IMG/VR virus record: IMGVR_UViG_3300020375_000001
Location: 1-64,000 of that record
Strand: one strand, 5' to 3'
DNA length: 64,000 nt
DNA from: a virus
Lineage: Duplodnaviria > Caudoviricetes
Shown here piece by piece: positions 1-64,000 of the stretch. A program made the translations under genes and the position numbers. The notes beneath the pieces were generated by a model, which was not told where the DNA came from, searched no databases, and saw nothing but the letters and a program-made list of their open reading frames with translations. How positions within the stretch are numbered: position 1 is the stretch's first letter; each line of letters begins with the position of its first letter.

Positions 1-48
1 AAAGTTACCAGTCTGTAACTAACGCAGCTTAGAGAGGACGTGAGTGTG

Positions 49-669
49 TTAGTGTGCAGGTACTACTTCTTCCTTGGCTTTTGTTTCAATACCCAATAGT
101 TCAATTAAGAAATAGTGATATACCCAACGCGAACCGGCCATGAAGATTATGGTCAAGGCAGCATTAACTAAAGTACTAATACCTGCCCATGTCATCCATA
201 CCCCTAACGCTGTTACCAGTACTAAAGATATAGAAGAAACACGTTCGGACAGTACCGCATAGTCACCATCCCCCTTGATTACCTGAGAATAGTTTTTAGC
301 CCTTAAGGGTCGCACCAGAGTATTGGTTGCACCCAAAAAGAACATAGAGGCTACTAGTATAAACTCAGGATAGATATCCCGAGATGCAACCATGTATCCT
401 GTTACACAAGTAATCTCAATGGCCACTATATAGGGGTAGCACTTCATGGGATTGCGAGTAATGTATTTACTAATACCTGGAATGAACAACAGTAATCCAA
501 ACAAGGTAGCGGAGTAATCACGCAAGATAATCCCCAACGTATCAAAGTGTTTGATTATTAGGGTTGCCGTTACCGCAATTAGAAATACGTTACACGCTGC
601 AACAAGTAATTGGTACGTTAAGTACAGCTTACGTAACTTACTCAGGCTTTTCAGTTGCTTCAACATCAC
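49..669 (-). CDS. Multi-pass membrane protein (~6 TM), possibly a half-size MFS-like protein
   Basis: About six hydrophobic segments; FFLGATNTLVRP...VSSISLVLVTALG resembles the MFS TM4-TM5 pattern. Confidence 0.55.
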   Translation of the reverse strand: MMLKQLKSLSKLRKLYLTYQLLVAACNVFLIAVTATLIIKHFDTLGIILRDYSATLFGLLLFIPGISKYITRNPMKCYPYIVAIEITCVTGYMVASRDIYPEFILVASMFFLGATNTLVRPLRAKNYSQVIKGDGDYAVLSERVSSISLVLVTALGVWMTWAGISTLVNAALTIIFMAGSRWVYHYFLIELLGIETKAKEEVVPAH

Positions 670-1300
670 CCGTCTCCGTTAATTCTTCCGCCGGAGCATC
701 TGGTACCACGCGACCGTAAAAAGCCAACATAGCGTTAACGCCTTTCACTGTTTCTTCATTACCGTTCTTACGGATGTGCTGAACTTGAGCATCGGTAAAC
801 TGACGACCAAAAGCTTCCAGTTTCCACGGCAGGTATTTCCACTGCTCGTTCTTTTTATCATCGGTGAACGTTTCAGCAATCAGGTCGTTAGGGTAGATAG
901 TGCCCTTCCATACGACGCCCTTTTCAACAAAGTTCAAATCACCGCGACGCCATTGTTCGAAGATAATAGCTTCGTGTACCAGTGTCACTTCAGCCAGTGG
1001 GATATCGGAGTTGATGATAATCCAAGGCTTACCGTTTACCGTAGTAAAGAAAGTGGATACATCGTAGTCAATGATGGGGCGAAGTTCACGGCCTGCGATG
1101 GACTGATGGAAACGGGCAGACACTTGAACAATGTTTACCCCTTCAAGCATTTTCTTAGTACGGCTTGACAAGGTGTGCTTCACCTTACGAATGAATTCCG
1201 CATTGTTACACGCTTTAGCCATGGCACGGCGTTGCTCTTTAGAATAGACAGTCAGTGCACTGCGGCTATTTGGGTCTTCAAAGAAATTTTCAAATTTCAT
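638..1300 (-). CDS. Hypothetical protein with degenerate zincin-like motif (HEAII)
   Basis: 220-aa ORF; TLVHEAIIFEQ; early-type promoter upstream. Confidence 0.6.
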   Translation of the reverse strand: MKFENFFEDPNSRSALTVYSKEQRRAMAKACNNAEFIRKVKHTLSSRTKKMLEGVNIVQVSARFHQSIAGRELRPIIDYDVSTFFTTVNGKPWIIINSDIPLAEVTLVHEAIIFEQWRRGDLNFVEKGVVWKGTIYPNDLIAETFTDDKKNEQWKYLPWKLEAFGRQFTDAQVQHIRKNGNEETVKGVNAMLAFYGRVVPDAPAEELTETGDVEATEKPE

Positions 1301-1363
1301 TATTGTTGTATCCTCTCTGGAAAAAATATATGTAGCGCGACATATAGTAAGGCGGGTAAGTAA

Positions 1364-1885
1364 TTATAACCTACCCTTGGATTCATGCGTTGCAATTAAC
1401 TCTGCAAAACTAATTGGTTTAAGGTCATGGTGGTCAATGGCAACATTAATAAAGCGGGGGTCATCGATGGGGACATCTGATTCACTGTGTAGGTGACCGT
1501 GTATGTTATACTTTCGTCCACGTAAATGGTCAGGGTGGATAGGCATATGGCTCCACCAACAGTTACGTCTGGAAAGATACGGAATGACTTCACAATAGTG
1601 CTCTACCAAATGATGCATTTTGATTTTCTTTTCGCAGCAATGGTTTCCTGGCACAACTGTTATCTTAGCGCAGTGGTGGTCACCCACCAACTTCTTCATT
1701 CGTCCTAGCCAATACAAGCTTTGACAAATGTCCCCTACCAGAATGACCGAGTCTTTTTTGTGGAGCATGGAGGCAAAGTTATCAAACACCACCTCATCAT
1801 GTTCCTCCACTGAAGCAAAGCCTCTAAACTTGTAGTTGTTGTGTGCCCCTAAATGGAAGTCACTTCCCGTAATCAAACGCGCCAT
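1364..1885 (-). CDS. Calcineurin-like metallophosphoesterase
   Basis: SDFHLG, VGDI, PGNH, SHMP and IHGHLH motifs. Confidence 0.9.
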   Translation of the reverse strand: MARLITGSDFHLGAHNNYKFRGFASVEEHDEVVFDNFASMLHKKDSVILVGDICQSLYWLGRMKKLVGDHHCAKITVVPGNHCCEKKIKMHHLVEHYCEVIPYLSRRNCWWSHMPIHPDHLRGRKYNIHGHLHSESDVPIDDPRFINVAIDHHDLKPISFAELIATHESKGRL

Positions 1886-1887
1886 AG

Positions 1888-2280
1888 TTACACCATCACA
1901 ACGTTGCCCATCTCAGCCAGCATTTTGGTCTCAGATACAATTGTATCTACCACACCAGTACACTCGACGTTATCCAGACAATCTTTACCCATGTACGCAA
2001 AGAACTGTTCAGTCAGGTCTCTTGCAATACCTTGTCCACGCATACGGGTTGCCGTATACAGATTAAATTGTGGTTTACCGTTTGGGGTATCCACAAGGAT
2101 GGCAATGCCTTTATTAGGCTCCATCACAAAACTCACTACGCTAGGGTTGGTAGGGTTAACTAACGCTTCACGGTACTGGTTTAGCAAACTGTTATCTGAG
2201 ACATTACCGGCGTCAAACATTCCATTACGAATCAGAAAATCGGCTAATAATCTTAAGGGTTCTTTTTTTACAATAATCAT
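1888..2280 (-). CDS. GNAT-family acetyltransferase (start re-called at 2280)
   Basis: Motif A RMRGQGIARDL; the track start at 2361 lies inside a terminator hairpin. Confidence 0.7.
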   Translation of the reverse strand: MIIVKKEPLRLLADFLIRNGMFDAGNVSDNSLLNQYREALVNPTNPSVVSFVMEPNKGIAILVDTPNGKPQFNLYTATRMRGQGIARDLTEQFFAYMGKDCLDNVECTGVVDTIVSETKMLAEMGNVVMV

Positions 2281-2342
2281 TTTTAATTCTCTATTAAAGG
2301 GTTCTATACTTAAAGTCCATAGTGTAAAAATAGTACAGACGG

Positions 2343-2374
2343 CAAAAATGGCTACTCCCACAAGGAGAGTAGCC
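2343..2374 (-). terminator. Intrinsic terminator
   Basis: GGCTACTCTC-cttgt-GGGAGTAGCC followed by ATTTTTG. Confidence 0.75.
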
Positions 2375-2499
2375 TAAAAGGAAACAAATGAAGTCTTTTA
2401 ACTCAATAAAAGGAAGTCAAGAACATGCAAACATCAAGCACACGAACTTCTGGACCCGACTCCGTCCGTAAGTGTTACAGGGTGTTACAGTTGATTAAC
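2343..2499 (-). ncRNA. Candidate sRNA with two anti-RBS motifs
   Basis: TATG at 2499-2502, no long ORF, two UUCCUUUUA motifs, 10-bp hairpin (2350-2374) plus U tract. Confidence 0.5.
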
Positions 2500-2566
2500 A
2501 TATAATAGGTAAAAACTGAAAAAGTTTTTTCTCTAAGGTTACGTGCTCTTTACCGTGGTCGCAGCA

Positions 2567-3148
2567 TCACGCCAGATGAGCATCTGTCTCTTCAACTAGA
2601 TACCTATTTCTTTCTTGGACTTCTTTGATTCTATCAGGGCAGGAATAGTGTTTAATAAGTATTTGTAAATTCTGATTCCCGTCTACGTCATCAAAGTAAG
2701 TCACACCTTCTATATCATCGTCAGCGTAGACTCCTTTTGAATTGAATTGCAAAGTTTGCATTTCTGAATAAAAGAATACCGACCCTAGGAACCTAGGGGG
2801 TATTATATTCAAGGTCATGCGGAAACAACTTTCCACTGAAGCCACCATCTTGTCAATATTATTGGGCTTAACGTTGGTCCTTGCGAGAACTGTCCGTAAT
2901 CTTCTCACTACCCTCTCTGGAACGAGTTGGTCTTCAACTATGGGGGTGAGTCGGGAGATTATAGACCTGCAGAGTACGCGCATTAGGAAGTGGTTGATTC
3001 TTTCATCTTCCCAACACAAGCGCCCACGCACATTCATTATAACTGACTGACCACGGTCGAACATTAGTTCTGATAACGGATTGTCTTCGCAACTTGCCCA
3101 GTCATCTTCGCGAGGATTAATTCCTCGTCTGTTACCGGTATAGGCCAT
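2567..3148 (-). CDS. Hypothetical protein
   Basis: 193-aa ORF with GAGG SD. Confidence 0.75.
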   Translation of the reverse strand: MAYTGNRRGINPREDDWASCEDNPLSELMFDRGQSVIMNVRGRLCWEDERINHFLMRVLCRSIISRLTPIVEDQLVPERVVRRLRTVLARTNVKPNNIDKMVASVESCFRMTLNIIPPRFLGSVFFYSEMQTLQFNSKGVYADDDIEGVTYFDDVDGNQNLQILIKHYSCPDRIKEVQERNRYLVEETDAHLA

Positions 3149-3232
3149 CTAGTTACCTCTGCTATTCTCTGGGTTAAAGTGGCTACGTTGTGTAGCTCTA
3201 TATCTAAAGAGACTTGAGTATTTTTTATCATG

Positions 3233-3262
3233 AGGCATAAAAGGGGTTCGAAAGAACCCCTT
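3233..3262 (-). terminator. Hairpin + TTATGCC element
   Basis: AAGGGGTTC-4nt-GAACCCCTT then TTATGCCT after the holin-like gene. Confidence 0.6.
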
Positions 3263-3279
3263 GACTTTCTTGCAGGTTT

Positions 3280-3939
3280 TTAAAGTTTAAACAACTTTTT
3301 GGTAACCACATCCCCAACAGCACCGCCAAAGGTTTTCTTTGGCTCGGTAGCAACACCGAGTTGTGCATTGGCGCGGACGCGCTTATCTTCAGTACGGTCA
3401 CCAAAGTAAGACCGGATAACCCAAATAGGGAAACCCAAGATAATACTCCATGACGTATAGTCAGGCAACAAAGCCTTTAGAGCAGTTAGCTCTGCGGCGG
3501 CCAGTGCCATATTCTTATCTGCTTCAAACATTGACATCGCTTTGTAGGCAATATATGCATTTGACCCAATTGCCACCAACAAACCAAGAAACACTAACAC
3601 CACCATAGCGGCCACAGTTCTAGGACGTGTCTTACTACCATGTTTTTCAGCTTCGATGTGCGCCAATTGAATCTTGACGGTGTTGTCATCAATATGTCTA
3701 CGGAAGTTTAACGCCGCAATCTCTTTCGCCACCTCACTCTCGATAATGCGAGCCTGCGTGTCTGGCGGGAGACCTTGGACTGCTTTTGCAACTTCTTCAC
3801 CAGTTGCTTTCTGCGGGTCGAGTCGTTGGTCTGGTTCAACAAACTCATTTACTTTCTCAACTAATTTATTTCCGAGGGATGGGATGACAGCACTTAGTAC
3901 TGCTTTTCCCACGGTCCCCAAGACGGCTAAAAGACTCAT
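3280..3939 (-). CDS. Holin-like membrane protein (3TM/GTA holin-like); start re-called at 3939
   Basis: GAGG SD before MSLLAVLG; amphipathic N-terminus, two C-terminal TM helices, basic tail. Confidence 0.5.
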   Translation of the reverse strand: MSLLAVLGTVGKAVLSAVIPSLGNKLVEKVNEFVEPDQRLDPQKATGEEVAKAVQGLPPDTQARIIESEVAKEIAALNFRRHIDDNTVKIQLAHIEAEKHGSKTRPRTVAAMVVLVFLGLLVAIGSNAYIAYKAMSMFEADKNMALAAAELTALKALLPDYTSWSIILGFPIWVIRSYFGDRTEDKRVRANAQLGVATEPKKTFGGAVGDVVTKKLFKL

Positions 3940-4777
3940 TCCAATATCCTCTGCGTATTGCATCTGAAAAAGCAATCTTCACTGCTTGATGCTCATGTAA
4001 CAATTCATCGCCTAAATTGTTATAGCCAAGAGAAACTGACCATAGACCTTTCCCACTCTTAGTGAACATGTAACCGTAATTCACTAATGCCTCGTAGACG
4101 ATATCAAGGTGAACGGTTGTAAAGCCATTAGAGCCAAAGTAAGTTACTTCGCCGTTCACTATAACAATAGCCAGCGGAGACATGCTGATGGTGGCCTCTG
4201 TAAGCGCTCTCTGCACGTCCTGATAGACTTCATCTTGAGAACCATGCGATGATACCTTTATACAGAAAGGATTCTTCTTAGCGACGTCTAGGAAGCGCTC
4301 GCGTACTTCTGACTGGTAGCCCTTACCCTTCTTTTCGATATTGTCACGTTCACGGTCACCGATGCGCATATCGGCAGTATCTACATCTAGGTCCACCAGG
4401 ATAATAATGTCTGGCAGGTAAATTCCTTGGTGTAAGAAATCAAACAGTTGACGTTGTTCGACACTGTCGACTTGATAAGCTTCACTGCACATCAGACAAC
4501 GGTCTGACACAATGTGTTTATCTTCCATCAGGGCAGGACCAATTAATTTTTCCTGCATGGAGTCTCGTGCTGCCGCTATTAATAATAACTGCTGCTTGAG
4601 TGTGAACTGGGTGTCGGATTCAAGGATACAGTGACGGATAGCATCCGCCTCAGGGGTACCGGAATACTCATGTACGAACACAATTTCTTTTGGTTGATTG
4701 TGCTCTAACCAATCTACGACGGCACGAGAGGCTGTGGACTTGCCACAGCCATCAATGCCTGATAAGGCGATATACAT
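3866..4777 (-). CDS. tmk: Thymidylate kinase with ~105-aa C-terminal extension
   Basis: P-loop GIDGCGKST, SDR motif, PDIIILVDLD. Confidence 0.9.
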   Translation of the reverse strand: MYIALSGIDGCGKSTASRAVVDWLEHNQPKEIVFVHEYSGTPEADAIRHCILESDTQFTLKQQLLLIAAARDSMQEKLIGPALMEDKHIVSDRCLMCSEAYQVDSVEQRQLFDFLHQGIYLPDIIILVDLDVDTADMRIGDRERDNIEKKGKGYQSEVRERFLDVAKKNPFCIKVSSHGSQDEVYQDVQRALTEATISMSPLAIVIVNGEVTYFGSNGFTTVHLDIVYEALVNYGYMFTKSGKGLWSVSLGYNNLGDELLHEHQAVKIAFSDAIRRGYWNESFSRLGDRGKSSTKCCHPIPRK

Positions 4778-4803
4778 TATATTTCCTTTTTTAGGAATTG
4801 TAA

Positions 4804-5175
4804 TTATGGGTGATGGTTTTTCAGTAGATTGGGTAAGCCTGTAAAAATTTCTCCAGCCTCATCTTTAATCCACCGCCATTCACAGTCACCTGTAACTACA
4901 ATGTATCCGCCATGACGTAGGGAATACCCCCCACGAATGCAGAATGTACCATAGGGCAAACTACGGTCGGTGAAAGCATCGGTATAATCGATAGCCTTCC
5001 AATAGCACAATACATCCCCAACGTGATGCTGATTATATTCCAAGTAGCGTTCGATGCTACTGTAAAATGTTGCAACATCAGGTTGCGTAGGATGTACTGG
5101 TGGAGTTTCACCCCCACCAATAGGTAATCCCGTTTGTATATCGGCCGGAGCCAAATGCACCTTACTCATGCCCAC
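4804..5175 (-). CDS. Hypothetical protein
   Basis: 123-aa ORF in operon with RuvC and Tmk. Confidence 0.7.
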   Translation of the reverse strand: MGMSKVHLAPADIQTGLPIGGGETPPVHPTQPDVATFYSSIERYLEYNQHHVGDVLCYWKAIDYTDAFTDRSLPYGTFCIRGGYSLRHGGYIVVTGDCEWRWIKDEAGEIFTGLPNLLKNHHP

Positions 5176-5186
5176 TGGTGTCCTTA

Positions 5187-5756
5187 TTATAGATTTTTAT
5201 CAAAGAGTCTACGTATCTTCCAATACCCTACAGCTACAGCATCCGAAGCGTGCTCTGATAAATAGCTTAGCAGGATGTTTGTATCAGTATCGTAAACTAC
5301 GTCTGGCAGCTTAGTAATCGCTTCCATTACTTCTTCTTTATCTTTGGACTTACCGTTAACCCCTACCGCCTTCTTGGCACTGGGTGGGTCAACGTGGTCG
5401 AAGTCAACTAAAACGTTGTACGCAATAGCTGCTCTTCGAATACCACTGACCGCCTCAACTAGCGCTGCATAACTTTGTGGAAAGCGTCCTAAGAAAGGAG
5501 CCTCGTGCACAATGGCATGTGGCTCCCAACGTAGGAAGAAATCCGTTAGGTAAGTTTCGTGGTAACACAGCTTAGCCTGCCGGAGTCCAAATTGAGAGAT
5601 AACTTCCGGATACTTTTGCGAGCCAGCCACTGCATCGATTGTTTCAGCGTAGCGAATGTGGATTTGCTTGGTAATTAGATTTACATCCAATACTGCAATA
5701 CCCAACTTATCTAACGCAGGGTCAATCGCGACCACTCGAAAGAAGTTATCTTCCAT
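5187..5756 (-). CDS. ruvC: RuvC-like Holliday junction resolvase
   Basis: VVAIDPALDKLG, VHE, KKAVGVNGKSKDKEEV and HASDAVAVG motifs. Confidence 0.88.
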   Translation of the reverse strand: MEDNFFRVVAIDPALDKLGIAVLDVNLITKQIHIRYAETIDAVAGSQKYPEVISQFGLRQAKLCYHETYLTDFFLRWEPHAIVHEAPFLGRFPQSYAALVEAVSGIRRAAIAYNVLVDFDHVDPPSAKKAVGVNGKSKDKEEVMEAITKLPDVVYDTDTNILLSYLSEHASDAVAVGYWKIRRLFDKNL

Positions 5757-5757
5757 A

Positions 5758-6636
5758 TTACCGCCTTAATTGACCTAGGTTAACTGCATTACCGGATGTG
5801 TTGTCCACAGCCAGAGGTTCAGATGCACCCAGGTCAATTTTCAAGTTAAAGCCATTGTTAGCAAAGGCCATTGGATACATACACTGCACGAACGTTGCAA
5901 TCTGTACACCACGAGCTTCCAACATCTGGTAAGGATTACCTACCGCAGGCTGTACATCAATTGCATGGTCTTGCCCAGAGCAGATACCAATCTCAGACAC
6001 CACTGCGTACGCTTCGTCATTATGGCGAATGCGACAGACCTGTTTGAGGTTCTCAGCATCTTGTGCCGTGAAGTTAATCTCAAACGTAGTGCTGACAGAG
6101 AGTTTCTCACCGCTTGCCGCTGTAACGCCTTCTGCAGGAATATCCACAGGTGTAGGGTTAAGGTCAGACTGAGCCGGTTGGAAAGCCATGGTATCGGTAT
6201 TACCGTCCACCGTTACGTGATGTTCGTAACGGATAGGTTGACTACCAGTTGACACACGCTTCAGGTAATAACAGTAGTACTCGACCCCAGCAAAGGTTTC
6301 CACTGTACGCAGTGCGTATGCGTTACGCTCTACGTTAGTCAGGTCATTGTCCAACTCACGCATAACGAAAGGCAGGTGCTTAAACAACGCTGCGTCACGT
6401 GCGCGGTGTGGACGCGCCTTAGTCAAAGCCTGGCCATCGGCCCCACTGTAGTTCTGGTGACCACCACGCCCAATGGTGTAATAACCAAGGGTAGGGTTAG
6501 AGTCCGGGTTATCAGTTGCCAACACATTGAACTTTTCGTTCAGTGTGGAGAACTGTTGAATTACATGGTCAGCATTGTTGAGCAATGCCGTCTGTAAGCC
6601 GTTACCGTAAATGGTACGTTTAGTTGCTAAGCTCAT
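5758..6636 (-). CDS. Virion structural protein (phiKZ gp127-like position)
   Basis: Synteny next to the portal-divergent gene; 292 aa. Confidence 0.6.
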   Translation of the reverse strand: MSLATKRTIYGNGLQTALLNNADHVIQQFSTLNEKFNVLATDNPDSNPTLGYYTIGRGGHQNYSGADGQALTKARPHRARDAALFKHLPFVMRELDNDLTNVERNAYALRTVETFAGVEYYCYYLKRVSTGSQPIRYEHHVTVDGNTDTMAFQPAQSDLNPTPVDIPAEGVTAASGEKLSVSTTFEINFTAQDAENLKQVCRIRHNDEAYAVVSEIGICSGQDHAIDVQPAVGNPYQMLEARGVQIATFVQCMYPMAFANNGFNLKIDLGASEPLAVDNTSGNAVNLGQLRR

Positions 6637-8711
6637 TATAGCTCCTCTAAATTACTGATACGAATTGGAGCACTGCCCCCACTCGTTATTTGATTACTTT
6701 GTTCTGCTACGGTGTAGTCCAAACCAGTATCCATTGAAACACGTGATTGAATCTGGTCATTATAGGCAATGTCAATCATACGTAGCGGGTCATCGGCGTG
6801 AAGGTGATGACGGATAATTCCTACTGGTTCAATCCTATCTAAAGTAGGGTCCATAGTAATTTTTGAATAGGACTTACTGCGGATATTTCCACCTCTGATA
6901 GTCGGCCAGTCAGTGCGACGTAACTCAACTTCGTTAGTAGTTTGGATGAACTGTAGGTCATAGCTACATAAACGCTTCATGGCTGCAAGCATTGCTGTTT
7001 GCAAATCACGTAACGATTGTCCTGCATTGACATCTTGTCCGGTAGCGGCCGCTAAGATTTCATTTGCCATGATTTCAGCATCACCAGCCGATAACGTATC
7101 TAGGGCTAAGCCGTTCTCTATCATCCATTCAGAGATGTCAGGAACGTTAAAAGTAGCACGGTAGTCGCGGAAGCAATAATCAATTGCCTTGCCATACTCA
7201 CCATATACGTTAAAGTCTTCTATCATCCCAAGTAAATCACGATGGTAGATGACGGCACCCATGATGTTTTCACATGCATTGTAGAAATCTTCAGTGTTGG
7301 TATACAACTCCAGATTAGGCATGACCGATTTAATCGCCGCTACCTCACCCTCATCTACTAGGCTCGCGTCAAGCATACGCATGATGTCTGTCCATATATA
7401 GGCTTCAGTACGAACCGTGCGTTCACAATGGATATCGGGCATAGAAGTTAACGTTACCCCATGGGCTTTGTTGTAGCAGTAAAAATACGCAACAACTGCA
7501 TCCTTTGAACTCAACCGCATGGTGTTGTTCGTATACGGATTGGAGACGTTAATATAAGTAGCGTACCGCCCACTGGCTGCCCACTCAATCCAATGATTGA
7601 GTAGTGTATCACCAAGGGTCACCGGTAACGACCCTGACAGGTCTACCGCTTCTGATTCTAAAACCTTAGTGGGTAATGAATCTGTTGCTGAATCCTCGAT
7701 GCCCGTTGTAATTTTGTCCTTGTCTTTAAAGCGGTGACCTGGGTTCCATAGCCCAAGCGGCTCTTCCAAAGCCAAGACATCTTCAACGGTGCGTTCTATT
7801 TCTTCAGCAAATTTGTTATTCAGCGGTGTACGACGAATCCGAGGTTTAGGTTTGTTATTGCCGGACATAATTTCGCCAACGACGTGTTCGATGCGATGTC
7901 CATAAATACTAAGCCCTCGCTCAGTCAGGAAGTTCTGAATCAATTCTGCGAACACTTCACCTTTACCAACGTTCGCTTCTAAATAGCGAATATTGCGATA
8001 CAGCCAATGGGCTTGTTTGTGGGTGAGGTATTCACGGAAGTCATCCATAGCGGAATGGCTAGCAAGATAACTCCAAATATGGTAGCTGTGTACCATTTCA
8101 GTATGACAGTTCGCCAGTCTTATGTTTAAGACACGTGCGGGCATATTTAAATAAAGTATGCCTAAAAAGCTTGCCGTATAGAAATCGTCGGTCAAACTGT
8201 AGCCGTCGACGAAGTATCGAAAAGCAAACCCTTTAACCCACTCCTGAAGTTCAGAAATGAGATTTGTTTCTTGGCTTTCAAGAAGACTGCTATCCCATGT
8301 AAGGATGGTGTGGTCGTCAGCATCAACTGCCTTGTCAATGTCGACAGGGTTAATAATGCCACGAATCAACTCTTCCTGTTCTGGGTAACGAGCAACCAAC
8401 TCTTCGTAATAAGTACTCTGCAAGGTGTACTCTTTACGAGTGGTCTTATGTAGCTCCAAGGTTGATTTATTAAATTCAATTACTTCAAGAGTGTCTAGCG
8501 ATGTGACGAACATAGTATCGTCGGTGGCATGATATTCACCCGCTAAATTCAAAAAGTACTTCCATTTATGAGTCTCGGTCTCAGGGTTGTATCCCATCGA
8601 AGACAGATGTGCATTAATGGCCTCTGCAGTCTTCTGTGATTTAATAACCATAGACTTGCAGAGCTTTACAGTATCCTCTCTAAAAATAGAGAAATAGTTA
8701 TTATTACTCAC
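6636..8711 (-). CDS. Virion structural/baseplate protein (phiKZ gp128-like); GTG start at 8711
   Basis: Divergent from portal; GGAGG SD before GTG. Confidence 0.6.
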   Translation of the reverse strand: MSNNNYFSIFREDTVKLCKSMVIKSQKTAEAINAHLSSMGYNPETETHKWKYFLNLAGEYHATDDTMFVTSLDTLEVIEFNKSTLELHKTTRKEYTLQSTYYEELVARYPEQEELIRGIINPVDIDKAVDADDHTILTWDSSLLESQETNLISELQEWVKGFAFRYFVDGYSLTDDFYTASFLGILYLNMPARVLNIRLANCHTEMVHSYHIWSYLASHSAMDDFREYLTHKQAHWLYRNIRYLEANVGKGEVFAELIQNFLTERGLSIYGHRIEHVVGEIMSGNNKPKPRIRRTPLNNKFAEEIERTVEDVLALEEPLGLWNPGHRFKDKDKITTGIEDSATDSLPTKVLESEAVDLSGSLPVTLGDTLLNHWIEWAASGRYATYINVSNPYTNNTMRLSSKDAVVAYFYCYNKAHGVTLTSMPDIHCERTVRTEAYIWTDIMRMLDASLVDEGEVAAIKSVMPNLELYTNTEDFYNACENIMGAVIYHRDLLGMIEDFNVYGEYGKAIDYCFRDYRATFNVPDISEWMIENGLALDTLSAGDAEIMANEILAAATGQDVNAGQSLRDLQTAMLAAMKRLCSYDLQFIQTTNEVELRRTDWPTIRGGNIRSKSYSKITMDPTLDRIEPVGIIRHHLHADDPLRMIDIAYNDQIQSRVSMDTGLDYTVAEQSNQITSGGSAPIRISNLEEL

Positions 8712-8742
8712 AGGTCCTCCGTTTAATAAGAAGGAGTATAGG

Positions 8743-11388
8743 ATGTCTGATATAGATAAAGACGCCGTTCTCAAAAGATATGACCCGAACAAGTCCCGTT
8801 TTGATGAATCTACTTTACGTAAGAAATTAGTAGGTGCAGCGAATCAAGCGGAAGGCCGTGCCGTTGACAAACCGGGTTATAAAGTAGACAAAGCGTCAAC
8901 TCAGCGTATTGTCGATGAGACGGCTGAACACATTACGGATGCTAAGTCAGTATTCGAAGTTTTGCCAGATACCAAATTGGCAATGGACATTCTGGTGTCC
9001 TGCATCATGTCCCCTAACGACATGATTTCTAATGAGCTGTTGTTCCGTATGCGTGACAACACCAGCGACGATGAATTAAACGGTGCGTTACTTCAGGTAG
9101 TGAAAGAGTATTTCACAGAAGAACTTGACTTGGCTAAGATGTGTGTTCCTGCATTGGAAGATATGTTGTTCAAGACAGGGAGCTACCCGGTTATTGCTGT
9201 GCCGCGCTCAGGTATAGATGCCATCATCAATGGTGACTCGGTGTCTACCGAGGCATTGGCTGAAGAATTCACCGATGACATGACCATTAAGAACATTGGC
9301 TATCTTTCGCCGTTAGGTGGGGCTGGTGATAAAGAAGGTGATAAAGTAACTACCTCTTTAGAATCATGGGCATCTGATTTAAGTCAGAACCGCGACCCCA
9401 TTAAGGTTGGTGAGTTTTTGACTCTGGTCGATAACCCAACTGTATTGAAGCAGCCGCTGCTTCAAGAACGTATTCGTGAAGAACGTAGCCGTAACCTTTT
9501 GGATACGATGAACTTCCTTCATAGCCAAAAAGTCTCGGTAGAAGATGCCAATGGGGACAAAAAGGAAGAGCAGGTTGTTCTGTATAATAAACGGAAATTT
9601 AAGACTACTCCGTTTATGGAACTGATGGACTGTAAAGAAGTTGGTAATGAAGAGCCTATCTTCTTCCATCCGCCTTCAGAATCAATCATCCCCATTAACG
9701 TTCCTGGCGATGTAACCCGCAAGGTTGGCTACTTTGTGGTCTTGGATGGGACAGGTAACCCGGTAAGCATTGCATCTAGCAAGAAGCACTGGGACCGTTT
9801 AAAGAGTCAGTCCATCGACAATGGCAATAGCAGCGAGATTAATCGCATCAGGGAACAACTGTTTGGTCAAGATGAACACAAGGACATTAAGACCGTCAGA
9901 GAGCTCCACAAGGCTTATGTGACGCACTTAGAGCGTAAGCTACACACTTCCCTTCGTAACGGTATTCATGGCGATGAGGTTGAGGTGGAGTTCAATGGCG
10001 ACGCAGAAATGCTGATGCTGTCCCGTGCCCTTGGACGCATGAAGACCCAGCTTCTTTATATCCCTAAAGAACTGATGGTTTACATGGCTTTTGACTATAA
10101 CGAGTTGGGTGTGGGTAAATCATTGCTGGAGTCAACGAAGATTATTTCTTCAATGCGTGCAATGTTATTGCTGGCAAATACTCAAGCAGGTATGCGTAAC
10201 TCAACCCCCGGTACATTACTGGATATCGAGTTAGACCCGCTGGATAAAGACCCAGACTCCACCATTGAGAAAATCCTTGCGTTGCGTGAACAGGCCAACA
10301 TGGGTTCTTATCCGTTAGGTAACATGGACCTGACCAACATTGCTAACTCTATCAATCGTTCTAATATTCAGGTCACGGTATCAAACCACCCTGCGTATCC
10401 ACAAACGAAGGTAAAGAGTGAAGACGTCGCCCGTTCAGTGTCCAAAGTTGACACCGAATTGGAAGATGGATTACGTGAACGTCACCATCAGGGCTGGGGT
10501 GTTACTCCAGAGATGATTGACGCTACTCGTGAAACTGACTTTGCAGCCAACGTCATTATGTCTAACAAGTTGTTTGTAAAACGTGTATGTTCGTATCAGT
10601 CTGTGTTTACCGACTACTTAACTGACATTGCCCGTTTGTTCACACGACTGTCTCCAAAGATACAATCTACTCTTATTGAAAAGGTTCAAGAAGACAAGAT
10701 TAAAGTTGAAGGGGATATTGGTGAAGCCATCAACGAGTTCTTGGATAACTTTGAAGTACAGCTACCTTCTCCTGATTCATCTAAAGTCATGACGCAGATG
10801 GAAGAACTACAGCAGTACATCAGTATTCTTGATATGGCGATGGAGGCATACTTCTCGCAAGACATCATGGATATGGTGGTTGACTCTGACTTGGATGATT
10901 CAATCCTGTCTACCCAATCTGCAATTCGTGCTTACTTTATTCGTAACTGGATGCGTAATAATAACGTACTGCCAGAAATCGAAGCTTTGTTTGTGGAAGA
11001 TAATGGGGAATCAATCCTCGACCAACATACGGAGTTTGTAACTGGTATTCTGAAAATGATGTCTGAGAAGATGTTGAAGACGACCAAGGTAGGACGTAAG
11101 CATGAGCGCGACGCGGAGAAGGCTATCACTAAGGAAGAAGAAGAAATCGCTAAGAAGGAAGAAGAGGAACGTCGCGCTGAAGAGCAACGACTTGCCGACG
11201 AGCAAGGCGGAGACGATGACTTGACCGATGAAACCGGTGGGGATGACTTAACTGGTGGTGAGGATGAAACCGCACCTACCGATGACAGCACTGACCTAAC
11301 TGGTGACGGTACAGATACTACCAATACACCTGAAGATGATGGGGTACCCCCTGAAGACGACGGTACCGGTGGTTTCGATTTCCCTTAG
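8743..11388 (+). CDS. Portal protein (phiKZ gp129-like) with acidic low-complexity C-terminal tail
   Basis: 881 aa, synteny, SxE protease-like sites (VSTE, TSLE, VSVE), AAGGAG SD. Confidence 0.75.
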   Translation: MSDIDKDAVLKRYDPNKSRFDESTLRKKLVGAANQAEGRAVDKPGYKVDKASTQRIVDETAEHITDAKSVFEVLPDTKLAMDILVSCIMSPNDMISNELLFRMRDNTSDDELNGALLQVVKEYFTEELDLAKMCVPALEDMLFKTGSYPVIAVPRSGIDAIINGDSVSTEALAEEFTDDMTIKNIGYLSPLGGAGDKEGDKVTTSLESWASDLSQNRDPIKVGEFLTLVDNPTVLKQPLLQERIREERSRNLLDTMNFLHSQKVSVEDANGDKKEEQVVLYNKRKFKTTPFMELMDCKEVGNEEPIFFHPPSESIIPINVPGDVTRKVGYFVVLDGTGNPVSIASSKKHWDRLKSQSIDNGNSSEINRIREQLFGQDEHKDIKTVRELHKAYVTHLERKLHTSLRNGIHGDEVEVEFNGDAEMLMLSRALGRMKTQLLYIPKELMVYMAFDYNELGVGKSLLESTKIISSMRAMLLLANTQAGMRNSTPGTLLDIELDPLDKDPDSTIEKILALREQANMGSYPLGNMDLTNIANSINRSNIQVTVSNHPAYPQTKVKSEDVARSVSKVDTELEDGLRERHHQGWGVTPEMIDATRETDFAANVIMSNKLFVKRVCSYQSVFTDYLTDIARLFTRLSPKIQSTLIEKVQEDKIKVEGDIGEAINEFLDNFEVQLPSPDSSKVMTQMEELQQYISILDMAMEAYFSQDIMDMVVDSDLDDSILSTQSAIRAYFIRNWMRNNNVLPEIEALFVEDNGESILDQHTEFVTGILKMMSEKMLKTTKVGRKHERDAEKAITKEEEEIAKKEEEERRAEEQRLADEQGGDDDLTDETGGDDLTGGEDETAPTDDSTDLTGDGTDTTNTPEDDGVPPEDDGTGGFDFP

Positions 11389-11407
11389 TAGGTAATTCTA
11401 TTAAGTC

Positions 11408-11448
11408 GGCATAAACAGGGGTTCCCGAAGGAACCCCTACTTATGTCG
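11408..11448. terminator. Bidirectional hairpin flanked by TTATGYCG on both strands
   Basis: CGGCATAA-AGGGGTTCC cgaa GGAACCCCT-TTATGTCG between convergent genes. Confidence 0.7.
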
Positions 11449-11486
11449 TTCAGCATCCACCAAGCAAATACCCAGAAGGTAGGCGA

Positions 11487-11774
11487 TTAGTAAATGAGGA
11501 TAACACCTTTATCTGTACGGACACGACCGGCAGGCACGTTAGGCTTGCTAGAGCGTTCCATAGCAAATGAATGGAAGCCACCAGCACTAAGTGCTTTAAC
11601 GTTAGATACGTTACGGGTACCGTCTTCATTCAACAGGAAGTTTGTGATGCCCGAGGTAAGACCCGGCCACATTTGGTCAACGTAGGCTGTATCAACCTCG
11701 CCATCCGCTTTCATGGGTAGGTTAGTATCGGCGTTAATTTCGCCTAACTTCGCTACGATTTCTTCAAGTAACAT
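11487..11774 (-). CDS. Hypothetical protein
   Basis: 95 aa, GGAG SD. Confidence 0.75.
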   Translation of the reverse strand: MLLEEIVAKLGEINADTNLPMKADGEVDTAYVDQMWPGLTSGITNFLLNEDGTRNVSNVKALSAGGFHSFAMERSSKPNVPAGRVRTDKGVILIY

Positions 11775-11811
11775 TACGTTTACTCCAGATTGTGCATAAG
11801 GGCAGTTTCAG

Positions 11812-11859
11812 AAAAAAAGAAGTCACGAGTCAGCGTGACCTTGAGCGTTCAGGACTAGC
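11812..11859 (-). ncRNA. Candidate ~48-nt sRNA or attenuator
   Basis: TATATTATG start motif, then GTCACG-6nt-CGTGAC and TTCTTTTTTT. Confidence 0.35.
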
Positions 11860-11937
11860 ATAATATAGGATAAAAAGGTACACTTTTAATAGCACTAAAA
11901 AGGCAGGGTCCAACTACACTATATAGGTAAATTAAGA

Positions 11938-11970
11938 CAAAAAAATAAAGGGGTGTAACCCCCTTTATTT
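11938..11970 (-). terminator. Intrinsic terminator (poly-U type)
   Basis: AAATAAAGGGG-tgtaa-CCCCTTTATTT with long T run on the minus strand. Confidence 0.8.
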
Positions 11971-11986
11971 ATTCTGTTACTGAACC

Positions 11987-14221
11987 TTACACTTTAGTAA
12001 ATGTGTAGGTCTTAGCAACAGGTACCAGCTTCGCAACATTGTAAACAACGCCATCTGCAAGACGCAGTTGGAAGTTACTGATGTTGGTCTTAACCAGACG
12101 CTCGAAGATTGCCAACACTGCTTCATGCAATTCGGCATGTGCAGTATCTTGTACGTAGAACATATCATCACTCTTAGCAGTAATGTTAAGTTCCGCCAGT
12201 GTGTACGGCAGTGTTAGCGTATAACGCTCACGTTCCAGAAGAACTAACGAATCAGTCTTCTTAGGAATCCCGTCACCCAACGCCTTCAACGCATCTTCAC
12301 GCACAGAGTCTGGAACAACGCGAATGTTGTTTGCCATGATATAGCTTAATTCAGACAACCACATTGCAGCCAGCTTTTCAGAACGGTTTGCTTTCAGATA
12401 GTCGTATACTTCTACAACATCATCAAAGTCTTCGATTTGCATTTCCGCATCCAGCTTTGCTTTCAGGGTAAAGTTCACATCTTTTAGGATGTTTACTGAT
12501 ACCGCCAATTGCATTGGACGTGGTAATGTTTCCAACTCATCGATGTACGCCGTTAGATTCTCAGAGGTATGTGCTACCATACGAGAGAACACAGTACGGT
12601 CAAAGTCTTCTGGTACAACAAATGGAACAACTACTTTGTCATACACTTCGATAGACTTATCTGTGTCGGTGTACGTCTGCGCTTTGATGCTTGCAGCTAC
12701 ATACTCACTGGTTTCCAGCGACGAGTACGTGGCTTTGGTTACATCGACCGTTACACCGTGCTTAGTTACCATACCTTCGTCAGCGACGCGTTGAATAGGT
12801 TTAGCTAAATTAGCCGCCTGTACATGGTGCTTCGGATTGGCTGGTGTAACCGGGCCGTGCAAAATATGCTTCATGTAATCCATGTCTGCATCTCCTTCTG
12901 TTATTGGAGCGATTTTAGAAACCAACTTCTCAAGTTCGTAGTCGGCGTAAATGTAATCTACAAGAATGGTGCTGCCACCATACGCCAGCTTCTCAGCTAA
13001 CGCGTTCTCACCAGAGAGTGATTCTACAGGTAGCTCGGTTTGACCGTGCGGTTGAACCAGGATGTTATTGTGTTGCCCAGTTAAGATGCTTGCCATTGGC
13101 AAACGCTCACCGTATACACCTTCAGCCATTGCCCGCAGTACCGGACAACCTATATCACTCACCGCTGGACCTACGTTAGTTGATGAGGTTAACGCATCGG
13201 TTATATTTACGTCGTGTGACATAGCTGAACTCCCTGATTTATTGTTTGCAGTATCTAATACATCTAATGGACTCTCGTCTTGTTGATTACTAACCTTCCA
13301 CTCATCTTGAGGCAGCAGCTCTTCCAGAGGAGACTTACCTACAGTCTTCTGTGTTTCTGCCGCCAGTTGTTGAGTAGACTTACCTGTCCAACCACCCGAT
13401 TGGTTAGTGGCACCGCGAGGACTCCAGTCAGTATCCGACTTTTCCTCTACGTCACCTTTACCAATAACTGTTGAACGTTCTAACGCAGTGTTAAGCGTAC
13501 GAATACCAGCCTGATTAACCGTTGGCGCTGCTTTTCTATCATTGCTGAAGAAACCAGAACGATTAGTCCCGCTAACATGTTGTTGTTGCTGTCCCCAAGT
13601 AGAACCGCTTTGGTTACCTGAGTAAGCCGCCCGCTTTTGTTGCCACGCATTACCTTGTTGGCCGAAACTAGATTGCTGTGGTTGACTATTGCCCCAACCA
13701 CCACTGTTTCCAAATCCACCGCCTTGCTGGAAGCCACGGCTAGCACCAAAGTTATTACCACCGCCAATTAACTGCTGCGCACGCTGTGCCCATTCCTGAG
13801 CACGTTGTTGCATTTGAGGTGGTAGGTACTGCGAAGCAAACTGAACGTTTTCACTCCAACGCATTGCTGCGTCCATTTCCAACATTGGTAATACCAAGTC
13901 TTCTTGCATCCGATTAACGGCAACGTTGCGCTGTTGAGCCTGTTGACATGAACGTGCAACCAGACGTGCGTAATCACCGTTTTGGAAGTTGTTGTTACTC
14001 AGTATATTCCATGAAGGAATGAAGTAAGGGTCTTCTAAGACCACGTTTTGTAGTACCCAACGCGTCATCCAATATAGACCTGTAAACAACTCTGGGTTAT
14101 CTACCTGTACTGAGGATGGTGGCGTGATGGGGGAGCCGTAATCCGGCTCACTGTTCAATGCACTTTGCTGATTTGTAATCTGCGTGTACATTTGGGTATT
14201 CTGATTACCTTGATTAAACAT
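11987..14221 (-). CDS. Conserved-position hypothetical protein with Q/G/N/S-rich low-complexity region
   Basis: 744 aa, downstream of nvRNAP beta-N; AATAAAAGGAAA RBS. Confidence 0.8.
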   Translation of the reverse strand: MFNQGNQNTQMYTQITNQQSALNSEPDYGSPITPPSSVQVDNPELFTGLYWMTRWVLQNVVLEDPYFIPSWNILSNNNFQNGDYARLVARSCQQAQQRNVAVNRMQEDLVLPMLEMDAAMRWSENVQFASQYLPPQMQQRAQEWAQRAQQLIGGGNNFGASRGFQQGGGFGNSGGWGNSQPQQSSFGQQGNAWQQKRAAYSGNQSGSTWGQQQQHVSGTNRSGFFSNDRKAAPTVNQAGIRTLNTALERSTVIGKGDVEEKSDTDWSPRGATNQSGGWTGKSTQQLAAETQKTVGKSPLEELLPQDEWKVSNQQDESPLDVLDTANNKSGSSAMSHDVNITDALTSSTNVGPAVSDIGCPVLRAMAEGVYGERLPMASILTGQHNNILVQPHGQTELPVESLSGENALAEKLAYGGSTILVDYIYADYELEKLVSKIAPITEGDADMDYMKHILHGPVTPANPKHHVQAANLAKPIQRVADEGMVTKHGVTVDVTKATYSSLETSEYVAASIKAQTYTDTDKSIEVYDKVVVPFVVPEDFDRTVFSRMVAHTSENLTAYIDELETLPRPMQLAVSVNILKDVNFTLKAKLDAEMQIEDFDDVVEVYDYLKANRSEKLAAMWLSELSYIMANNIRVVPDSVREDALKALGDGIPKKTDSLVLLERERYTLTLPYTLAELNITAKSDDMFYVQDTAHAELHEAVLAIFERLVKTNISNFQLRLADGVVYNVAKLVPVAKTYTFTKV

Positions 14222-14265
14222 CGGCGTTTCCTTTTATTTTATCAGAAAGAGTTTCATTTGTTTCG

Positions 14266-15924
14266 TTAGTCGCGTTGAACGACCTTTTCCATTTCGCGCA
14301 GAACTGGTTCATGGCGAGCTGGGATTTTGATTACATCAGTTGCATCTAGTTCGATGTACGGGTTAATACAATCACGTCCAGTCGGGTTGGACTTAGGTTG
14401 ATTGAGGTAACTCGCGACAGCCATCTGACTTGAGTGCAGGACCAATTGCGGGTCGTACTCTGTAGTATCCGAACTGTATCCATCATTAGCTTTGGTTTGC
14501 TGAACGATGTTACTGGTTATCTTCAAGAACATGTTGTCGCCGGAGATTTGATGCGTAGCTGTTTCGCCATGCTTCTCCCCGTTAATCTTAAAGATTGCAT
14601 CGTACTTCAACGTTTTACTCAACGTATCGTTGATTGAGTCGAATGTTAACGTACGTTTGTCGGGTGCTAGTTTGTACATCGCCATAAAGATGCTGTACGT
14701 AATATCAAACAGCAGGTAACTAAGAATGATTAGGTTCTTGTTAAACATACTGGAGATACCAAGCAAAGCAGTCGAGTCGTCTACATTACCACGGCGTGAA
14801 CGCATCAGTGCGCCCATGTTAGAGATAATGTAGTGGAACAACTCCCATACGTTCGACACGTGTATATCCGCGCGTCGGAAGCGTTGGATAGATAGTTCAT
14901 CCACGTACTCTGACAACGAGGCCATGTGAACATCCATCTCATTTGCAAGTTTACCTTCAGAGCGCTGGTTCTTGATAATACGACCAAGAGCTAAACGCCA
15001 CATACGTGCATCATCCAATTCCTCTAACACCACTTCCGCTGGAAGGTGGTCAGCAACGTAGAAGAACGAAGCAATGTAATCACGTACAACTTCGCTAAAG
15101 TCTGACTTGCGAATGACAAGACGGATTGTACAATTCTCGTAAGTCTGAGAACGACGAGCGCCTTTAGGTCGCGTACCCTGGAATGAGTGTAGCGATGAGA
15201 ATATGTACCATTTATCCTCCGGATACATCTTGTTGTTAATTTCATCAGGGGTACCGGCAATAACATCAATTCCACAGAACTGACGCATTGTTTCGGTAAA
15301 CCCGAACTGGGCGAACATATAGTGAATAATCGAGACGTCGCATTTTACTGCATTAGGACCTTTGGCCTTATCGTCACCGTTATTATATATGCGTGAAGTT
15401 ACGACGGCTCCATGGTTTTGCATAACACCGTTTACCATGAAACTGTGGCTTGCACGTTCAAAGTTTAATTTCGCACGGGTCAGTGGTATGAACAACCCAC
15501 TTTCCTCAATTGAGATGGCTTTGTCGGCAATAACTGGACTCACGAAGTAACGAGTACCTTTAATACGTATACTTCCACCTGGGCCTACGGCTGGCAGAAA
15601 CATGTACTTAGGCGGGAGTGGTCTAGGACCCGTTCCGTCGTTATACGAGAACAGAAATTTGACAAGGTATACATCAGACTCAGATAACTCAATCTGATGA
15701 CGGCCATAACGTTTGCGCGTAAGTTCGTTAAACTCTTCACGAGGTGTACAACGCACGACATCTTCAAAAACCAATCCTTGGGGAAAGGATTTGCTGGCAC
15801 ACTTCATCACGCCCTTGATGTAGGACATTGATTCTTTAAGGTGTTCAACGGCGAGACCTCTGCAAACCCGTTCATTGAACTTAGGAAGTTCTGCGTGTAT
15901 CGCATCGAAAAGATTATTATCCAC
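14266..15924 (-). CDS. rpoB: Non-virion RNAP beta subunit, N-terminal part (phiKZ gp123-like); GTG start at 15924
   Basis: FLPAVGPGGSIRIKGTRYFVSPV beta-like motif; synteny near MCP; AGGAG SD. Confidence 0.75.
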   Translation of the reverse strand: MDNNLFDAIHAELPKFNERVCRGLAVEHLKESMSYIKGVMKCASKSFPQGLVFEDVVRCTPREEFNELTRKRYGRHQIELSESDVYLVKFLFSYNDGTGPRPLPPKYMFLPAVGPGGSIRIKGTRYFVSPVIADKAISIEESGLFIPLTRAKLNFERASHSFMVNGVMQNHGAVVTSRIYNNGDDKAKGPNAVKCDVSIIHYMFAQFGFTETMRQFCGIDVIAGTPDEINNKMYPEDKWYIFSSLHSFQGTRPKGARRSQTYENCTIRLVIRKSDFSEVVRDYIASFFYVADHLPAEVVLEELDDARMWRLALGRIIKNQRSEGKLANEMDVHMASLSEYVDELSIQRFRRADIHVSNVWELFHYIISNMGALMRSRRGNVDDSTALLGISSMFNKNLIILSYLLFDITYSIFMAMYKLAPDKRTLTFDSINDTLSKTLKYDAIFKINGEKHGETATHQISGDNMFLKITSNIVQQTKANDGYSSDTTEYDPQLVLHSSQMAVASYLNQPKSNPTGRDCINPYIELDATDVIKIPARHEPVLREMEKVVQRD

Positions 15925-16017
15925 CTTAAATCTCCTGTTATTTTTTAATAATTCAGTATGGATATTTATTACATAAACAACCACTCTATTATAAAAGAGT
16001 GTAGTGTAATATTTAAC

Positions 16018-17247
16018 TTATTTGAATGCTTTCCAAAGACCAACACCAATGGTTACCACGCTTGCGACGTATTTCAACCAAGTACTGGTATCTTCTCTGG
16101 CATCACTTCTTTTCGCGCTGGCTTCTTTGATTTCAGCAAGCTTCAAATCCAACTCCTTCTTCTCTTTAGCAGAATCCAGAGACTGCATTTGTAGTTTTTG
16201 TTCTAACGCCTCCTTCTCCTGACGTAGTTTAGTTCTCTCGTCATCAAACTTGTCATGCAATTCTGATAACGCCCGTTTCTCATTCTCCAATGCATCCAAC
16301 TCCATCTGACCGATGATGTTTTGACTGGTTGCATTATCTGCCTCAGTAGCCGTCTTAAAGATAGGTATCTCGTGCCAAAATTTAGTCACCCCTAACTCTT
16401 TATCCGTTACCGGTACTGGTACTATCGGTCTGTCCCCATCTCTAACGAAGCGATAAACGCCTGTAGGGAGCTGATGGTTTCTTACCAGAGGCAGTGTTCG
16501 TGTTCTATTACAAATACGAACGTAGTAGTTCTGAGGTCGTTCTCCTTCGTTCCAATTTACAAAAGCTCCAAACGTAATACCCTTACCATAACTGCGACCT
16601 TCAATCTTAGCAATGGCATCTGGATGGTATGGAGCATCCAAGTAGTTAGTAATTTTAGTGATAAACAAATTCAATTCTGAAATGTACAACGTGTCTTCGT
16701 TGGCGAATTCTGAACTGTAAATCACCGATTCCCAATCGCAGAGTTTTTGGCTCTGCACCCCACCAGTATCTCTCCACCCTTCAGTAATTGCTCTTGCGAA
16801 CATTCTTTCCGATATTAAGGAAGGAATATCTTCAGGGGTTGTTTTACTTGCCACCGTAACGCTATTAGCTGCAGTGTATCTACAGGCAATAGTAAATGTG
16901 CCAGTTATATTTGTTGCATCGTAGGGAATCCTCCAGTACATTCCTTTTGAATCAAATATAACCACGTCATAGCCCAAGCCATTGAAATACTTTGTCCGCT
17001 CCTCAAGCGAGCACGGACGCTGTCCAAGCGAATTAGAAAAGTATCCCTTAGCGGAAGCCTCTTCATTGGACAGTACTCTAACTGCGCCAGTCATGGCCGC
17101 ATTTTCGGTTACAGTGGGACAAGCGTCATTGTGCGGGATATACTCCTGCGCCAATTCTACTTGCGGTGCTGATTGGGGTATCGTCTTACTAACAGTAGGT
17201 TGTTTCCACCATGGCGGACTCGTGGTCACCGTAGTAGAGCGATGCAT
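16018..17247 (-). CDS. Hypothetical protein with C-terminal coiled coil and hydrophobic anchor (gp122-like position)
   Basis: 409 aa; ends WLKYVASVVTIGVGLWKAFK. Confidence 0.75.
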   Translation of the reverse strand: MHRSTTVTTSPPWWKQPTVSKTIPQSAPQVELAQEYIPHNDACPTVTENAAMTGAVRVLSNEEASAKGYFSNSLGQRPCSLEERTKYFNGLGYDVVIFDSKGMYWRIPYDATNITGTFTIACRYTAANSVTVASKTTPEDIPSLISERMFARAITEGWRDTGGVQSQKLCDWESVIYSSEFANEDTLYISELNLFITKITNYLDAPYHPDAIAKIEGRSYGKGITFGAFVNWNEGERPQNYYVRICNRTRTLPLVRNHQLPTGVYRFVRDGDRPIVPVPVTDKELGVTKFWHEIPIFKTATEADNATSQNIIGQMELDALENEKRALSELHDKFDDERTKLRQEKEALEQKLQMQSLDSAKEKKELDLKLAEIKEASAKRSDAREDTSTWLKYVASVVTIGVGLWKAFK

Positions 17248-17288
17248 ACTGCCCCCTTTATTTTAACAGTGGTTGTCGTAGCACGATA

Positions 17289-17305
17289 ATAATATATCTT
17301 TGAAA
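17289..17305 (-). promoter_or_regulatory. Early (virion RNAP-type) promoter
   Basis: TTTCAAAGATATATTAT, identical to 63477-63493; resembles the phiKZ early TATATTAC consensus. Confidence 0.65.
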
Positions 17306-17319
17306 ATATTTTGATAAGA

Positions 17320-17347
17320 CGGCATAAGTGGGAGGCTACAGCCTCCC
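17320..17347 (-). terminator. Hairpin + TTATGCCGTCT element
   Basis: GGGAGGC-4nt-GCCTCCC then TTATGCCGTCTTA. Confidence 0.65.
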
Positions 17348-17352
17348 TTCAT

Positions 17353-17679
17353 TTATATCTCTGGTGAAATACGAGCAACTGTTTTACCGTGGTCGTTAAT
17401 AAAGTAGGCATTGCCTTCCATACTAAACCCCATCCAGTTGGCACCGTCCCCAACGGTATCTATCATTACTCTCTTAATGGGACGGTCGGTTAGTTCGGTA
17501 TCCACCACAACCTTAGCTCGCTTACATTCAACAAGCTCAAAGGTTTTTTTCATATCAGAATCGGAGCCTTCGAGGCTATCCATTAATTTAACAAACACAG
17601 TAGTTATCCTAGTAGTAGTATTAGTAGTACCACATTGGTACATAAATAGTGTTGGGTATGTAAAATATCTAGACGGCAT
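17353..17679 (-). CDS. Small hypothetical protein (true start probably downstream of track start)
   Basis: The 5' part of the track ORF overlaps the MCP terminator. Confidence 0.45.
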   Translation of the reverse strand: MPSRYFTYPTLFMYQCGTTNTTTRITTVFVKLMDSLEGSDSDMKKTFELVECKRAKVVVDTELTDRPIKRVMIDTVGDGANWMGFSMEGNAYFINDHGKTVARISPEI

Positions 17680-17705
17680 AAACAGGAGAGCCGAAGCCCT
17701 CCTGT
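17674..17705 (-). terminator. MCP terminator: hairpin + TTATGCCGTCTAGA
   Basis: CAGGAG..CTCCTG hairpin just after the MCP stop. Confidence 0.65.
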
Positions 17706-17727
17706 CTACTTAGTAGCGAACTACCGA

Positions 17728-19854
17728 TTAGCTAACTTTCTGAGAAAGAACTTTATCCAAGTTCTTAACAGTGATTTTAGCCATTACCGGAAGCAGGCCG
17801 ATGTGACGGTTACGAGTTTGTACAGTAGTAACCTTGGCAGTAGAACCACCGCGAGATACTTGTGCACTTGAAACCATTTCTGGAATCCAACCGTGCGCAC
17901 CGAAGCTCAACGGGTCAGCTTCGCCGTTAGTTCCTTCACGACCGAACGTCAGGTAGATAGTACCAGACATACGCTTGTCAGGAGAAGTAACAACTTTATG
18001 GTCCATGCCAATAGAAGCAGTACGCTCATCACCAGATACCAGGATGTGACGCTGAAGTACAGAGTCAGTTGCGATGATAAGACGAGGCTTAGTTTCGCGG
18101 CCGTTGGTGATTGTTTCCAGAGCAGTCTGGTAGTTACTGTCCTGAGCCATTGGGTAAGCAAGGCTGCGGATAGCGTTAACCAGAGTATCAGAAACGTCAG
18201 CTGCCTTCTCGTGAGACTTGGTAGAGTTGATGACTTGCGCCATATCAATCTCAAGCTCAGCGTAGTAAGGGTTAACCAAGTGACGACCAGCACCTTCGAT
18301 TTCAGGAAGAGGCATGTCACCTTGTACAGCTTCAGCGTAAGACTTCAGCATGTCAGCACGTGCAATCAGTTTGCTAACAGCTTCGTTCGCATTACGCGTA
18401 CGAGAGATAGCAGTGATTGTTTTCAGGTCAGACGCGTTGCGACGCTCAGAATCGTTGATTGGAGCCTTAGCAGTGATTGGCGCATTGAAGCCAATTGAGT
18501 AACGCTCAACTTTACCAGTGTGGCTACCCAGGATACCACGGTGACGCAGGTTAGCGTTTGAGTGATATGCTTCCAGAGTGTAACCAACCAGTTCAAACGA
18601 CAGGTTGTCAACAAGTGCTTTACCAGCACCGCTGTTTACAGCGATTTGAGTACCGTCAGCAGCGTACAGGCCAGATACAGATGGAGCTGGGTTGTAAAGC
18701 TTAAGCTCACCAGTTTCCAGGTCAAGTGTACCAGACATTTGCAGGCTTACGTTCAACTTCTGGTCGTTCAGAGAAGCAAGAGCTTCTGCAGCAGCACCAG
18801 CGATGTCTTGACGACCGCTAGTCATCACAACAGTGTCAGTTGAGAACTGGATGCTCATTTCACGCTCAGACTTACCTTCAGGCGACTTGAAGAAGCTTGA
18901 ACGAGGCAGGTTCTTAACGTTGATGGCAACGACAGATGTCTTAGTAGCAGCTGCGTCACTGATTTGAACGTAGATGGTATCCAGACCGGCATTGCTGTCG
19001 ATGCTGTCTTCATCAGTCAGTTCCTGACCGTTGTTCAGAGGAGAAGAAGAGCTAACCGCTAACAGGTCAACTGCAACACCTGGCTTCAGAGGAGCAGTAG
19101 TGATTTCCGCACCGTCAACAACGATAGTTTGCTTACCAACAACAGCGTCGTCAGCAAAGAATTTCGCATTTGAACCGTCGGCAAGAACGATTGGGTAAAT
19201 ACGAGTAGTGTCAGACTCAAGGATAGTGTGGTCAACCACAGCGTCCAGAACCTTCTTCTTGTTGAAGTCGCTAACGTCACCAGAAGTAGCACGGCGAACT
19301 TCGCGGTGAACAACTGTTTGTTCGATAGTTACATCCAGACCACCGGTTTCTGCAGTAAGAACGATAGTTGGGAAAAGAGTTTCGCCAAATTCGTCTTGTT
19401 GCGCTGATTCCAGGTTGAACGCCAGAGAGTAATGCTGGTAGTTACCGATTGCATTCTGGTCGAAAGCTTCCATTGCTGGAACGCCTTGTGCGTCAGGAAT
19501 AACAGTAACGTTGTCACCGGCAGTAACAGTAGCGCGAGTTGCCGCTGAATGGTAATCTTCAGGATTACCCAGACCCATCGCGATGATAGATGCTGCTTCA
19601 AGGCCAACGCCATCTTGGTCAACTTCAATGTTCGCCGCTTCCAAAGAAGCGATGATGCTGTTGCGTACATCGCCAAAGCTTGCTTCGTGGCGAGACAGGG
19701 CTTGTGGGTCCAAAGACTCAATAGACACTGTTACCGCTTCGGCATTACCAGGACGGATAAAGTCATCGCCTTGAGCGGTGATGTCAGATTTTAGTTGAGT
19801 AGCGATTTGTGCTACGCCAACCATATTGCTTTTCGAAGAATTAAAACGAGACAT
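17728..19854 (-). CDS. Major capsid protein (phiKZ gp120-like)
   Basis: 708 aa, strong codon bias, N-terminal propeptide with SxE sites (VSIE, ASLE), position near DnaB. Confidence 0.85.
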   Translation of the reverse strand: MSRFNSSKSNMVGVAQIATQLKSDITAQGDDFIRPGNAEAVTVSIESLDPQALSRHEASFGDVRNSIIASLEAANIEVDQDGVGLEAASIIAMGLGNPEDYHSAATRATVTAGDNVTVIPDAQGVPAMEAFDQNAIGNYQHYSLAFNLESAQQDEFGETLFPTIVLTAETGGLDVTIEQTVVHREVRRATSGDVSDFNKKKVLDAVVDHTILESDTTRIYPIVLADGSNAKFFADDAVVGKQTIVVDGAEITTAPLKPGVAVDLLAVSSSSPLNNGQELTDEDSIDSNAGLDTIYVQISDAAATKTSVVAINVKNLPRSSFFKSPEGKSEREMSIQFSTDTVVMTSGRQDIAGAAAEALASLNDQKLNVSLQMSGTLDLETGELKLYNPAPSVSGLYAADGTQIAVNSGAGKALVDNLSFELVGYTLEAYHSNANLRHRGILGSHTGKVERYSIGFNAPITAKAPINDSERRNASDLKTITAISRTRNANEAVSKLIARADMLKSYAEAVQGDMPLPEIEGAGRHLVNPYYAELEIDMAQVINSTKSHEKAADVSDTLVNAIRSLAYPMAQDSNYQTALETITNGRETKPRLIIATDSVLQRHILVSGDERTASIGMDHKVVTSPDKRMSGTIYLTFGREGTNGEADPLSFGAHGWIPEMVSSAQVSRGGSTAKVTTVQTRNRHIGLLPVMAKITVKNLDKVLSQKVS

Positions 19855-19913
19855 TCTCTTCTCTTCCTTATAAATACGTATTTTTAAAGAAACTCCCTAA
19901 GGAGTGACAACCA

Positions 19914-19925
19914 CACATACTATAG
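19914..19925 (-). promoter_or_regulatory. Late promoter (TATG) of MCP
   Basis: TTTTAACTATAGTATG upstream of MCP; phiKZ late consensus is TATG at the start site. Confidence 0.5.
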
Positions 19926-19937
19926 TTAAAAGTTCTA

Positions 19938-20471
19938 CTAAACTTTTTCTACAAAACGTTTGAATGAATTTAACTTAGCGACCTGTTCGTATCCCATTTG
20001 TCCCTGTAGGACTTCCAGGAAAGATTTTAGCGACGCGGTAGTATAACCGGCCGACACACACGGTTTAACTATTACTGCAGCCACGTCTGGTTGAAGCATA
20101 GTCGTTTCATAGTTATGTAAATTAAAGGCACGAGTTTCTACATCACCCATGTTTAATACATCCCCATATATAAGAAGGTCGTTTGGTTTGTCACCTTCAG
20201 GGAAACACTGTGCTTGCAGCAACTCTAGTTCACCTGCCGCAAACAAGCTATATAACTTGTCGCAGAAGAGATACTCTTCAAAGTCGCTTTTGATAGCCGC
20301 GTAATCCGATACCAAATGATTTTCTTCTGGACTGTTTGCCTTTAGAAGAAAAAATAAATCTTCCTTAGTTAATATAGAAGACAACCGTTCAGTATCTAAT
20401 AACACGGTTAAGGGTAAGTTGTTAGCCTCGAGTTTACGTCTCAGCCAAGCAGGTACAATCAATACTTGCAT
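19938..20471 (-). CDS. Hypothetical protein (gp119-like position)
   Basis: 177 aa between MCP and helicase. Confidence 0.7.
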   Translation of the reverse strand: MQVLIVPAWLRRKLEANNLPLTVLLDTERLSSILTKEDLFFLLKANSPEENHLVSDYAAIKSDFEEYLFCDKLYSLFAAGELELLQAQCFPEGDKPNDLLIYGDVLNMGDVETRAFNLHNYETTMLQPDVAAVIVKPCVSAGYTTASLKSFLEVLQGQMGYEQVAKLNSFKRFVEKV

Positions 20472-20524
20472 GTCAGTATCCTTAATCGTCTGTTAATGAA
20501 TAGAATTTTTTAAGAGAATAGCCA

Positions 20525-22057
20525 ATGGACCACAAACTAGTTCTAGTCGACTCGATTACTCTTTTATACCGCGAAGCTGAGTATGAAGGTGCAGGAGTCG
20601 ACAACACCTCTCTAGTACGCTCAGTAGCGGATAAGATTAAGGTGTCGGAATCGGTGTCCGAAGTTGCTAGCGGACGAGATTCAATTGTAGCTTTAAAAGC
20701 TACAGTGTTCTGGATGTTAGAACAGGGCACAGCTGCAGCATTCAATCGCGATGACTTGCTTCAAAGAATTAGAGTAAATGTAGCGGATGAAACCTATCTG
20801 GTTGACGCACTAGAAGCAAGTTTAGCCCCACTTAAAAGTCAAGATGAAGTCATCGATGCCATTCAGCGGGCAGAAACCAAATTACGCGTTGAGCTAAATA
20901 AAGAACAGGTAAAAGAAATCATTAAGCAGGCGTACATGGATACGCACTTTAATGACGGGTCAATTAACTGGCCAAGTCTACCTGAAAACATATCCGCTAA
21001 ACTGGAACCTTTTGCCGAATCAATGTCAGGTAAGAAAATCCATGATGAGATGGTATCTGAAATTGACTTGGGTAATCTTACCTCAGTAGCTGATGCATTA
21101 ATGAAAGCGCGTACTACCAACTCTTCCGAAGGAGTTATGCGTTTAGGTTGGCAGGGCTTTAACCAAATGCTAGGTCAGGTAGGCGGTCTTCGTCGTGGTG
21201 ACGAAGTCTGTATCGGTGCACTGCAACACAATTTTAAATCTGGTATGTTACTACACCTACCCCGTCAGGTAGCAATGTACAACATCCCTTACATGCTGGA
21301 CAAAACAAAGAAACCATTAATTCTTCACATCTCTCTTGAGAACGCTGCTGAAGATAACATGATGATTCTTTACAAGTGGCTTAAAGAAAACGAGACCCTT
21401 GAAGATTTCGATACTCGTGACCCCAACATTGATTTGGATGAGGCGGCCAGATACGTTCACGAGAAATTGACGGTAAACGGTTATCACTTTAAGTTCCTTC
21501 GTTTTGACCCTTCAAACTTTACGTATTCTAAGTTTGTATCGCTACTGCGTGATTACGAACGTGAATATGAAATTCACCTGTGTTCTTTGGACTATCTTAA
21601 CATGATGTCTAAAGATGGCTGCGTAGGCGGTACGGACTCTGCGTTAATCCGTGACCTGTTCCGTCGTATGCGAAACTATACTAACCCTCGCGGCATTACG
21701 TTATTGACTGCACATCAGTTATCATCGGATGCTAAACAGTTATTGAGAAATGGCTGTGAGAACTTTGTTAAGGAAGTAGCTAACAAAGGTTATTGGGCAG
21801 ACTCCAAACAGATTGACCAAGAACTTGACTTAGAAATTATCATTAACTTAGAACGTCCAGGGGATGGTTCAACATTCTTAACTGCACACCGTGGTAAGCA
21901 CCGTATGCCGTTCATTACCCCAGAGAAAGATTTATACACCGTGTATAAGTTTGCTGAAGTTGGGGCAATACCGGACGACGTACTGGGCGAAAGCGCTGCG
22001 CTTAAGAAAGTTGGAATGGGACCAATCGGTTCTGACGATGATGCATTCTGGGAGTAG
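20525..22057 (+). CDS. dnaB: DnaB-like replicative helicase (phiKZ gp118-like)
   Basis: LRRGD..GALQHNFKS variant Walker A, ISLEN, SLDYLNMM, LLTAHQLS, DQELDLEI. Confidence 0.9.
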   Translation: MDHKLVLVDSITLLYREAEYEGAGVDNTSLVRSVADKIKVSESVSEVASGRDSIVALKATVFWMLEQGTAAAFNRDDLLQRIRVNVADETYLVDALEASLAPLKSQDEVIDAIQRAETKLRVELNKEQVKEIIKQAYMDTHFNDGSINWPSLPENISAKLEPFAESMSGKKIHDEMVSEIDLGNLTSVADALMKARTTNSSEGVMRLGWQGFNQMLGQVGGLRRGDEVCIGALQHNFKSGMLLHLPRQVAMYNIPYMLDKTKKPLILHISLENAAEDNMMILYKWLKENETLEDFDTRDPNIDLDEAARYVHEKLTVNGYHFKFLRFDPSNFTYSKFVSLLRDYEREYEIHLCSLDYLNMMSKDGCVGGTDSALIRDLFRRMRNYTNPRGITLLTAHQLSSDAKQLLRNGCENFVKEVANKGYWADSKQIDQELDLEIIINLERPGDGSTFLTAHRGKHRMPFITPEKDLYTVYKFAEVGAIPDDVLGESAALKKVGMGPIGSDDDAFWE

Positions 22058-22128
22058 GGTTAACACCCCTACTCTAGTTTGTCTATGTTATGACTAAATT
22101 TGTTTTTGTCTGTGGTAACTAGGAGTAA

Positions 22129-22665
22129 ATGATGACTGCTGCTGTAGAAAAGAAGACTTGCATTCAGTGTAAGAAAACCAAAAGCGAAAAGCAATTCCGT
22201 GTTAAATCGGGAGAGCGTCGCGATGTTTGTAAGAACTGCGAACGTAAAAACGTAATCGAAGTTCAAACCCGTAAACTGCGTAAAGAGTATGGTACTGCCG
22301 TTGCCCACATTGAAGGTGACCTGAAACACTGCCGTGCTTGTGACGTTGTGCACCCAATCGATGATTTCCGTAAGAACAACACTGCCGATGGGCGTTACAG
22401 TAAATGTGGTGCTTGTGATGTAGCTGGTAAGCCTTTGATGACCAACGCTGAGTTGGCTGAACATCGTAAGGCCACTGTAGATATCCATGCTGAGGATATT
22501 ACTAAAAGTGATACCGTTGTTACTGAAGTGCTTAACACTGTGGAAGATGCAGCGGAAGACGTGGTAGAAGCTATTGGCGAAGCCAAGCAATCTTCTGAAG
22601 AAATTGCAGAAGAAGTAAAAAGTTTCTGGACGCGCCTTAAAGCGATGTTCAAACGTTTATTTTAA
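22129..22665 (+). CDS. Protein with two CxxC...CxxC zinc-ribbon repeats
   Basis: CIQC..CKNC and CRAC..CGAC; AGGAG SD. Confidence 0.75.
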   Translation: MMTAAVEKKTCIQCKKTKSEKQFRVKSGERRDVCKNCERKNVIEVQTRKLRKEYGTAVAHIEGDLKHCRACDVVHPIDDFRKNNTADGRYSKCGACDVAGKPLMTNAELAEHRKATVDIHAEDITKSDTVVTEVLNTVEDAAEDVVEAIGEAKQSSEEIAEEVKSFWTRLKAMFKRLF

Positions 22666-22674
22666 GGACAGGTT

Positions 22675-22878
22675 GTGAACTTTAAGCAGAGAGCCCTATT
22701 ATTCACCTTGGGATTATTTCTGCTGTTTACTGTCGCTACTAGTTACACAGACCTGCCTCGGTCAGCGATGATTGGGGCAGCTGCCTATTATGGGCTGTTA
22801 ACTGTAGGTCTTGCACTTTTCTGGAATAAGATTTTTGGTAAAGAAAAAAATAAACAGCATAAAGCAGAGGAGGCCTAG
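22675..22878 (+). CDS. Small 2-TM membrane protein
   Basis: Two hydrophobic helices, basic tail, AAGGA SD. Confidence 0.65.
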   Translation: MNFKQRALLFTLGLFLLFTVATSYTDLPRSAMIGAAAYYGLLTVGLALFWNKIFGKEKNKQHKAEEA

Positions 22879-22895
22879 GCCTCCTCATTATGCCG
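22867..22895 (+). terminator. Hairpin + TTATGCCG element between convergent genes
   Basis: GAGGAGGCC-ta-GGCCTCCTC, A, TTATGCCG. Confidence 0.65.
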
Positions 22896-24276
22896 GGTTG
22901 GTGATATCGCGATTAACCCAGAAGACTAACTGGCTATTACATCTAACTCGTTGGTCAGTGTAACGCTGTGACTCTTTTGCATACGCATGAACACAACCAA
23001 TTAATATTCCCTCAACGCTCTTCACCTCATCCTTCGCCGAGTACAGTAGTTTACTAGGTGTACCGGGTCGTAGAACGTCCGGTGCGGAGTTTTCCCACTT
23101 AACTGCTACAATGGTTCCCCTGCGCTCATTAAGCTCTGACAGCTCTTTGTAGTGGTTCGAGGTCATACGCTGTTTTGCGTACGGAATCACATTCAGGTTA
23201 TCTTCCCGTGGCTCTACCAAATACTCCCTTAGGTTTTTACCCCGGCTGATGTGGGTTACACCATCAATGGTCTCAGCATACCCATCCATCAGTTTGTTTG
23301 CATCCTGATACCTTACTCCATTACCTAGGTTCTGAAGTGTGGATTCAGTGTTGTCCAAATGTTGGATGTTTCCGGTGGCAACTATCTTAACGTGTTTTTC
23401 TTCCACGATGTAAGAGTTGTCGGTGGCAGGGAGTACCCCGCTGTCCATCATAGCGACCGTAATGGTTCTCTCTGAGTTTTCATACCGCTTGGTATTATGG
23501 AGTCCCCAGATATACCACTCACCTCGTTCAATGTAACTACCAAGTGACGTGGTGTACAAACCATACTTACGTTGGATGTAGTCGGGTAGGTCAACAATGC
23601 GTGTCCCAACAGGAATGAGTAGTTGTTTCGGGTCATTGGTATTATCCGTTTCAACTACGTCTACCCCTGCTAGTTCATACTGCTGTCGCTGATGTACTCG
23701 TTCAAGGTTAACGTCCTTCTCCCACGGTTCCTTACGAAGCTTAGCCCGACACAGTGCCTTAAGGATGTTTTCCCACGTACCCTCAAAGATACCAGAGATA
23801 AACTTAGTACGCATTGCGTCCAGTAGCGGGTCAATTAACTGAAGCTGTACCTGGATGCGTTGTGAGCGGTCACCCTTAGCCTCATCGCTTGTCATCTCAC
23901 TACCTGCCCTGAGCCCCAAACTAGACTGGTCAACTAACACAGCACGATAAACTTCCTTCGTGGCGTATTGGTTAGGGTCTAGCGTATCATTAGAACCTAC
24001 AACAATCGGACGCTTAACAATCTCGACAGTTAACTTGCTTTTATAGGGATACACCTTGTTAGTGTACGTCCCTATCCCCATCATGAAGTTGAGCATGGTT
24101 TTATCTGAGAAGTCCTGTGCGTAGTCACGTTCGACTGACATTGACTTAACATCATCTAAAACCAATTCGCCCTCAGGAGTAAACAAAGTAACCGACCACA
24201 TAAACTCTGGGTGTGTAGCCGGTACGTTGATTATCTTCAACATCTCCTCGTATAGAGTCGTGTTTCTTACTTCCAT
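22888..24276 (-). CDS. Virion structural protein, putative baseplate hub (gp101-like position)
   Basis: 462 aa, last gene of a four-gene structural operon. Confidence 0.55.
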   Translation of the reverse strand: MEVRNTTLYEEMLKIINVPATHPEFMWSVTLFTPEGELVLDDVKSMSVERDYAQDFSDKTMLNFMMGIGTYTNKVYPYKSKLTVEIVKRPIVVGSNDTLDPNQYATKEVYRAVLVDQSSLGLRAGSEMTSDEAKGDRSQRIQVQLQLIDPLLDAMRTKFISGIFEGTWENILKALCRAKLRKEPWEKDVNLERVHQRQQYELAGVDVVETDNTNDPKQLLIPVGTRIVDLPDYIQRKYGLYTTSLGSYIERGEWYIWGLHNTKRYENSERTITVAMMDSGVLPATDNSYIVEEKHVKIVATGNIQHLDNTESTLQNLGNGVRYQDANKLMDGYAETIDGVTHISRGKNLREYLVEPREDNLNVIPYAKQRMTSNHYKELSELNERRGTIVAVKWENSAPDVLRPGTPSKLLYSAKDEVKSVEGILIGCVHAYAKESQRYTDQRVRCNSQLVFWVNRDITNPA

Positions 24277-24824
24277 TGCCTTGTCCCTGTTAACATACCG
24301 GTGTCAAGTTTAGTAGTAATAGGTACGTGTGCATCTGGTGCAGTCTTAACCTGCTCCTCTGTCTTACGACCAGTACGACTACGCGATAGGAAGGACATGA
24401 GTTTACTGGTGGTCTCAGTTTCACCAACAAAGTGCCAGCGCGCTTGTGGGTAGATATACGCCGCAAACTTGTCAAGCTTTTTCAAATCATCCATGGGGGG
24501 CATTCGACCGAACAAACCATTTTTCTGGTATTCGATGCAGTCTTTTAAATGCTCACACACCAAGCTGTACATTTCAAAAGCTTTTCTGTTGTCCTCGATT
24601 TCAATCTTAAATCCCTTAGCGCTTATCTCACACAGCTCAGCGATTGTACGGATTGCACCGACCAACATGGTTGCGTTACTAACGTCACGCGCTTCGTCTC
24701 CAGAGACGAATGTACCGAACTCTTCAAGTACAGCATCGGAATAAACTACCATCTCTGGTATTTTACATTGATACTTCCAATGGAAGATTTTGTAGACTGC
24801 GGTTTGGGTTGCGTCACGTTGCAT
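24267..24824 (-). CDS. Conserved hypothetical protein (gp100-like position)
   Basis: 185 aa, synteny. Confidence 0.65.
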   Translation of the reverse strand: MQRDATQTAVYKIFHWKYQCKIPEMVVYSDAVLEEFGTFVSGDEARDVSNATMLVGAIRTIAELCEISAKGFKIEIEDNRKAFEMYSLVCEHLKDCIEYQKNGLFGRMPPMDDLKKLDKFAAYIYPQARWHFVGETETTSKLMSFLSRSRTGRKTEEQVKTAPDAHVPITTKLDTGMLTGTRQWK

Positions 24825-24829
24825 AGCGT

Positions 24830-26077
24830 TTATCTCTCTAGTGATAACAGAAGCGTCAGGATAATGGGTATCTGATAAAACTGGCTCAGGGTATCCCAGG
24901 TAGGCGCTTCTTTTGCTAACCGAATAATTTCTGTGGTATCTAATGATTTGTTTTCAAACCACATACTTAGGTAGCGTTCAAGTTTAGACATACCGTCCGG
25001 CTGTTTATTGTAATACCAACTAGATAAGACATAATGCTTTTCTAGGTCAGTCGGGTGATAGTCCGCGTCAACTGGTACAGGTGGGACAGGCTCAGCAGGT
25101 AGCTTGCCAACCATCGGTACACGTACAAGTTCCATCGTAGTCCAAGCAATCCCACCCATAGTGGGTAATTGACTTAGCGTACTAGGATACACTTCTTCCA
25201 TCCACTCAATGAGGTCTGGGAACCATGTGTTACCCTCAACCATTGTAGTCCAGATAGTTGGCTCATCTAGACTTTCAATTCCGTTACAGTTTAAACTGGT
25301 AGGAATCTTTACCCATGGAACGTCTAGCTTCTTCATGAAGTCTACAAGGAAGGGGTCGTAGATACGGTCATCGTTTTCATTGCGAAATACAATGGTGTTA
25401 AATTCATCACACCAAAAACGTCGCGTGTATGAGCCTGTGAGACGTTCTATTAGCTCGGCTACACTTTGTCGCTCTACCAACTCCGACGCCGTCTCAAAGG
25501 CGTTAGCGCCTTTCCTGAGGCCTTCTTTATTAAAGAAGACACTCTCAACAACTTTACCAATCAAATCCGTCATTCGTTCGGCAGTAGTGTAGTTAACTAA
25601 CTTGTAGTTAATCTCAAAACCGGCTTCACGATAGATGGTTAGTCTACGGGTTGATGTAACAGTAAAGATAGCCGAACGCCCATCTCCTACATCCGCTATG
25701 AACATATCCCCAGTGTTGGCAATGATACTTGGATATAGGTTACTGGTACCCACTACTTCAAAGACCTTGGTTTCAGGGTCTTGGTCTTGAGACAGTGACG
25801 ACTGTACCTTTAGCTCAAAGTTTTTAATTTCTTTGTACTGCTGGTACACGCCATTCTGGTCAACCTGCTGGGTAACCCCAACTTGGTCTTTTCCCAATAT
25901 CTGACTATAGTAGTTAACTGTCCAACTAGACCCACTTACGTAGGTCAGTAAGGAACTGTGGTCAACCTCTTTGGTATCAACCACATTATCCTGGTAGTTC
26001 TTTGGAGTCTCCCTTGGACGTAGGGGTTGCTCCTGTGCAATCGGTTCGACCGCTTCTTCTTCAGTAACAAGTGGCAT
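24830..26077 (-). CDS. Virion structural protein, putative neck/connector (gp99-like position)
   Basis: 415 aa, synteny. Confidence 0.55.
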   Translation of the reverse strand: MPLVTEEEAVEPIAQEQPLRPRETPKNYQDNVVDTKEVDHSSLLTYVSGSSWTVNYYSQILGKDQVGVTQQVDQNGVYQQYKEIKNFELKVQSSLSQDQDPETKVFEVVGTSNLYPSIIANTGDMFIADVGDGRSAIFTVTSTRRLTIYREAGFEINYKLVNYTTAERMTDLIGKVVESVFFNKEGLRKGANAFETASELVERQSVAELIERLTGSYTRRFWCDEFNTIVFRNENDDRIYDPFLVDFMKKLDVPWVKIPTSLNCNGIESLDEPTIWTTMVEGNTWFPDLIEWMEEVYPSTLSQLPTMGGIAWTTMELVRVPMVGKLPAEPVPPVPVDADYHPTDLEKHYVLSSWYYNKQPDGMSKLERYLSMWFENKSLDTTEIIRLAKEAPTWDTLSQFYQIPIILTLLLSLER

Positions 26078-27603
26078 TAGTCTCTCCCAAGATTCTGAGC
26101 AGTAACAGTAAACTGACCTACTGTTAAGGTGTTATTTTCATAACGGTTAGTGTAGCGTTTATACGATTCTTTTAACTCAGTCTTAATTTTGTTCCAACGC
26201 GGCAGGCTAATGGAGCCATCGTCTAGAACATGGACCTTGCTAATATCATACGTTGAATCTACAACACGAATAACCTGCTTAGTGACTTCCCCATCAGCAA
26301 TTAAACCATCAACCCCATTGTCACTTAACATTGATAAGTCGGTCATACAACCAATCCACAGGTGATACTGATGGCGAGGGTTTAAATCGAATGTAGACCA
26401 CACATTAAAGTTTTCGTCTACTACTAATGCATCTTCACGTAAAGGCAATCCATCCTTGTACAGCACCACCTGAAAAGGATGGGCGTAGCTGGTGGTCAGC
26501 AAGGTATGATGCTTAACCATGTACTCGCGCAGTATGGGGTCAATCTGAAGATTTGGTATGTTATCCAAGTTCATCAGTTCCCTCGGGTCATTACCCACCA
26601 TCAACATACAACGTAGTAAGGTTGAGTAATGGCGGCGCACTCGTTGCGGTAACCATTCATCCCAGTTAGGCACACTAATCCCACCAATAGATTGTCCAGG
26701 TACAATAGGGCCACCTTGTAAACGCATGAAACGGCTTTTGGTGTAATCAGCATGGTTGGGGTCGACTAACATGTTATAGTTCTCACCCATCAATCGTAAC
26801 TTTTTAGGCACTAACTGATTATGTACCATTAAAGGATAAGACATTACAAACGCCGCAGGCTTTTGATATTCAAAGGTATAGCTAAACGATGCCGAAAACT
26901 GTTGGGTATTCTGCACTAGCTCCGGCGGCTTCTCAAAACTGAACCATCCGTTAAAACCTGTCTGCTTTTCCTTTACGGCGAACTGACTCTTGGTTCCAGC
27001 CTGGTTAGTGATAACCGTTACTAGGTGAGAGAAGTTATTTTTCAAATACTGACTAAACGTTTCCCCATAACCCGCATTGTTTTCACGTAGAGTGTACAGT
27101 TCAGCCAATACCGACATTAACACCTCTGGAATAGCAAAGTGATATTCCGCAGTGTGTTTTTGCCCTTGTCTTCCGTTACCAACACGGCGACGAATGCCGT
27201 TAACCCAGTTACTCCCAGCCGACTCAGATTTAAAATACATTTCAATGGTCAGGGTAATGCGGGTTTGGTAGTAGATAGGTCTAATACTGATGCCCAATAC
27301 GGGGTCAATGAAAGCAGGGTTGGTATTACTGTCAGGGATTTTACTCTCCAACATATCGTCATCCATGTACTCTTCTTCCATACTTACCTGAATGCGAGAT
27401 TTATCCTGCGCAAAAGTGGCCTCGTCCTGTGCTTCTTTTAAGCCACTGTTTAAACTACGGGCCTGACCATCTCCTTTATTAAGGTAAACTGAAGCATCTA
27501 AACTCAATCCAGTTCTTTGAAGTAGGTTTCTAGCAACCGCGTAGATTACCGGACGAGTGACAGCTTCTATAGTCTCGGTAACTTCATGTGAAATTATCGG
27601 CAT
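26077..27603 (-). CDS. Virion structural protein (gp98-like position)
   Basis: 508 aa; TATG and GGAG SD upstream. Confidence 0.55.
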   Translation of the reverse strand: MPIISHEVTETIEAVTRPVIYAVARNLLQRTGLSLDASVYLNKGDGQARSLNSGLKEAQDEATFAQDKSRIQVSMEEEYMDDDMLESKIPDSNTNPAFIDPVLGISIRPIYYQTRITLTIEMYFKSESAGSNWVNGIRRRVGNGRQGQKHTAEYHFAIPEVLMSVLAELYTLRENNAGYGETFSQYLKNNFSHLVTVITNQAGTKSQFAVKEKQTGFNGWFSFEKPPELVQNTQQFSASFSYTFEYQKPAAFVMSYPLMVHNQLVPKKLRLMGENYNMLVDPNHADYTKSRFMRLQGGPIVPGQSIGGISVPNWDEWLPQRVRRHYSTLLRCMLMVGNDPRELMNLDNIPNLQIDPILREYMVKHHTLLTTSYAHPFQVVLYKDGLPLREDALVVDENFNVWSTFDLNPRHQYHLWIGCMTDLSMLSDNGVDGLIADGEVTKQVIRVVDSTYDISKVHVLDDGSISLPRWNKIKTELKESYKRYTNRYENNTLTVGQFTVTAQNLGRD

Positions 27604-27648
27604 AGCTAGTTACTCCAAAATAGGTGATTTACATAAAATTACGAAAAC

Positions 27649-27675
27649 AAAAAAATAAAGGGAGCCGAAGCTCCC
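27649..27675 (-). terminator. Poly-U intrinsic terminator, identical to 63965-63991
   Basis: GGGAGC-ttcg-GCTCCC then TTTATTTTTTT. Confidence 0.8.
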
Positions 27676-27701
27676 GATATTTTAACCAACCAAATGGTTG
27701 A

Positions 27702-27878
27702 TTAGCCGTTGCAACGACGGGCCAAGCACATTGCACGACATTCACGGTACTGGCGCATCAGGTCAGCACGGTTAGGGTCGGTCACTGGCAAGGCCATCGC
27801 ATCAGTACGTAACTTAAGTGCCTTAACACGCATTTGACCGTGGGTCATTTCAGCCATTGGCATTTCCATGTTTTCCAT
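27702..27878 (-). CDS. 58-aa protein below the track cut-off
   Basis: GGAG SD 7 nt before ATG; MENMEMPMAEMTHGQMRVKALKLRTDAMALPVTDPNRADLMRQYRECRAMCLARRCNG; followed by a terminator. Confidence 0.7.
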   Translation of the reverse strand: MENMEMPMAEMTHGQMRVKALKLRTDAMALPVTDPNRADLMRQYRECRAMCLARRCNG

Positions 27879-27937
27879 GGTTAATCTCCAGATAAAGATA
27901 ACAGTTAATTAACTAGAGGATACTATCCCCCATATAA

Positions 27938-28711
27938 TTATCCATTTACAGAGGACCATCTGTCGGTAGTGACGGAATAGGTCTTTGCCAACTGCACAAT
28001 ATCCCCGCGTTGCTCACTCCACTTTTTCCAAAAGTTACGGCGCATTGAGAGACGAGATTTACATGCCTTAACGCGACCATCCATACCTTTGGTTAATAGA
28101 CTACTTTCACCTTGCGTAAAGCTAGTTGAAACTTTGGTGTTAATCAGTTCTTTAAGTTTATCTAGTTCGGCCTGTAGCTGCTTGGGAGACCAGTTGACTA
28201 TCGTCGTTAATTCCTCTTGGGTATACTCGGCTATAACAGGAATCATGGGACGGCCGTCGGCACTGGCAAGTACTTTTTCCCAGCCCTCAATAAGTCCCTG
28301 TAGTTTCTTAGGACTAGAAGTAATGACGCGACCTTCCACGATGTGCAGCTCTGCCTCATCAAACATGCGGTTGAAGCGGTACCATAGTGACCAGTAGTTG
28401 GTTGGTAAGGTAATGGATTTCTTTTCCTCACCCTGCTTACTCTCCATGGTCTTTATGAAGTACCCTACTTCTAAGCGGGTGTCCATACTACCAATGCTGT
28501 GGTAGTAGTTTGGATTACCCCCAATGACACTCCAGCCCTCAACGTAAACTTTCTTACCCTTTTCCTCAAATACATCATTATCCTTTTTGAAGACGTAGAC
28601 GTACTTGTTTTCATTTAAAACGTCCTGTGCAATACACAGGGCTTCACGGATTGATATTTGACCCCACTGAGAGCTTTGAAACTCCTCAATGATGGCTAAT
28701 TCATTTTTCAT
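27938..28711 (-). CDS. Hypothetical early protein
   Basis: 257 aa; AATAAAAGGAAA RBS. Confidence 0.75.
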   Translation of the reverse strand: MKNELAIIEEFQSSQWGQISIREALCIAQDVLNENKYVYVFKKDNDVFEEKGKKVYVEGWSVIGGNPNYYHSIGSMDTRLEVGYFIKTMESKQGEEKKSITLPTNYWSLWYRFNRMFDEAELHIVEGRVITSSPKKLQGLIEGWEKVLASADGRPMIPVIAEYTQEELTTIVNWSPKQLQAELDKLKELINTKVSTSFTQGESSLLTKGMDGRVKACKSRLSMRRNFWKKWSEQRGDIVQLAKTYSVTTDRWSSVNG

Positions 28712-28789
28712 TATCTTTTCCTTTTATTTAAAGATTGATTATTTATGGTGGTTATTTTATCGTCGCCTATGACCAACATAACCCACTCT

Positions 28790-29110
28790 CTATTCCAATA
28801 CAGGCATCATGATACTAAGGTCTACCTTAGCCCCGTTATCCATGTAAAGGTTGTAGGCTATACGCCCATGTAATTTACGTTCAGGGTTACAGTCATCAAA
28901 TGACTCACCTAAACATGCTTGTAAATGTTCCAAGAACAGCTCTGCTAATGTCACGTAATGGCAATAGTCGTCTGTCCAAGGTACCGCAATTAAATCTAAG
29001 TCTTGTTGAAGACTCCCGTGTATCGCCAACGTATACCCGTTCTCTCTTGCTATCTGACACAGGCCCGGATATAGGGTTGCGTACATAGGGGCATTAGTTG
29101 CTTCTTTCAT
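28790..29110 (-). CDS. Small nucleotidyltransferase-like protein (start re-called at 29110)
   Basis: IHGSLQQDLDLIAVPW resembles the GS..DxD motif; AATAAAAGGAAA RBS. Confidence 0.5.
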   Translation of the reverse strand: MKEATNAPMYATLYPGLCQIARENGYTLAIHGSLQQDLDLIAVPWTDDYCHYVTLAELFLEHLQACLGESFDDCNPERKLHGRIAYNLYMDNGAKVDLSIMMPVLE

Positions 29111-29284
29111 TACTTTCCTTTTATTTAAGTAAATGTATTTTCTAAAATACGTAGCCGTAAAGGCTTCTTGTTTTAGGCCTAAACCCACTTAAATGATATA
29201 TGTTTAAAAAATGTTAACAGTTAAATGCTACCATCAGTAAAGGTTTCTCGTATAAGATAAAAAAATAGAGTAAAATTCCTAAGA

Positions 29285-29317
29285 CGTCATAAGGGAGGAG
29301 CTTTCGCCCCTCCCTCA
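29285..29317 (-). terminator. Hairpin + TTATGACGTCT; 29-nt core identical to 47025-47053
   Basis: GGGAGGGGC-gaaa-GCTCCTCCC TTATGACG. Confidence 0.7.
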
Positions 29318-29320
29318 CGA

Positions 29321-29393
29321 TAGTTGACACTTGCAGTTTAACAATGTGTGGTTGTCAAGTTTGCGTGTGGTCAACTGCTTGTATCAACTATTC
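29321..29393 (-). ncRNA. Structured 3'-UTR stem-loop, candidate sRNA
   Basis: 11-bp + 6-bp stems enclosing a loop with two ACCACAC copies. Confidence 0.4.
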
Positions 29394-29396
29394 GAA

Positions 29397-30740
29397 TTAT
29401 TTGTAATTCGACAGTGATTTGTTACAAACCACAATAGCAGCACGTACAGCAGCCAAGCTGGTGTTAGTGATGGTAGTATGTGGTTCTGCAGACCAAGTGG
29501 TGAACGACTTAACGAAGTTCATGGCCGACTTAGGATAAGCACGGATTTCAGACGTTACGTCTTCCAAGCCACCTTCAGCTTTCTTCAAGCTGTCGCCATT
29601 CTTTTCGATGTCAGAAACCAGACCTTTGATGGTCTTGATGTTCTTACCGCGTTCCCAGGCTTCGATGCCGTCAACGATGTCAATACAGATATCTACGATA
29701 CCTTTGATTTCATTGATAGCCAGAGTCTGTACGTCATGCTCATCAACTGCGTCTTGAGACTTCTCAAGAGTTGACATAACGCGAACGGTACGAGCACGTT
29801 GTGCTTCAGCTGTACCAAGGGCACCGCTGTTTTCGTCACGTTCAACACCCTGTACGAATACAGACATGTTACCAGGCAGGTTCACAGAAGAGATGGTAGC
29901 ACCATCAGAGAAACGACGGTCTTTGCCTTTGAAATCAGAAGCATCAAATGCTTTCTTGATTTTGTTGAAGTCGTCGTCGAAGCCGTGAACTTTGGCCAGC
30001 GCAGAAGCGTGTTGTTCTACAGTCCAGTCTTTACCAGGCTTGTACTCTTTCAGACCACCTTTAATAACTTCACCGCGTGCGATGATGCATTTGGTGTAAA
30101 CGTCGAACAGACCATTAACAACAGTCTTACACGTTTCCAAGGCATCTTCGATACCTTTAGAAGAAGACGGAGCAACGTTGTTCACAACCAGAGGGTTGAT
30201 AGAAGAACCTACTTCAGTCTTACTTTCTTCAATTGATTTGTCCGTGTAGCCATCAGCACGTTCACGAAGAGCGATAAGTGACTTACGCAGACGCGGCAGA
30301 GCGCCGAAAATGTTGTGGAAGAAGTTATCAACACGTTTCCAGATTTTGGCAACGAATGCTTTGATAGCTTTCCAGATATCCTGAGCGATGGTTTTGATAC
30401 CTTCGACAGAGATAGTAGAACCTTCTGAAGATTCCAGACCCGGAGTCAGTGCAGCGCCGTCGTACTCAGTACCGGCCATTGCGATGTCACCAGCGATGTC
30501 AACCAATTGCATTTCCATTACTGTAGCAGATTCGATGCTTGCAGTAACGTCAGCCAGGTTTTCAAGGCTAGTAGCCAGGTCGATGTAACGGTCACATTCG
30601 TCAGAAAGGAATTGTACATCAGCGTGTGCTTCCATAGAAGCAACGATAGCCTGTGCTTGACCTTCTTCGCAAAGCTCAGGACGTACCGTAGGAGCTGGAC
30701 CAGCAGTTGCTGTGCCAACGATTGAATTTAAATGACGCAT
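29397..30740 (-). CDS. Internal head protein (phiKZ gp93/SPN3US gp53-54 family)
   Basis: Propeptide with repeated SxE sites (ASME, TSLE, ASIE, ISVE); C-terminal SLAAVRAAIVVCNKSL. Confidence 0.8.
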   Translation of the reverse strand: MRHLNSIVGTATAGPAPTVRPELCEEGQAQAIVASMEAHADVQFLSDECDRYIDLATSLENLADVTASIESATVMEMQLVDIAGDIAMAGTEYDGAALTPGLESSEGSTISVEGIKTIAQDIWKAIKAFVAKIWKRVDNFFHNIFGALPRLRKSLIALRERADGYTDKSIEESKTEVGSSINPLVVNNVAPSSSKGIEDALETCKTVVNGLFDVYTKCIIARGEVIKGGLKEYKPGKDWTVEQHASALAKVHGFDDDFNKIKKAFDASDFKGKDRRFSDGATISSVNLPGNMSVFVQGVERDENSGALGTAEAQRARTVRVMSTLEKSQDAVDEHDVQTLAINEIKGIVDICIDIVDGIEAWERGKNIKTIKGLVSDIEKNGDSLKKAEGGLEDVTSEIRAYPKSAMNFVKSFTTWSAEPHTTITNTSLAAVRAAIVVCNKSLSNYK

Positions 30741-30827
30741 TATGCGTTCTCCAATTTAATTCAAATGACATAGGGGAACCGAAGTTCCCCTAAACCTTTT
30801 ACCAGTTAACTAGCTATTACTAACTAA

Positions 30828-32141
30828 TTACTCGTATTGACCCAGAGACTTGTCACATACTTCAAGAGCAGCACGAGCAGTCGCCAGAACAGAACCAGTC
30901 AGTTGGTTAACTGGATTTTGGTTTGCACGCTGTGCAGCAGAGTACAGAGACTTAGATACTTTCTCAGCACCTGCACCGGCAGTTCCCAGAGATACTTTAT
31001 CGAAAGCTTTACCAACTTTCTCAGCAGCGCTGTCTGCTTTTTCCAGGTTCTTCGCGTGTTTGAAGTAATCGCTTTCAAACGCGATGATAGACTCAGCCAG
31101 AACAACGATGTTCTCAGCGATGTCTTTAACTTTACCAGGCTCGATTGCATCGAACTTCTGGTCGTCAGCAATCTTAGGTGCTTTACCGTCACCAGGGAAA
31201 GTGAATTCAACGTTGTACTTGTCGATAGCAGACTTCAGTTCAGTCATGTCGCCAGCTTTGTCAGCTTTAGCAACTACGAAAGTACGACCGCCCAGCAGTT
31301 CACCGTCAGGGAAGTCAGTAACCAGCATGGCCAGAACGTCTTCGCCCATGAACTTACCAGATTTGAAGAACTTGTCGGCATCAGAACCTTCCAGGTCTTC
31401 TTTAGGAGCACCAGCTACTTTGTCAAGCAGACCAGCAACGTCACCACCGAAATCACCAACGCGCTTAGCGTGACCACGGTATACGCCGTCAACTACTTTA
31501 GCCAGTTCTTTGATATCGCCAGCAAGTGCAGGGATGTCAGCTTTGCCATCTTTACCAGCAAGTGCTTTAGCAGCGCCGCCCAGTTTGATTTCTTCCTGGT
31601 CGTCTTTCTTAGTGCCTTTTTTGTCGACAGCTTTCTTCGCGATACCTTCAGCACGCTTCTTCAGCATTGCCGCGCCAGAGAATACTTTCTTGAACCAAGC
31701 GAAAACTTTTTGACGAGCTTCTTGGAATTTCTTAACCAGGAAGTCCCAAAGCTGCTTAGCTTTGTCCTTGATGGCTTCAACAGAAACCTGAGTCGCTTCA
31801 ACGCGAGTACCAGTGCCACCGAAAGATTCAAGAGACGCTACAGAATCTTGAGCAGACAGACCAACACGGGCCATGTGTGATTCAACAGCTACTTCCAACA
31901 GGCCAGCAGCTTGACGGTCAAGACCACCGTCTTCGATTGATGCTGCAGCTTGGTCAGCGATGCTTTCCAAAGAACCTACAACGTTTTCCAGGTCGGCACA
32001 AAGAGCGTTATCGCCTTCGATTTGCATTGCTTCAACAGAAACTTCTTCAAGGATGCTTTCCAGACCTTCGCTTCCACCGACTTGTACGCCAGCATATTGA
32101 GTCTGGGCGATTTGTTTACCGATATTTGCTAAATTACGCAT
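30828..32141 (-). CDS. Internal head protein, paralogue of 29397-30740
   Basis: VSVE, GSLE, ASIE, ASLE sites; C-terminal ATARAALEVCDKSL. Confidence 0.8.
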   Translation of the reverse strand: MRNLANIGKQIAQTQYAGVQVGGSEGLESILEEVSVEAMQIEGDNALCADLENVVGSLESIADQAAASIEDGGLDRQAAGLLEVAVESHMARVGLSAQDSVASLESFGGTGTRVEATQVSVEAIKDKAKQLWDFLVKKFQEARQKVFAWFKKVFSGAAMLKKRAEGIAKKAVDKKGTKKDDQEEIKLGGAAKALAGKDGKADIPALAGDIKELAKVVDGVYRGHAKRVGDFGGDVAGLLDKVAGAPKEDLEGSDADKFFKSGKFMGEDVLAMLVTDFPDGELLGGRTFVVAKADKAGDMTELKSAIDKYNVEFTFPGDGKAPKIADDQKFDAIEPGKVKDIAENIVVLAESIIAFESDYFKHAKNLEKADSAAEKVGKAFDKVSLGTAGAGAEKVSKSLYSAAQRANQNPVNQLTGSVLATARAALEVCDKSLGQYE

Positions 32142-32153
32142 TTTAACTTTTTC

Positions 32154-32693
32154 CTATTTGTTGCAACAAAGTTGGTTGTGTTTACCGAATAAAACGATTA
32201 ACGTACATAACATATCGTTCACACCGTTTGGTTGTTGTAACCAGCGAGTGTATACGGACTCACACGGTTGTGACGTGCGTTCCATACGTGTCGGATTAAT
32301 CGGGGGTAAATATTTGAGAGGATGGAATTCGAATTTCTCATCTTCTCCAAGGAAATCCATCAATTGACTAATGGTGGAAATACCCATAGTCCGGTGTCCC
32401 GTCTCAATGAATTTGACGGTATCTTGAAGGAAATCATAATTATAGTCAGATTCACTAACAAGAGCACGTCGTTCATATAAGGAAGACAAATGACTAATGG
32501 GATTAGGACCAAGAAGAATCTTAGCCGTATGCACCATTCGCCCGAGGAAGTCCATAGAAACCTGTTTGCGAGTACAAGTACGGTACTCAAGTGCGAGAGC
32601 TTCTACTTCAGGGACAGCTAGGACGGGCAATTTCTTACCCGCCGATGGTTGACCAAAGCAGAAGCCGAATGGGCTTGCTACTGGTTTACTCAT
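32154..32693 (-). CDS. Virion-associated protein (gp91/92-like position)
   Basis: 179 aa, head-protein operon synteny. Confidence 0.55.
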   Translation of the reverse strand: MSKPVASPFGFCFGQPSAGKKLPVLAVPEVEALALEYRTCTRKQVSMDFLGRMVHTAKILLGPNPISHLSSLYERRALVSESDYNYDFLQDTVKFIETGHRTMGISTISQLMDFLGEDEKFEFHPLKYLPPINPTRMERTSQPCESVYTRWLQQPNGVNDMLCTLIVLFGKHNQLCCNK

Positions 32694-33570
32694 CTTCTAG
32701 CATCTCCTGAGTTTTGTACTGAAGCTTTTGAACACGAGCTTCGTAACGCTCAATAACTTCTTCAAGCTTCGCATCTTTCTTACCGCTACGTTCATTACGT
32801 AGGTAGACCAGTTTAAATTCAAGAAGTTCTTTCTCTTCTTCAGCCTGACGTAAACGATGCACCTGCCACTTAGTCCAAGCCATACGGATATGGTAGATAG
32901 GATTCAGACGAGCACTGATTAACCCAAAGCTGTTAGGGTCAATCTTGTCCAGTCCAACCGTTTCACGAACTGCCGCAGCTGACTCAGGTTTAACCTGCAT
33001 ATCTGGAATGGCTTCCAATTCCTTTTTCAGAACTTTGTCGTTCTTCAGGTTTGCCTTAACACAAACCAAGAAATCGTTAAAGCGCTTACGAACCCAGTTC
33101 AGGTCACGAGACAATGCTTTGTCCGCAGCTTCACTTGAACCCATAGCTTCCAGACCGTAAACCACCAACAGTAAACGACGAGCGTACATGGACATGAAGC
33201 TCATGGACTCGATGTATTGGTTGATGTTTACTTTCAGGTAGGTCATACCGTCGCGAACCACGTCATTGGAGTAATGCTTCTCTACTAAGTCAATAATGGA
33301 ATTGACGTTCGCAGTGCTCTGCTCTAATGCGGCTCGAGTAAGTAGAACAAGGTTCTTAGCTTTATGGTCCACTCTACGGTCTACAATTTTTTGCAGCTCT
33401 TGAACGTCTCTCGACTTAAAGGTGTAGTCCTTACTAAAGAACTCTGACGCACTTACAAAAGGAGGAATGGACTTACCGTCCAATTCCTCTTTAAGATTAC
33501 GCAGGTCTTCTTTGATAGACACCTTTTCCATAGAGGGCAACATTGAGCGAAGATAATTTTCGACTTTCAT
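32686..33570 (-). CDS. Inner head protein (gp90-like)
   Basis: 294 aa helical protein, synteny. Confidence 0.6.
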   Translation of the reverse strand: MKVENYLRSMLPSMEKVSIKEDLRNLKEELDGKSIPPFVSASEFFSKDYTFKSRDVQELQKIVDRRVDHKAKNLVLLTRAALEQSTANVNSIIDLVEKHYSNDVVRDGMTYLKVNINQYIESMSFMSMYARRLLLVVYGLEAMGSSEAADKALSRDLNWVRKRFNDFLVCVKANLKNDKVLKKELEAIPDMQVKPESAAAVRETVGLDKIDPNSFGLISARLNPIYHIRMAWTKWQVHRLRQAEEEKELLEFKLVYLRNERSGKKDAKLEEVIERYEARVQKLQYKTQEMLEDE

Positions 33571-33582
33571 GTTTACTCCAAT

Positions 33583-34647
33583 TTAGAATTGTGGGGAATT
33601 ACCAAGCTGATAAGCTTTCAGAATTTCACCAACATCCGGACCAGTACCCCTGTTCAATGACTTGAGTTCTTTTACGGCAAGTTCGGTTGGTTCTTCAATA
33701 CCACGATGGTAGATAGTGAGTTGTTCCCACTCAGTGTCAATGACCATTACAATCATTGTCAGAGTGTTTTCGAACATACGCTCACGGTCCTTAAAACGTT
33801 TCAACTTACCACCTAAGTCTTTTTCAACTTGGCGACGAGTTGCTTCGCTCATAACGACCATGGCAGAGGCATTGTTCACCGAAGGCTCACCGGAGAAAAT
33901 ACCGGCAATGCGATTCTTAGTACGGCGATTGGCTAGCGTTGCAATCGTACCGTCCTTGTCCTGCAACATTGCTTTCTTATTCGCATCAATGAGGTCGCTG
34001 CAGAGAACAATATCATGCCAGAACGAAAGTTCACGAGCATCCCATTGCAAGTAACGCATACGGGCACCGGTGTCTTTCGCCTTTCCGGCCATAAGCTTAG
34101 TAATCGCGTCCGAACCCGTGCTCTTAACACGTAAGCGGATGGACACATCAATATCAGCTTCATGGCCATTTTCTTTAATCTGAACTTTCAGCATTTTGCC
34201 TACTGATAAGTTCGATGCATCTGCTAATTTAGCATGTGCACCAGAATCGGTTTGGGCACTGGATTCACCTCTTCGGTTACCACGTGCTTCCATTGATATC
34301 GTCGGTAGGCCAACATCATATGACTCCATAGATAAAAAGTTGCCTAAGGCAGACTTAACTGGAGAACGCTCAGTGCTTAACTTATCGAGTAACTTAGTTA
34401 CGTCGATGCTGCCGACATTAGTAGAAATGCTCACAGCTTGTAGATAGTAGCCTGAGAAGATGCTTACCAAAGAGTGTAAAGCATCGGTGATGTATGGTTG
34501 CTGACGAAGAGTTTGGTCTAAGATGACTACCGGCTCAACACGAGTATCTTTAGTATACTCGATTAGCGATTCTGAAGTAGCACTTCGCATCAGGTCAGAT
34601 ACACGCCCTACGACCGAAAGGGTAGTATCTACACTTTCCTTATACAT
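33583..34647 (-). CDS. Inner head protein (gp89-like)
   Basis: 354 aa; LSME and ISME cleavage-like sites. Confidence 0.6.
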   Translation of the reverse strand: MYKESVDTTLSVVGRVSDLMRSATSESLIEYTKDTRVEPVVILDQTLRQQPYITDALHSLVSIFSGYYLQAVSISTNVGSIDVTKLLDKLSTERSPVKSALGNFLSMESYDVGLPTISMEARGNRRGESSAQTDSGAHAKLADASNLSVGKMLKVQIKENGHEADIDVSIRLRVKSTGSDAITKLMAGKAKDTGARMRYLQWDARELSFWHDIVLCSDLIDANKKAMLQDKDGTIATLANRRTKNRIAGIFSGEPSVNNASAMVVMSEATRRQVEKDLGGKLKRFKDRERMFENTLTMIVMVIDTEWEQLTIYHRGIEEPTELAVKELKSLNRGTGPDVGEILKAYQLGNSPQF

Positions 34648-34670
34648 GTTGGTTTTCCCCTAGGAGTTAG

Positions 34671-35771
34671 TTGAAAATGTCTGATAATAAATACGACGAC
34701 CTCGGTTACCGAAACCAGTCGGCTGTGCGCGATGCCGTATCAAAGGCTGGGAGTTCCAGAGGGGAACTCACCAAGGCGGCGACTAATGCGTTTTACGGCT
34801 TCAACCATCGGAACATTGGTGTTCAGGTTAAACCGAATAGCGATAACCACGGGTTAACGTTTTTTACCCGCCCTAGACTAAATTTGTCATATGATAATAT
34901 TGCTGGGGTACGTAACTTTGCACCTTTGCTCACCGGAGACCCCCTAACACTACCTCGTGCAATACGGTGTATACTAGACCCAGTCTCTCATAAGGGGGTG
35001 GAAAAATCGCACATAAGACCAATACAGTGTCCTATGGTCGACCCACAAAACCCGTTCATCCCATTACTCTCTAACTTATTAATTAGCATGAGTGGCTGGC
35101 CAGATTCGGTAATGGATACACATACCTCGCCTAACGGTCTTGCTAATGAATCGTGGAGTATGATTGATTCACTCCCAATGGATTACAGCACCAACGACAT
35201 TACCGCAAACTTCCGAAATATGTCTGGTGACCCAATCAGTCTACTGATGCATATTTGGACGCAGTATGCTTCACGGGTGTCAGAGGGTAGTATGTTACCG
35301 TGGCCAGAGTGTATTGCCGAAAATGAAAAAGACTACGATACTCGCATATACCGTTTGGTATTAGACCAGCGTCGTAAGTACATTACGAAGATTGCAGCCT
35401 GTGGCTACGGGGCACCTTACGTAAACCCATTGGGCGCTGCGTTCAACTTCGACTCGTCCCAACCGTTGATTCAGGATAACCAAGAAATATCTGTCCCGTT
35501 TAAATGTAGCGGGTGGATTTACAATGACCCCATTCTGGTTATTGAGTTCAATTCCTTGGTTGCAGAGTTTAACCCTAGTATGTCTAACCGTTTCCGCGAT
35601 ACGCAAATGGTTAAATTACGAGACGAGGAAAAGGACTACTTTAACTTCCGTTCTTACCCACGCATCAGTGAGGATGGTAACATGGAGTTAGAGTGGTGGG
35701 TTAACAAGCACCTTTACCTTGAATCAGCCGCTGAACTAAAACAGTTCAGACCAGAACAGTATATTAAATAA
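34671..35771 (+). CDS. Virion structural protein, possible baseplate/tube-initiator (gp88-like)
   Basis: 366 aa, synteny. Confidence 0.55.
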   Translation: MKMSDNKYDDLGYRNQSAVRDAVSKAGSSRGELTKAATNAFYGFNHRNIGVQVKPNSDNHGLTFFTRPRLNLSYDNIAGVRNFAPLLTGDPLTLPRAIRCILDPVSHKGVEKSHIRPIQCPMVDPQNPFIPLLSNLLISMSGWPDSVMDTHTSPNGLANESWSMIDSLPMDYSTNDITANFRNMSGDPISLLMHIWTQYASRVSEGSMLPWPECIAENEKDYDTRIYRLVLDQRRKYITKIAACGYGAPYVNPLGAAFNFDSSQPLIQDNQEISVPFKCSGWIYNDPILVIEFNSLVAEFNPSMSNRFRDTQMVKLRDEEKDYFNFRSYPRISEDGNMELEWWVNKHLYLESAAELKQFRPEQYIK

Positions 35772-35783
35772 GAGGATTCAGTA

Positions 35784-38693
35784 ATGGATAATATCCAAGT
35801 TAGTGAATTGCAGGACGACCTTGATAAGTTCCGACGAAATCCCAACGCCGTCCAACGTTCCGTATACAAGCTTCTTGATAAAGCTTCAAAGGGTACACTG
35901 AATGTCATTGACCCCACTAACCCCTTTACTCTACTACTAGAGTCCGCAGCGGTTATGGCAGCCGATTCCATCAGTGAGTGTGAAAGTCTAACCCGTCGTA
36001 CTTATCCTAAACTGGTAAGTACCGAAGATGACTTGTATGGGCATATTTCCGATTTGGAATATGTTGGTGTATGGGGTAGTCCAAGTCGTGACCTCTTCAC
36101 GTTTGCATTTAACGTGGCGGAGTTACGTAGTCTTGCGAAGACTGTTCCGGGAACTAACAACACTAAGTTAGTTATTCCACGTGAATCCCGTGTCACCGTG
36201 GCTGGTGCAAACTTCAGTTTCGTATACCCCATTGAAATTATTTTCTCTGGGGCTGAATCGATTAGCATTCTTTACGATACAAGTGAACAGTCACCGTTCA
36301 TGGCACTGGAGACTAACGTTATCGACTACCGTCTACACAGACACCAAGGTAGTGAGATGTTAATGTTCCAAGTGCCGGGTTTGCAGTATAGCGTAGAATC
36401 GTCCGTAGCCACCGTGTCAAGCGCAAGTGGCTTTAGTACGACTAAGACCATTCGCGATTACTTATATTACTGCAGAGTGTTTCATCGCCACACTGGTGGC
36501 GATTGGGAAGAGATGGTTACTACTCACTCTGGTCGCGTATACGACAATGGTATCCCTACGGCCACATTGAAACTGGCCGACGGCACGTTGCGTGTTAAGA
36601 TTCCTGAGATTTATTTCAACAAGGGATTAATCGGTGCAGAAGTTCGCATTGATGTCTACACCACTAAAGGTAATATCTCGCTGTCGCTCAGCGAGTACCC
36701 ATATACTGCCGTCCAAAGTAAGTGGATAGATTTAAACAACACGGACAATGGTCGCTACACTGCCCCTCTGTCTCAGATTACCCAAATGGCAATTGCCGGT
36801 AGTTCTGTAACTAAGGGTGGTAGTAATGGTCTGTCGTTTGAGGAGTTGCAAGACCGTACGGTTCGTAACTCCACTTACAAACCAGCACCGGTCACTGAAT
36901 TTGACTTGACCAATACGCTGAAAGACCGTGGTTATGATGTACTGAGCGTGGTGGATAACATAACTGACCGTACATTCCTCGCATCTCGCACTGTACCGGC
37001 TCCTGAGCGTGGTTTAAGCTCTAGCCCCATTGGCACTACTGTTGAGTCAATAAAGGTCTGGTCAGAGCTTTTACAGACGTTGTCGACTGCCTACTACGCT
37101 AACAAGATTTGGAGCATCATGCCTAACACGTTGTATAAACGAAATGGTGTGGGTATCAGTTTTGTGAGTGACCTTGAGCGGGAAGCGTTGGAGCAGGCAA
37201 GTGGCGATGTGCTAATCTCTTTACTGGAACAAGAAAGTTATTTCTTCAGTCCGTACCTTACCGTTTTAGACACTAACGACGATGTCTTTAGTTACAACAA
37301 CTACTACATCGATAACCCAACGGTGAACAATCGTTACTTCGGTGCAGCTAACAGTAAAGTGGATTATAAAGCTACCTTAAGTGCAATGTCGCTATACCGT
37401 ACATTCGATGGCTATGAATTAGCAGTAACCGTAAAAGGTTCGGTAGGACATGAAAAACTGCATCCGTCTAAAGTTGGTTTGCAGTTAGCGTTCCGTCCGG
37501 GTGGTCAGGAGCAACGTACTTACGTGGAGGGTGTCAACTACGGTCGTGATGTAGACGGTAACTTAATATTCCGTTTCCCCATCAACACGAAGTTTGAAAT
37601 CCACAAAGGTCACAAACTCTTTGCCACTAACTTCAATGCGGTGATTGATGATACTTTACTCTACCCCATTGAGCCTGATACGGAGTTTGACTTTATCCAT
37701 TACGTAACTGACGTTGGTTTATCTACCGACAAGCGAGACGACCTACACAACCTTCTGGGTACGCCATTTGCTGCTGAAGACGCAATCGTAATTACGCATG
37801 AAACGGCTAACCTACGTTTGTTCGAAAGCATGGATGGATTAATCAACCGTTCACGGGTATCGATTAACGAGCCTAATTACGAAGTGTGGGACCGTGACGT
37901 ACCAATGCTTTACAGTGAGGACATTTACGAACGTGAGCCCGATTCCGGCTTTATCAAGTTAGTTGAGGTGGATGGGCAGTTTGAAGGTATCTTACTTCAC
38001 TCTAAAGGTGACCCTGTCATGGATTCGGAAACTGGTGGACCGGTTTACCAATTCCGCCAAGGGGATTACAAGCTGGACGAGCACGGTGAACGTATTCCTG
38101 TTGGTGGGAGCAGTGAGACGTACTTCATTGAACAAATTCTGTTTGATGGTCGTTATCGTTACTCTACAGAAACAGGAACTAATGCATACGTTCGTACTGT
38201 GGCTGAAAGTATTGTAGATTGGGTACAAACAGACATTGGTGACATCAGTGGTAAGCTTCTGGCTCGTACTGACCTGATGTTCTCACCTAAAGCAAACAGT
38301 GGGACCATTACCGTGTACTCAGTACAAGGTGAGCCAAAACAAATCAGTGCTGGCATTAGTGTTCGTGTTGATTTGTACGTTAGCTTTAATGCGTACTCAA
38401 ACGCTGCAATTCGTAAGAGCCTCAACGCTTCGGTAAAAGAGGTGGTCATTAATGAATTGGCTAAGTCTAAAATCTCAACGGGTTCTATTCACGATAAGCT
38501 CCGTAAAGTTGTCAGTGATGACGTGGTGACCATTAAGGTGCACTCGTTCAACGATGACTCTACATTGGATGCATTTGTAGTGGACAACGACTCAGTAGGT
38601 TGTAGCCTAGCTAAAGTCTTAGAGCGTCAACCGGATGGTGCCATTGCACTGGTCGATGATTTGGACATTAAATTCATTAGACATACAGACTAA
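35784..38693 (+). CDS. Baseplate wedge protein (T4 gp6-like; phiKZ gp87 position)
   Basis: 969 aa; GGSNGLSFEELQDR resembles the gp6/baseplate-J GG.d.Es.eelr.R motif. Confidence 0.65.
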   Translation: MDNIQVSELQDDLDKFRRNPNAVQRSVYKLLDKASKGTLNVIDPTNPFTLLLESAAVMAADSISECESLTRRTYPKLVSTEDDLYGHISDLEYVGVWGSPSRDLFTFAFNVAELRSLAKTVPGTNNTKLVIPRESRVTVAGANFSFVYPIEIIFSGAESISILYDTSEQSPFMALETNVIDYRLHRHQGSEMLMFQVPGLQYSVESSVATVSSASGFSTTKTIRDYLYYCRVFHRHTGGDWEEMVTTHSGRVYDNGIPTATLKLADGTLRVKIPEIYFNKGLIGAEVRIDVYTTKGNISLSLSEYPYTAVQSKWIDLNNTDNGRYTAPLSQITQMAIAGSSVTKGGSNGLSFEELQDRTVRNSTYKPAPVTEFDLTNTLKDRGYDVLSVVDNITDRTFLASRTVPAPERGLSSSPIGTTVESIKVWSELLQTLSTAYYANKIWSIMPNTLYKRNGVGISFVSDLEREALEQASGDVLISLLEQESYFFSPYLTVLDTNDDVFSYNNYYIDNPTVNNRYFGAANSKVDYKATLSAMSLYRTFDGYELAVTVKGSVGHEKLHPSKVGLQLAFRPGGQEQRTYVEGVNYGRDVDGNLIFRFPINTKFEIHKGHKLFATNFNAVIDDTLLYPIEPDTEFDFIHYVTDVGLSTDKRDDLHNLLGTPFAAEDAIVITHETANLRLFESMDGLINRSRVSINEPNYEVWDRDVPMLYSEDIYEREPDSGFIKLVEVDGQFEGILLHSKGDPVMDSETGGPVYQFRQGDYKLDEHGERIPVGGSSETYFIEQILFDGRYRYSTETGTNAYVRTVAESIVDWVQTDIGDISGKLLARTDLMFSPKANSGTITVYSVQGEPKQISAGISVRVDLYVSFNAYSNAAIRKSLNASVKEVVINELAKSKISTGSIHDKLRKVVSDDVVTIKVHSFNDDSTLDAFVVDNDSVGCSLAKVLERQPDGAIALVDDLDIKFIRHTD

Positions 38694-38695
38694 GA

Positions 38696-38726
38696 CGGCA
38701 TAAGGGGGAGTCCACTAGGACTCCCC
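38696..38726 (-). terminator. Hairpin + TTATGCCGTCT between convergent genes
   Basis: GGGGAGTCC-4nt-GGACTCCCC, C, TTATGCCGTCTTA. Confidence 0.65.
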
Positions 38727-38730
38727 TGTC

Positions 38731-39969
38731 TTATTTCGCTTTGCCGGTCATGCGTCTGATTTTAGCAAACGCTGCTTCGGTAAGTTCATCGGTAATTTTA
38801 ATACCTTTAAAGAACCCACGCTTCCCTTTGATGGAAACCATAAACATATTCTTGACAAAAGCATTGGCCGCACGAATTAACGTAAGCTGGTTATTTACTG
38901 TGTCTCGAACTGCATTGATATCATCTGAGGTCAAGCTAGAGTCAGCCTTGTCGCGACTCTCCATCTGCTCAAGTTTGTCTTGCAAAGTATTGAACTGACT
39001 GGTGTAGTTATCAGTTTCTTTGAGTAACTCACGGTCACTCTTATCGAAATTCATATCCGAATGTAACTGATTGATATAACTACGGAGTTTGTTAACCTTA
39101 TTCCGGTAATGCTGTTTTACCAGTTTAGGGTCAACCTCACGACCTTCTAACTCCCGTACACGTGTGGTTAATCTTTCAAAGGCGTCAGTTGCTTCTGTCA
39201 GGTTGCCATATGACACAGAACCTAGGTCAAGTACCTTGGCTTGGTCTTTCAAGAAATCCCCAGCAATTGCTGCTATTTCCTTTCCTGCTTCTACACTGAT
39301 AGCATCCAAGTCTTTATGTAGACGATAGAATGCATCCCCGCCTTCAATCTTACCATGGGCTTCAATGAAGCGTCTGGTTGATTTCCACATAACCGTATAG
39401 AGCCTGCGAATGTAATCGTTGATGTCCTTGTACATGTCGACGTTAGCATTGGCAATGGATTTAAACTCAAACTCGTTGAGCTTTTTCTTGTCAATAACTT
39501 CGTCTACCGTTTCATCAAGAACTTCCCGGTCCGCATCTTCTATCTTTTCAGGTTTGTCACTTTTCTCAAGCTTGTCCAGTGTATCGATTGCGGTAGCGTT
39601 GGCACCATCGCCTTTACCGCCACCTACCAACCATTCAATTGGTTTAACCAATAACTTCAAGACGCCAAAGATAAGCGAGAACATGAGGCCGAATAGTTTC
39701 TCTAGTCCGCTCGCAATACCTTCCCAGAACCCTTCAATGGCAACAGACATCTTAGTGGTTGTAGGGAATAACGTAAACTCGTTAGGGTTTATTGATTCAC
39801 ACGACGGCACATTCCGAAGAATGGCCATCGCATTTTCACGGTCTATTGCATTGTGTTCTTTAACCATTTGCATGGCGCTGAACATGTCCGACTGTGCATC
39901 AATAAGTAATGCGGCTTCTTGAGAGACTTCAGCTTCTAAGCTTTCGAGTTCTTCAAGAAATTCCAACAT
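38731..39969 (-). CDS. Internal head/ejection protein (gp86-like)
   Basis: ESLE and VAIE processing-like sites, helical body. Confidence 0.6.
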   Translation of the reverse strand: MLEFLEELESLEAEVSQEAALLIDAQSDMFSAMQMVKEHNAIDRENAMAILRNVPSCESINPNEFTLFPTTTKMSVAIEGFWEGIASGLEKLFGLMFSLIFGVLKLLVKPIEWLVGGGKGDGANATAIDTLDKLEKSDKPEKIEDADREVLDETVDEVIDKKKLNEFEFKSIANANVDMYKDINDYIRRLYTVMWKSTRRFIEAHGKIEGGDAFYRLHKDLDAISVEAGKEIAAIAGDFLKDQAKVLDLGSVSYGNLTEATDAFERLTTRVRELEGREVDPKLVKQHYRNKVNKLRSYINQLHSDMNFDKSDRELLKETDNYTSQFNTLQDKLEQMESRDKADSSLTSDDINAVRDTVNNQLTLIRAANAFVKNMFMVSIKGKRGFFKGIKITDELTEAAFAKIRRMTGKAK

Positions 39970-40370
39970 TACTGTACCCCAATTACCATAGCGGCGAAAT
40001 CGATGTCGTCACGGTGCTCTGGATATACCGCATTCAGAGAAGCGATGACACCTTGCAGTGGATGATGAACCAAGTCATAGCGACCTTTCCATACATCGTA
40101 AACACACTTCACAACTTCATCCACGTTACAAACGATGTGCTCGTTGATAGCCCCGATGAATACATTGGCATCGGCCAATTGGAAGTTGGTAAAGTACAGA
40201 CGAGGGTTACCTTCAATAGGAGATGAAGGGATGGGTAGTTGTGCTGCAACCAGGGCCCCGACAATACGGTTTTTAATGGCTTCGCGTTTTTCCAACGGAA
40301 TGTGTTGTTCATCCATCATATTACGCATCATGCGCAGACGCGCTACTAATTCTTTAATTTTATCAGACAT
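39969..40370 (-). CDS. Virion protein (gp85-like position)
   Basis: 133 aa, operon synteny. Confidence 0.55.
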   Translation of the reverse strand: MSDKIKELVARLRMMRNMMDEQHIPLEKREAIKNRIVGALVAAQLPIPSSPIEGNPRLYFTNFQLADANVFIGAINEHIVCNVDEVVKCVYDVWKGRYDLVHHPLQGVIASLNAVYPEHRDDIDFAAMVIGVQ

Positions 40371-41683
40371 TAGCCTGCTCCTAAATTTTTAAACTTCGCG
40401 GCAGTTACAAACATGTCGTTGGTTAACAACTTTTCAATTTGCTGTTGAGCGTCTTTCTGTCTCAACTGTTTGCGCGTGGTTGGTGACAAAACTTCCCATA
40501 CCAGTTGTGCAATACCGGTACGCTGGGTCATGGTAGACATGATAGCCTCAATGGCTTCAACGTCATCAGTTAGTGCCTGACGAGTGTCATCGTCTAACTT
40601 GCGGTCTTTTAGTTGTTCAACTAAGTCACGCTTGATGCGTTCGATGCGGTCACGAGGTAAGTCATACGTTGACTCATGAGGGTTGTTACTCATAATGAGA
40701 ATACCCATAAGCCAAGTAGCCGGTCCACCAAAAGTGATTGCGGTAAAGAAGCCTACTGCTTTAAGCATTTCTACACTGTAGAAGACAGCAGCATTGCGAT
40801 AGACTGGGTCACGATTGTAACGCTGGAGTTTATCCAATGCAGTAACCAAGGCCATACCACCGCCATGACGAGTAGCGAATTGGTCAGACAGGAACTCAAA
40901 GCCTGTGGCATCGTACATGCTAGCGCCGCTTTCAGAAACAGACTTTTGAATTTCAGCCTGTAACATCACAGTAGCCACGCCTTCTTTGCTATTCATGGTC
41001 AGCAGCTTTTGCTTTTCTTCAAACGTTACGTCACGAAGTTTGGAATAGGCATCTACTATCTCAACCTTGTCTACCTTACGGTCAGGGCTGAAAAGCGCAG
41101 TCACAGCAGTGTTGATTGCGTAGTTAGTAGTAACCGTGGTTCCCAACATCTCGAAATAAGAGAACAGGTGTCCTACTTCATGCATGATGACGGCAGCCAG
41201 TTCTTCATCCGACATTTTATCGGTGACGAACATATTTTCGGCAATAGTGATAGTACATTCGACTTTACGGAAGTCGCCGTGCACCTTTCCTTCTTCAAGG
41301 TCAACCCAACCTTTAATGATGTCGGAACCTTTAGACAATAGTTTCAGAGCGTCCTCATCACTAAAGTCATTCTTGAACTTACCCAACAAAGGATGGTTCT
41401 TATCTAACTGGGGCACCCCAACGAATGCGCACCAATTAATAGGTGTTAGTTTCAAGTTAACGTTTAGCTGCGTCGCTTTCTCAATCAGGTCCGCGATACC
41501 CGACTTAGTCAGAGTAGATGCGTTCACTGAACCTTTACGGAGTTCATTGATTTTACCTACCAGACCTAAAAACAACACATCCTTACGTTGTACCTTGATA
41601 GCCTCTAATCCGAGACCGCCAGTACGTAGTTTCATTTTAGGATAACTCCTTGCAAGGTTAGTGTTAATGCAATTGCATAACAT
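40370..41683 (-). CDS. Head protein with M48-like zinc metalloprotease motifs (gp84-like)
   Basis: AVIMHEVGHLF plus EFLSDQFA..HGGG.ALVTALDKL. Confidence 0.65.
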   Translation of the reverse strand: MLCNCINTNLARSYPKMKLRTGGLGLEAIKVQRKDVLFLGLVGKINELRKGSVNASTLTKSGIADLIEKATQLNVNLKLTPINWCAFVGVPQLDKNHPLLGKFKNDFSDEDALKLLSKGSDIIKGWVDLEEGKVHGDFRKVECTITIAENMFVTDKMSDEELAAVIMHEVGHLFSYFEMLGTTVTTNYAINTAVTALFSPDRKVDKVEIVDAYSKLRDVTFEEKQKLLTMNSKEGVATVMLQAEIQKSVSESGASMYDATGFEFLSDQFATRHGGGMALVTALDKLQRYNRDPVYRNAAVFYSVEMLKAVGFFTAITFGGPATWLMGILIMSNNPHESTYDLPRDRIERIKRDLVEQLKDRKLDDDTRQALTDDVEAIEAIMSTMTQRTGIAQLVWEVLSPTTRKQLRQKDAQQQIEKLLTNDMFVTAAKFKNLGAG

Positions 41684-41951
41684 AGGAAAGCTTTCTTAAC
41701 TAGTCGTCATAAAACCCCTGTCTGTAGGACAGGGTGTGTTAGTTACTAACTTATATTATTTTATTCTTAAGGCATACGATTCCCTTTCCTAGGTAATTAT
41801 ACTCCGTATAAATTACTAGTCACCGGTCTACACCTAAACAAATACCAATCCATGTAAAAATTAATTCCCAGCAAATTCTAATCTTCTAAAAAATACTGAC
41901 CGCCATCTTGATATAGACTACCATAAAGAATTTTTTAAATGGGACATGTAA

Positions 41952-43733
41952 ATGAGCAAATTACCTAAAGGCGTTAAAGGCTACGAATGTAAGCACGCTT
42001 TCTACACCGAAGCATCTGACCGCTCAGGTGATGACCTAATATTAGTAAAACGTAACGTCCACAAAGAAGACGGTACAGTAATCCCAGAAGTAAACTTTGT
42101 TGAAAACTACGAGCGTGAGTTCTGGGTAGTAAACGAAGCACATCGAACGTATGAAGAAAAGAAAGCTTGGGAAGACATGTTTAAGTGTCGCCGTTACAAG
42201 TGTCGCCAGACTGAACTGACTAACCGCGTACTTCGAGCATTGGGGCGTAACCCTAGTGGATGGACACAACAATCAATCGCTTTCCGTTCGCCATATGTCT
42301 ACGGTGCAGATATCAGTACCAGCGCACTTATCAAACGTGCTTACATGGATAACTTCCCTGAACTGACTCGTGAGTCTACTGTGGGGGTAATGGATATCGA
42401 GACTGACGTTGTTAATGGCGACGGCAGTACAATCATCTCAGCATCGTTCACGTACCAAAACAACATCTACATTGCTTACACTGAAGACTTTGCAGGTAAG
42501 CTATCTGATTACGCCAAGAAGTTACAGGACAAATACGAATACTACATTGGTGGTATTGCAGATGACCTAGATGCTTTACTGGCGGGTGATACGCTAAACG
42601 GTAAGCGTCGTCAGGTATTGGAGCGGGCAGCAGCGACATTGCGTGAGCGCTCTAAGGTACAAATCAATTCTAAGCTCGTGGCGAGTCCTGCGTTGGTTAC
42701 CGACTACGTCTTCCGTGCAGCCCACGAACACAAGCCAGACTTCGTTGCCTTCTGGAACATGAACTTCGATTTACCCAAAATGATTGCTTCTCTTGAGAAT
42801 GCTAACATTGACCCGAAAGATGTATTCTGTGAGCCAACCTTACCTGAACGTTACAAGAAGTTTAAGTATGTTCCCGGTAAAGCCATTAAGCAGATTGCTG
42901 GTGGACGGACAATGTCAAAACACCCTGCTGACCTATGGCATAAAGTCTACGCGCCGTCGTCCTTCTACCTCATCGACGCCATGTGTGTCTTTAAACAGGT
43001 AAGGGTAACTGAAGGTAACCGTAATAGTTATTCGTTAGATGCAATCCTGACGGACGAGTTGAATCTTGGTAAGTTGAAGTTTAAAGAAGCTGACCACTTA
43101 ACCGGGCTAGACTGGCACGTCTACATGCAGACTAACCACAAAATTGAATACCTCATCTATAACATCTTCGACTGTATGTCGATTGAAATCTTGGATGATA
43201 AGAATAAAGATTTGGCCCTTACGGTCCCAACTCTTTGTCAGCATTCGGACTATTACAACTTTACCAGTACACCGCGTCGTCTGTGCGATGACATGCACTT
43301 CTATCTGAAGAAACACAAGAAGGTTATCTCTACTACCTCTGACGATATGGCGGAGAGCTTGGATAAACACGTTGTAGGCTCGAACGATTGGATTGTAACA
43401 CTACCCAGTCATTTGGTTGACGACAACGGTTTACAGTTGTTAGAAGAAGCACCGCACATTCGCTCAATGTTACGTGTACACGTAGCTGACTTAGACGTAG
43501 CGTCCAGTTATCCTAACACAGGTTCGTTCATGAACATGAGTATGGAAACAACGGTTCGTGAGTTAGTTGGGGTGGGGGATATCAGTGAGTACGATAAACG
43601 TATGTCTGGTCTGAACCTAACGGCAGCGCGTACTAATGCAGTAGAATGCTCTGGTACATTCTTTGGCTTTCCATCAATGGACAAGGTATTAACTGAGTTC
43701 CGACGTCAGCGCGAAGCTGGCGAATTGGATTAA
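41952..43733 (+). CDS. Split family-B DNA polymerase subunit: 3'-5' exonuclease + motif A (phiKZ gp82-like)
   Basis: ExoI DIETD, ExoII WNMNFDL, ExoIII YNIFD, motif A DLDVASSYP. Confidence 0.88.
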   Translation: MSKLPKGVKGYECKHAFYTEASDRSGDDLILVKRNVHKEDGTVIPEVNFVENYEREFWVVNEAHRTYEEKKAWEDMFKCRRYKCRQTELTNRVLRALGRNPSGWTQQSIAFRSPYVYGADISTSALIKRAYMDNFPELTRESTVGVMDIETDVVNGDGSTIISASFTYQNNIYIAYTEDFAGKLSDYAKKLQDKYEYYIGGIADDLDALLAGDTLNGKRRQVLERAAATLRERSKVQINSKLVASPALVTDYVFRAAHEHKPDFVAFWNMNFDLPKMIASLENANIDPKDVFCEPTLPERYKKFKYVPGKAIKQIAGGRTMSKHPADLWHKVYAPSSFYLIDAMCVFKQVRVTEGNRNSYSLDAILTDELNLGKLKFKEADHLTGLDWHVYMQTNHKIEYLIYNIFDCMSIEILDDKNKDLALTVPTLCQHSDYYNFTSTPRRLCDDMHFYLKKHKKVISTTSDDMAESLDKHVVGSNDWIVTLPSHLVDDNGLQLLEEAPHIRSMLRVHVADLDVASSYPNTGSFMNMSMETTVRELVGVGDISEYDKRMSGLNLTAARTNAVECSGTFFGFPSMDKVLTEFRRQREAGELD

Positions 43734-43777
43734 AGCAAAAAAAAAATAAGTCGGGGCGCAATGCCCCGCTTATGCCG
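43734..43777. terminator. Dual terminator: TTATGCCG on plus, poly-U on minus
   Basis: A10 run, CGGGGC-gcaat-GCCCCG, CTTATGCCG. Confidence 0.7.
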
Positions 43778-43782
43778 TATGG

Positions 43783-44178
43783 CTATAGTTCAATTAGTTC
43801 ACAGTACCCAGTACTGGCACTAATAAAGAACTTACCAACAACCACATCGGCTACTAATACATTAAACACATCGCCGTCGATATCCATCCCCATTCTATTA
43901 CTAGAGATGGTTGCAGTTAACACGTTATAAATAACACGGACACCACTCTCAGTAATGCCGTCAGATGTAATACAGAGGTCAGGTAGCGTAATGCTTAACT
44001 TAGGTCCATCTTTACCATCACCCTTAGTTAGGATAACGGTATCCACATTCTCCCCCCATTTACGCTCTCTACTACTGCGGGTACTGTAAAAGCTATCCCG
44101 TTTAGAGATATCCCAAACCAACTTGAAGCGTTTCCAAAAACTCATCTTGCCGTATCGGCGAAGTCTTGTAATATTCAT
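43783..44178 (-). CDS. Hypothetical early protein
   Basis: 131 aa; AATAAAAGGAAA RBS. Confidence 0.7.
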   Translation of the reverse strand: MNITRLRRYGKMSFWKRFKLVWDISKRDSFYSTRSSRERKWGENVDTVILTKGDGKDGPKLSITLPDLCITSDGITESGVRVIYNVLTATISSNRMGMDIDGDVFNVLVADVVVGKFFISASTGYCELIEL

Positions 44179-44238
44179 TTCGTCTTTCCTTTTATTTACG
44201 ACGGCATAGACAGGGACAACTGCCCCTGTCGAATTTAG

Positions 44239-44607
44239 TTAAGCAACTGGTTCTTCTGGTGGTGGCTCAGGTACGGTTATCGTACCGCCACTGATGTCGT
44301 AGTATGTATAGCTATCCACGCCACAGCGCTGATAGTATTTACCACCATACTCAACTACCATTGAACCTTCTTCTTCCTGCAACGTGGTCCCTAAATCGCC
44401 CTGATTGTCCGCCTGAACAGCGAACCCTTCATCATGGATTAGTTCATCCGGTACAGCGTAGATGGTCTCAGAGCCTTCTACAGTGGCGTACAGGACACCT
44501 TCAAGAACCCCACGGAACACCATTGGGCGTTCGGTGTTTACAAAAACGTTAACGTCCCGTGCTGGTAGTAGGTCAGTTATTTCTGAATCGGTTATAAGTT
44601 CAAGCAT
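44239..44607 (-). CDS. Acidic hypothetical protein (start re-called at 44607)
   Basis: TATG and GGGGG SD upstream; hairpin-TATGCCG downstream. Confidence 0.65.
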   Translation of the reverse strand: MLELITDSEITDLLPARDVNVFVNTERPMVFRGVLEGVLYATVEGSETIYAVPDELIHDEGFAVQADNQGDLGTTLQEEEGSMVVEYGGKYYQRCGVDSYTYYDISGGTITVPEPPPEEPVA

Positions 44608-44669
44608 GGTAAATCCCCCATAAAAAAGTAAAGTGGTCATAAGAGAGGGCTTTTGCCCTCCCCACCTTA

Positions 44670-45626
44670 TTAGATTATAAGTTGTTGACCGACATGTATC
44701 TTCGAGGGGTCAGCGATTTTATTCTTAGCAACCAAATGGTCCACCGTAGTACTTAGACGTTTAGCGATAGCGTACAGGGTATCTCCTTTGTTAATGGTGT
44801 ACACTGATTCACTGACGTTTAAAAACTCACCGTACTTTAGGTTGGTGGTACTATGGCCGTTAGCAAGCTGAATAATTCTTAGCCCGTTTACTCTCATGAA
44901 GTAACTTGTGGGTAAGTTGTACTTTTCAGCTATTTGCCAGATTGTATCGCCTTTCCGGACATAATATCGAGTACCGTTATAGTACCCGATAATGTCTTCA
45001 ACGTATTCAATGGTCTCTTCGAAGTTAGGTGTCATATACACCTTGCCGACTTTACGCAAACGGTTAGGTCCAGCATTGTAAGCAGCTAATACTATCCGTA
45101 GTGTATATTCGGTAAACTCCACCAGAGGCTTCTTGAACAGCCGTTGATGTAGGTGTTCCAAATAACGAGCAGCCGCATCCGCTGACTCGTAGTTATCCAT
45201 TACGTTCTCTACCTCTAATAAAGCAGCGGTCCGTGGACGGATTTGAAACATACCTTGTGCCCCTGCATGTGACACACGTGTATTGTCTTGGTGAGTCTCC
45301 TTAAAACTCATCCCCATCAATACTTTTCCAGGAAGACCGTAAACATAGCCAATGGCATCCAGTTCATCAATGGTTGGAATATCATCGGGTTGCTTACCAA
45401 AAGCGGCGGCATTTATCTTTACGGGTTCTTCTACTATTGGTTCTTCCTCCACAACGGGTAGAGGCTCGGTTTGTTTAACTACTACCTTAACCGTAGCGGG
45501 TGCGGTAGCAGCAACAATTTCTTTTTGTTCCGTCTCGTGTACGTAATCAGCCACCATCCACGTTGCCATTACAGCGATGATGATAGTTGCGCTAAATGCG
45601 TAACGAGTTAAATGTTTCTTCAACAT
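44670..45626 (-). CDS. Lytic transglycosylase (SLT) with two LysM domains and N-terminal anchor, MltD-like
   Basis: KET catalytic Glu, GAQGMFQI, AAYNAGP; YYVRKGDTIWQIA and YTINKGDTLYAIA LysM repeats. Confidence 0.9.
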   Translation of the reverse strand: MLKKHLTRYAFSATIIIAVMATWMVADYVHETEQKEIVAATAPATVKVVVKQTEPLPVVEEEPIVEEPVKINAAAFGKQPDDIPTIDELDAIGYVYGLPGKVLMGMSFKETHQDNTRVSHAGAQGMFQIRPRTAALLEVENVMDNYESADAAARYLEHLHQRLFKKPLVEFTEYTLRIVLAAYNAGPNRLRKVGKVYMTPNFEETIEYVEDIIGYYNGTRYYVRKGDTIWQIAEKYNLPTSYFMRVNGLRIIQLANGHSTTNLKYGEFLNVSESVYTINKGDTLYAIAKRLSTTVDHLVAKNKIADPSKIHVGQQLII

Positions 45627-45630
45627 GGTT

Positions 45631-45864
45631 TTATCTCCGAAGGTATTTGTAGGAACCACTAACGTTACTCAGGATACCAACGATGTCACCGGATACCGAT
45701 ACCGACATTATAGGTCCTAGAGTTGTGGTATCAAACAGCTCCAAGACTGCATCTATCCCACCTTGGGTTAATGTATTACCTTTAAACTGGTCGGGGTTAA
45801 GCTCCGTGGTTTTAAAGCCACCTAGACCAGGTATTGCGGGGTTATGTATTTTAACCTTATTCAT
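45631..45864 (-). CDS. Small hypothetical protein
   Basis: 77 aa; AGGAG SD. Confidence 0.6.
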   Translation of the reverse strand: MNKVKIHNPAIPGLGGFKTTELNPDQFKGNTLTQGGIDAVLELFDTTTLGPIMSVSVSGDIVGILSNVSGSYKYLRR

Positions 45865-45875
45865 TAGAGTATCTC

Positions 45876-46133
45876 CTATACTAAACCGTACAGCACTGTC
45901 AGTTTAGAAGACAGTTCTTTTGCTTCGGTATTACGGTACTTCTTCAGGTGGTTAATCACTTGGTTCATTTTGTTCTTTAACTCACCACGAGTCTTAGAAC
46001 TTGCAATCCACTTGATAAAACCAACCATCTTAGCAGCCGTAGCAGATGCCAAAAGGTTCTCCTTATTTTCACTCTTAATTACAAGAGCTTGGTACAAGTT
46101 ATAGATTTGTGCTTTTAATGTTGCGTTCATCAC
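45876..46133 (-). CDS. Small basic helical protein
   Basis: 85 aa; AATAAAAGGAAA RBS; early promoter AGATACATATTAC upstream. Confidence 0.7.
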   Translation of the reverse strand: MMNATLKAQIYNLYQALVIKSENKENLLASATAAKMVGFIKWIASSKTRGELKNKMNQVINHLKKYRNTEAKELSSKLTVLYGLV

Positions 46134-46232
46134 GATTTCCTTTTATTTAATCGCTTATAGAATTAAAGGGTTAAGTATCTTTAGATACGTTATCACCAAT
46201 GTAATATGTATCTATTGTTTTCTGGGAACGAC

Positions 46233-46313
46233 AAAAAAAGAAGGGGCACTAGGCCCCTTCTGATATCCACATTTGGACAGTCTTCGTAGGTTCCAGAGAG
46301 AAACACACCCTAC
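46233..46313 (-). ncRNA. Candidate ~80-nt sRNA
   Basis: TAGTATG start as at MCP, GTAGG/CCTAC stem, GAAGGGGC-ctagt-GCCCCTTC + U7. Confidence 0.4.
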
Positions 46314-46338
46314 ATACTATTGCCTAAAAAACAGGCAA

Positions 46339-46764
46339 TTAACATGGGTCAATTTCAAACACCGTTACTGAAGTGATGTAGTTCAACCGGTTTATGGAAC
46401 TATAGGTGAATGACTCTTTGGCGCTACTAGGCAAGGCAAGCGCCTTAGTATTGAAGATGTCCCTGCACTGACTATATTTCTCAATGTTACGCATGGTGGT
46501 AACTAAGATATGATAATCACCCGTATCAACTTTTAGCTCAACAACCCGCTTATTGGGTTCCTGAATTCTGCTTAGTATAATGGGCTCGAGTTCTGTCTTC
46601 ACTACCCGCTCAAGAATATCGTAGTCAATACCCTTAGCCTTACCATCTTCCCACTTGACAAAATCGGGCCACTTCTCTTTAAACTCAAGTGTTTCCACCG
46701 GGGCAAACTCGTGAGAGATAGAACCATCTGGTTTAGATACGTTAACAACTTTGATACTGTACAT
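46339..46764 (-). CDS. Hypothetical early protein
   Basis: 141 aa; AAAGGAAGG SD; AGACACATATTAT promoter upstream. Confidence 0.7.
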   Translation of the reverse strand: MYSIKVVNVSKPDGSISHEFAPVETLEFKEKWPDFVKWEDGKAKGIDYDILERVVKTELEPIILSRIQEPNKRVVELKVDTGDYHILVTTMRNIEKYSQCRDIFNTKALALPSSAKESFTYSSINRLNYITSVTVFEIDPC

Positions 46765-46857
46765 GTTACCTTCCTTTCATTTAGTAATTGTTTAAATGCA
46801 CTCTCGCATCAAAATAATATGTGTCTGTTTAATATTTGGCTTTAAGAGAAATTAATA

Positions 46858-47019
46858 ATGTTTAAGAAATTCCTGCTTCACGCTTTCCGTACCGTAGCCC
46901 TCTCCACCGTTGCCATTGCCGTGGCAATGTTAATCAACGCATACATTGTTGACGAACGCGTTAAAGGTGACATGATTGATACGTGGTCGGATGGTAAGAC
47001 GCATGTAAGATATGCATAG
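46858..47019 (+). CDS. 53-aa single-TM protein below the track cut-off
   Basis: MFKKFLLHAFRTVALSTVAIAVAMLINAYIVDERVKGDMIDTWSDGKTHVRYA; stop abuts a bidirectional terminator. Confidence 0.55.
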   Translation: MFKKFLLHAFRTVALSTVAIAVAMLINAYIVDERVKGDMIDTWSDGKTHVRYA

Positions 47020-47020
47020 A

Positions 47021-47062
47021 CGACATAAGGGAGGAGCTTTCGCCCCTCCCTCGTTTATGCCG
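47021..47062. terminator. Bidirectional hairpin with TTATGYCG on both strands
   Basis: CGACATAA-GGGAGGAGC tttc GCCCCTCCC-TCGT-TTATGCCG. Confidence 0.7.
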
Positions 47063-47063
47063 C

Positions 47064-47759
47064 TTACTTATAGAAAGCGCGGATTTTCTGCTCAACGTCA
47101 GCAGTGAAGTTCTTAGAGAACGCACTGAAGTCGATTGCTTTAAGAGCAGAGGCACGGTTCTGCGGGTCAGCGGTTGAAGTCATCAAAACCACGATGTTTT
47201 CAAAACGCTGGCGAGCAGCAGGTGGAATACGCATTTCGTTCATGCCACGGAAAACCATGTTGTCAGTGAACGTACCAGAGTACTCGTTCATGATTTCCAG
47301 GGCTTGACCGTAAGCTTCAACAAACGCAGCGCCTTCCAAGTTGTTCAGGATGGCCATGATTGCCTGATAGAACTGCATCTGACTACGCAGGATTGTCGGG
47401 CGGTCATTTGGCGTGTTGGGAGCCATGCGCTTCGCATACTCAAGGATGGTTACACAGTTCAGGTTCATTACTTTACCTTCTTCTGTTTCAACCACAGCCG
47501 CATCACCTTCGTCAGCTTTACCGGCACCAGGCTGTTCAACAACAGTGTTCTCTTCAACGGCACTACCGGCAGCCAAGTCATCGTCTGATGGCGTGGTTTC
47601 AGCAGTTTGCGTTTCAGTGGTTTCTACTGTAGCTTCAACGGTTTGTTCTTCAGTAGACTGAACTTCAGTCTGTTGGGTTTCTTCAACCGCTTGAGTTTCA
47701 GTAGTCTGTGTCTCAGTCGGTTGTGGGTTACGACGTTTTCCCATTTCTGGATTCTCCAA
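47064..47759 (-). CDS. Protein with acidic T/E/Q-rich disordered N-terminus
   Basis: TETQTTETQAVEETQQTEVQSTEE...; strong codon bias. Confidence 0.75.
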   Translation of the reverse strand: MENPEMGKRRNPQPTETQTTETQAVEETQQTEVQSTEEQTVEATVETTETQTAETTPSDDDLAAGSAVEENTVVEQPGAGKADEGDAAVVETEEGKVMNLNCVTILEYAKRMAPNTPNDRPTILRSQMQFYQAIMAILNNLEGAAFVEAYGQALEIMNEYSGTFTDNMVFRGMNEMRIPPAARQRFENIVVLMTSTADPQNRASALKAIDFSAFSKNFTADVEQKIRAFYK

Positions 47760-47761
47760 AA

Positions 47762-48148
47762 TTAAGGTTTGTGTTCGTCAAGCTCATCCATGGCGTTTTC
47801 AATAGAGGCACTTCTTTCTTTCGCAATCTCAAGGGCAACAGTCATAATGTGTTCACCAATGTCACGAGGAAGCTCTAAAAAATCCGTCAAAGACAAACCA
47901 AACGTTTTAGCGATGTTACGCTTACCAAACTTGCGTATGGCATCATACAGTAAGCTATTAGCATTAGTCTCTTCTGCAGGATTCATCTTCACGTAGTCTA
48001 AACCAGTTACACTACCTTCGTAATCCCTGATGCCGTAATCAGTATCGTAAGCTTCGACTTGCAAGATTTTTGCGAGCGGAGTGGATATCTTCTCTTGCGT
48101 CTCAAAGAGGGAGGCGAGCTCTCGCCCGTACTCCTTCTTATCATCCAA
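47762..48148 (-). CDS. Small conserved protein, possibly T4 gp51-like hub assembly factor
   Basis: FGLSLTDFLELPRDIGEHIM pattern. Confidence 0.4.
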   Translation of the reverse strand: MDDKKEYGRELASLFETQEKISTPLAKILQVEAYDTDYGIRDYEGSVTGLDYVKMNPAEETNANSLLYDAIRKFGKRNIAKTFGLSLTDFLELPRDIGEHIMTVALEIAKERSASIENAMDELDEHKP

Positions 48149-48165
48149 TCCAAAACGACCGTCTA

Positions 48166-49620
48166 CTACAGGGGTCGTGTTACTGTCGCTTGGATTCTCT
48201 GCCCGCAGAGGGTAAAAAAAGTGGTTGTCATGTCAAGAGGAATAAACTCAGGGACAGCCTCACTTCTAACTATTTCATCCGGCTCGCCATCTTTACCTTC
48301 TTTCACTGAGTCACCGTAGCGCAAACCACACGCTGGGCATTCAGTGTTAGGGTAACCAATGATAGCAATGGTGGTGTCTTCAATGTATTCACCGATACTG
48401 TTCATGATAGAAGTACGAATAGTATCATCGGTGGAAAACTCAGAACACACTGTGTCAATGGTATCACGGTCTTCAATGATGTCCTGCTCATCACCGTCAG
48501 TAATGTACAGTTTACCAATCCAGTGTGAGTATTGACGCAATGTAGCGAGACGACCCTGGTCGGTGATGTACTGGTCACGCTCACTACCTTTTAAAGGAAT
48601 GCGGAACGCTTTGTCTACCATGTTAACAGTAGAGTCAACCCAGTTAAATCCAACCTGTTCATACTCAGCAATGCTCGGTACCGACATGTCCATGGTAAAG
48701 CCTTCGGCTCCTTTGATGGGGACATTGCGAGTTTGAAAGTCAAACTCTTCCTGATACGCTTTTAGCTCATCAGCCGTATGTGCACCATTGCGCTTGGACA
48801 TGTGCTTCATTTGCTTTTCACTTAGCTTGGACGTATCGATGACACGTAAGCGAGCAATATTGACACGACCTTCAGACACGTGATTACACTTGGTGATTTG
48901 TGCCACACAAGGTTCACGTAAATCGTAACCGTCAGGATACATTGCACAGACCATACCCCACACCATACTTGGTAGGTCGGTAGTCAGGATAATCTTCTTC
49001 AGTTCTTCAGGGTCTTTCGTCCCAAAGGTAGTATCGTACACATGAGCCAGAACAAAGTTCATCAGATAGCTCTGAATGTAGATAGTGGTATTTGAGAAAA
49101 CCATGCCGTTAGTGATACGGCCCAGGGTGATTTTCTCAGCAGCGATACGGCGATTCAGTTCAAGGATAGCAGCATTGCTTGGAGCCTTGATGGTAATCCA
49201 GCCACCGGTATGCCAAAGAGGGATAGGTACAATTGAACCTAAGCCCAGACGAGCTTTAACCTTGAGTACCGCAGCTTCGCCGCTAGTAACGCCACTGGAG
49301 TCACCATGACGTAAACGGTTGGGGGTGATAGGTTTACCATCATAGACCGGACGGTTGCTCCAATCTGCCTCAGGGTCACCTAGGCGACGACGGAAGATAT
49401 CGCCATTGGCAATATGCTCAATTCCATCGCTGATGGCCTGTAACCAGATAGCCGAGTTACTGTTACCACTTTGGATGTTTGGAAGTTTTTGGATGTCCTT
49501 TTGGAAATCCACCGCACTAACATTCAACAAGCTCAAAGCCTCTACATTTTTAGTAGCGGCTCCTTCGGGCTTGGGATGCAGTGTCTTTATCGGCGAGTTA
49601 CTATCGATATTTACTGCCAT
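48166..49620 (-). CDS. Conserved protein, possibly T4 gp26-like baseplate hub chaperone
   Basis: PCVAQITKCNH and ECPACG cysteine pairs. Confidence 0.45.
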   Translation of the reverse strand: MAVNIDSNSPIKTLHPKPEGAATKNVEALSLLNVSAVDFQKDIQKLPNIQSGNSNSAIWLQAISDGIEHIANGDIFRRRLGDPEADWSNRPVYDGKPITPNRLRHGDSSGVTSGEAAVLKVKARLGLGSIVPIPLWHTGGWITIKAPSNAAILELNRRIAAEKITLGRITNGMVFSNTTIYIQSYLMNFVLAHVYDTTFGTKDPEELKKIILTTDLPSMVWGMVCAMYPDGYDLREPCVAQITKCNHVSEGRVNIARLRVIDTSKLSEKQMKHMSKRNGAHTADELKAYQEEFDFQTRNVPIKGAEGFTMDMSVPSIAEYEQVGFNWVDSTVNMVDKAFRIPLKGSERDQYITDQGRLATLRQYSHWIGKLYITDGDEQDIIEDRDTIDTVCSEFSTDDTIRTSIMNSIGEYIEDTTIAIIGYPNTECPACGLRYGDSVKEGKDGEPDEIVRSEAVPEFIPLDMTTTFFTLCGQRIQATVTRPL

Positions 49621-49626
49621 TGTCTA

Positions 49627-50073
49627 CTAATCTCCTGTGCCGCCACACAACTCAGTGATTTCTTCCAGGGTCGGGGCGGTAAGATTGATGAAACGGTCTT
49701 GCCAGTTTTGATAGCGCTGACCAACTTTTACGGTGATGTCCATTACGGTAAGCTCATCCGTGGTGTGTGTAATCTCACGGATGTTTGCATCGCAGGACGC
49801 TACCAGATTATCCAGCTCAATTTTAAGAACCTTTAAATCGTTAGCTAAGGTATTAGCCAGGGCACCTACCTTTGCCTCATCCAGTTGGACGTCTGGATTA
49901 TCTTTAGCTGCTTTAATAAGCACACTAATGTTGGCAGAACTGGCAATTAACTGTAAACAAGCAGCACGAATACCCGCTGCTTCATTAAGGAACTGGTCAC
50001 GACGAGATACACCCGGTGCTATACCTTGCGTCGCTTTTTTACCGTTCTTTCTTTTATTGTTGGATTCGGGCAT
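49627..50073 (-). CDS. Hypothetical helical protein
   Basis: 148 aa; AGGAG SD. Confidence 0.7.
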   Translation of the reverse strand: MPESNNKRKNGKKATQGIAPGVSRRDQFLNEAAGIRAACLQLIASSANISVLIKAAKDNPDVQLDEAKVGALANTLANDLKVLKIELDNLVASCDANIREITHTTDELTVMDITVKVGQRYQNWQDRFINLTAPTLEEITELCGGTGD

Positions 50074-50124
50074 CTATTGCTCCTTTACTATGAATTCAAT
50101 GAAATTAGTTCTCCACATAACTAA

Positions 50125-51015
50125 ATGTGTGTGAGTAAAAAATACCCTAGAGAGGAATTAGTCATGCTTTTAGGCGAGTTGCTTAGAAATAATAACGACC
50201 CAGAAAGGGTCGAAACTACCCGTAAAACTCTCGAACTTTTCATGCGTTTGGATTTTCTTCAGGCTGAAGAAGATTTGGATAAAGTCATTGACGACTTTGG
50301 TAGCAGTTCAGACATCCCTAGCCTACTGGCAGAAGTTAATGCTCGTATGGTAGAGCACCTTGTGTTCATTCTAACCGAGTATGGCATAGTACTTAATCCG
50401 GACCACAACCCGTCACTAACCGAACTATATACATTAGTCAACGGAATTGAAGATTTAACCCATTACGAACAACCCGAAGAGTTGCTGGATGCGTTAGAAA
50501 TTCACGAGGACAGTGTTGAGCGGCTGGTGGAAGCATTATCTTTAGTAGTTAAGGATATGGAGAGCGGAAACGTTTACGACTTCTACAATGTTGTTGAGAG
50601 CGTCAGTGACCGGTTCTGGACAAACCTAACCCTAGTGCTAGATGGCACCAAGGAAGAAATTGTAGACTTTGACCGCCCCGCTATTGATGAACGTATCCCA
50701 CAGGTACAGGGTTTTGTTTGGGAGTGGATTACCAACTCTCGCAGACAGGGCTACAATCTTGAAGCAGCGTACAACTTCCTGTTTGACGAATTTGTGGAAC
50801 GCTTGGGTGAGAGACCAAGTACGGACCTTATAAAGGAAGTGCTACTGGAACTGAAAACCCTGGTTCGATATTCCAGCCATGAGGATGAGTCCAGTGAGTT
50901 TATCATGAAGCTCTTTGAAGAATTTACTACCGACACGGATGTTATAACTACCGCGTCGTTGGTGGTAGCGTACGTAGAGATGCATTATTACGTCCCACCT
51001 AAAGAAGAAGGATAA
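50125..51015 (+). CDS. Acidic virion-associated protein (gp79-like position)
   Basis: Directly upstream of vRNAP beta'. Confidence 0.6.
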   Translation: MCVSKKYPREELVMLLGELLRNNNDPERVETTRKTLELFMRLDFLQAEEDLDKVIDDFGSSSDIPSLLAEVNARMVEHLVFILTEYGIVLNPDHNPSLTELYTLVNGIEDLTHYEQPEELLDALEIHEDSVERLVEALSLVVKDMESGNVYDFYNVVESVSDRFWTNLTLVLDGTKEEIVDFDRPAIDERIPQVQGFVWEWITNSRRQGYNLEAAYNFLFDEFVERLGERPSTDLIKEVLLELKTLVRYSSHEDESSEFIMKLFEEFTTDTDVITTASLVVAYVEMHYYVPPKEEG

Positions 51016-51020
51016 GGGCA

Positions 51021-52286
51021 ATGAAAAGAAAAGAGTTTCTTGTATTCTTGGCTAAGAACAAACTCTACGCCAAAAAGAAAATGTTAATCTCGACCTTTGC
51101 CATCATTGAACCTGATGAGTACGGGTTACCGAATACGCCTGAAGCACATGTAGGTCAGGTAATCACCAAAGACTCAAAGGTTATGATTCTGGATGAAGAA
51201 TTGCAACCGGTGGTATTGGAAGGATGGGTAAGCGATAAGCCTTACCTCGATATTAATGAAGTGGTTGAATTAGAACCGGGCGATTTACCCAATGTAAAGG
51301 TAAAGACTAAGACCACGTACGGTATTGCGTTGATTAACCTATTAATGCTGTGTCACGCTTTTGAAGATAAAATTGAGTTCATCAATGGAGTAATTGGATA
51401 CGGTACACTGGAATCCAAAATCGTTACTGCCTTGATGGATGAAGTTATCACGGTACAAGAGCTTAGAGCTTTCCTCAAGGCTGCTTCTTGGGCAACTGGT
51501 ATAATGCCACTCTTTATAGCACCTACCTCTCACAAGTCCATACAGGGCTCCCCAGAGGCTAAGGCTTTGCGTAAAAAGTTAATTGAAGAACGTAAAGACC
51601 GACTAGATGACCCAACGGCTCTTGCTGAGATTGATACGGCGCTTGCTAAACTGGATAAAGAATATATTGCTGGCGATGTTACAGAAGTATTCTACAAGTC
51701 CGGTAAAGCACACAACGTTACCCGTAAGCGTATGTACTCTATCTTTGGCGGTGAGAGTGACTTAGAAGACCCATCCAAAATGAATCTGGTGAGCAATTCA
51801 CTGGAAGAAGAATGGGACGTCAGTCAAATGCCTGCTATGGTAAATGCGCTGCGTATGGGTTCGTATAAGCGTGGTGCTGAGACGGCTTTAGGTGGTGCTG
51901 ACTTTAAAGACTTGTCACGAATGTTCCAGAACATCAAAATCTCTGAAAAGGATTGCAAGTCTAAAGTGGGTAAGCGCGTATTGTTCACTGAAGAAAGTTA
52001 CGACCGTCTGGTTGGCCGTACTACTTTAGATGGTAAGAAGATAACGACTGATATGGCTAAGAAGTTTATTGGTACTCGTGTACTGCTTCGTAGTCCTCAG
52101 GGTTGCCAGACTAAAGGCACGCATTTCTGTGAAACTTGCGTGGGTGACTCTGTAGCCATCAACCCTAGTTCAGTTGGTATGCTTGCAGCAAACTTGGGTG
52201 CATCATTCATGGGAATCATGATGTCAGCAATGCACGGTCGTGCACTGACACTGGTTGAAGCGGATTTAAGTGAGATAATGTCATGA
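51021..52286 (+). CDS. rpoC: Virion RNAP beta' middle/C-terminal subunit (phiKZ gp80-like)
   Basis: RSPQGCQTKGTHFCETCVG zinc site; GMLAANLGASFMGIMMSAMHG trigger-loop-like segment. Confidence 0.85.
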   Translation: MKRKEFLVFLAKNKLYAKKKMLISTFAIIEPDEYGLPNTPEAHVGQVITKDSKVMILDEELQPVVLEGWVSDKPYLDINEVVELEPGDLPNVKVKTKTTYGIALINLLMLCHAFEDKIEFINGVIGYGTLESKIVTALMDEVITVQELRAFLKAASWATGIMPLFIAPTSHKSIQGSPEAKALRKKLIEERKDRLDDPTALAEIDTALAKLDKEYIAGDVTEVFYKSGKAHNVTRKRMYSIFGGESDLEDPSKMNLVSNSLEEEWDVSQMPAMVNALRMGSYKRGAETALGGADFKDLSRMFQNIKISEKDCKSKVGKRVLFTEESYDRLVGRTTLDGKKITTDMAKKFIGTRVLLRSPQGCQTKGTHFCETCVGDSVAINPSSVGMLAANLGASFMGIMMSAMHGRALTLVEADLSEIMS

Positions 52287-52582
52287 CGGATTATTTGGAA
52301 AAAGTAAACAAACACATCATCGATGCCTCTAACAAGGCGCGTAAACATCGTGATGGTAAGGCATGGGACAATGCTAAACGTAAGGCTCGTAAGCGCTACG
52401 TTCCTCGTGGTAAGGTATTTAATAAACTGACGCGTGAAGAACATCAGCGTTGGTGGAAAGAAATCACCGCTGACTTACCAGAGGATATGGTGGGTAAGAT
52501 TAGTCGTAAAAATCCGGCTGAATATTCTGAAGAAAATTATGACGATGGCGTCACAGCAGACGAAGAAAGTCATTACGATTAA
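52283..52582 (+). CDS. Small basic protein
   Basis: 99 aa; ATGA overlap with previous gene. Confidence 0.65.
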   Translation: MTDYLEKVNKHIIDASNKARKHRDGKAWDNAKRKARKRYVPRGKVFNKLTREEHQRWWKEITADLPEDMVGKISRKNPAEYSEENYDDGVTADEESHYD

Positions 52583-52594
52583 AGCAAAAAAATG

Positions 52595-52623
52595 AAGGAG
52601 GGCGAAAGCTCTCCTTTATGACG
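52595..52623 (+). terminator. Hairpin + TTATGACG
   Basis: AAGGAGGGC-gaaa-GCTCTCCTT TATGACG. Confidence 0.65.
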
Positions 52624-52681
52624 TATTTTTATGATAGCCCCTATCCGGTTATTGTCCTTAGCGAATTAACGGAGTTAAATA

Positions 52682-53089
52682 ATGGACATCGAAATAGCGT
52701 TACGGATGGCCTATCGTGCAGGGTTGGAGAATAGTAATAATAAGATAGCTCATGACGAAGATGTTGTAGTTTCCGGTATTATCAACGGAGTAACTCTTCG
52801 CCGCTTTGCCGTGGATGATTGGACATTCGATGTAAAAATGGTAAGAGCGTTAAAGGTGGAGCAGTACGGTATGCCGTATCTAGCCGCCGCCAATATAACT
52901 CTTAATGGAGTAGATGCCTATGTTGATACCATGGTTGGTAGAGACATTACGCAGATTAAGAAAAAAGACGTGAGGTCGATTGCAATTGCTTCACATAAGT
53001 TGGGGGCAGAGGTGTTGGAGTACGACCGTATTAATGCGGGCGGTGTTCGAAGAGAACGTATCCCTCTGAATTTCAGCCAAAAAAAATAA
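52682..53089 (+). CDS. Hypothetical protein
   Basis: 135 aa; GGAG SD. Confidence 0.7.
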   Translation: MDIEIALRMAYRAGLENSNNKIAHDEDVVVSGIINGVTLRRFAVDDWTFDVKMVRALKVEQYGMPYLAAANITLNGVDAYVDTMVGRDITQIKKKDVRSIAIASHKLGAEVLEYDRINAGGVRRERIPLNFSQKK

Positions 53090-53135
53090 GAATAAAGCTG
53101 GGGCCGAAACGCCCCACTTTATGTCGTCTAGAGAA

Positions 53136-53462
53136 TCAATCGTCTATGTATAGTACCCAGCGAATGTGGGTACGTTCTTTCTGCGTCAAGTCTTCACCTT
53201 TTGCAAGTAACTCTTCACCGTATTCAAGCAAGGCTTCCTTAGATAATGCTTTAGGTCGATGGTCACTTGGAATTATTATCATTCCACGACGTGTCCATAA
53301 CTCATTCCCGTAAGTAACAAAAGGTGTACGTCGGTTACCTAACGACCACGCTACCTCGTCGGTCATGCGAAGTGCTTTTAGAATATCTTCCGACCTGGTT
53401 CTCACCGCAAGCTCTATGATATTAACCATAGCCTGCCCCGTTAACATTGGATGCTTGTCCAT
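53136..53462 (-). CDS. Hypothetical protein (start re-called at 53462)
   Basis: GAGGG SD before MDKHPML. Confidence 0.65.
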   Translation of the reverse strand: MDKHPMLTGQAMVNIIELAVRTRSEDILKALRMTDEVAWSLGNRRTPFVTYGNELWTRRGMIIIPSDHRPKALSKEALLEYGEELLAKGEDLTQKERTHIRWVLYIDD

Positions 53463-53519
53463 ATTTTCAGATTCCCTCAAAAAAAGAAAGGGGATGAACT
53501 CCCCTAACTTATTACTTAC

Positions 53520-54635
53520 TTAGTCACGTATCCACCAGACCATCTCACGCAACAGCTTACCGTTGAAGCTGAAGTCAAGGTCATTGTGACCGGCAATGCG
53601 CATATGTTGTTGATGCGTGGCAACTTCATAGTTATTGCGGCTATGGATACCATCCTGCAGAATGTCGTAAGGAATGACCAGGTCGTTACCGTCTACACCG
53701 AAGTGTTTATGGATACGATAGGCTAAGCCAACACCCTCTACTTTCTCAGGCGAGCAGACTTCACCGGTATAGCAGTTACCAATCATACCACTTCCAACGT
53801 AAACCAGACCATAGTGGTTGATTAGACGAAGGATGGAGTTTGGATAGAACACACTAGTACCTTCTTCCAGTTCAACCTTAGGCTCAGTCTTTGCAGACAG
53901 GGCATTGGTCTTTTCAGCGGTTTGCTGTGTCAGGACAGCAGTGCGCGCAAATGATTCAGGAGAAGGATTCTTTGCGCCTTCAATTACTGGAGTGTCTTCC
54001 AACACCTCAGGGATGTCATTGCTTTCGGTCATGCAGACACTGGCAATTGTGTGTGCGACATTGACGTCCACTGAATCAATTGGTTGCTCACCAAAACGAG
54101 CCAGTGCCAACGCAGCAAATTTACCTAACACATCCGCTTGGCGTTTCACGCGAAACTCTTCCACGGTCTCAGACCCTTCGGCGCTGGTAGTTACAGTAAC
54201 ATAGTAGTTACTTGCGCGGTAATGTATTGCCATTTCACCGCCTGGTACCGCTACCGGCATTTCTAACATCCCGCCTTTAGTCCAAAGCTGTGTTTTATCA
54301 TGTAACGTCATCACGGTACGATTGTGATTCAGTCGGGTCACCGCTTCTTTGGGGATTTGAAATGCTTCCATGATGTCTTCGTCACCCGCCATTGCTTTCT
54401 GCATGATAAGTGGTAACACAACTTTGGCAAGGTTGTCCTTAACGTTCGGGATTGTCTCACCGTCCGGAATAGTAGTCACATATGCTTTCTCGTAACGGTT
54501 TGTAAGTTCAGGCATAGAACTCAATGCACCGAGCACTGCGCCTTTATCATTTTCATCAACCGCAGAGGTAGCGAAAACACATACGCTGTTGGACACATTA
54601 GCAAATACCAGATTACTTAAAATATGTTGCTTCAT
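53520..54635 (-). CDS. Hypothetical early protein
   Basis: 371 aa; AAAAGGAAG RBS; AGACATATATAAT promoter upstream; poly-U terminator. Confidence 0.75.
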   Translation of the reverse strand: MKQHILSNLVFANVSNSVCVFATSAVDENDKGAVLGALSSMPELTNRYEKAYVTTIPDGETIPNVKDNLAKVVLPLIMQKAMAGDEDIMEAFQIPKEAVTRLNHNRTVMTLHDKTQLWTKGGMLEMPVAVPGGEMAIHYRASNYYVTVTTSAEGSETVEEFRVKRQADVLGKFAALALARFGEQPIDSVDVNVAHTIASVCMTESNDIPEVLEDTPVIEGAKNPSPESFARTAVLTQQTAEKTNALSAKTEPKVELEEGTSVFYPNSILRLINHYGLVYVGSGMIGNCYTGEVCSPEKVEGVGLAYRIHKHFGVDGNDLVIPYDILQDGIHSRNNYEVATHQQHMRIAGHNDLDFSFNGKLLREMVWWIRD

Positions 54636-54765
54636 TACTATCTTCCTTTTACTTGTAGTTTAAAGTGGTACTTATAGGTACCCGTTCATTTGTATTATAT
54701 ATGTCTAGGTTTTTTTATGTTAAGAGAAAAAATAAGAGGGGCTTGATAGCCCCTTTATTTACCAT

Positions 54766-55851
54766 TTACTTTTGCTCCAGCAATCCCAATCTTTCCACCA
54801 GCGATATGATGTACGATTGTGCGTCATTCGTTTCTAACCGACTGATAAGGTCGAACAGGAATCGCGATGCAAAATCTGACAGCCGCGTACATTCCGCCGT
54901 TGTAATATCATATTCACCCGGTTTAGAAAATAGAAGTATTGAGCGGTCCTTTTGAATTTCAATCAGACGCTTCAATAACATTTCTTTTCTTTGCTCAAGT
55001 GGAATACGACCCAGCGTATATGCAATAGCCTTGCCGATAGCAACTCCTTCCATGGTCAGCGACGGATAAGTTTGAACTTGTGGTTCATCCTCTTGCATCT
55101 CCGACTCATCGAATAGAATCTCTTTACGTAATTTGATTTTGGCTATCACCTCAGTCAATGTGCCCATACTTGTATGGCTACGTAGCAGATTCTGTTGCTC
55201 TTCCGACATGTTCTTAATGTGCAACTGCGTTAGCTTGCAAGTCGTATGCAATAACTCTTTCAAAGAATCTTTATCGAAAGTCATTTCCTCTTTATACCAA
55301 GGAACATTTCTTTCGGCCCACCCACGAAGAGTAGACTCTAATTCTTCTTCATCAATTACCGCATCGTCACTAACGCCAGTTAATAGCATCAGTGAACCGA
55401 CATCCCTAACTTCCCTTTCGCGAAGCTGTAATGCATTAAGTTCTTTAGAATTAAACTCAACAATTAAGCCTTTACCCAAGGCGTTAAGAATATCTTTCGA
55501 AGTGCGTCCTGTTTCAGCCTTAAGGTTTAATACATTAAGGACTGCCCCAAGTTGCTTACGCTCTATAACTTCATCGATTAACCGTAGAAGTGCGTCCTCT
55601 TCCAAGTGCCTTGCTTCAGACACTAATCCGCGAACTACAAATACAGCTACCGACGTATCATTACTACCAAGTAGTTCCCTAATAGTAGCTAGATAGTTAC
55701 AGGTTTGTTGTACCCAACGCTCAGTCACTTGCGGTTCCATTTTATACCGTGACCAAGTTGTTAATAGAATTGCTGCCAATTCATTTTCTTTAATGGATGA
55801 GTGTTCAACGATAGGTATCTTTCTAATTAAGCCAGTTTCAACTGTAAACAT
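54766..55851 (-). CDS. Hypothetical helical protein (start re-called at 55851)
   Basis: AGGAG SD; poly-U terminator at 54727-54760. Confidence 0.7.
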   Translation of the reverse strand: MFTVETGLIRKIPIVEHSSIKENELAAILLTTWSRYKMEPQVTERWVQQTCNYLATIRELLGSNDTSVAVFVVRGLVSEARHLEEDALLRLIDEVIERKQLGAVLNVLNLKAETGRTSKDILNALGKGLIVEFNSKELNALQLREREVRDVGSLMLLTGVSDDAVIDEEELESTLRGWAERNVPWYKEEMTFDKDSLKELLHTTCKLTQLHIKNMSEEQQNLLRSHTSMGTLTEVIAKIKLRKEILFDESEMQEDEPQVQTYPSLTMEGVAIGKAIAYTLGRIPLEQRKEMLLKRLIEIQKDRSILLFSKPGEYDITTAECTRLSDFASRFLFDLISRLETNDAQSYIISLVERLGLLEQK

Positions 55852-55922
55852 TGTAAATCTCCTGAATGGGGGATAAGACAACGAGTTGCTAGTTGATGAC
55901 TCCGTTGGTTTTACGGTACTAC

Positions 55923-56687
55923 TCAGTTTATGTAAAACTCACCACGTATTTCCATTTTGGAGTTAAAAGAGACATTATACCTCTCCACTCTGTTTTTCAA
56001 GTAGGTTGGTAGGTTAACGAACGATAACAAATCCAATAACGCTATCGGGGCGTTACTGGGTAATCGTCCTGTCTCTCGCATCACTGCTAACAACTCTCTA
56101 TTATTGTCTAGTGTGCTTGGTGCATCCTCCAGGTTATTGATTAGTCTACCCACCATGTCAGCCCGTTCCGCTAAGGGAACCCGATTCTGGGCGGCTACTA
56201 TGCCAGCCATCCTCATGTAAGCCTCTAGCCAATTCGTTTGACCCTTAAAGTAATCAGGTTTCTGACCACTAGTAAGCAATGCTAGGTAGTACTCCATTGA
56301 TTCCAAAACATATTGTGTCTTGAACGTCTCGCAGTTCATCGTCTGTTGTATTCTTAATAACAACTCACTACGATACGCCTGCACCAGAGCAGGATAAGAC
56401 CGTAGCTCTTGCGGCACGGTAAAATACTCTGCTGTGTACAGACTCACAGGTAACTCAGACATGGGCATTACACCCGTTACGTCTTTCGTTTGACTTACGT
56501 TAGCGACAACTTCTTTGGTAGACGGTGTTGGGGAAACATCCGTCAATTGGTCGTCTTGGTTTTTAGATTCTTCAGCAACATCTAAACCGCTATTACGTAA
56601 TGTAGCGCAGGTAGCGGCGAAACTTAACGCCGCGTTGCCGAGAAATTTTAAAATCCGATTAGATACGAATTTTAGCTTTTCCCTCAT
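55923..56687 (-). CDS. Hypothetical protein
   Basis: 254 aa; ATGA overlap with helicase. Confidence 0.7.
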   Translation of the reverse strand: MREKLKFVSNRILKFLGNAALSFAATCATLRNSGLDVAEESKNQDDQLTDVSPTPSTKEVVANVSQTKDVTGVMPMSELPVSLYTAEYFTVPQELRSYPALVQAYRSELLLRIQQTMNCETFKTQYVLESMEYYLALLTSGQKPDYFKGQTNWLEAYMRMAGIVAAQNRVPLAERADMVGRLINNLEDAPSTLDNNRELLAVMRETGRLPSNAPIALLDLLSFVNLPTYLKNRVERYNVSFNSKMEIRGEFYIN

Positions 56688-59239
56688 TTATTTGGTCTCC
56701 CTATAACGAAGGTTGAGTTCAGTTCACCTATGCTCTTAACCCTTGGGCGTAGAAGCTTTTTCTTCTTCTCATGGTATTCCATGTGCTTAGGTAAGTTACG
56801 AGCTAAGATGTACATGAAATCTGGCTCAACATCAGGCCAATCTTTCAAACGACGTAAACGACCCACAATCTGGATATTTGCCTGACTGGAGTTAATGTTT
56901 GTTGTCATTAAGCTATAACGTAACCCTGGAATGTCTACACCAGTCCCCGCTGACAAAGCAGTGGATGCCGATATATCCGATTCCATTAACACCTCGTAGT
57001 CATCCTCTGATATATAACGAGCTACTTCTAGTGTTGGATTCCGTTTAGCAAGATGGTCCGCTATCTTCCCACACATTTCCTTGGTCGCCGCAAACACGAG
57101 ACACTTCTGACCATCATCCCTACGTTTGACATACCACTCGTACACCAACGAATCTATCATCGCTAAGTACTGTGCTAAGTAAAGAGGTCTCTTAATAAGA
57201 CTTTCTTCAAACAGCGTGTGGCTATACATCTTTTGTTGATTGATGTGGCGTATCTTCTCCGGTTCCCATAGTTCGTACAGCAATGCTTTAACGCGAATGT
57301 AACGGTCAAAATCTCCAGGCGTAAAACGCATTCTTTCTGGCCATTGTATTTGCAACATTCTGTTACGAAACGGTGAGTCCGTTGTGATTGTAGCAGACAA
57401 GAAAATTGTCTTAGGAATATGAGCGTACAAATCCATCTTAAAGATTTGGTGCTGGTTCTCGTGGGCTTCGTCAACAACTCGTAGACCTACACCTAACACT
57501 TTCCACAAATTCCAGGGCTTAATAGGATAACCTCTGAGTTTACCCGCCTCGTAGTCTTTATAGAATCGCGCCAGTGTCGTTGTTGAAGCGATGATGGCCT
57601 TGTAATCGAATTCGCCCGCCAAAGCTAGATTGATTGCACTTAACAAAGCAGCACTGCCTCGTATTACACAAATCTCTTTCTTCTTTAGGCCTAAACAATC
57701 TTCCAGGTCACCTATCCACTTTTCGATGTACTTACCACCCATCTGAAAACAAGTGAGTACACCTAATGTTTCTGCAGCCTTTTGACTACAGAACGTATTA
57801 TGGGTTACGATAAAATCATCCGTAACGTATAGCTTGTCGTCATGGGCTATCGAGATACACTGTGCTTCCTTTTCACCAACGTACTCTATACTTGTTAATG
57901 CAAGTTTAAAGTTCTTACTGTACTGATTAGATTCAGACAGTTTGGCGATATGGCGTGGCAACCTAAATAACTCAGTAGGATTAGCCGCACGTAAATGTAC
58001 ACGATATGCTGTCTTCCCAACCCTTTGTTCACCGCGATAGGTGTACTTAGGTACCTTACTAGTCAACTTGGCATGATGACCTAAGCTTCGAGCAAGGTAT
58101 TGGAATTGTTGTGCCAGCAACAGACTAGACGTAGAGAAGCTTGAACTTTTGTTCTCACTTACTGTTCCATCCGTGTCCATTAACCCTTGTAACAAACTTC
58201 TACGCTGATAAGTCGAGCCATCCAAGTATTCCTCAGGAATAAACTTTTCATGACTTAACTTTCCACGTAAACCCATCTCTTCCAAAATGGTCAACCAAGG
58301 ATTAGCCAAGATAGACTTGTCTTCCCTGATGATGTTATAATCAACCCCACCCGCTTGAGATAGAGTCATTCCAGCTGGAAGGTTTTTATGCAGTGCTTCT
58401 AATAGCTCCTTATCCGGTGTGCTAAATTTTAGAACCTGATTACCAACATGACCATCGCCTAATATTAAACCCAAGACGTAAGGGTCAAGTGGTAACGCTT
58501 TCCCCTCATTCTTTTCGGACTCGGGTAAGTCAATGTAATACCTCGCGTTAGGGTTAGATTTACGATGCTCTAGAATTTCTCCTAGTTGCTTCACCGTCCA
58601 ACCTTGGTCGGGGTTATACACTCTCCACAAATGTTCTTTGCAACACTCCGTAGTACGGCCATCGGAAAATGTCAGTTTATAAATTGCCTTTTTACCCTGA
58701 GGGTGTATTGCGGTAACTTTAGTAGTTGAACCGTCCTTAGCAATTACATCCTGACCTACAGCCATGTCACCCATGGTTAGCCAACCACCGGGAACTTTAA
58801 TAGCTGCATCCAAAGGCTGTGCCTTCCCGCCGCCAGTCGCAAGGGTAACCACCTTTGATTCGCCTGGGTCTTCCATATACTGGATTACCCTAGGTTGGTC
58901 ATCACGTGGTACCCAATGGTCTGGAATGTTGTAATCGACTTCAGTTGGCGTATACATACGCTTCACCGTTATCTCAACAAGGCTCGGTGGGATGTTAGCA
59001 TTTTTCAGCATGTCGAGAAATTCTTCATACTGGTTAATGTGAAAACGGTAGTAGGTACGCTCAGCATTAGACGCCGCGTATACCTTAGCCATCTTCTTGT
59101 GGAACTTACCTCTCGCGTAATGCCCCGTCCACTCAACGAGCGGACGGAGAAAGTTTTGAATGAGAGGCCTTAAACGTGGAGATACCTTAGTCACCGAAAA
59201 GTGATGACTGTAGACATCTATTTTACAATAATCGCTCAA
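56684..59239 (-). CDS. SF2 DExH helicase (phiKZ gp75/UvsW-like), intein-containing
   Basis: TGGGK|T Walker A, VVDEAHE, SAT, GTGVDIPGL, QIVGRLRR. Confidence 0.9.
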   Translation of the reverse strand: MSDYCKIDVYSHHFSVTKVSPRLRPLIQNFLRPLVEWTGHYARGKFHKKMAKVYAASNAERTYYRFHINQYEEFLDMLKNANIPPSLVEITVKRMYTPTEVDYNIPDHWVPRDDQPRVIQYMEDPGESKVVTLATGGGKAQPLDAAIKVPGGWLTMGDMAVGQDVIAKDGSTTKVTAIHPQGKKAIYKLTFSDGRTTECCKEHLWRVYNPDQGWTVKQLGEILEHRKSNPNARYYIDLPESEKNEGKALPLDPYVLGLILGDGHVGNQVLKFSTPDKELLEALHKNLPAGMTLSQAGGVDYNIIREDKSILANPWLTILEEMGLRGKLSHEKFIPEEYLDGSTYQRRSLLQGLMDTDGTVSENKSSSFSTSSLLLAQQFQYLARSLGHHAKLTSKVPKYTYRGEQRVGKTAYRVHLRAANPTELFRLPRHIAKLSESNQYSKNFKLALTSIEYVGEKEAQCISIAHDDKLYVTDDFIVTHNTFCSQKAAETLGVLTCFQMGGKYIEKWIGDLEDCLGLKKKEICVIRGSAALLSAINLALAGEFDYKAIIASTTTLARFYKDYEAGKLRGYPIKPWNLWKVLGVGLRVVDEAHENQHQIFKMDLYAHIPKTIFLSATITTDSPFRNRMLQIQWPERMRFTPGDFDRYIRVKALLYELWEPEKIRHINQQKMYSHTLFEESLIKRPLYLAQYLAMIDSLVYEWYVKRRDDGQKCLVFAATKEMCGKIADHLAKRNPTLEVARYISEDDYEVLMESDISASTALSAGTGVDIPGLRYSLMTTNINSSQANIQIVGRLRRLKDWPDVEPDFMYILARNLPKHMEYHEKKKKLLRPRVKSIGELNSTFVIGRPNK
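57797..58822 (-). mobile_element. Class 3 intein (342 aa) with LAGLIDADG homing endonuclease
   Basis: Starts AQPL, block B EHLW, block F QCISI, ends IVTHN/T; LGLILGDG and LQGLMDTDG motifs. Confidence 0.9.
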
Positions 59240-59264
59240 AATAACCTCTCCCGCTTTAAACCAT

Positions 59265-61238
59265 TTACCCAGCTAGAATATTGTCGTAGTTGTGGTCCGG
59301 TTTATTATGGTCGATGTACGACGTAGGTCGCAGAATAACATCGCCGTGACGTTCGAATGCCATCGCCGCAGACAAGCTACGGTTAAACATATTTTCACGG
59401 TGAATATTAAAGACCTCTTCATCATTCCCAATTGGTGGGGCACATGAATTAGACCTTGCTGCGTCCGTAGCCAGAAGCGCCAATAGTAGAATCTCAAGAT
59501 GCAATACGTTTACATCAGCACGACTGTTTACAATATCGTAAAGCTTACGCAATGCTTCTGCTGACGTCTTACAACCGTAGACTCCGTTTCGACTCTTCTT
59601 CTCAGTGAAATCTGAAATGCTTTGCATATATTCAAGCATGTTCATGTGTCGCTGAGGCATCACCAGGAATGGTTTACTGAATGTCCAATTGGCCAAATCA
59701 ATAACGTAGTCACCATACCGGTTCACCGTCCAACCGTACTTCTTCAAGTATTCTAAGAAATCATAAGTAAAGCTAGCCAAACGCGGACCTACGCTAGTAG
59801 GAACAATATGCTCAACCGCTTCCCTTTCCCCACGGGCATTCTTAATGTGTCGACGAATTACAACTTCCGCCATCACAGCCAGTGTGGTTGTAGGCAATAT
59901 TTTAACATCCGTTACCTCAGGGTTATTGATGTCATCAAGGTACTTGACGTATTGCTCAGGGATGATTAACTCTGGTTCGTAGTCCTTCAGGGTCATGTGG
60001 AATTGAATCTTCGATTGGTCCGCACCATTCAATTTAATGAACTCTGCATCCCGCTTCTCAATATTCAAATGCTCAGCTACCGATGAGCCGTCTTCGTGCT
60101 TAGTTGACATTACCTTTTGCGTTACGAATGAACATAACGCAATGGCACTGATATGACCAAGACGAGTGGCTTGACGATAGTACATCTGACTAGGGATTGA
60201 ATAACTCAATGCCCCAGCACACGCCTCACACACGTTGTATTCGTGGCGATGCTTACATTCAAGAGGAGAACGTAGTTTAACTCGCTGTCCCTCCAAATGT
60301 TTAGACTCCAAGGTAATTTCTTCCAGACTACCATCTGGCAGTACATGGTACTTACCATTAAGGTTAACCAATGATTTCTTGGTGACTTGGAATACAACCG
60401 TACGGTCACTTCCACAATCACCGGGTACTAAGCCTTTAACGTATTGGTTCTGTAATGAAACCTTACGACCAAAGTACTCAGTCTTACGTAGTGGTTCTGT
60501 GGTTACTTTCAGAGCCTTAGTACCAGAGCGAGATTCCTGTGCAGATTCCGCCAGTATTTTAAGCCCCTCAATAAATCCACGCAGGATTGGTTTACGGAAG
60601 ATGTTAGAATCGTAGTCTGTAATGAAACCACGAATAAATGCCTGTAACACCTGACCGATAGAGATTAGGTTAGCGCGACATGCATCTGCAATTGCATTAC
60701 CATTTAAGGTAGGGCATGTCATCACCGTTTCCGTAATCTGACGATAGGCCTGTTCAATACTGACAGTACTAGGGCGTACTTCAGCAATGGCTTCTCGCAC
60801 TACCGGATGTTCGAAGATGTCAAGGTAATCTAACACCGAGATTGTTGTAACGTACTCTTCCAGTTGTTCACCAGTGAATACAAACACGTTGTTAAAAATA
60901 ACCATCGCCATACGGTTCAACAAGTCCATATCGCGACAGATGCCTTGGTCGAAACATTCCCACAGTGGGCGTGACATCAATTTCTTGTGCACGCCATTAC
61001 CGAATACCACATTACCGATATGGTGATGTGGCAACAGAGCCAACTGTGGGAACTGACGATGATAGTCCCAATAAATAGTTGAGACTATTGTCTTACGACC
61101 GTTTACGGTTTCTACTGTACCATCATCGAACTTTAAGTTCATGGTCAGGACATTGTCAAACCGTTCCATTAGTTCTGGGATTGATAGATTAAGTAAATCT
61201 CTTGCCAGAATTGTTTCGTTTAGATGAATTGGATGCAT
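59265..61238 (-). CDS. rpoC: Non-virion RNAP beta' C-terminal subunit (phiKZ gp74-like)
   Basis: RSPLECKH...VCEACAG; GHISAIALCSFVTQKVMSTKH trigger loop. Confidence 0.88.
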   Translation of the reverse strand: MHPIHLNETILARDLLNLSIPELMERFDNVLTMNLKFDDGTVETVNGRKTIVSTIYWDYHRQFPQLALLPHHHIGNVVFGNGVHKKLMSRPLWECFDQGICRDMDLLNRMAMVIFNNVFVFTGEQLEEYVTTISVLDYLDIFEHPVVREAIAEVRPSTVSIEQAYRQITETVMTCPTLNGNAIADACRANLISIGQVLQAFIRGFITDYDSNIFRKPILRGFIEGLKILAESAQESRSGTKALKVTTEPLRKTEYFGRKVSLQNQYVKGLVPGDCGSDRTVVFQVTKKSLVNLNGKYHVLPDGSLEEITLESKHLEGQRVKLRSPLECKHRHEYNVCEACAGALSYSIPSQMYYRQATRLGHISAIALCSFVTQKVMSTKHEDGSSVAEHLNIEKRDAEFIKLNGADQSKIQFHMTLKDYEPELIIPEQYVKYLDDINNPEVTDVKILPTTTLAVMAEVVIRRHIKNARGEREAVEHIVPTSVGPRLASFTYDFLEYLKKYGWTVNRYGDYVIDLANWTFSKPFLVMPQRHMNMLEYMQSISDFTEKKSRNGVYGCKTSAEALRKLYDIVNSRADVNVLHLEILLLALLATDAARSNSCAPPIGNDEEVFNIHRENMFNRSLSAAMAFERHGDVILRPTSYIDHNKPDHNYDNILAG

Positions 61239-61265
61239 CCAGAATATTCCTTTTATTAATTCAGG

Positions 61266-63434
61266 TTACTTACCCGGTTTATACGGTGAGTAGACAAACT
61301 CAACACCACCACACATCATCAAATGTTTCATGAGCTGTAGTGGGCGTGAATTGCCACGAGGTATTTTGTTACGGTCAACAACGCAATCAATGTCGGTTGG
61401 TTTATCCGCATTCATTATGCTAATGTTGATTGCTTCTGATGAATACAACGAGTTTGTTCTATCCAGCAGTTCCGCTACGGTATCTGGGTCCATAACTGCA
61501 GACATCAGACGTACCTCAGATTCACCCGCAAATCGAACGGGCGACTCACGATACGGATTTAAGTATTTATCCGCTCTACCTAATTGCACCACAATGCCAT
61601 GGTGCTGACGTTTAGCAATTGACGTCGTAGACCAGTCTTCACCAGTCTTATCCAGCAACATCATGTATTTGGTGTCAATGGCCACTGGGCGTTTCGTCGT
61701 AATCATTCGACCGGTATTACCACGATAGGTAACTGGCCCAACAATAGAACGATGATTCGCTTCAATATCCCTGACTTGCTGAATGCCAACGTTGGGGCTG
61801 TTGGGCGGTAGCATCAGCGTAATCGCTTCTTGGTCCGATAACTTCGGATTGAGAATTGACTGCACATGTTCGTCTTGCTTAGCCTTAGTATCAAGGTGCT
61901 TTAAGCAATACCAATACATATACGGCGACGCTGCTTTGTAGTACGCCATCAGTAGGTCAAAACCTTCTTCTAACGAACTTGCATTCCGCACTCGACGAGC
62001 ACATTGTGTACTTGCCTGGTTAGTCCATTGTTCAAATATCTGTCCGACGTTTGAACGCTTAATAACTGACAACGGGTCTTTAATTACGTCCGCACGAATA
62101 CCGCAAGCAGTGGTAGGCATATCTTCGTCTTCACGAATACCTACAATTACACCTTTGGTCCCATGTGTATCGGTAATCTTGTAACCGATAGTGGGAACCT
62201 TGCGATAGGCATATGTAATCTCGATATTGAAATCGTCCAAAGGCGCTTTGTTCTTAGTGCGAACTACACGGTCTTTAGAAGACTCTGGGAAGTTAGCCAA
62301 AGCTTTTACTACCCAGCCGTGGAACTCAGGGGTAATGTCTAAATTACCCTTACCACGCTTCTTGCTGTTATGCTGATACAGCTCAATGATTTTACGGAAG
62401 AACAAATCTTTGCTCCGCACGTATTTCATCATGTCATCTTCCATGCCAGTAGGCGTGGTACGATAACGCGCATTGTGGTCGGTCAGGACATCAACATCAA
62501 CAACCTTTGCACCGGGCTGGGCATAGATTGTTTTATCGAATTCAAAATCGACACGGTCGGCTAACAGATTACGTGGATGTAAATCTGAGATTGTCAGGTT
62601 AGGGTCCATTTGACGGAACGCCATAATCAAACCATCTTCACGAATTGTTTCACCGGGTCCTGGGAAAGGCTTGTAGTAATTTTCATCACCGTACAAGTTC
62701 AGTGGGAAATACTGCTTACCGCAAGATGCAGTACGCGTTCCCAACATAGTCGTTGCCAGTTTTTGCTGATAACTTCTGCTGATTTCAAAACCATCCTCAA
62801 TGATACCGGGCACGGTTAAATATGCCACGTTAGTTTCGATGCCGTATTTATAGTTACCCTGACGGTCTACACACGGCGAATCTTTTATCACGGTACCTTT
62901 GGCTATGGTTGCACCTTTAACTATCTTGCTGGCGTTCTCAGTATCTTTATACTTCCACCCAAGGCTAGTGTGCTGGAAGAAGTAATTCTCCAGTAAGATG
63001 CTGCCAATTTCTTTGGTCTCGAAATCCTCATAGACGACTAGCGTCGATGGGTTCTCTTGAATTGCTCCTTGAGATATCTGTTTGGCATATTTTGGGAACA
63101 CGCCAAGGATTGTTGCATTCACCGGAATGCGTTGGTTAAATGTATACTTACCAAACTCACGTTCGGTACCGGTTAAGTTACGACGAACAGTTACACCTTC
63201 AGTAACTAATCGTTGTTTAAGGTGCGAAGCTTGCATCTGTTGCCGAGATGCTGAGTTAACTGCCACCCAAGGATTTAAATTAGTAGGGGCACCTACCAAC
63301 TCGATATCCAATTCATTAACCAGACTGGCATTCCCCTGCTCGTCTAAGCGGACGAACTTTTCAGTCTGTAAGTCAATGTACATTGGCTCACCATCCATAT
63401 CGGTGATATGACGGTAACGGGTTTCATCAATCAT
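61266..63434 (-). CDS. rpoB: Non-virion RNAP beta C-terminal subunit (phiKZ gp71-73-like), uninterrupted
   Basis: SRQQMQASH, IEDG, GYKITDTHGTKG, RSNVGQIFE, RFAGESE. Confidence 0.92.
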   Translation of the reverse strand: MIDETRYRHITDMDGEPMYIDLQTEKFVRLDEQGNASLVNELDIELVGAPTNLNPWVAVNSASRQQMQASHLKQRLVTEGVTVRRNLTGTEREFGKYTFNQRIPVNATILGVFPKYAKQISQGAIQENPSTLVVYEDFETKEIGSILLENYFFQHTSLGWKYKDTENASKIVKGATIAKGTVIKDSPCVDRQGNYKYGIETNVAYLTVPGIIEDGFEISRSYQQKLATTMLGTRTASCGKQYFPLNLYGDENYYKPFPGPGETIREDGLIMAFRQMDPNLTISDLHPRNLLADRVDFEFDKTIYAQPGAKVVDVDVLTDHNARYRTTPTGMEDDMMKYVRSKDLFFRKIIELYQHNSKKRGKGNLDITPEFHGWVVKALANFPESSKDRVVRTKNKAPLDDFNIEITYAYRKVPTIGYKITDTHGTKGVIVGIREDEDMPTTACGIRADVIKDPLSVIKRSNVGQIFEQWTNQASTQCARRVRNASSLEEGFDLLMAYYKAASPYMYWYCLKHLDTKAKQDEHVQSILNPKLSDQEAITLMLPPNSPNVGIQQVRDIEANHRSIVGPVTYRGNTGRMITTKRPVAIDTKYMMLLDKTGEDWSTTSIAKRQHHGIVVQLGRADKYLNPYRESPVRFAGESEVRLMSAVMDPDTVAELLDRTNSLYSSEAINISIMNADKPTDIDCVVDRNKIPRGNSRPLQLMKHLMMCGGVEFVYSPYKPGK

Positions 63435-63476
63435 TCTCGTAGTATCCTTTTATTTTAATGAGAGTATGTCACCTAG

Positions 63477-63493
63477 ATAATATATCTTTGAAA
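63477..63493 (-). promoter_or_regulatory. Early promoter of the nvRNAP beta-C/beta'-C/helicase operon
   Basis: TTTCAAAGATATATTAT, identical to 17289-17305. Confidence 0.65.
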
Positions 63494-63521
63494 TTTTATT
63501 CAATGGCAACATCTCTATTTT

Positions 63522-63893
63522 ATGTTTAGTTTAGAGAAAGCTTCGGAGACCAGCCCCATGGAACTAACCAAGTCAATGGCAAGTGCAGGTGCCGACATCT
63601 ATTACACCCCTGACTTCAGGAATGTTTTGGAAGACCATGTTACGTTACTACGAAACGATGCCAGCACAGAAGTGGTAGATGTTAAACCTAATGTGGCCTA
63701 TAAATTCGAACGCGATTTATTTGGCTACCTTGCAAGTATTAACGTACCACATCATCTACACTGGATTACCATGCGAGTGAATGGTTGGAAGAAGGACACA
63801 GAGTTCTTAAATCCTACTCGTCTGTTCATCCCTCACCAGTCCAGTGTGAATAAAATCAAACAAATGTATGAAGCATCTACTACAAAACAATAG
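63522..63893 (+). CDS. Conserved hypothetical protein (gp70-like position)
   Basis: Divergent from nvRNAP beta-C. Confidence 0.65.
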   Translation: MFSLEKASETSPMELTKSMASAGADIYYTPDFRNVLEDHVTLLRNDASTEVVDVKPNVAYKFERDLFGYLASINVPHHLHWITMRVNGWKKDTEFLNPTRLFIPHQSSVNKIKQMYEASTTKQ

Positions 63894-63921
63894 ATGGCTG
63901 AGTATTTTTTCACCGTAAATG

Positions 63922-63956
63922 CTGGGAAACCTTAGGTTTCTCAGTGTTTTATGCCG
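63922..63956 (+). terminator. Hairpin + TTATGCCGTCTAGA
   Basis: CTGGGAAACC-tta-GGTTTCTCAG then TGTTTTATGCCG. Confidence 0.65.
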
Positions 63957-63964
63957 TCTAGACA

Positions 63965-63991
63965 AAAAAAATAAAGGGAGCCGAAGCTCCC
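63965..63991 (-). terminator. Poly-U terminator, identical to 27649-27675
   Basis: 27-nt exact repeat. Confidence 0.75.
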
Positions 63992-64000
63992 AATATTAGT

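Follow-up and report, generated by a model that had tools for sequence, protein, structure and literature searches.

The gap between a 193-aa gene and the gene that follows it on the minus strand of the window very probably holds a real, conserved non-coding RNA module, a conclusion well supported by comparison with related phages. Among its exposed stretches, the most strongly conserved one is exactly complementary to a leader carried by about 26 genes of the same phage, which suggests that the element is probably a small RNA damping their translation. The best single mechanism we can offer is that of an anti-leader riboregulator of early-class genes; we propose it tentatively and give it somewhat less than an even chance.

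The window is the whole stretch of 64,000 nt that was analysed. It forms the first part (bases 1-64000) of an IMG/VR viral contig of 207,748 bp that has terminal repeats (G000 denotes the whole contig), and the sequencing runs containing this contig are labelled marine. The products of 61266-63434 and 59265-61238 (722 aa and 657 aa) resemble jumbo-phage RNA polymerase beta/beta'-like subunits at 31-36% identity, in agreement with the labels given to them in a preliminary description of this DNA. As identity to the phiKZ-like jumbo phages is no higher than this, G000 is a distant, uncultured member of the group.

A conserved non-coding unit with an intrinsic terminator

Relatives were reached via the polymerase subunit and a protein database. 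Two of them, G001 and G002, are complete-looking and have a polymerase subunit 84-86% identical to that of G000, with 71-73% nucleotide identity in the element region. Single-protein searches of viral contigs with the 193-aa and GNAT-like genes returned no relatives, and a metagenome scan gave only an apparent second copy of the G001 contig. The element alignment comprises nine sequences from eight lineages, namely the window's phage and seven related lineages. Among cultured phages (50,697 records) there was no DNA match to the element and no protein match to the 193-aa gene. An Rfam scan of the window gave no match at gathering score and nothing at E up to 10 either, the best sub-threshold scores being 22-23 bits against cut-offs of 41-50, and tRNA and tmRNA scans of the window found nothing.

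The minus strand holds nearly all genes around the element. In the alignment, four conserved parts (box 1, box 2, box 3 and a hairpin with T-run) stand amid variable, indel-rich sequence, and the unit and its neighbours are laid out as follows.

2567..3148, minus strand: upstream 193-aa gene of no known family, with no Pfam or PHROG match
2344..2499, minus strand: candidate small RNA of ~156 nt, counted from the G of the invariant TATG through the last base of the terminator's T-run
2494..2510, minus strand: box 1, ACCTATTATATGTTAAT (TATG 2502-2499, G at 2499), a candidate start or processing signal
2452..2463, minus strand: box 2, GGAGTCGGGTCC, a possible short hairpin (GGR / GUCGGG loop / YCC) or partner of the box 3 UUGAC
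2405..2420, minus strand: box 3, TTGAC-TTCCTTTTATT, with the anti-leader 'seed' TTCCTTTTATT at 2415-2405 and a conserved TTGAC before it
2385-2375, minus strand: second CU-rich motif, GTTTCCTTTTA, lineage-specific
2344..2374, minus strand: intrinsic terminator, hairpin 2374-2350, then A and a T-run at 2348-2344
2300..2330, minus strand: middle-type promoter-like element, TTTTTACAC ... TATAGAACC, outside the RNA, putatively serving the downstream gene, conserved in relatives
1888-2280, minus strand: downstream 'GNAT' gene, 130 aa, with an RGQGIA motif read by eye

The TATG, hairpin, two CU motifs, micro-ORFs and leader copies of the preliminary description are all present where it had placed them. 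Its view of the gap as an ORF-less minus-strand unit closed by an intrinsic terminator is confirmed and extends to related phages: the unit 2499-2344 is kept in eight lineages, with the flanking 193-aa protein down to 41-51% identity. The element is single-copy in G000, G001 and G002, and boxes 1 and 2 are without paralogues. ORFs of at least 20 aa are absent from the minus strand at 2566-2361, where the longest has 12 aa, and no ORF on either strand of the element is conserved across lineages. The ATG within the minus-strand TATG opens ORFs of 7-25 codons with sequences that are unrelated among lineages. As a minor feature of this genome only, the 5' part of the candidate RNA contains a tandem direct repeat, two copies of CTGTAACAC at 2490-2482 and 2480-2472 (minus strand).

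The terminator was found by a terminator scan, as expected from the 10-bp hairpin with U tail described earlier. Its stem has 10 pairs, 6 of them G-C, with a loop of 5, and is followed by ATTTTTG. In 7 of the 10 stem pairs both sides have changed among the eight lineages with pairing kept, and a run of 5-10 T follows in all lineages except L015 (TCTTT). The orientation of the T-run marks out the minus strand as the functional strand of the element, and together with the compensatory changes in the hairpin it speaks for selection acting on the RNA. The terminator's 5' arm and loop are also pyrimidine-rich and anti-Shine-Dalgarno-like (CUCUCCUUG in the window, ACCUCCUUG in G001), and the polarity of its arms is opposite to that of most other hairpins of the genome, where the G-rich arm comes first.

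The same orientation bears on the alternative offered in the preliminary description, that the plus strand encodes two micro-proteins (2388-2471, 27 aa; 2425-2505, 26 aa) using the leader-like motifs as ribosome-binding sites. Both ORFs exist, with a leader-like motif 5 and 10 nt ahead of the ATG; a 16-19-aa ORF starting MK comes after the second motif in G001 and G002, and box 3 is followed by an ATG in L019. However, hairpin and T-run have the orientation of a minus-strand transcript, and the ORFs fail on conservation. A start after box 3 is seen in two of eight lineages, the window and L019, whose frames relative to box 2 disagree. The ORF that follows the second motif runs to 27, 16, 19, 5 and 3 codons in five lineages and is absent in three; in the window it reads through box 3 in another frame than in G001/G002, with no conservation of the peptides. 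The micro-ORFs were rejected as genes because start, frame and peptide are not conserved, and we give this reading almost no credence.

Downstream of the terminator, the gene content varies. The GNAT-like gene is absent from G001/L020, and in L019, too, a 173-aa phosphoesterase-like gene directly follows the element. The one support for the 'GNAT' label itself is the motif read by eye; the product has no Pfam or PHROG match.

Such gains and losses right behind the element, along with the conserved promoter-like elements after the terminator, would suit a DNA-level signal, such as the operator/promoter architecture of the downstream middle-type promoter or a hot spot of recombination. Against this, the compensatory changes and oriented T-run point to RNA-level selection, and the boxes lie upstream of the terminator, not adjoining the promoter. 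We regard a DNA-level role as very improbable.

Inside the unit, the terminator is the sole secure structure. Box 2 has the consensus GGRGTCGGGYCC, with GG.GTCGGG.C invariant in the nine-sequence alignment, and its local stem shows an A-U to G-C change with pairing kept. It may form a hairpin of 3-4 pairs with a GUCGGG loop, and pairing over a longer distance fits equally well. Possible partners of the box 3 TTGAC are the GUUAR at the RNA 5' end and the GUCGG of box 2. The former pairing would fit an RNA start at the G of the TATG. In all, three competing short helices fit all sequences, with hardly any covariation.

The invariance of the box 2 loop, which is unique in three genomes, could mean that the element is a structured RNA recognised by a protein or another RNA independently of the leader, for example by a phage or host RNA-binding protein that binds the GUCGGG loop, as a decoy or as an export signal. 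The linked 193-aa protein is without known family, and the leader hypothesis leaves box 2 and the TTGAC of box 3 unexplained. Yet no partner can be named, Rfam offers no match, and the leader complement already explains the conservation of box 3, and we consider this account improbable.

Box 3 and the leader it complements

Box 3 follows the consensus TTGAY(0-2 nt)YYCCTTTTRTT, in which TGA, CCTTTT and TT are invariant in the nine sequences, and its TTCCTTTTATT is the exact complement of the leader AATAAAAGGAA. The window contains seven copies of AATAAAAGGAA, against 0.07 expected. Six are on the minus strand, each 5-9 nt ahead of a start codon, at 14228 (744-aa gene), 28718, 29115, 44186, 46137 and 61247 (polymerase subunit), and the sole plus-strand copy, at 2405-2415, lies inside the element. 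A 10-nt leader match is present at 63445, before a polymerase subunit gene. These six exact sites and the 10-nt match are the ones that had been listed for the first of two proposed complements, and all are verified.

The same picture is seen across the whole contig, where the words found most often ahead of genes are all fragments of TTAAATAAAAGGAA. The word ATAAAAGG has 29 minus-strand and 5 plus-strand copies in G000, and 26 called genes carry it at most 32 nt upstream of the start. All of these 26 are minus-strand genes and none is on the plus strand, a restriction that may reflect temporal class. The strand bias is also found in relatives (17 versus 2 copies in G001, 20 versus 2 in G002), one forward copy in each being the element itself, and in distant lineages the leader also stands ahead of genes.

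We see that the match is specific at the level of exact words. The four 8-mers that occur most often across all start regions are complementary to box 3. An exact complement of at least 8 nt is found in 33 of 230 start regions, whereas shuffled seeds average 4.3, and 18 of 2000 of them attain 33. Complementarity between box 3 and the leader extends over 10-13 nt in every lineage, and over 12-13 nt in L018 and L019. An A-to-G change in the L016 seed, at the position of 2407, still allows pairing with the leader via G-U. Covariation of seed and leader was absent in L017 (21 kb of contig), where the seed reads CCCC, with CC at 2415-2414, and the leaders GGAA/GGAT; across relatives both seed and leaders are almost invariant.

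Folding predictions place much of box 3 in the open. Its predicted mean unpaired probability is 0.35-0.89 versus 0.46-0.50 overall, or 0.67 versus 0.48 when averaged over eight homologues. The core CCUUUUAUU is predicted to be mostly unpaired, with a cost of 0-4.7 kcal/mol for forced opening, and the UUGAC and UCC of box 3 may pair within the RNA.

Duplex energies between the seed region and the start regions were no better than shuffled seeds achieve: at -16 kcal/mol or lower, 58 sites qualify, and the shuffles have a mean of 41 and a maximum of 64. This indicates that much of the apparent affinity stems from CU-rich composition and that only the exact words are specific. The sequence YCCCTTTTAT also arises as the 3' arm and U-tract of ordinary terminators, and of the six copies antisense to local transcription, three have this origin.

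These observations bring in the main rival explanation, that the element is a purely cis-acting 3'UTR of the 193-aa gene whose boxes serve 3'-end formation, stability or processing. The leader match would then be a by-product of a 'C-rich arm plus U-tract' composition, as the lack of energy-based target enrichment above shuffles and the three other antisense copies of the leader word, which are terminator flanks, would suggest. However, the count of exact words is specific given that composition, as the shuffled seeds indicate, and the complement is longest in L018 and L019. A cis-acting 3'UTR might also explain the boxes by folding: box 2 and box 3 would form a long helix which, with the UUUUAUU behind it, could serve as a weak terminator preceding the strong one. 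Pairing of box 2 with box 3 is possible in all nine sequences, with standard pairs at all positions but one. On the other hand, this putative terminator would enclose 45-60 variable nt, and free folding forms it only in G002; moreover, CCUUUURUU and GUCGGG are invariant despite protein identity of ~41-44%, whereas helices normally covary.

The second complement of the preliminary description, at 2375-2385, has fared less well. Its match to TAAAAGGAAAC of the 744-aa gene is present in the window, and the motif is kept as TTYCCYTTT in the window, G001, G002, L015 and L018, but L016 and L017 lack it, and L019 has lost the whole segment. The motif is thus dispensable, and it is not conserved.

Promoter classes and the origin of the RNA

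Three promoter-like motifs recur in the genome: an early-type motif, a middle-type motif, and TATGMCGTCT directly after hairpins. The first two are located as follows.

63484, 29200, 17296 and 11867, minus strand (window sites), with ~11 more in G000: early-type motif, a T-rich tract and then TATATYATC-nn-GTG
~3185-3215 of the window, minus strand, and 122606, 183494, 184635 and 115336 of G000: middle-type motif, AAAAATAC-N15-(C)TATAG

The AT-rich TATATYATC-nn-GTG resembles the extended early consensus of phiKZ. It is often trailed 15-45 nt later by the leader TTAAATAAAAGGAA, and an early-like motif lies ahead of the RNA polymerase subunit gene at 63434, or of its operon. The leader is found behind the early-type promoters of 9 of 15 genes, compared with 17 of 215 others (Fisher p = 2e-6), and pairs of early-type promoter and leader recur in G001 and G002. 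This link, with the leader sites at both RNA polymerase subunit genes, makes it reasonable, by analogy, that the leader marks early genes and the polymerase, as the preliminary description had supposed.

The middle motif of phiKZ is AAanTTACc (PMC4666361), and the layout AAAAATAC-N15-TATAG resembles it. One promoter-like copy of the middle type would drive the 193-aa gene and another the gene downstream of the element. Transcription of the 193-aa gene from its middle-type promoter near 3190 meets no terminator until 2374, so that the element must form part of the gene's mRNA.

Homologues of the 193-aa gene in metagenome assemblies have 183-297 aa, at identities down to 41%, and a gap of 225-265 nt with the element always lies behind them. 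An AlphaFold model of the 193-aa protein (mean pLDDT 56) was too poor for a fold search. In the closest relatives the protein has 208 aa (L004:1722-2348, L005:1766-2392). The window gene ends ~15 codons early at a TGA (2567-2569), which makes the T-rich stretch before box 1 former coding sequence. A T-rich tract before the TATG, described earlier as part of the unit, is thus present in the window but genome-specific, being the coding end of the 208-aa gene in relatives.

The region is found in marine metatranscriptome assemblies from three studies, as assembled contigs without strand, ends or abundance. A contig from X17 (depth 32) covers 2365-3484, with gene and element unbroken, and stops inside the hairpin. 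X13, which might contain some DNA, has everything in one 18-kb contig; the breaks seen in X16 and X18 carry no information, these runs being of low depth, and in X19 a small share of the sequence words is present. The stop codon of the upstream gene lies 8-22 nt before box 1 in relatives, and since the unit directly follows this stop and one RNA contig covers both, the element may be a 3'UTR-derived RNA instead of a late gene in its own right. For a purely cis-acting 3'UTR, too, the X17 contig ending in the hairpin and the short distance from the stop codon, with no terminator between, are favourable points. We hold the cis-acting reading to be rather unlikely.

How an anti-leader RNA might begin depends on box 1. 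Its consensus is TATTATATGTTA, also written WACYTATWRTATGTTAR, with TATG and GTTA invariant in all nine sequences, and the genome has no second copy. In phiKZ, the late start motif of the non-virion RNA polymerase (nvRNAP) is 5'-TATG-3', with the G as start (PMC4666361), and TATG is required, though not enough, for a late start (PMC4666361; PMC12809450). The enriched form in G000 is TATGMCG, with 32 intergenic copies, 28 of which come after a stable hairpin; 9% of random windows fold as stably as the hairpins preceding TATGMCG. Box 1, by contrast, reads TATGTTA and is without an upstream hairpin. As it is single-copy and unlike the recurrent TATG sites, an own promoter and 'late' transcription are unproven: the late promoter of the preliminary description retains its invariant TATG, but not the genome's recurrent context. 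No sigma-70 promoters were found in 1800-3400. In short, the RNA may be a 3'UTR-embedded small RNA that is either processed or started at box 1.

The proposed mechanism and known systems

In the anti-leader mechanism, a minus-strand RNA of ~155 nt would either start at the TATG of box 1 or be cut from the 3' end of the 193-aa mRNA, and its own 3' end would be formed by the hairpin and U-run (2374-2344). The exposed box 3 (UUCCUUUUAUU, with a length of 12-13 nt in distant relatives) would form base pairs with the common leader (U)AAAUAAAAGGAA, located 13-19 nt upstream of the start codons of ~26 phage genes. The targets would preferentially be the first genes behind early-type promoters, together with the window's two RNA polymerase subunit genes. 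With the Shine-Dalgarno sequence masked by the duplex, the genes that carry the leader would be translated less, and their mRNAs might also become less stable. The accumulation of a discrete RNA, the time at which it is made and repression by its pairing are inferred. The small RNA of the preliminary description accordingly stands as a conserved unit with a leader-complementary seed, but its second complement is not conserved and its 'late' timing is unproven. A more far-reaching version, a global anti-leader switch in a nucleus-forming-type clade that is made with or after a middle gene, pairs with the private leader of 11-13 nt on early-class mRNAs and silences translation of early-class genes and nvRNAP together, seems to us doubtful.

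There are precedents for phage RNAs of this kind. The c4 antisense RNA of phages P1 and P7 (Rfam C4) and the sar RNA of P22 prevent translation by pairing with the phage's own ribosome-binding region. Processing of a longer transcript yields c4, sar is a genuine cis-antisense RNA, and both act on one operon (ant/icd). The element would share with them the masking of the phage's own ribosome-binding sites by a phage RNA. Whereas c4 and sar belong to temperate phages and address one operon, here one short seed would address ~26 dispersed genes in a lytic-type jumbo phage.

Shut-off of many early mRNAs is also known from T4, where the protein RegA is a translational repressor that shuts off early mRNAs via their ribosome-binding sites. 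The T4 endoribonuclease RegB cuts GGAG in early Shine-Dalgarno sites (context in PMC9409239). The proposed logic is the same in our phage, but the effector would be an RNA, and no homology is implied.

Among cellular RNAs, RsaE/RoxS of Firmicutes and alpha-r14/NfeR1 and the CcsR 'cuckoo' RNAs of alpha-proteobacteria address many mRNAs through C/U-rich anti-Shine-Dalgarno seeds. A short, conserved, pyrimidine-rich motif and an end at an intrinsic terminator are common to these RNAs and the element. The host RNAs usually carry the motif in hairpin loops, often repeated, whereas the element has one invariant, linear seed of 11-13 nt and would be phage-encoded against the phage's own genes. Unlike theirs, its seed reaches beyond the Shine-Dalgarno sequence into the A/U-rich leader upstream of it. 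For the origin of the RNA, the enterobacterial 3'UTR-derived small RNAs CpxQ and SroC, and MicL with its internal promoter, are the closest parallels: they likewise use the terminator of the upstream mRNA and are processed, or have a promoter at the coding end, but there is no sequence relation.

Small RNAs have been mapped in 201phi2-1 and phiKZ by ONT-cappable-seq; three are intergenic in 201phi2-1, and one is conserved across genera (PMC11512511). This conserved chimallivirus RNA is derived from a 5'UTR, upstream of a tail gene (PMC11512511). The element would likewise be a small RNA in a phiKZ-like jumbo phage, but it matches none of the 50,697 cultured phage records.

Temporal control in phiKZ-like phages has so far been explained by two phage RNA polymerases and three promoter classes, and we know of no post-transcriptional shut-off of early genes in this group. 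If the anti-leader mechanism is true, it would add an RNA layer to this programme, as an RNA counterpart of RegA and RegB that feeds back on the phage's own polymerase. The persistence of a leader of 13-14 nt, far longer than a Shine-Dalgarno site, before many genes would be explained as well. Although the phage is uncultured, the hypothesis is testable with synthetic reporters.

Apart from the element, the recurrent TATG sites form a module of their own in G000, in which a G+C-rich hairpin is followed within 2-3 nt by TATG(C/A)CGTCT. Examples in the window are these.

17326, 17680, 29291, 38702 and 44208, minus strand: hairpin-TATG(C/A)CGTCT
22889, 43771 and 63950, plus strand: hairpin-TATG(C/A)CGTCT

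The module looks like a fused terminator and late-start signal. Some hairpins between convergent genes carry the TATGMCG motif on both sides (22889, 99166, 180294/180322), elsewhere the TATG of the module sits 20-40 nt ahead of a start codon, and the module is also found in the L017 lineage.
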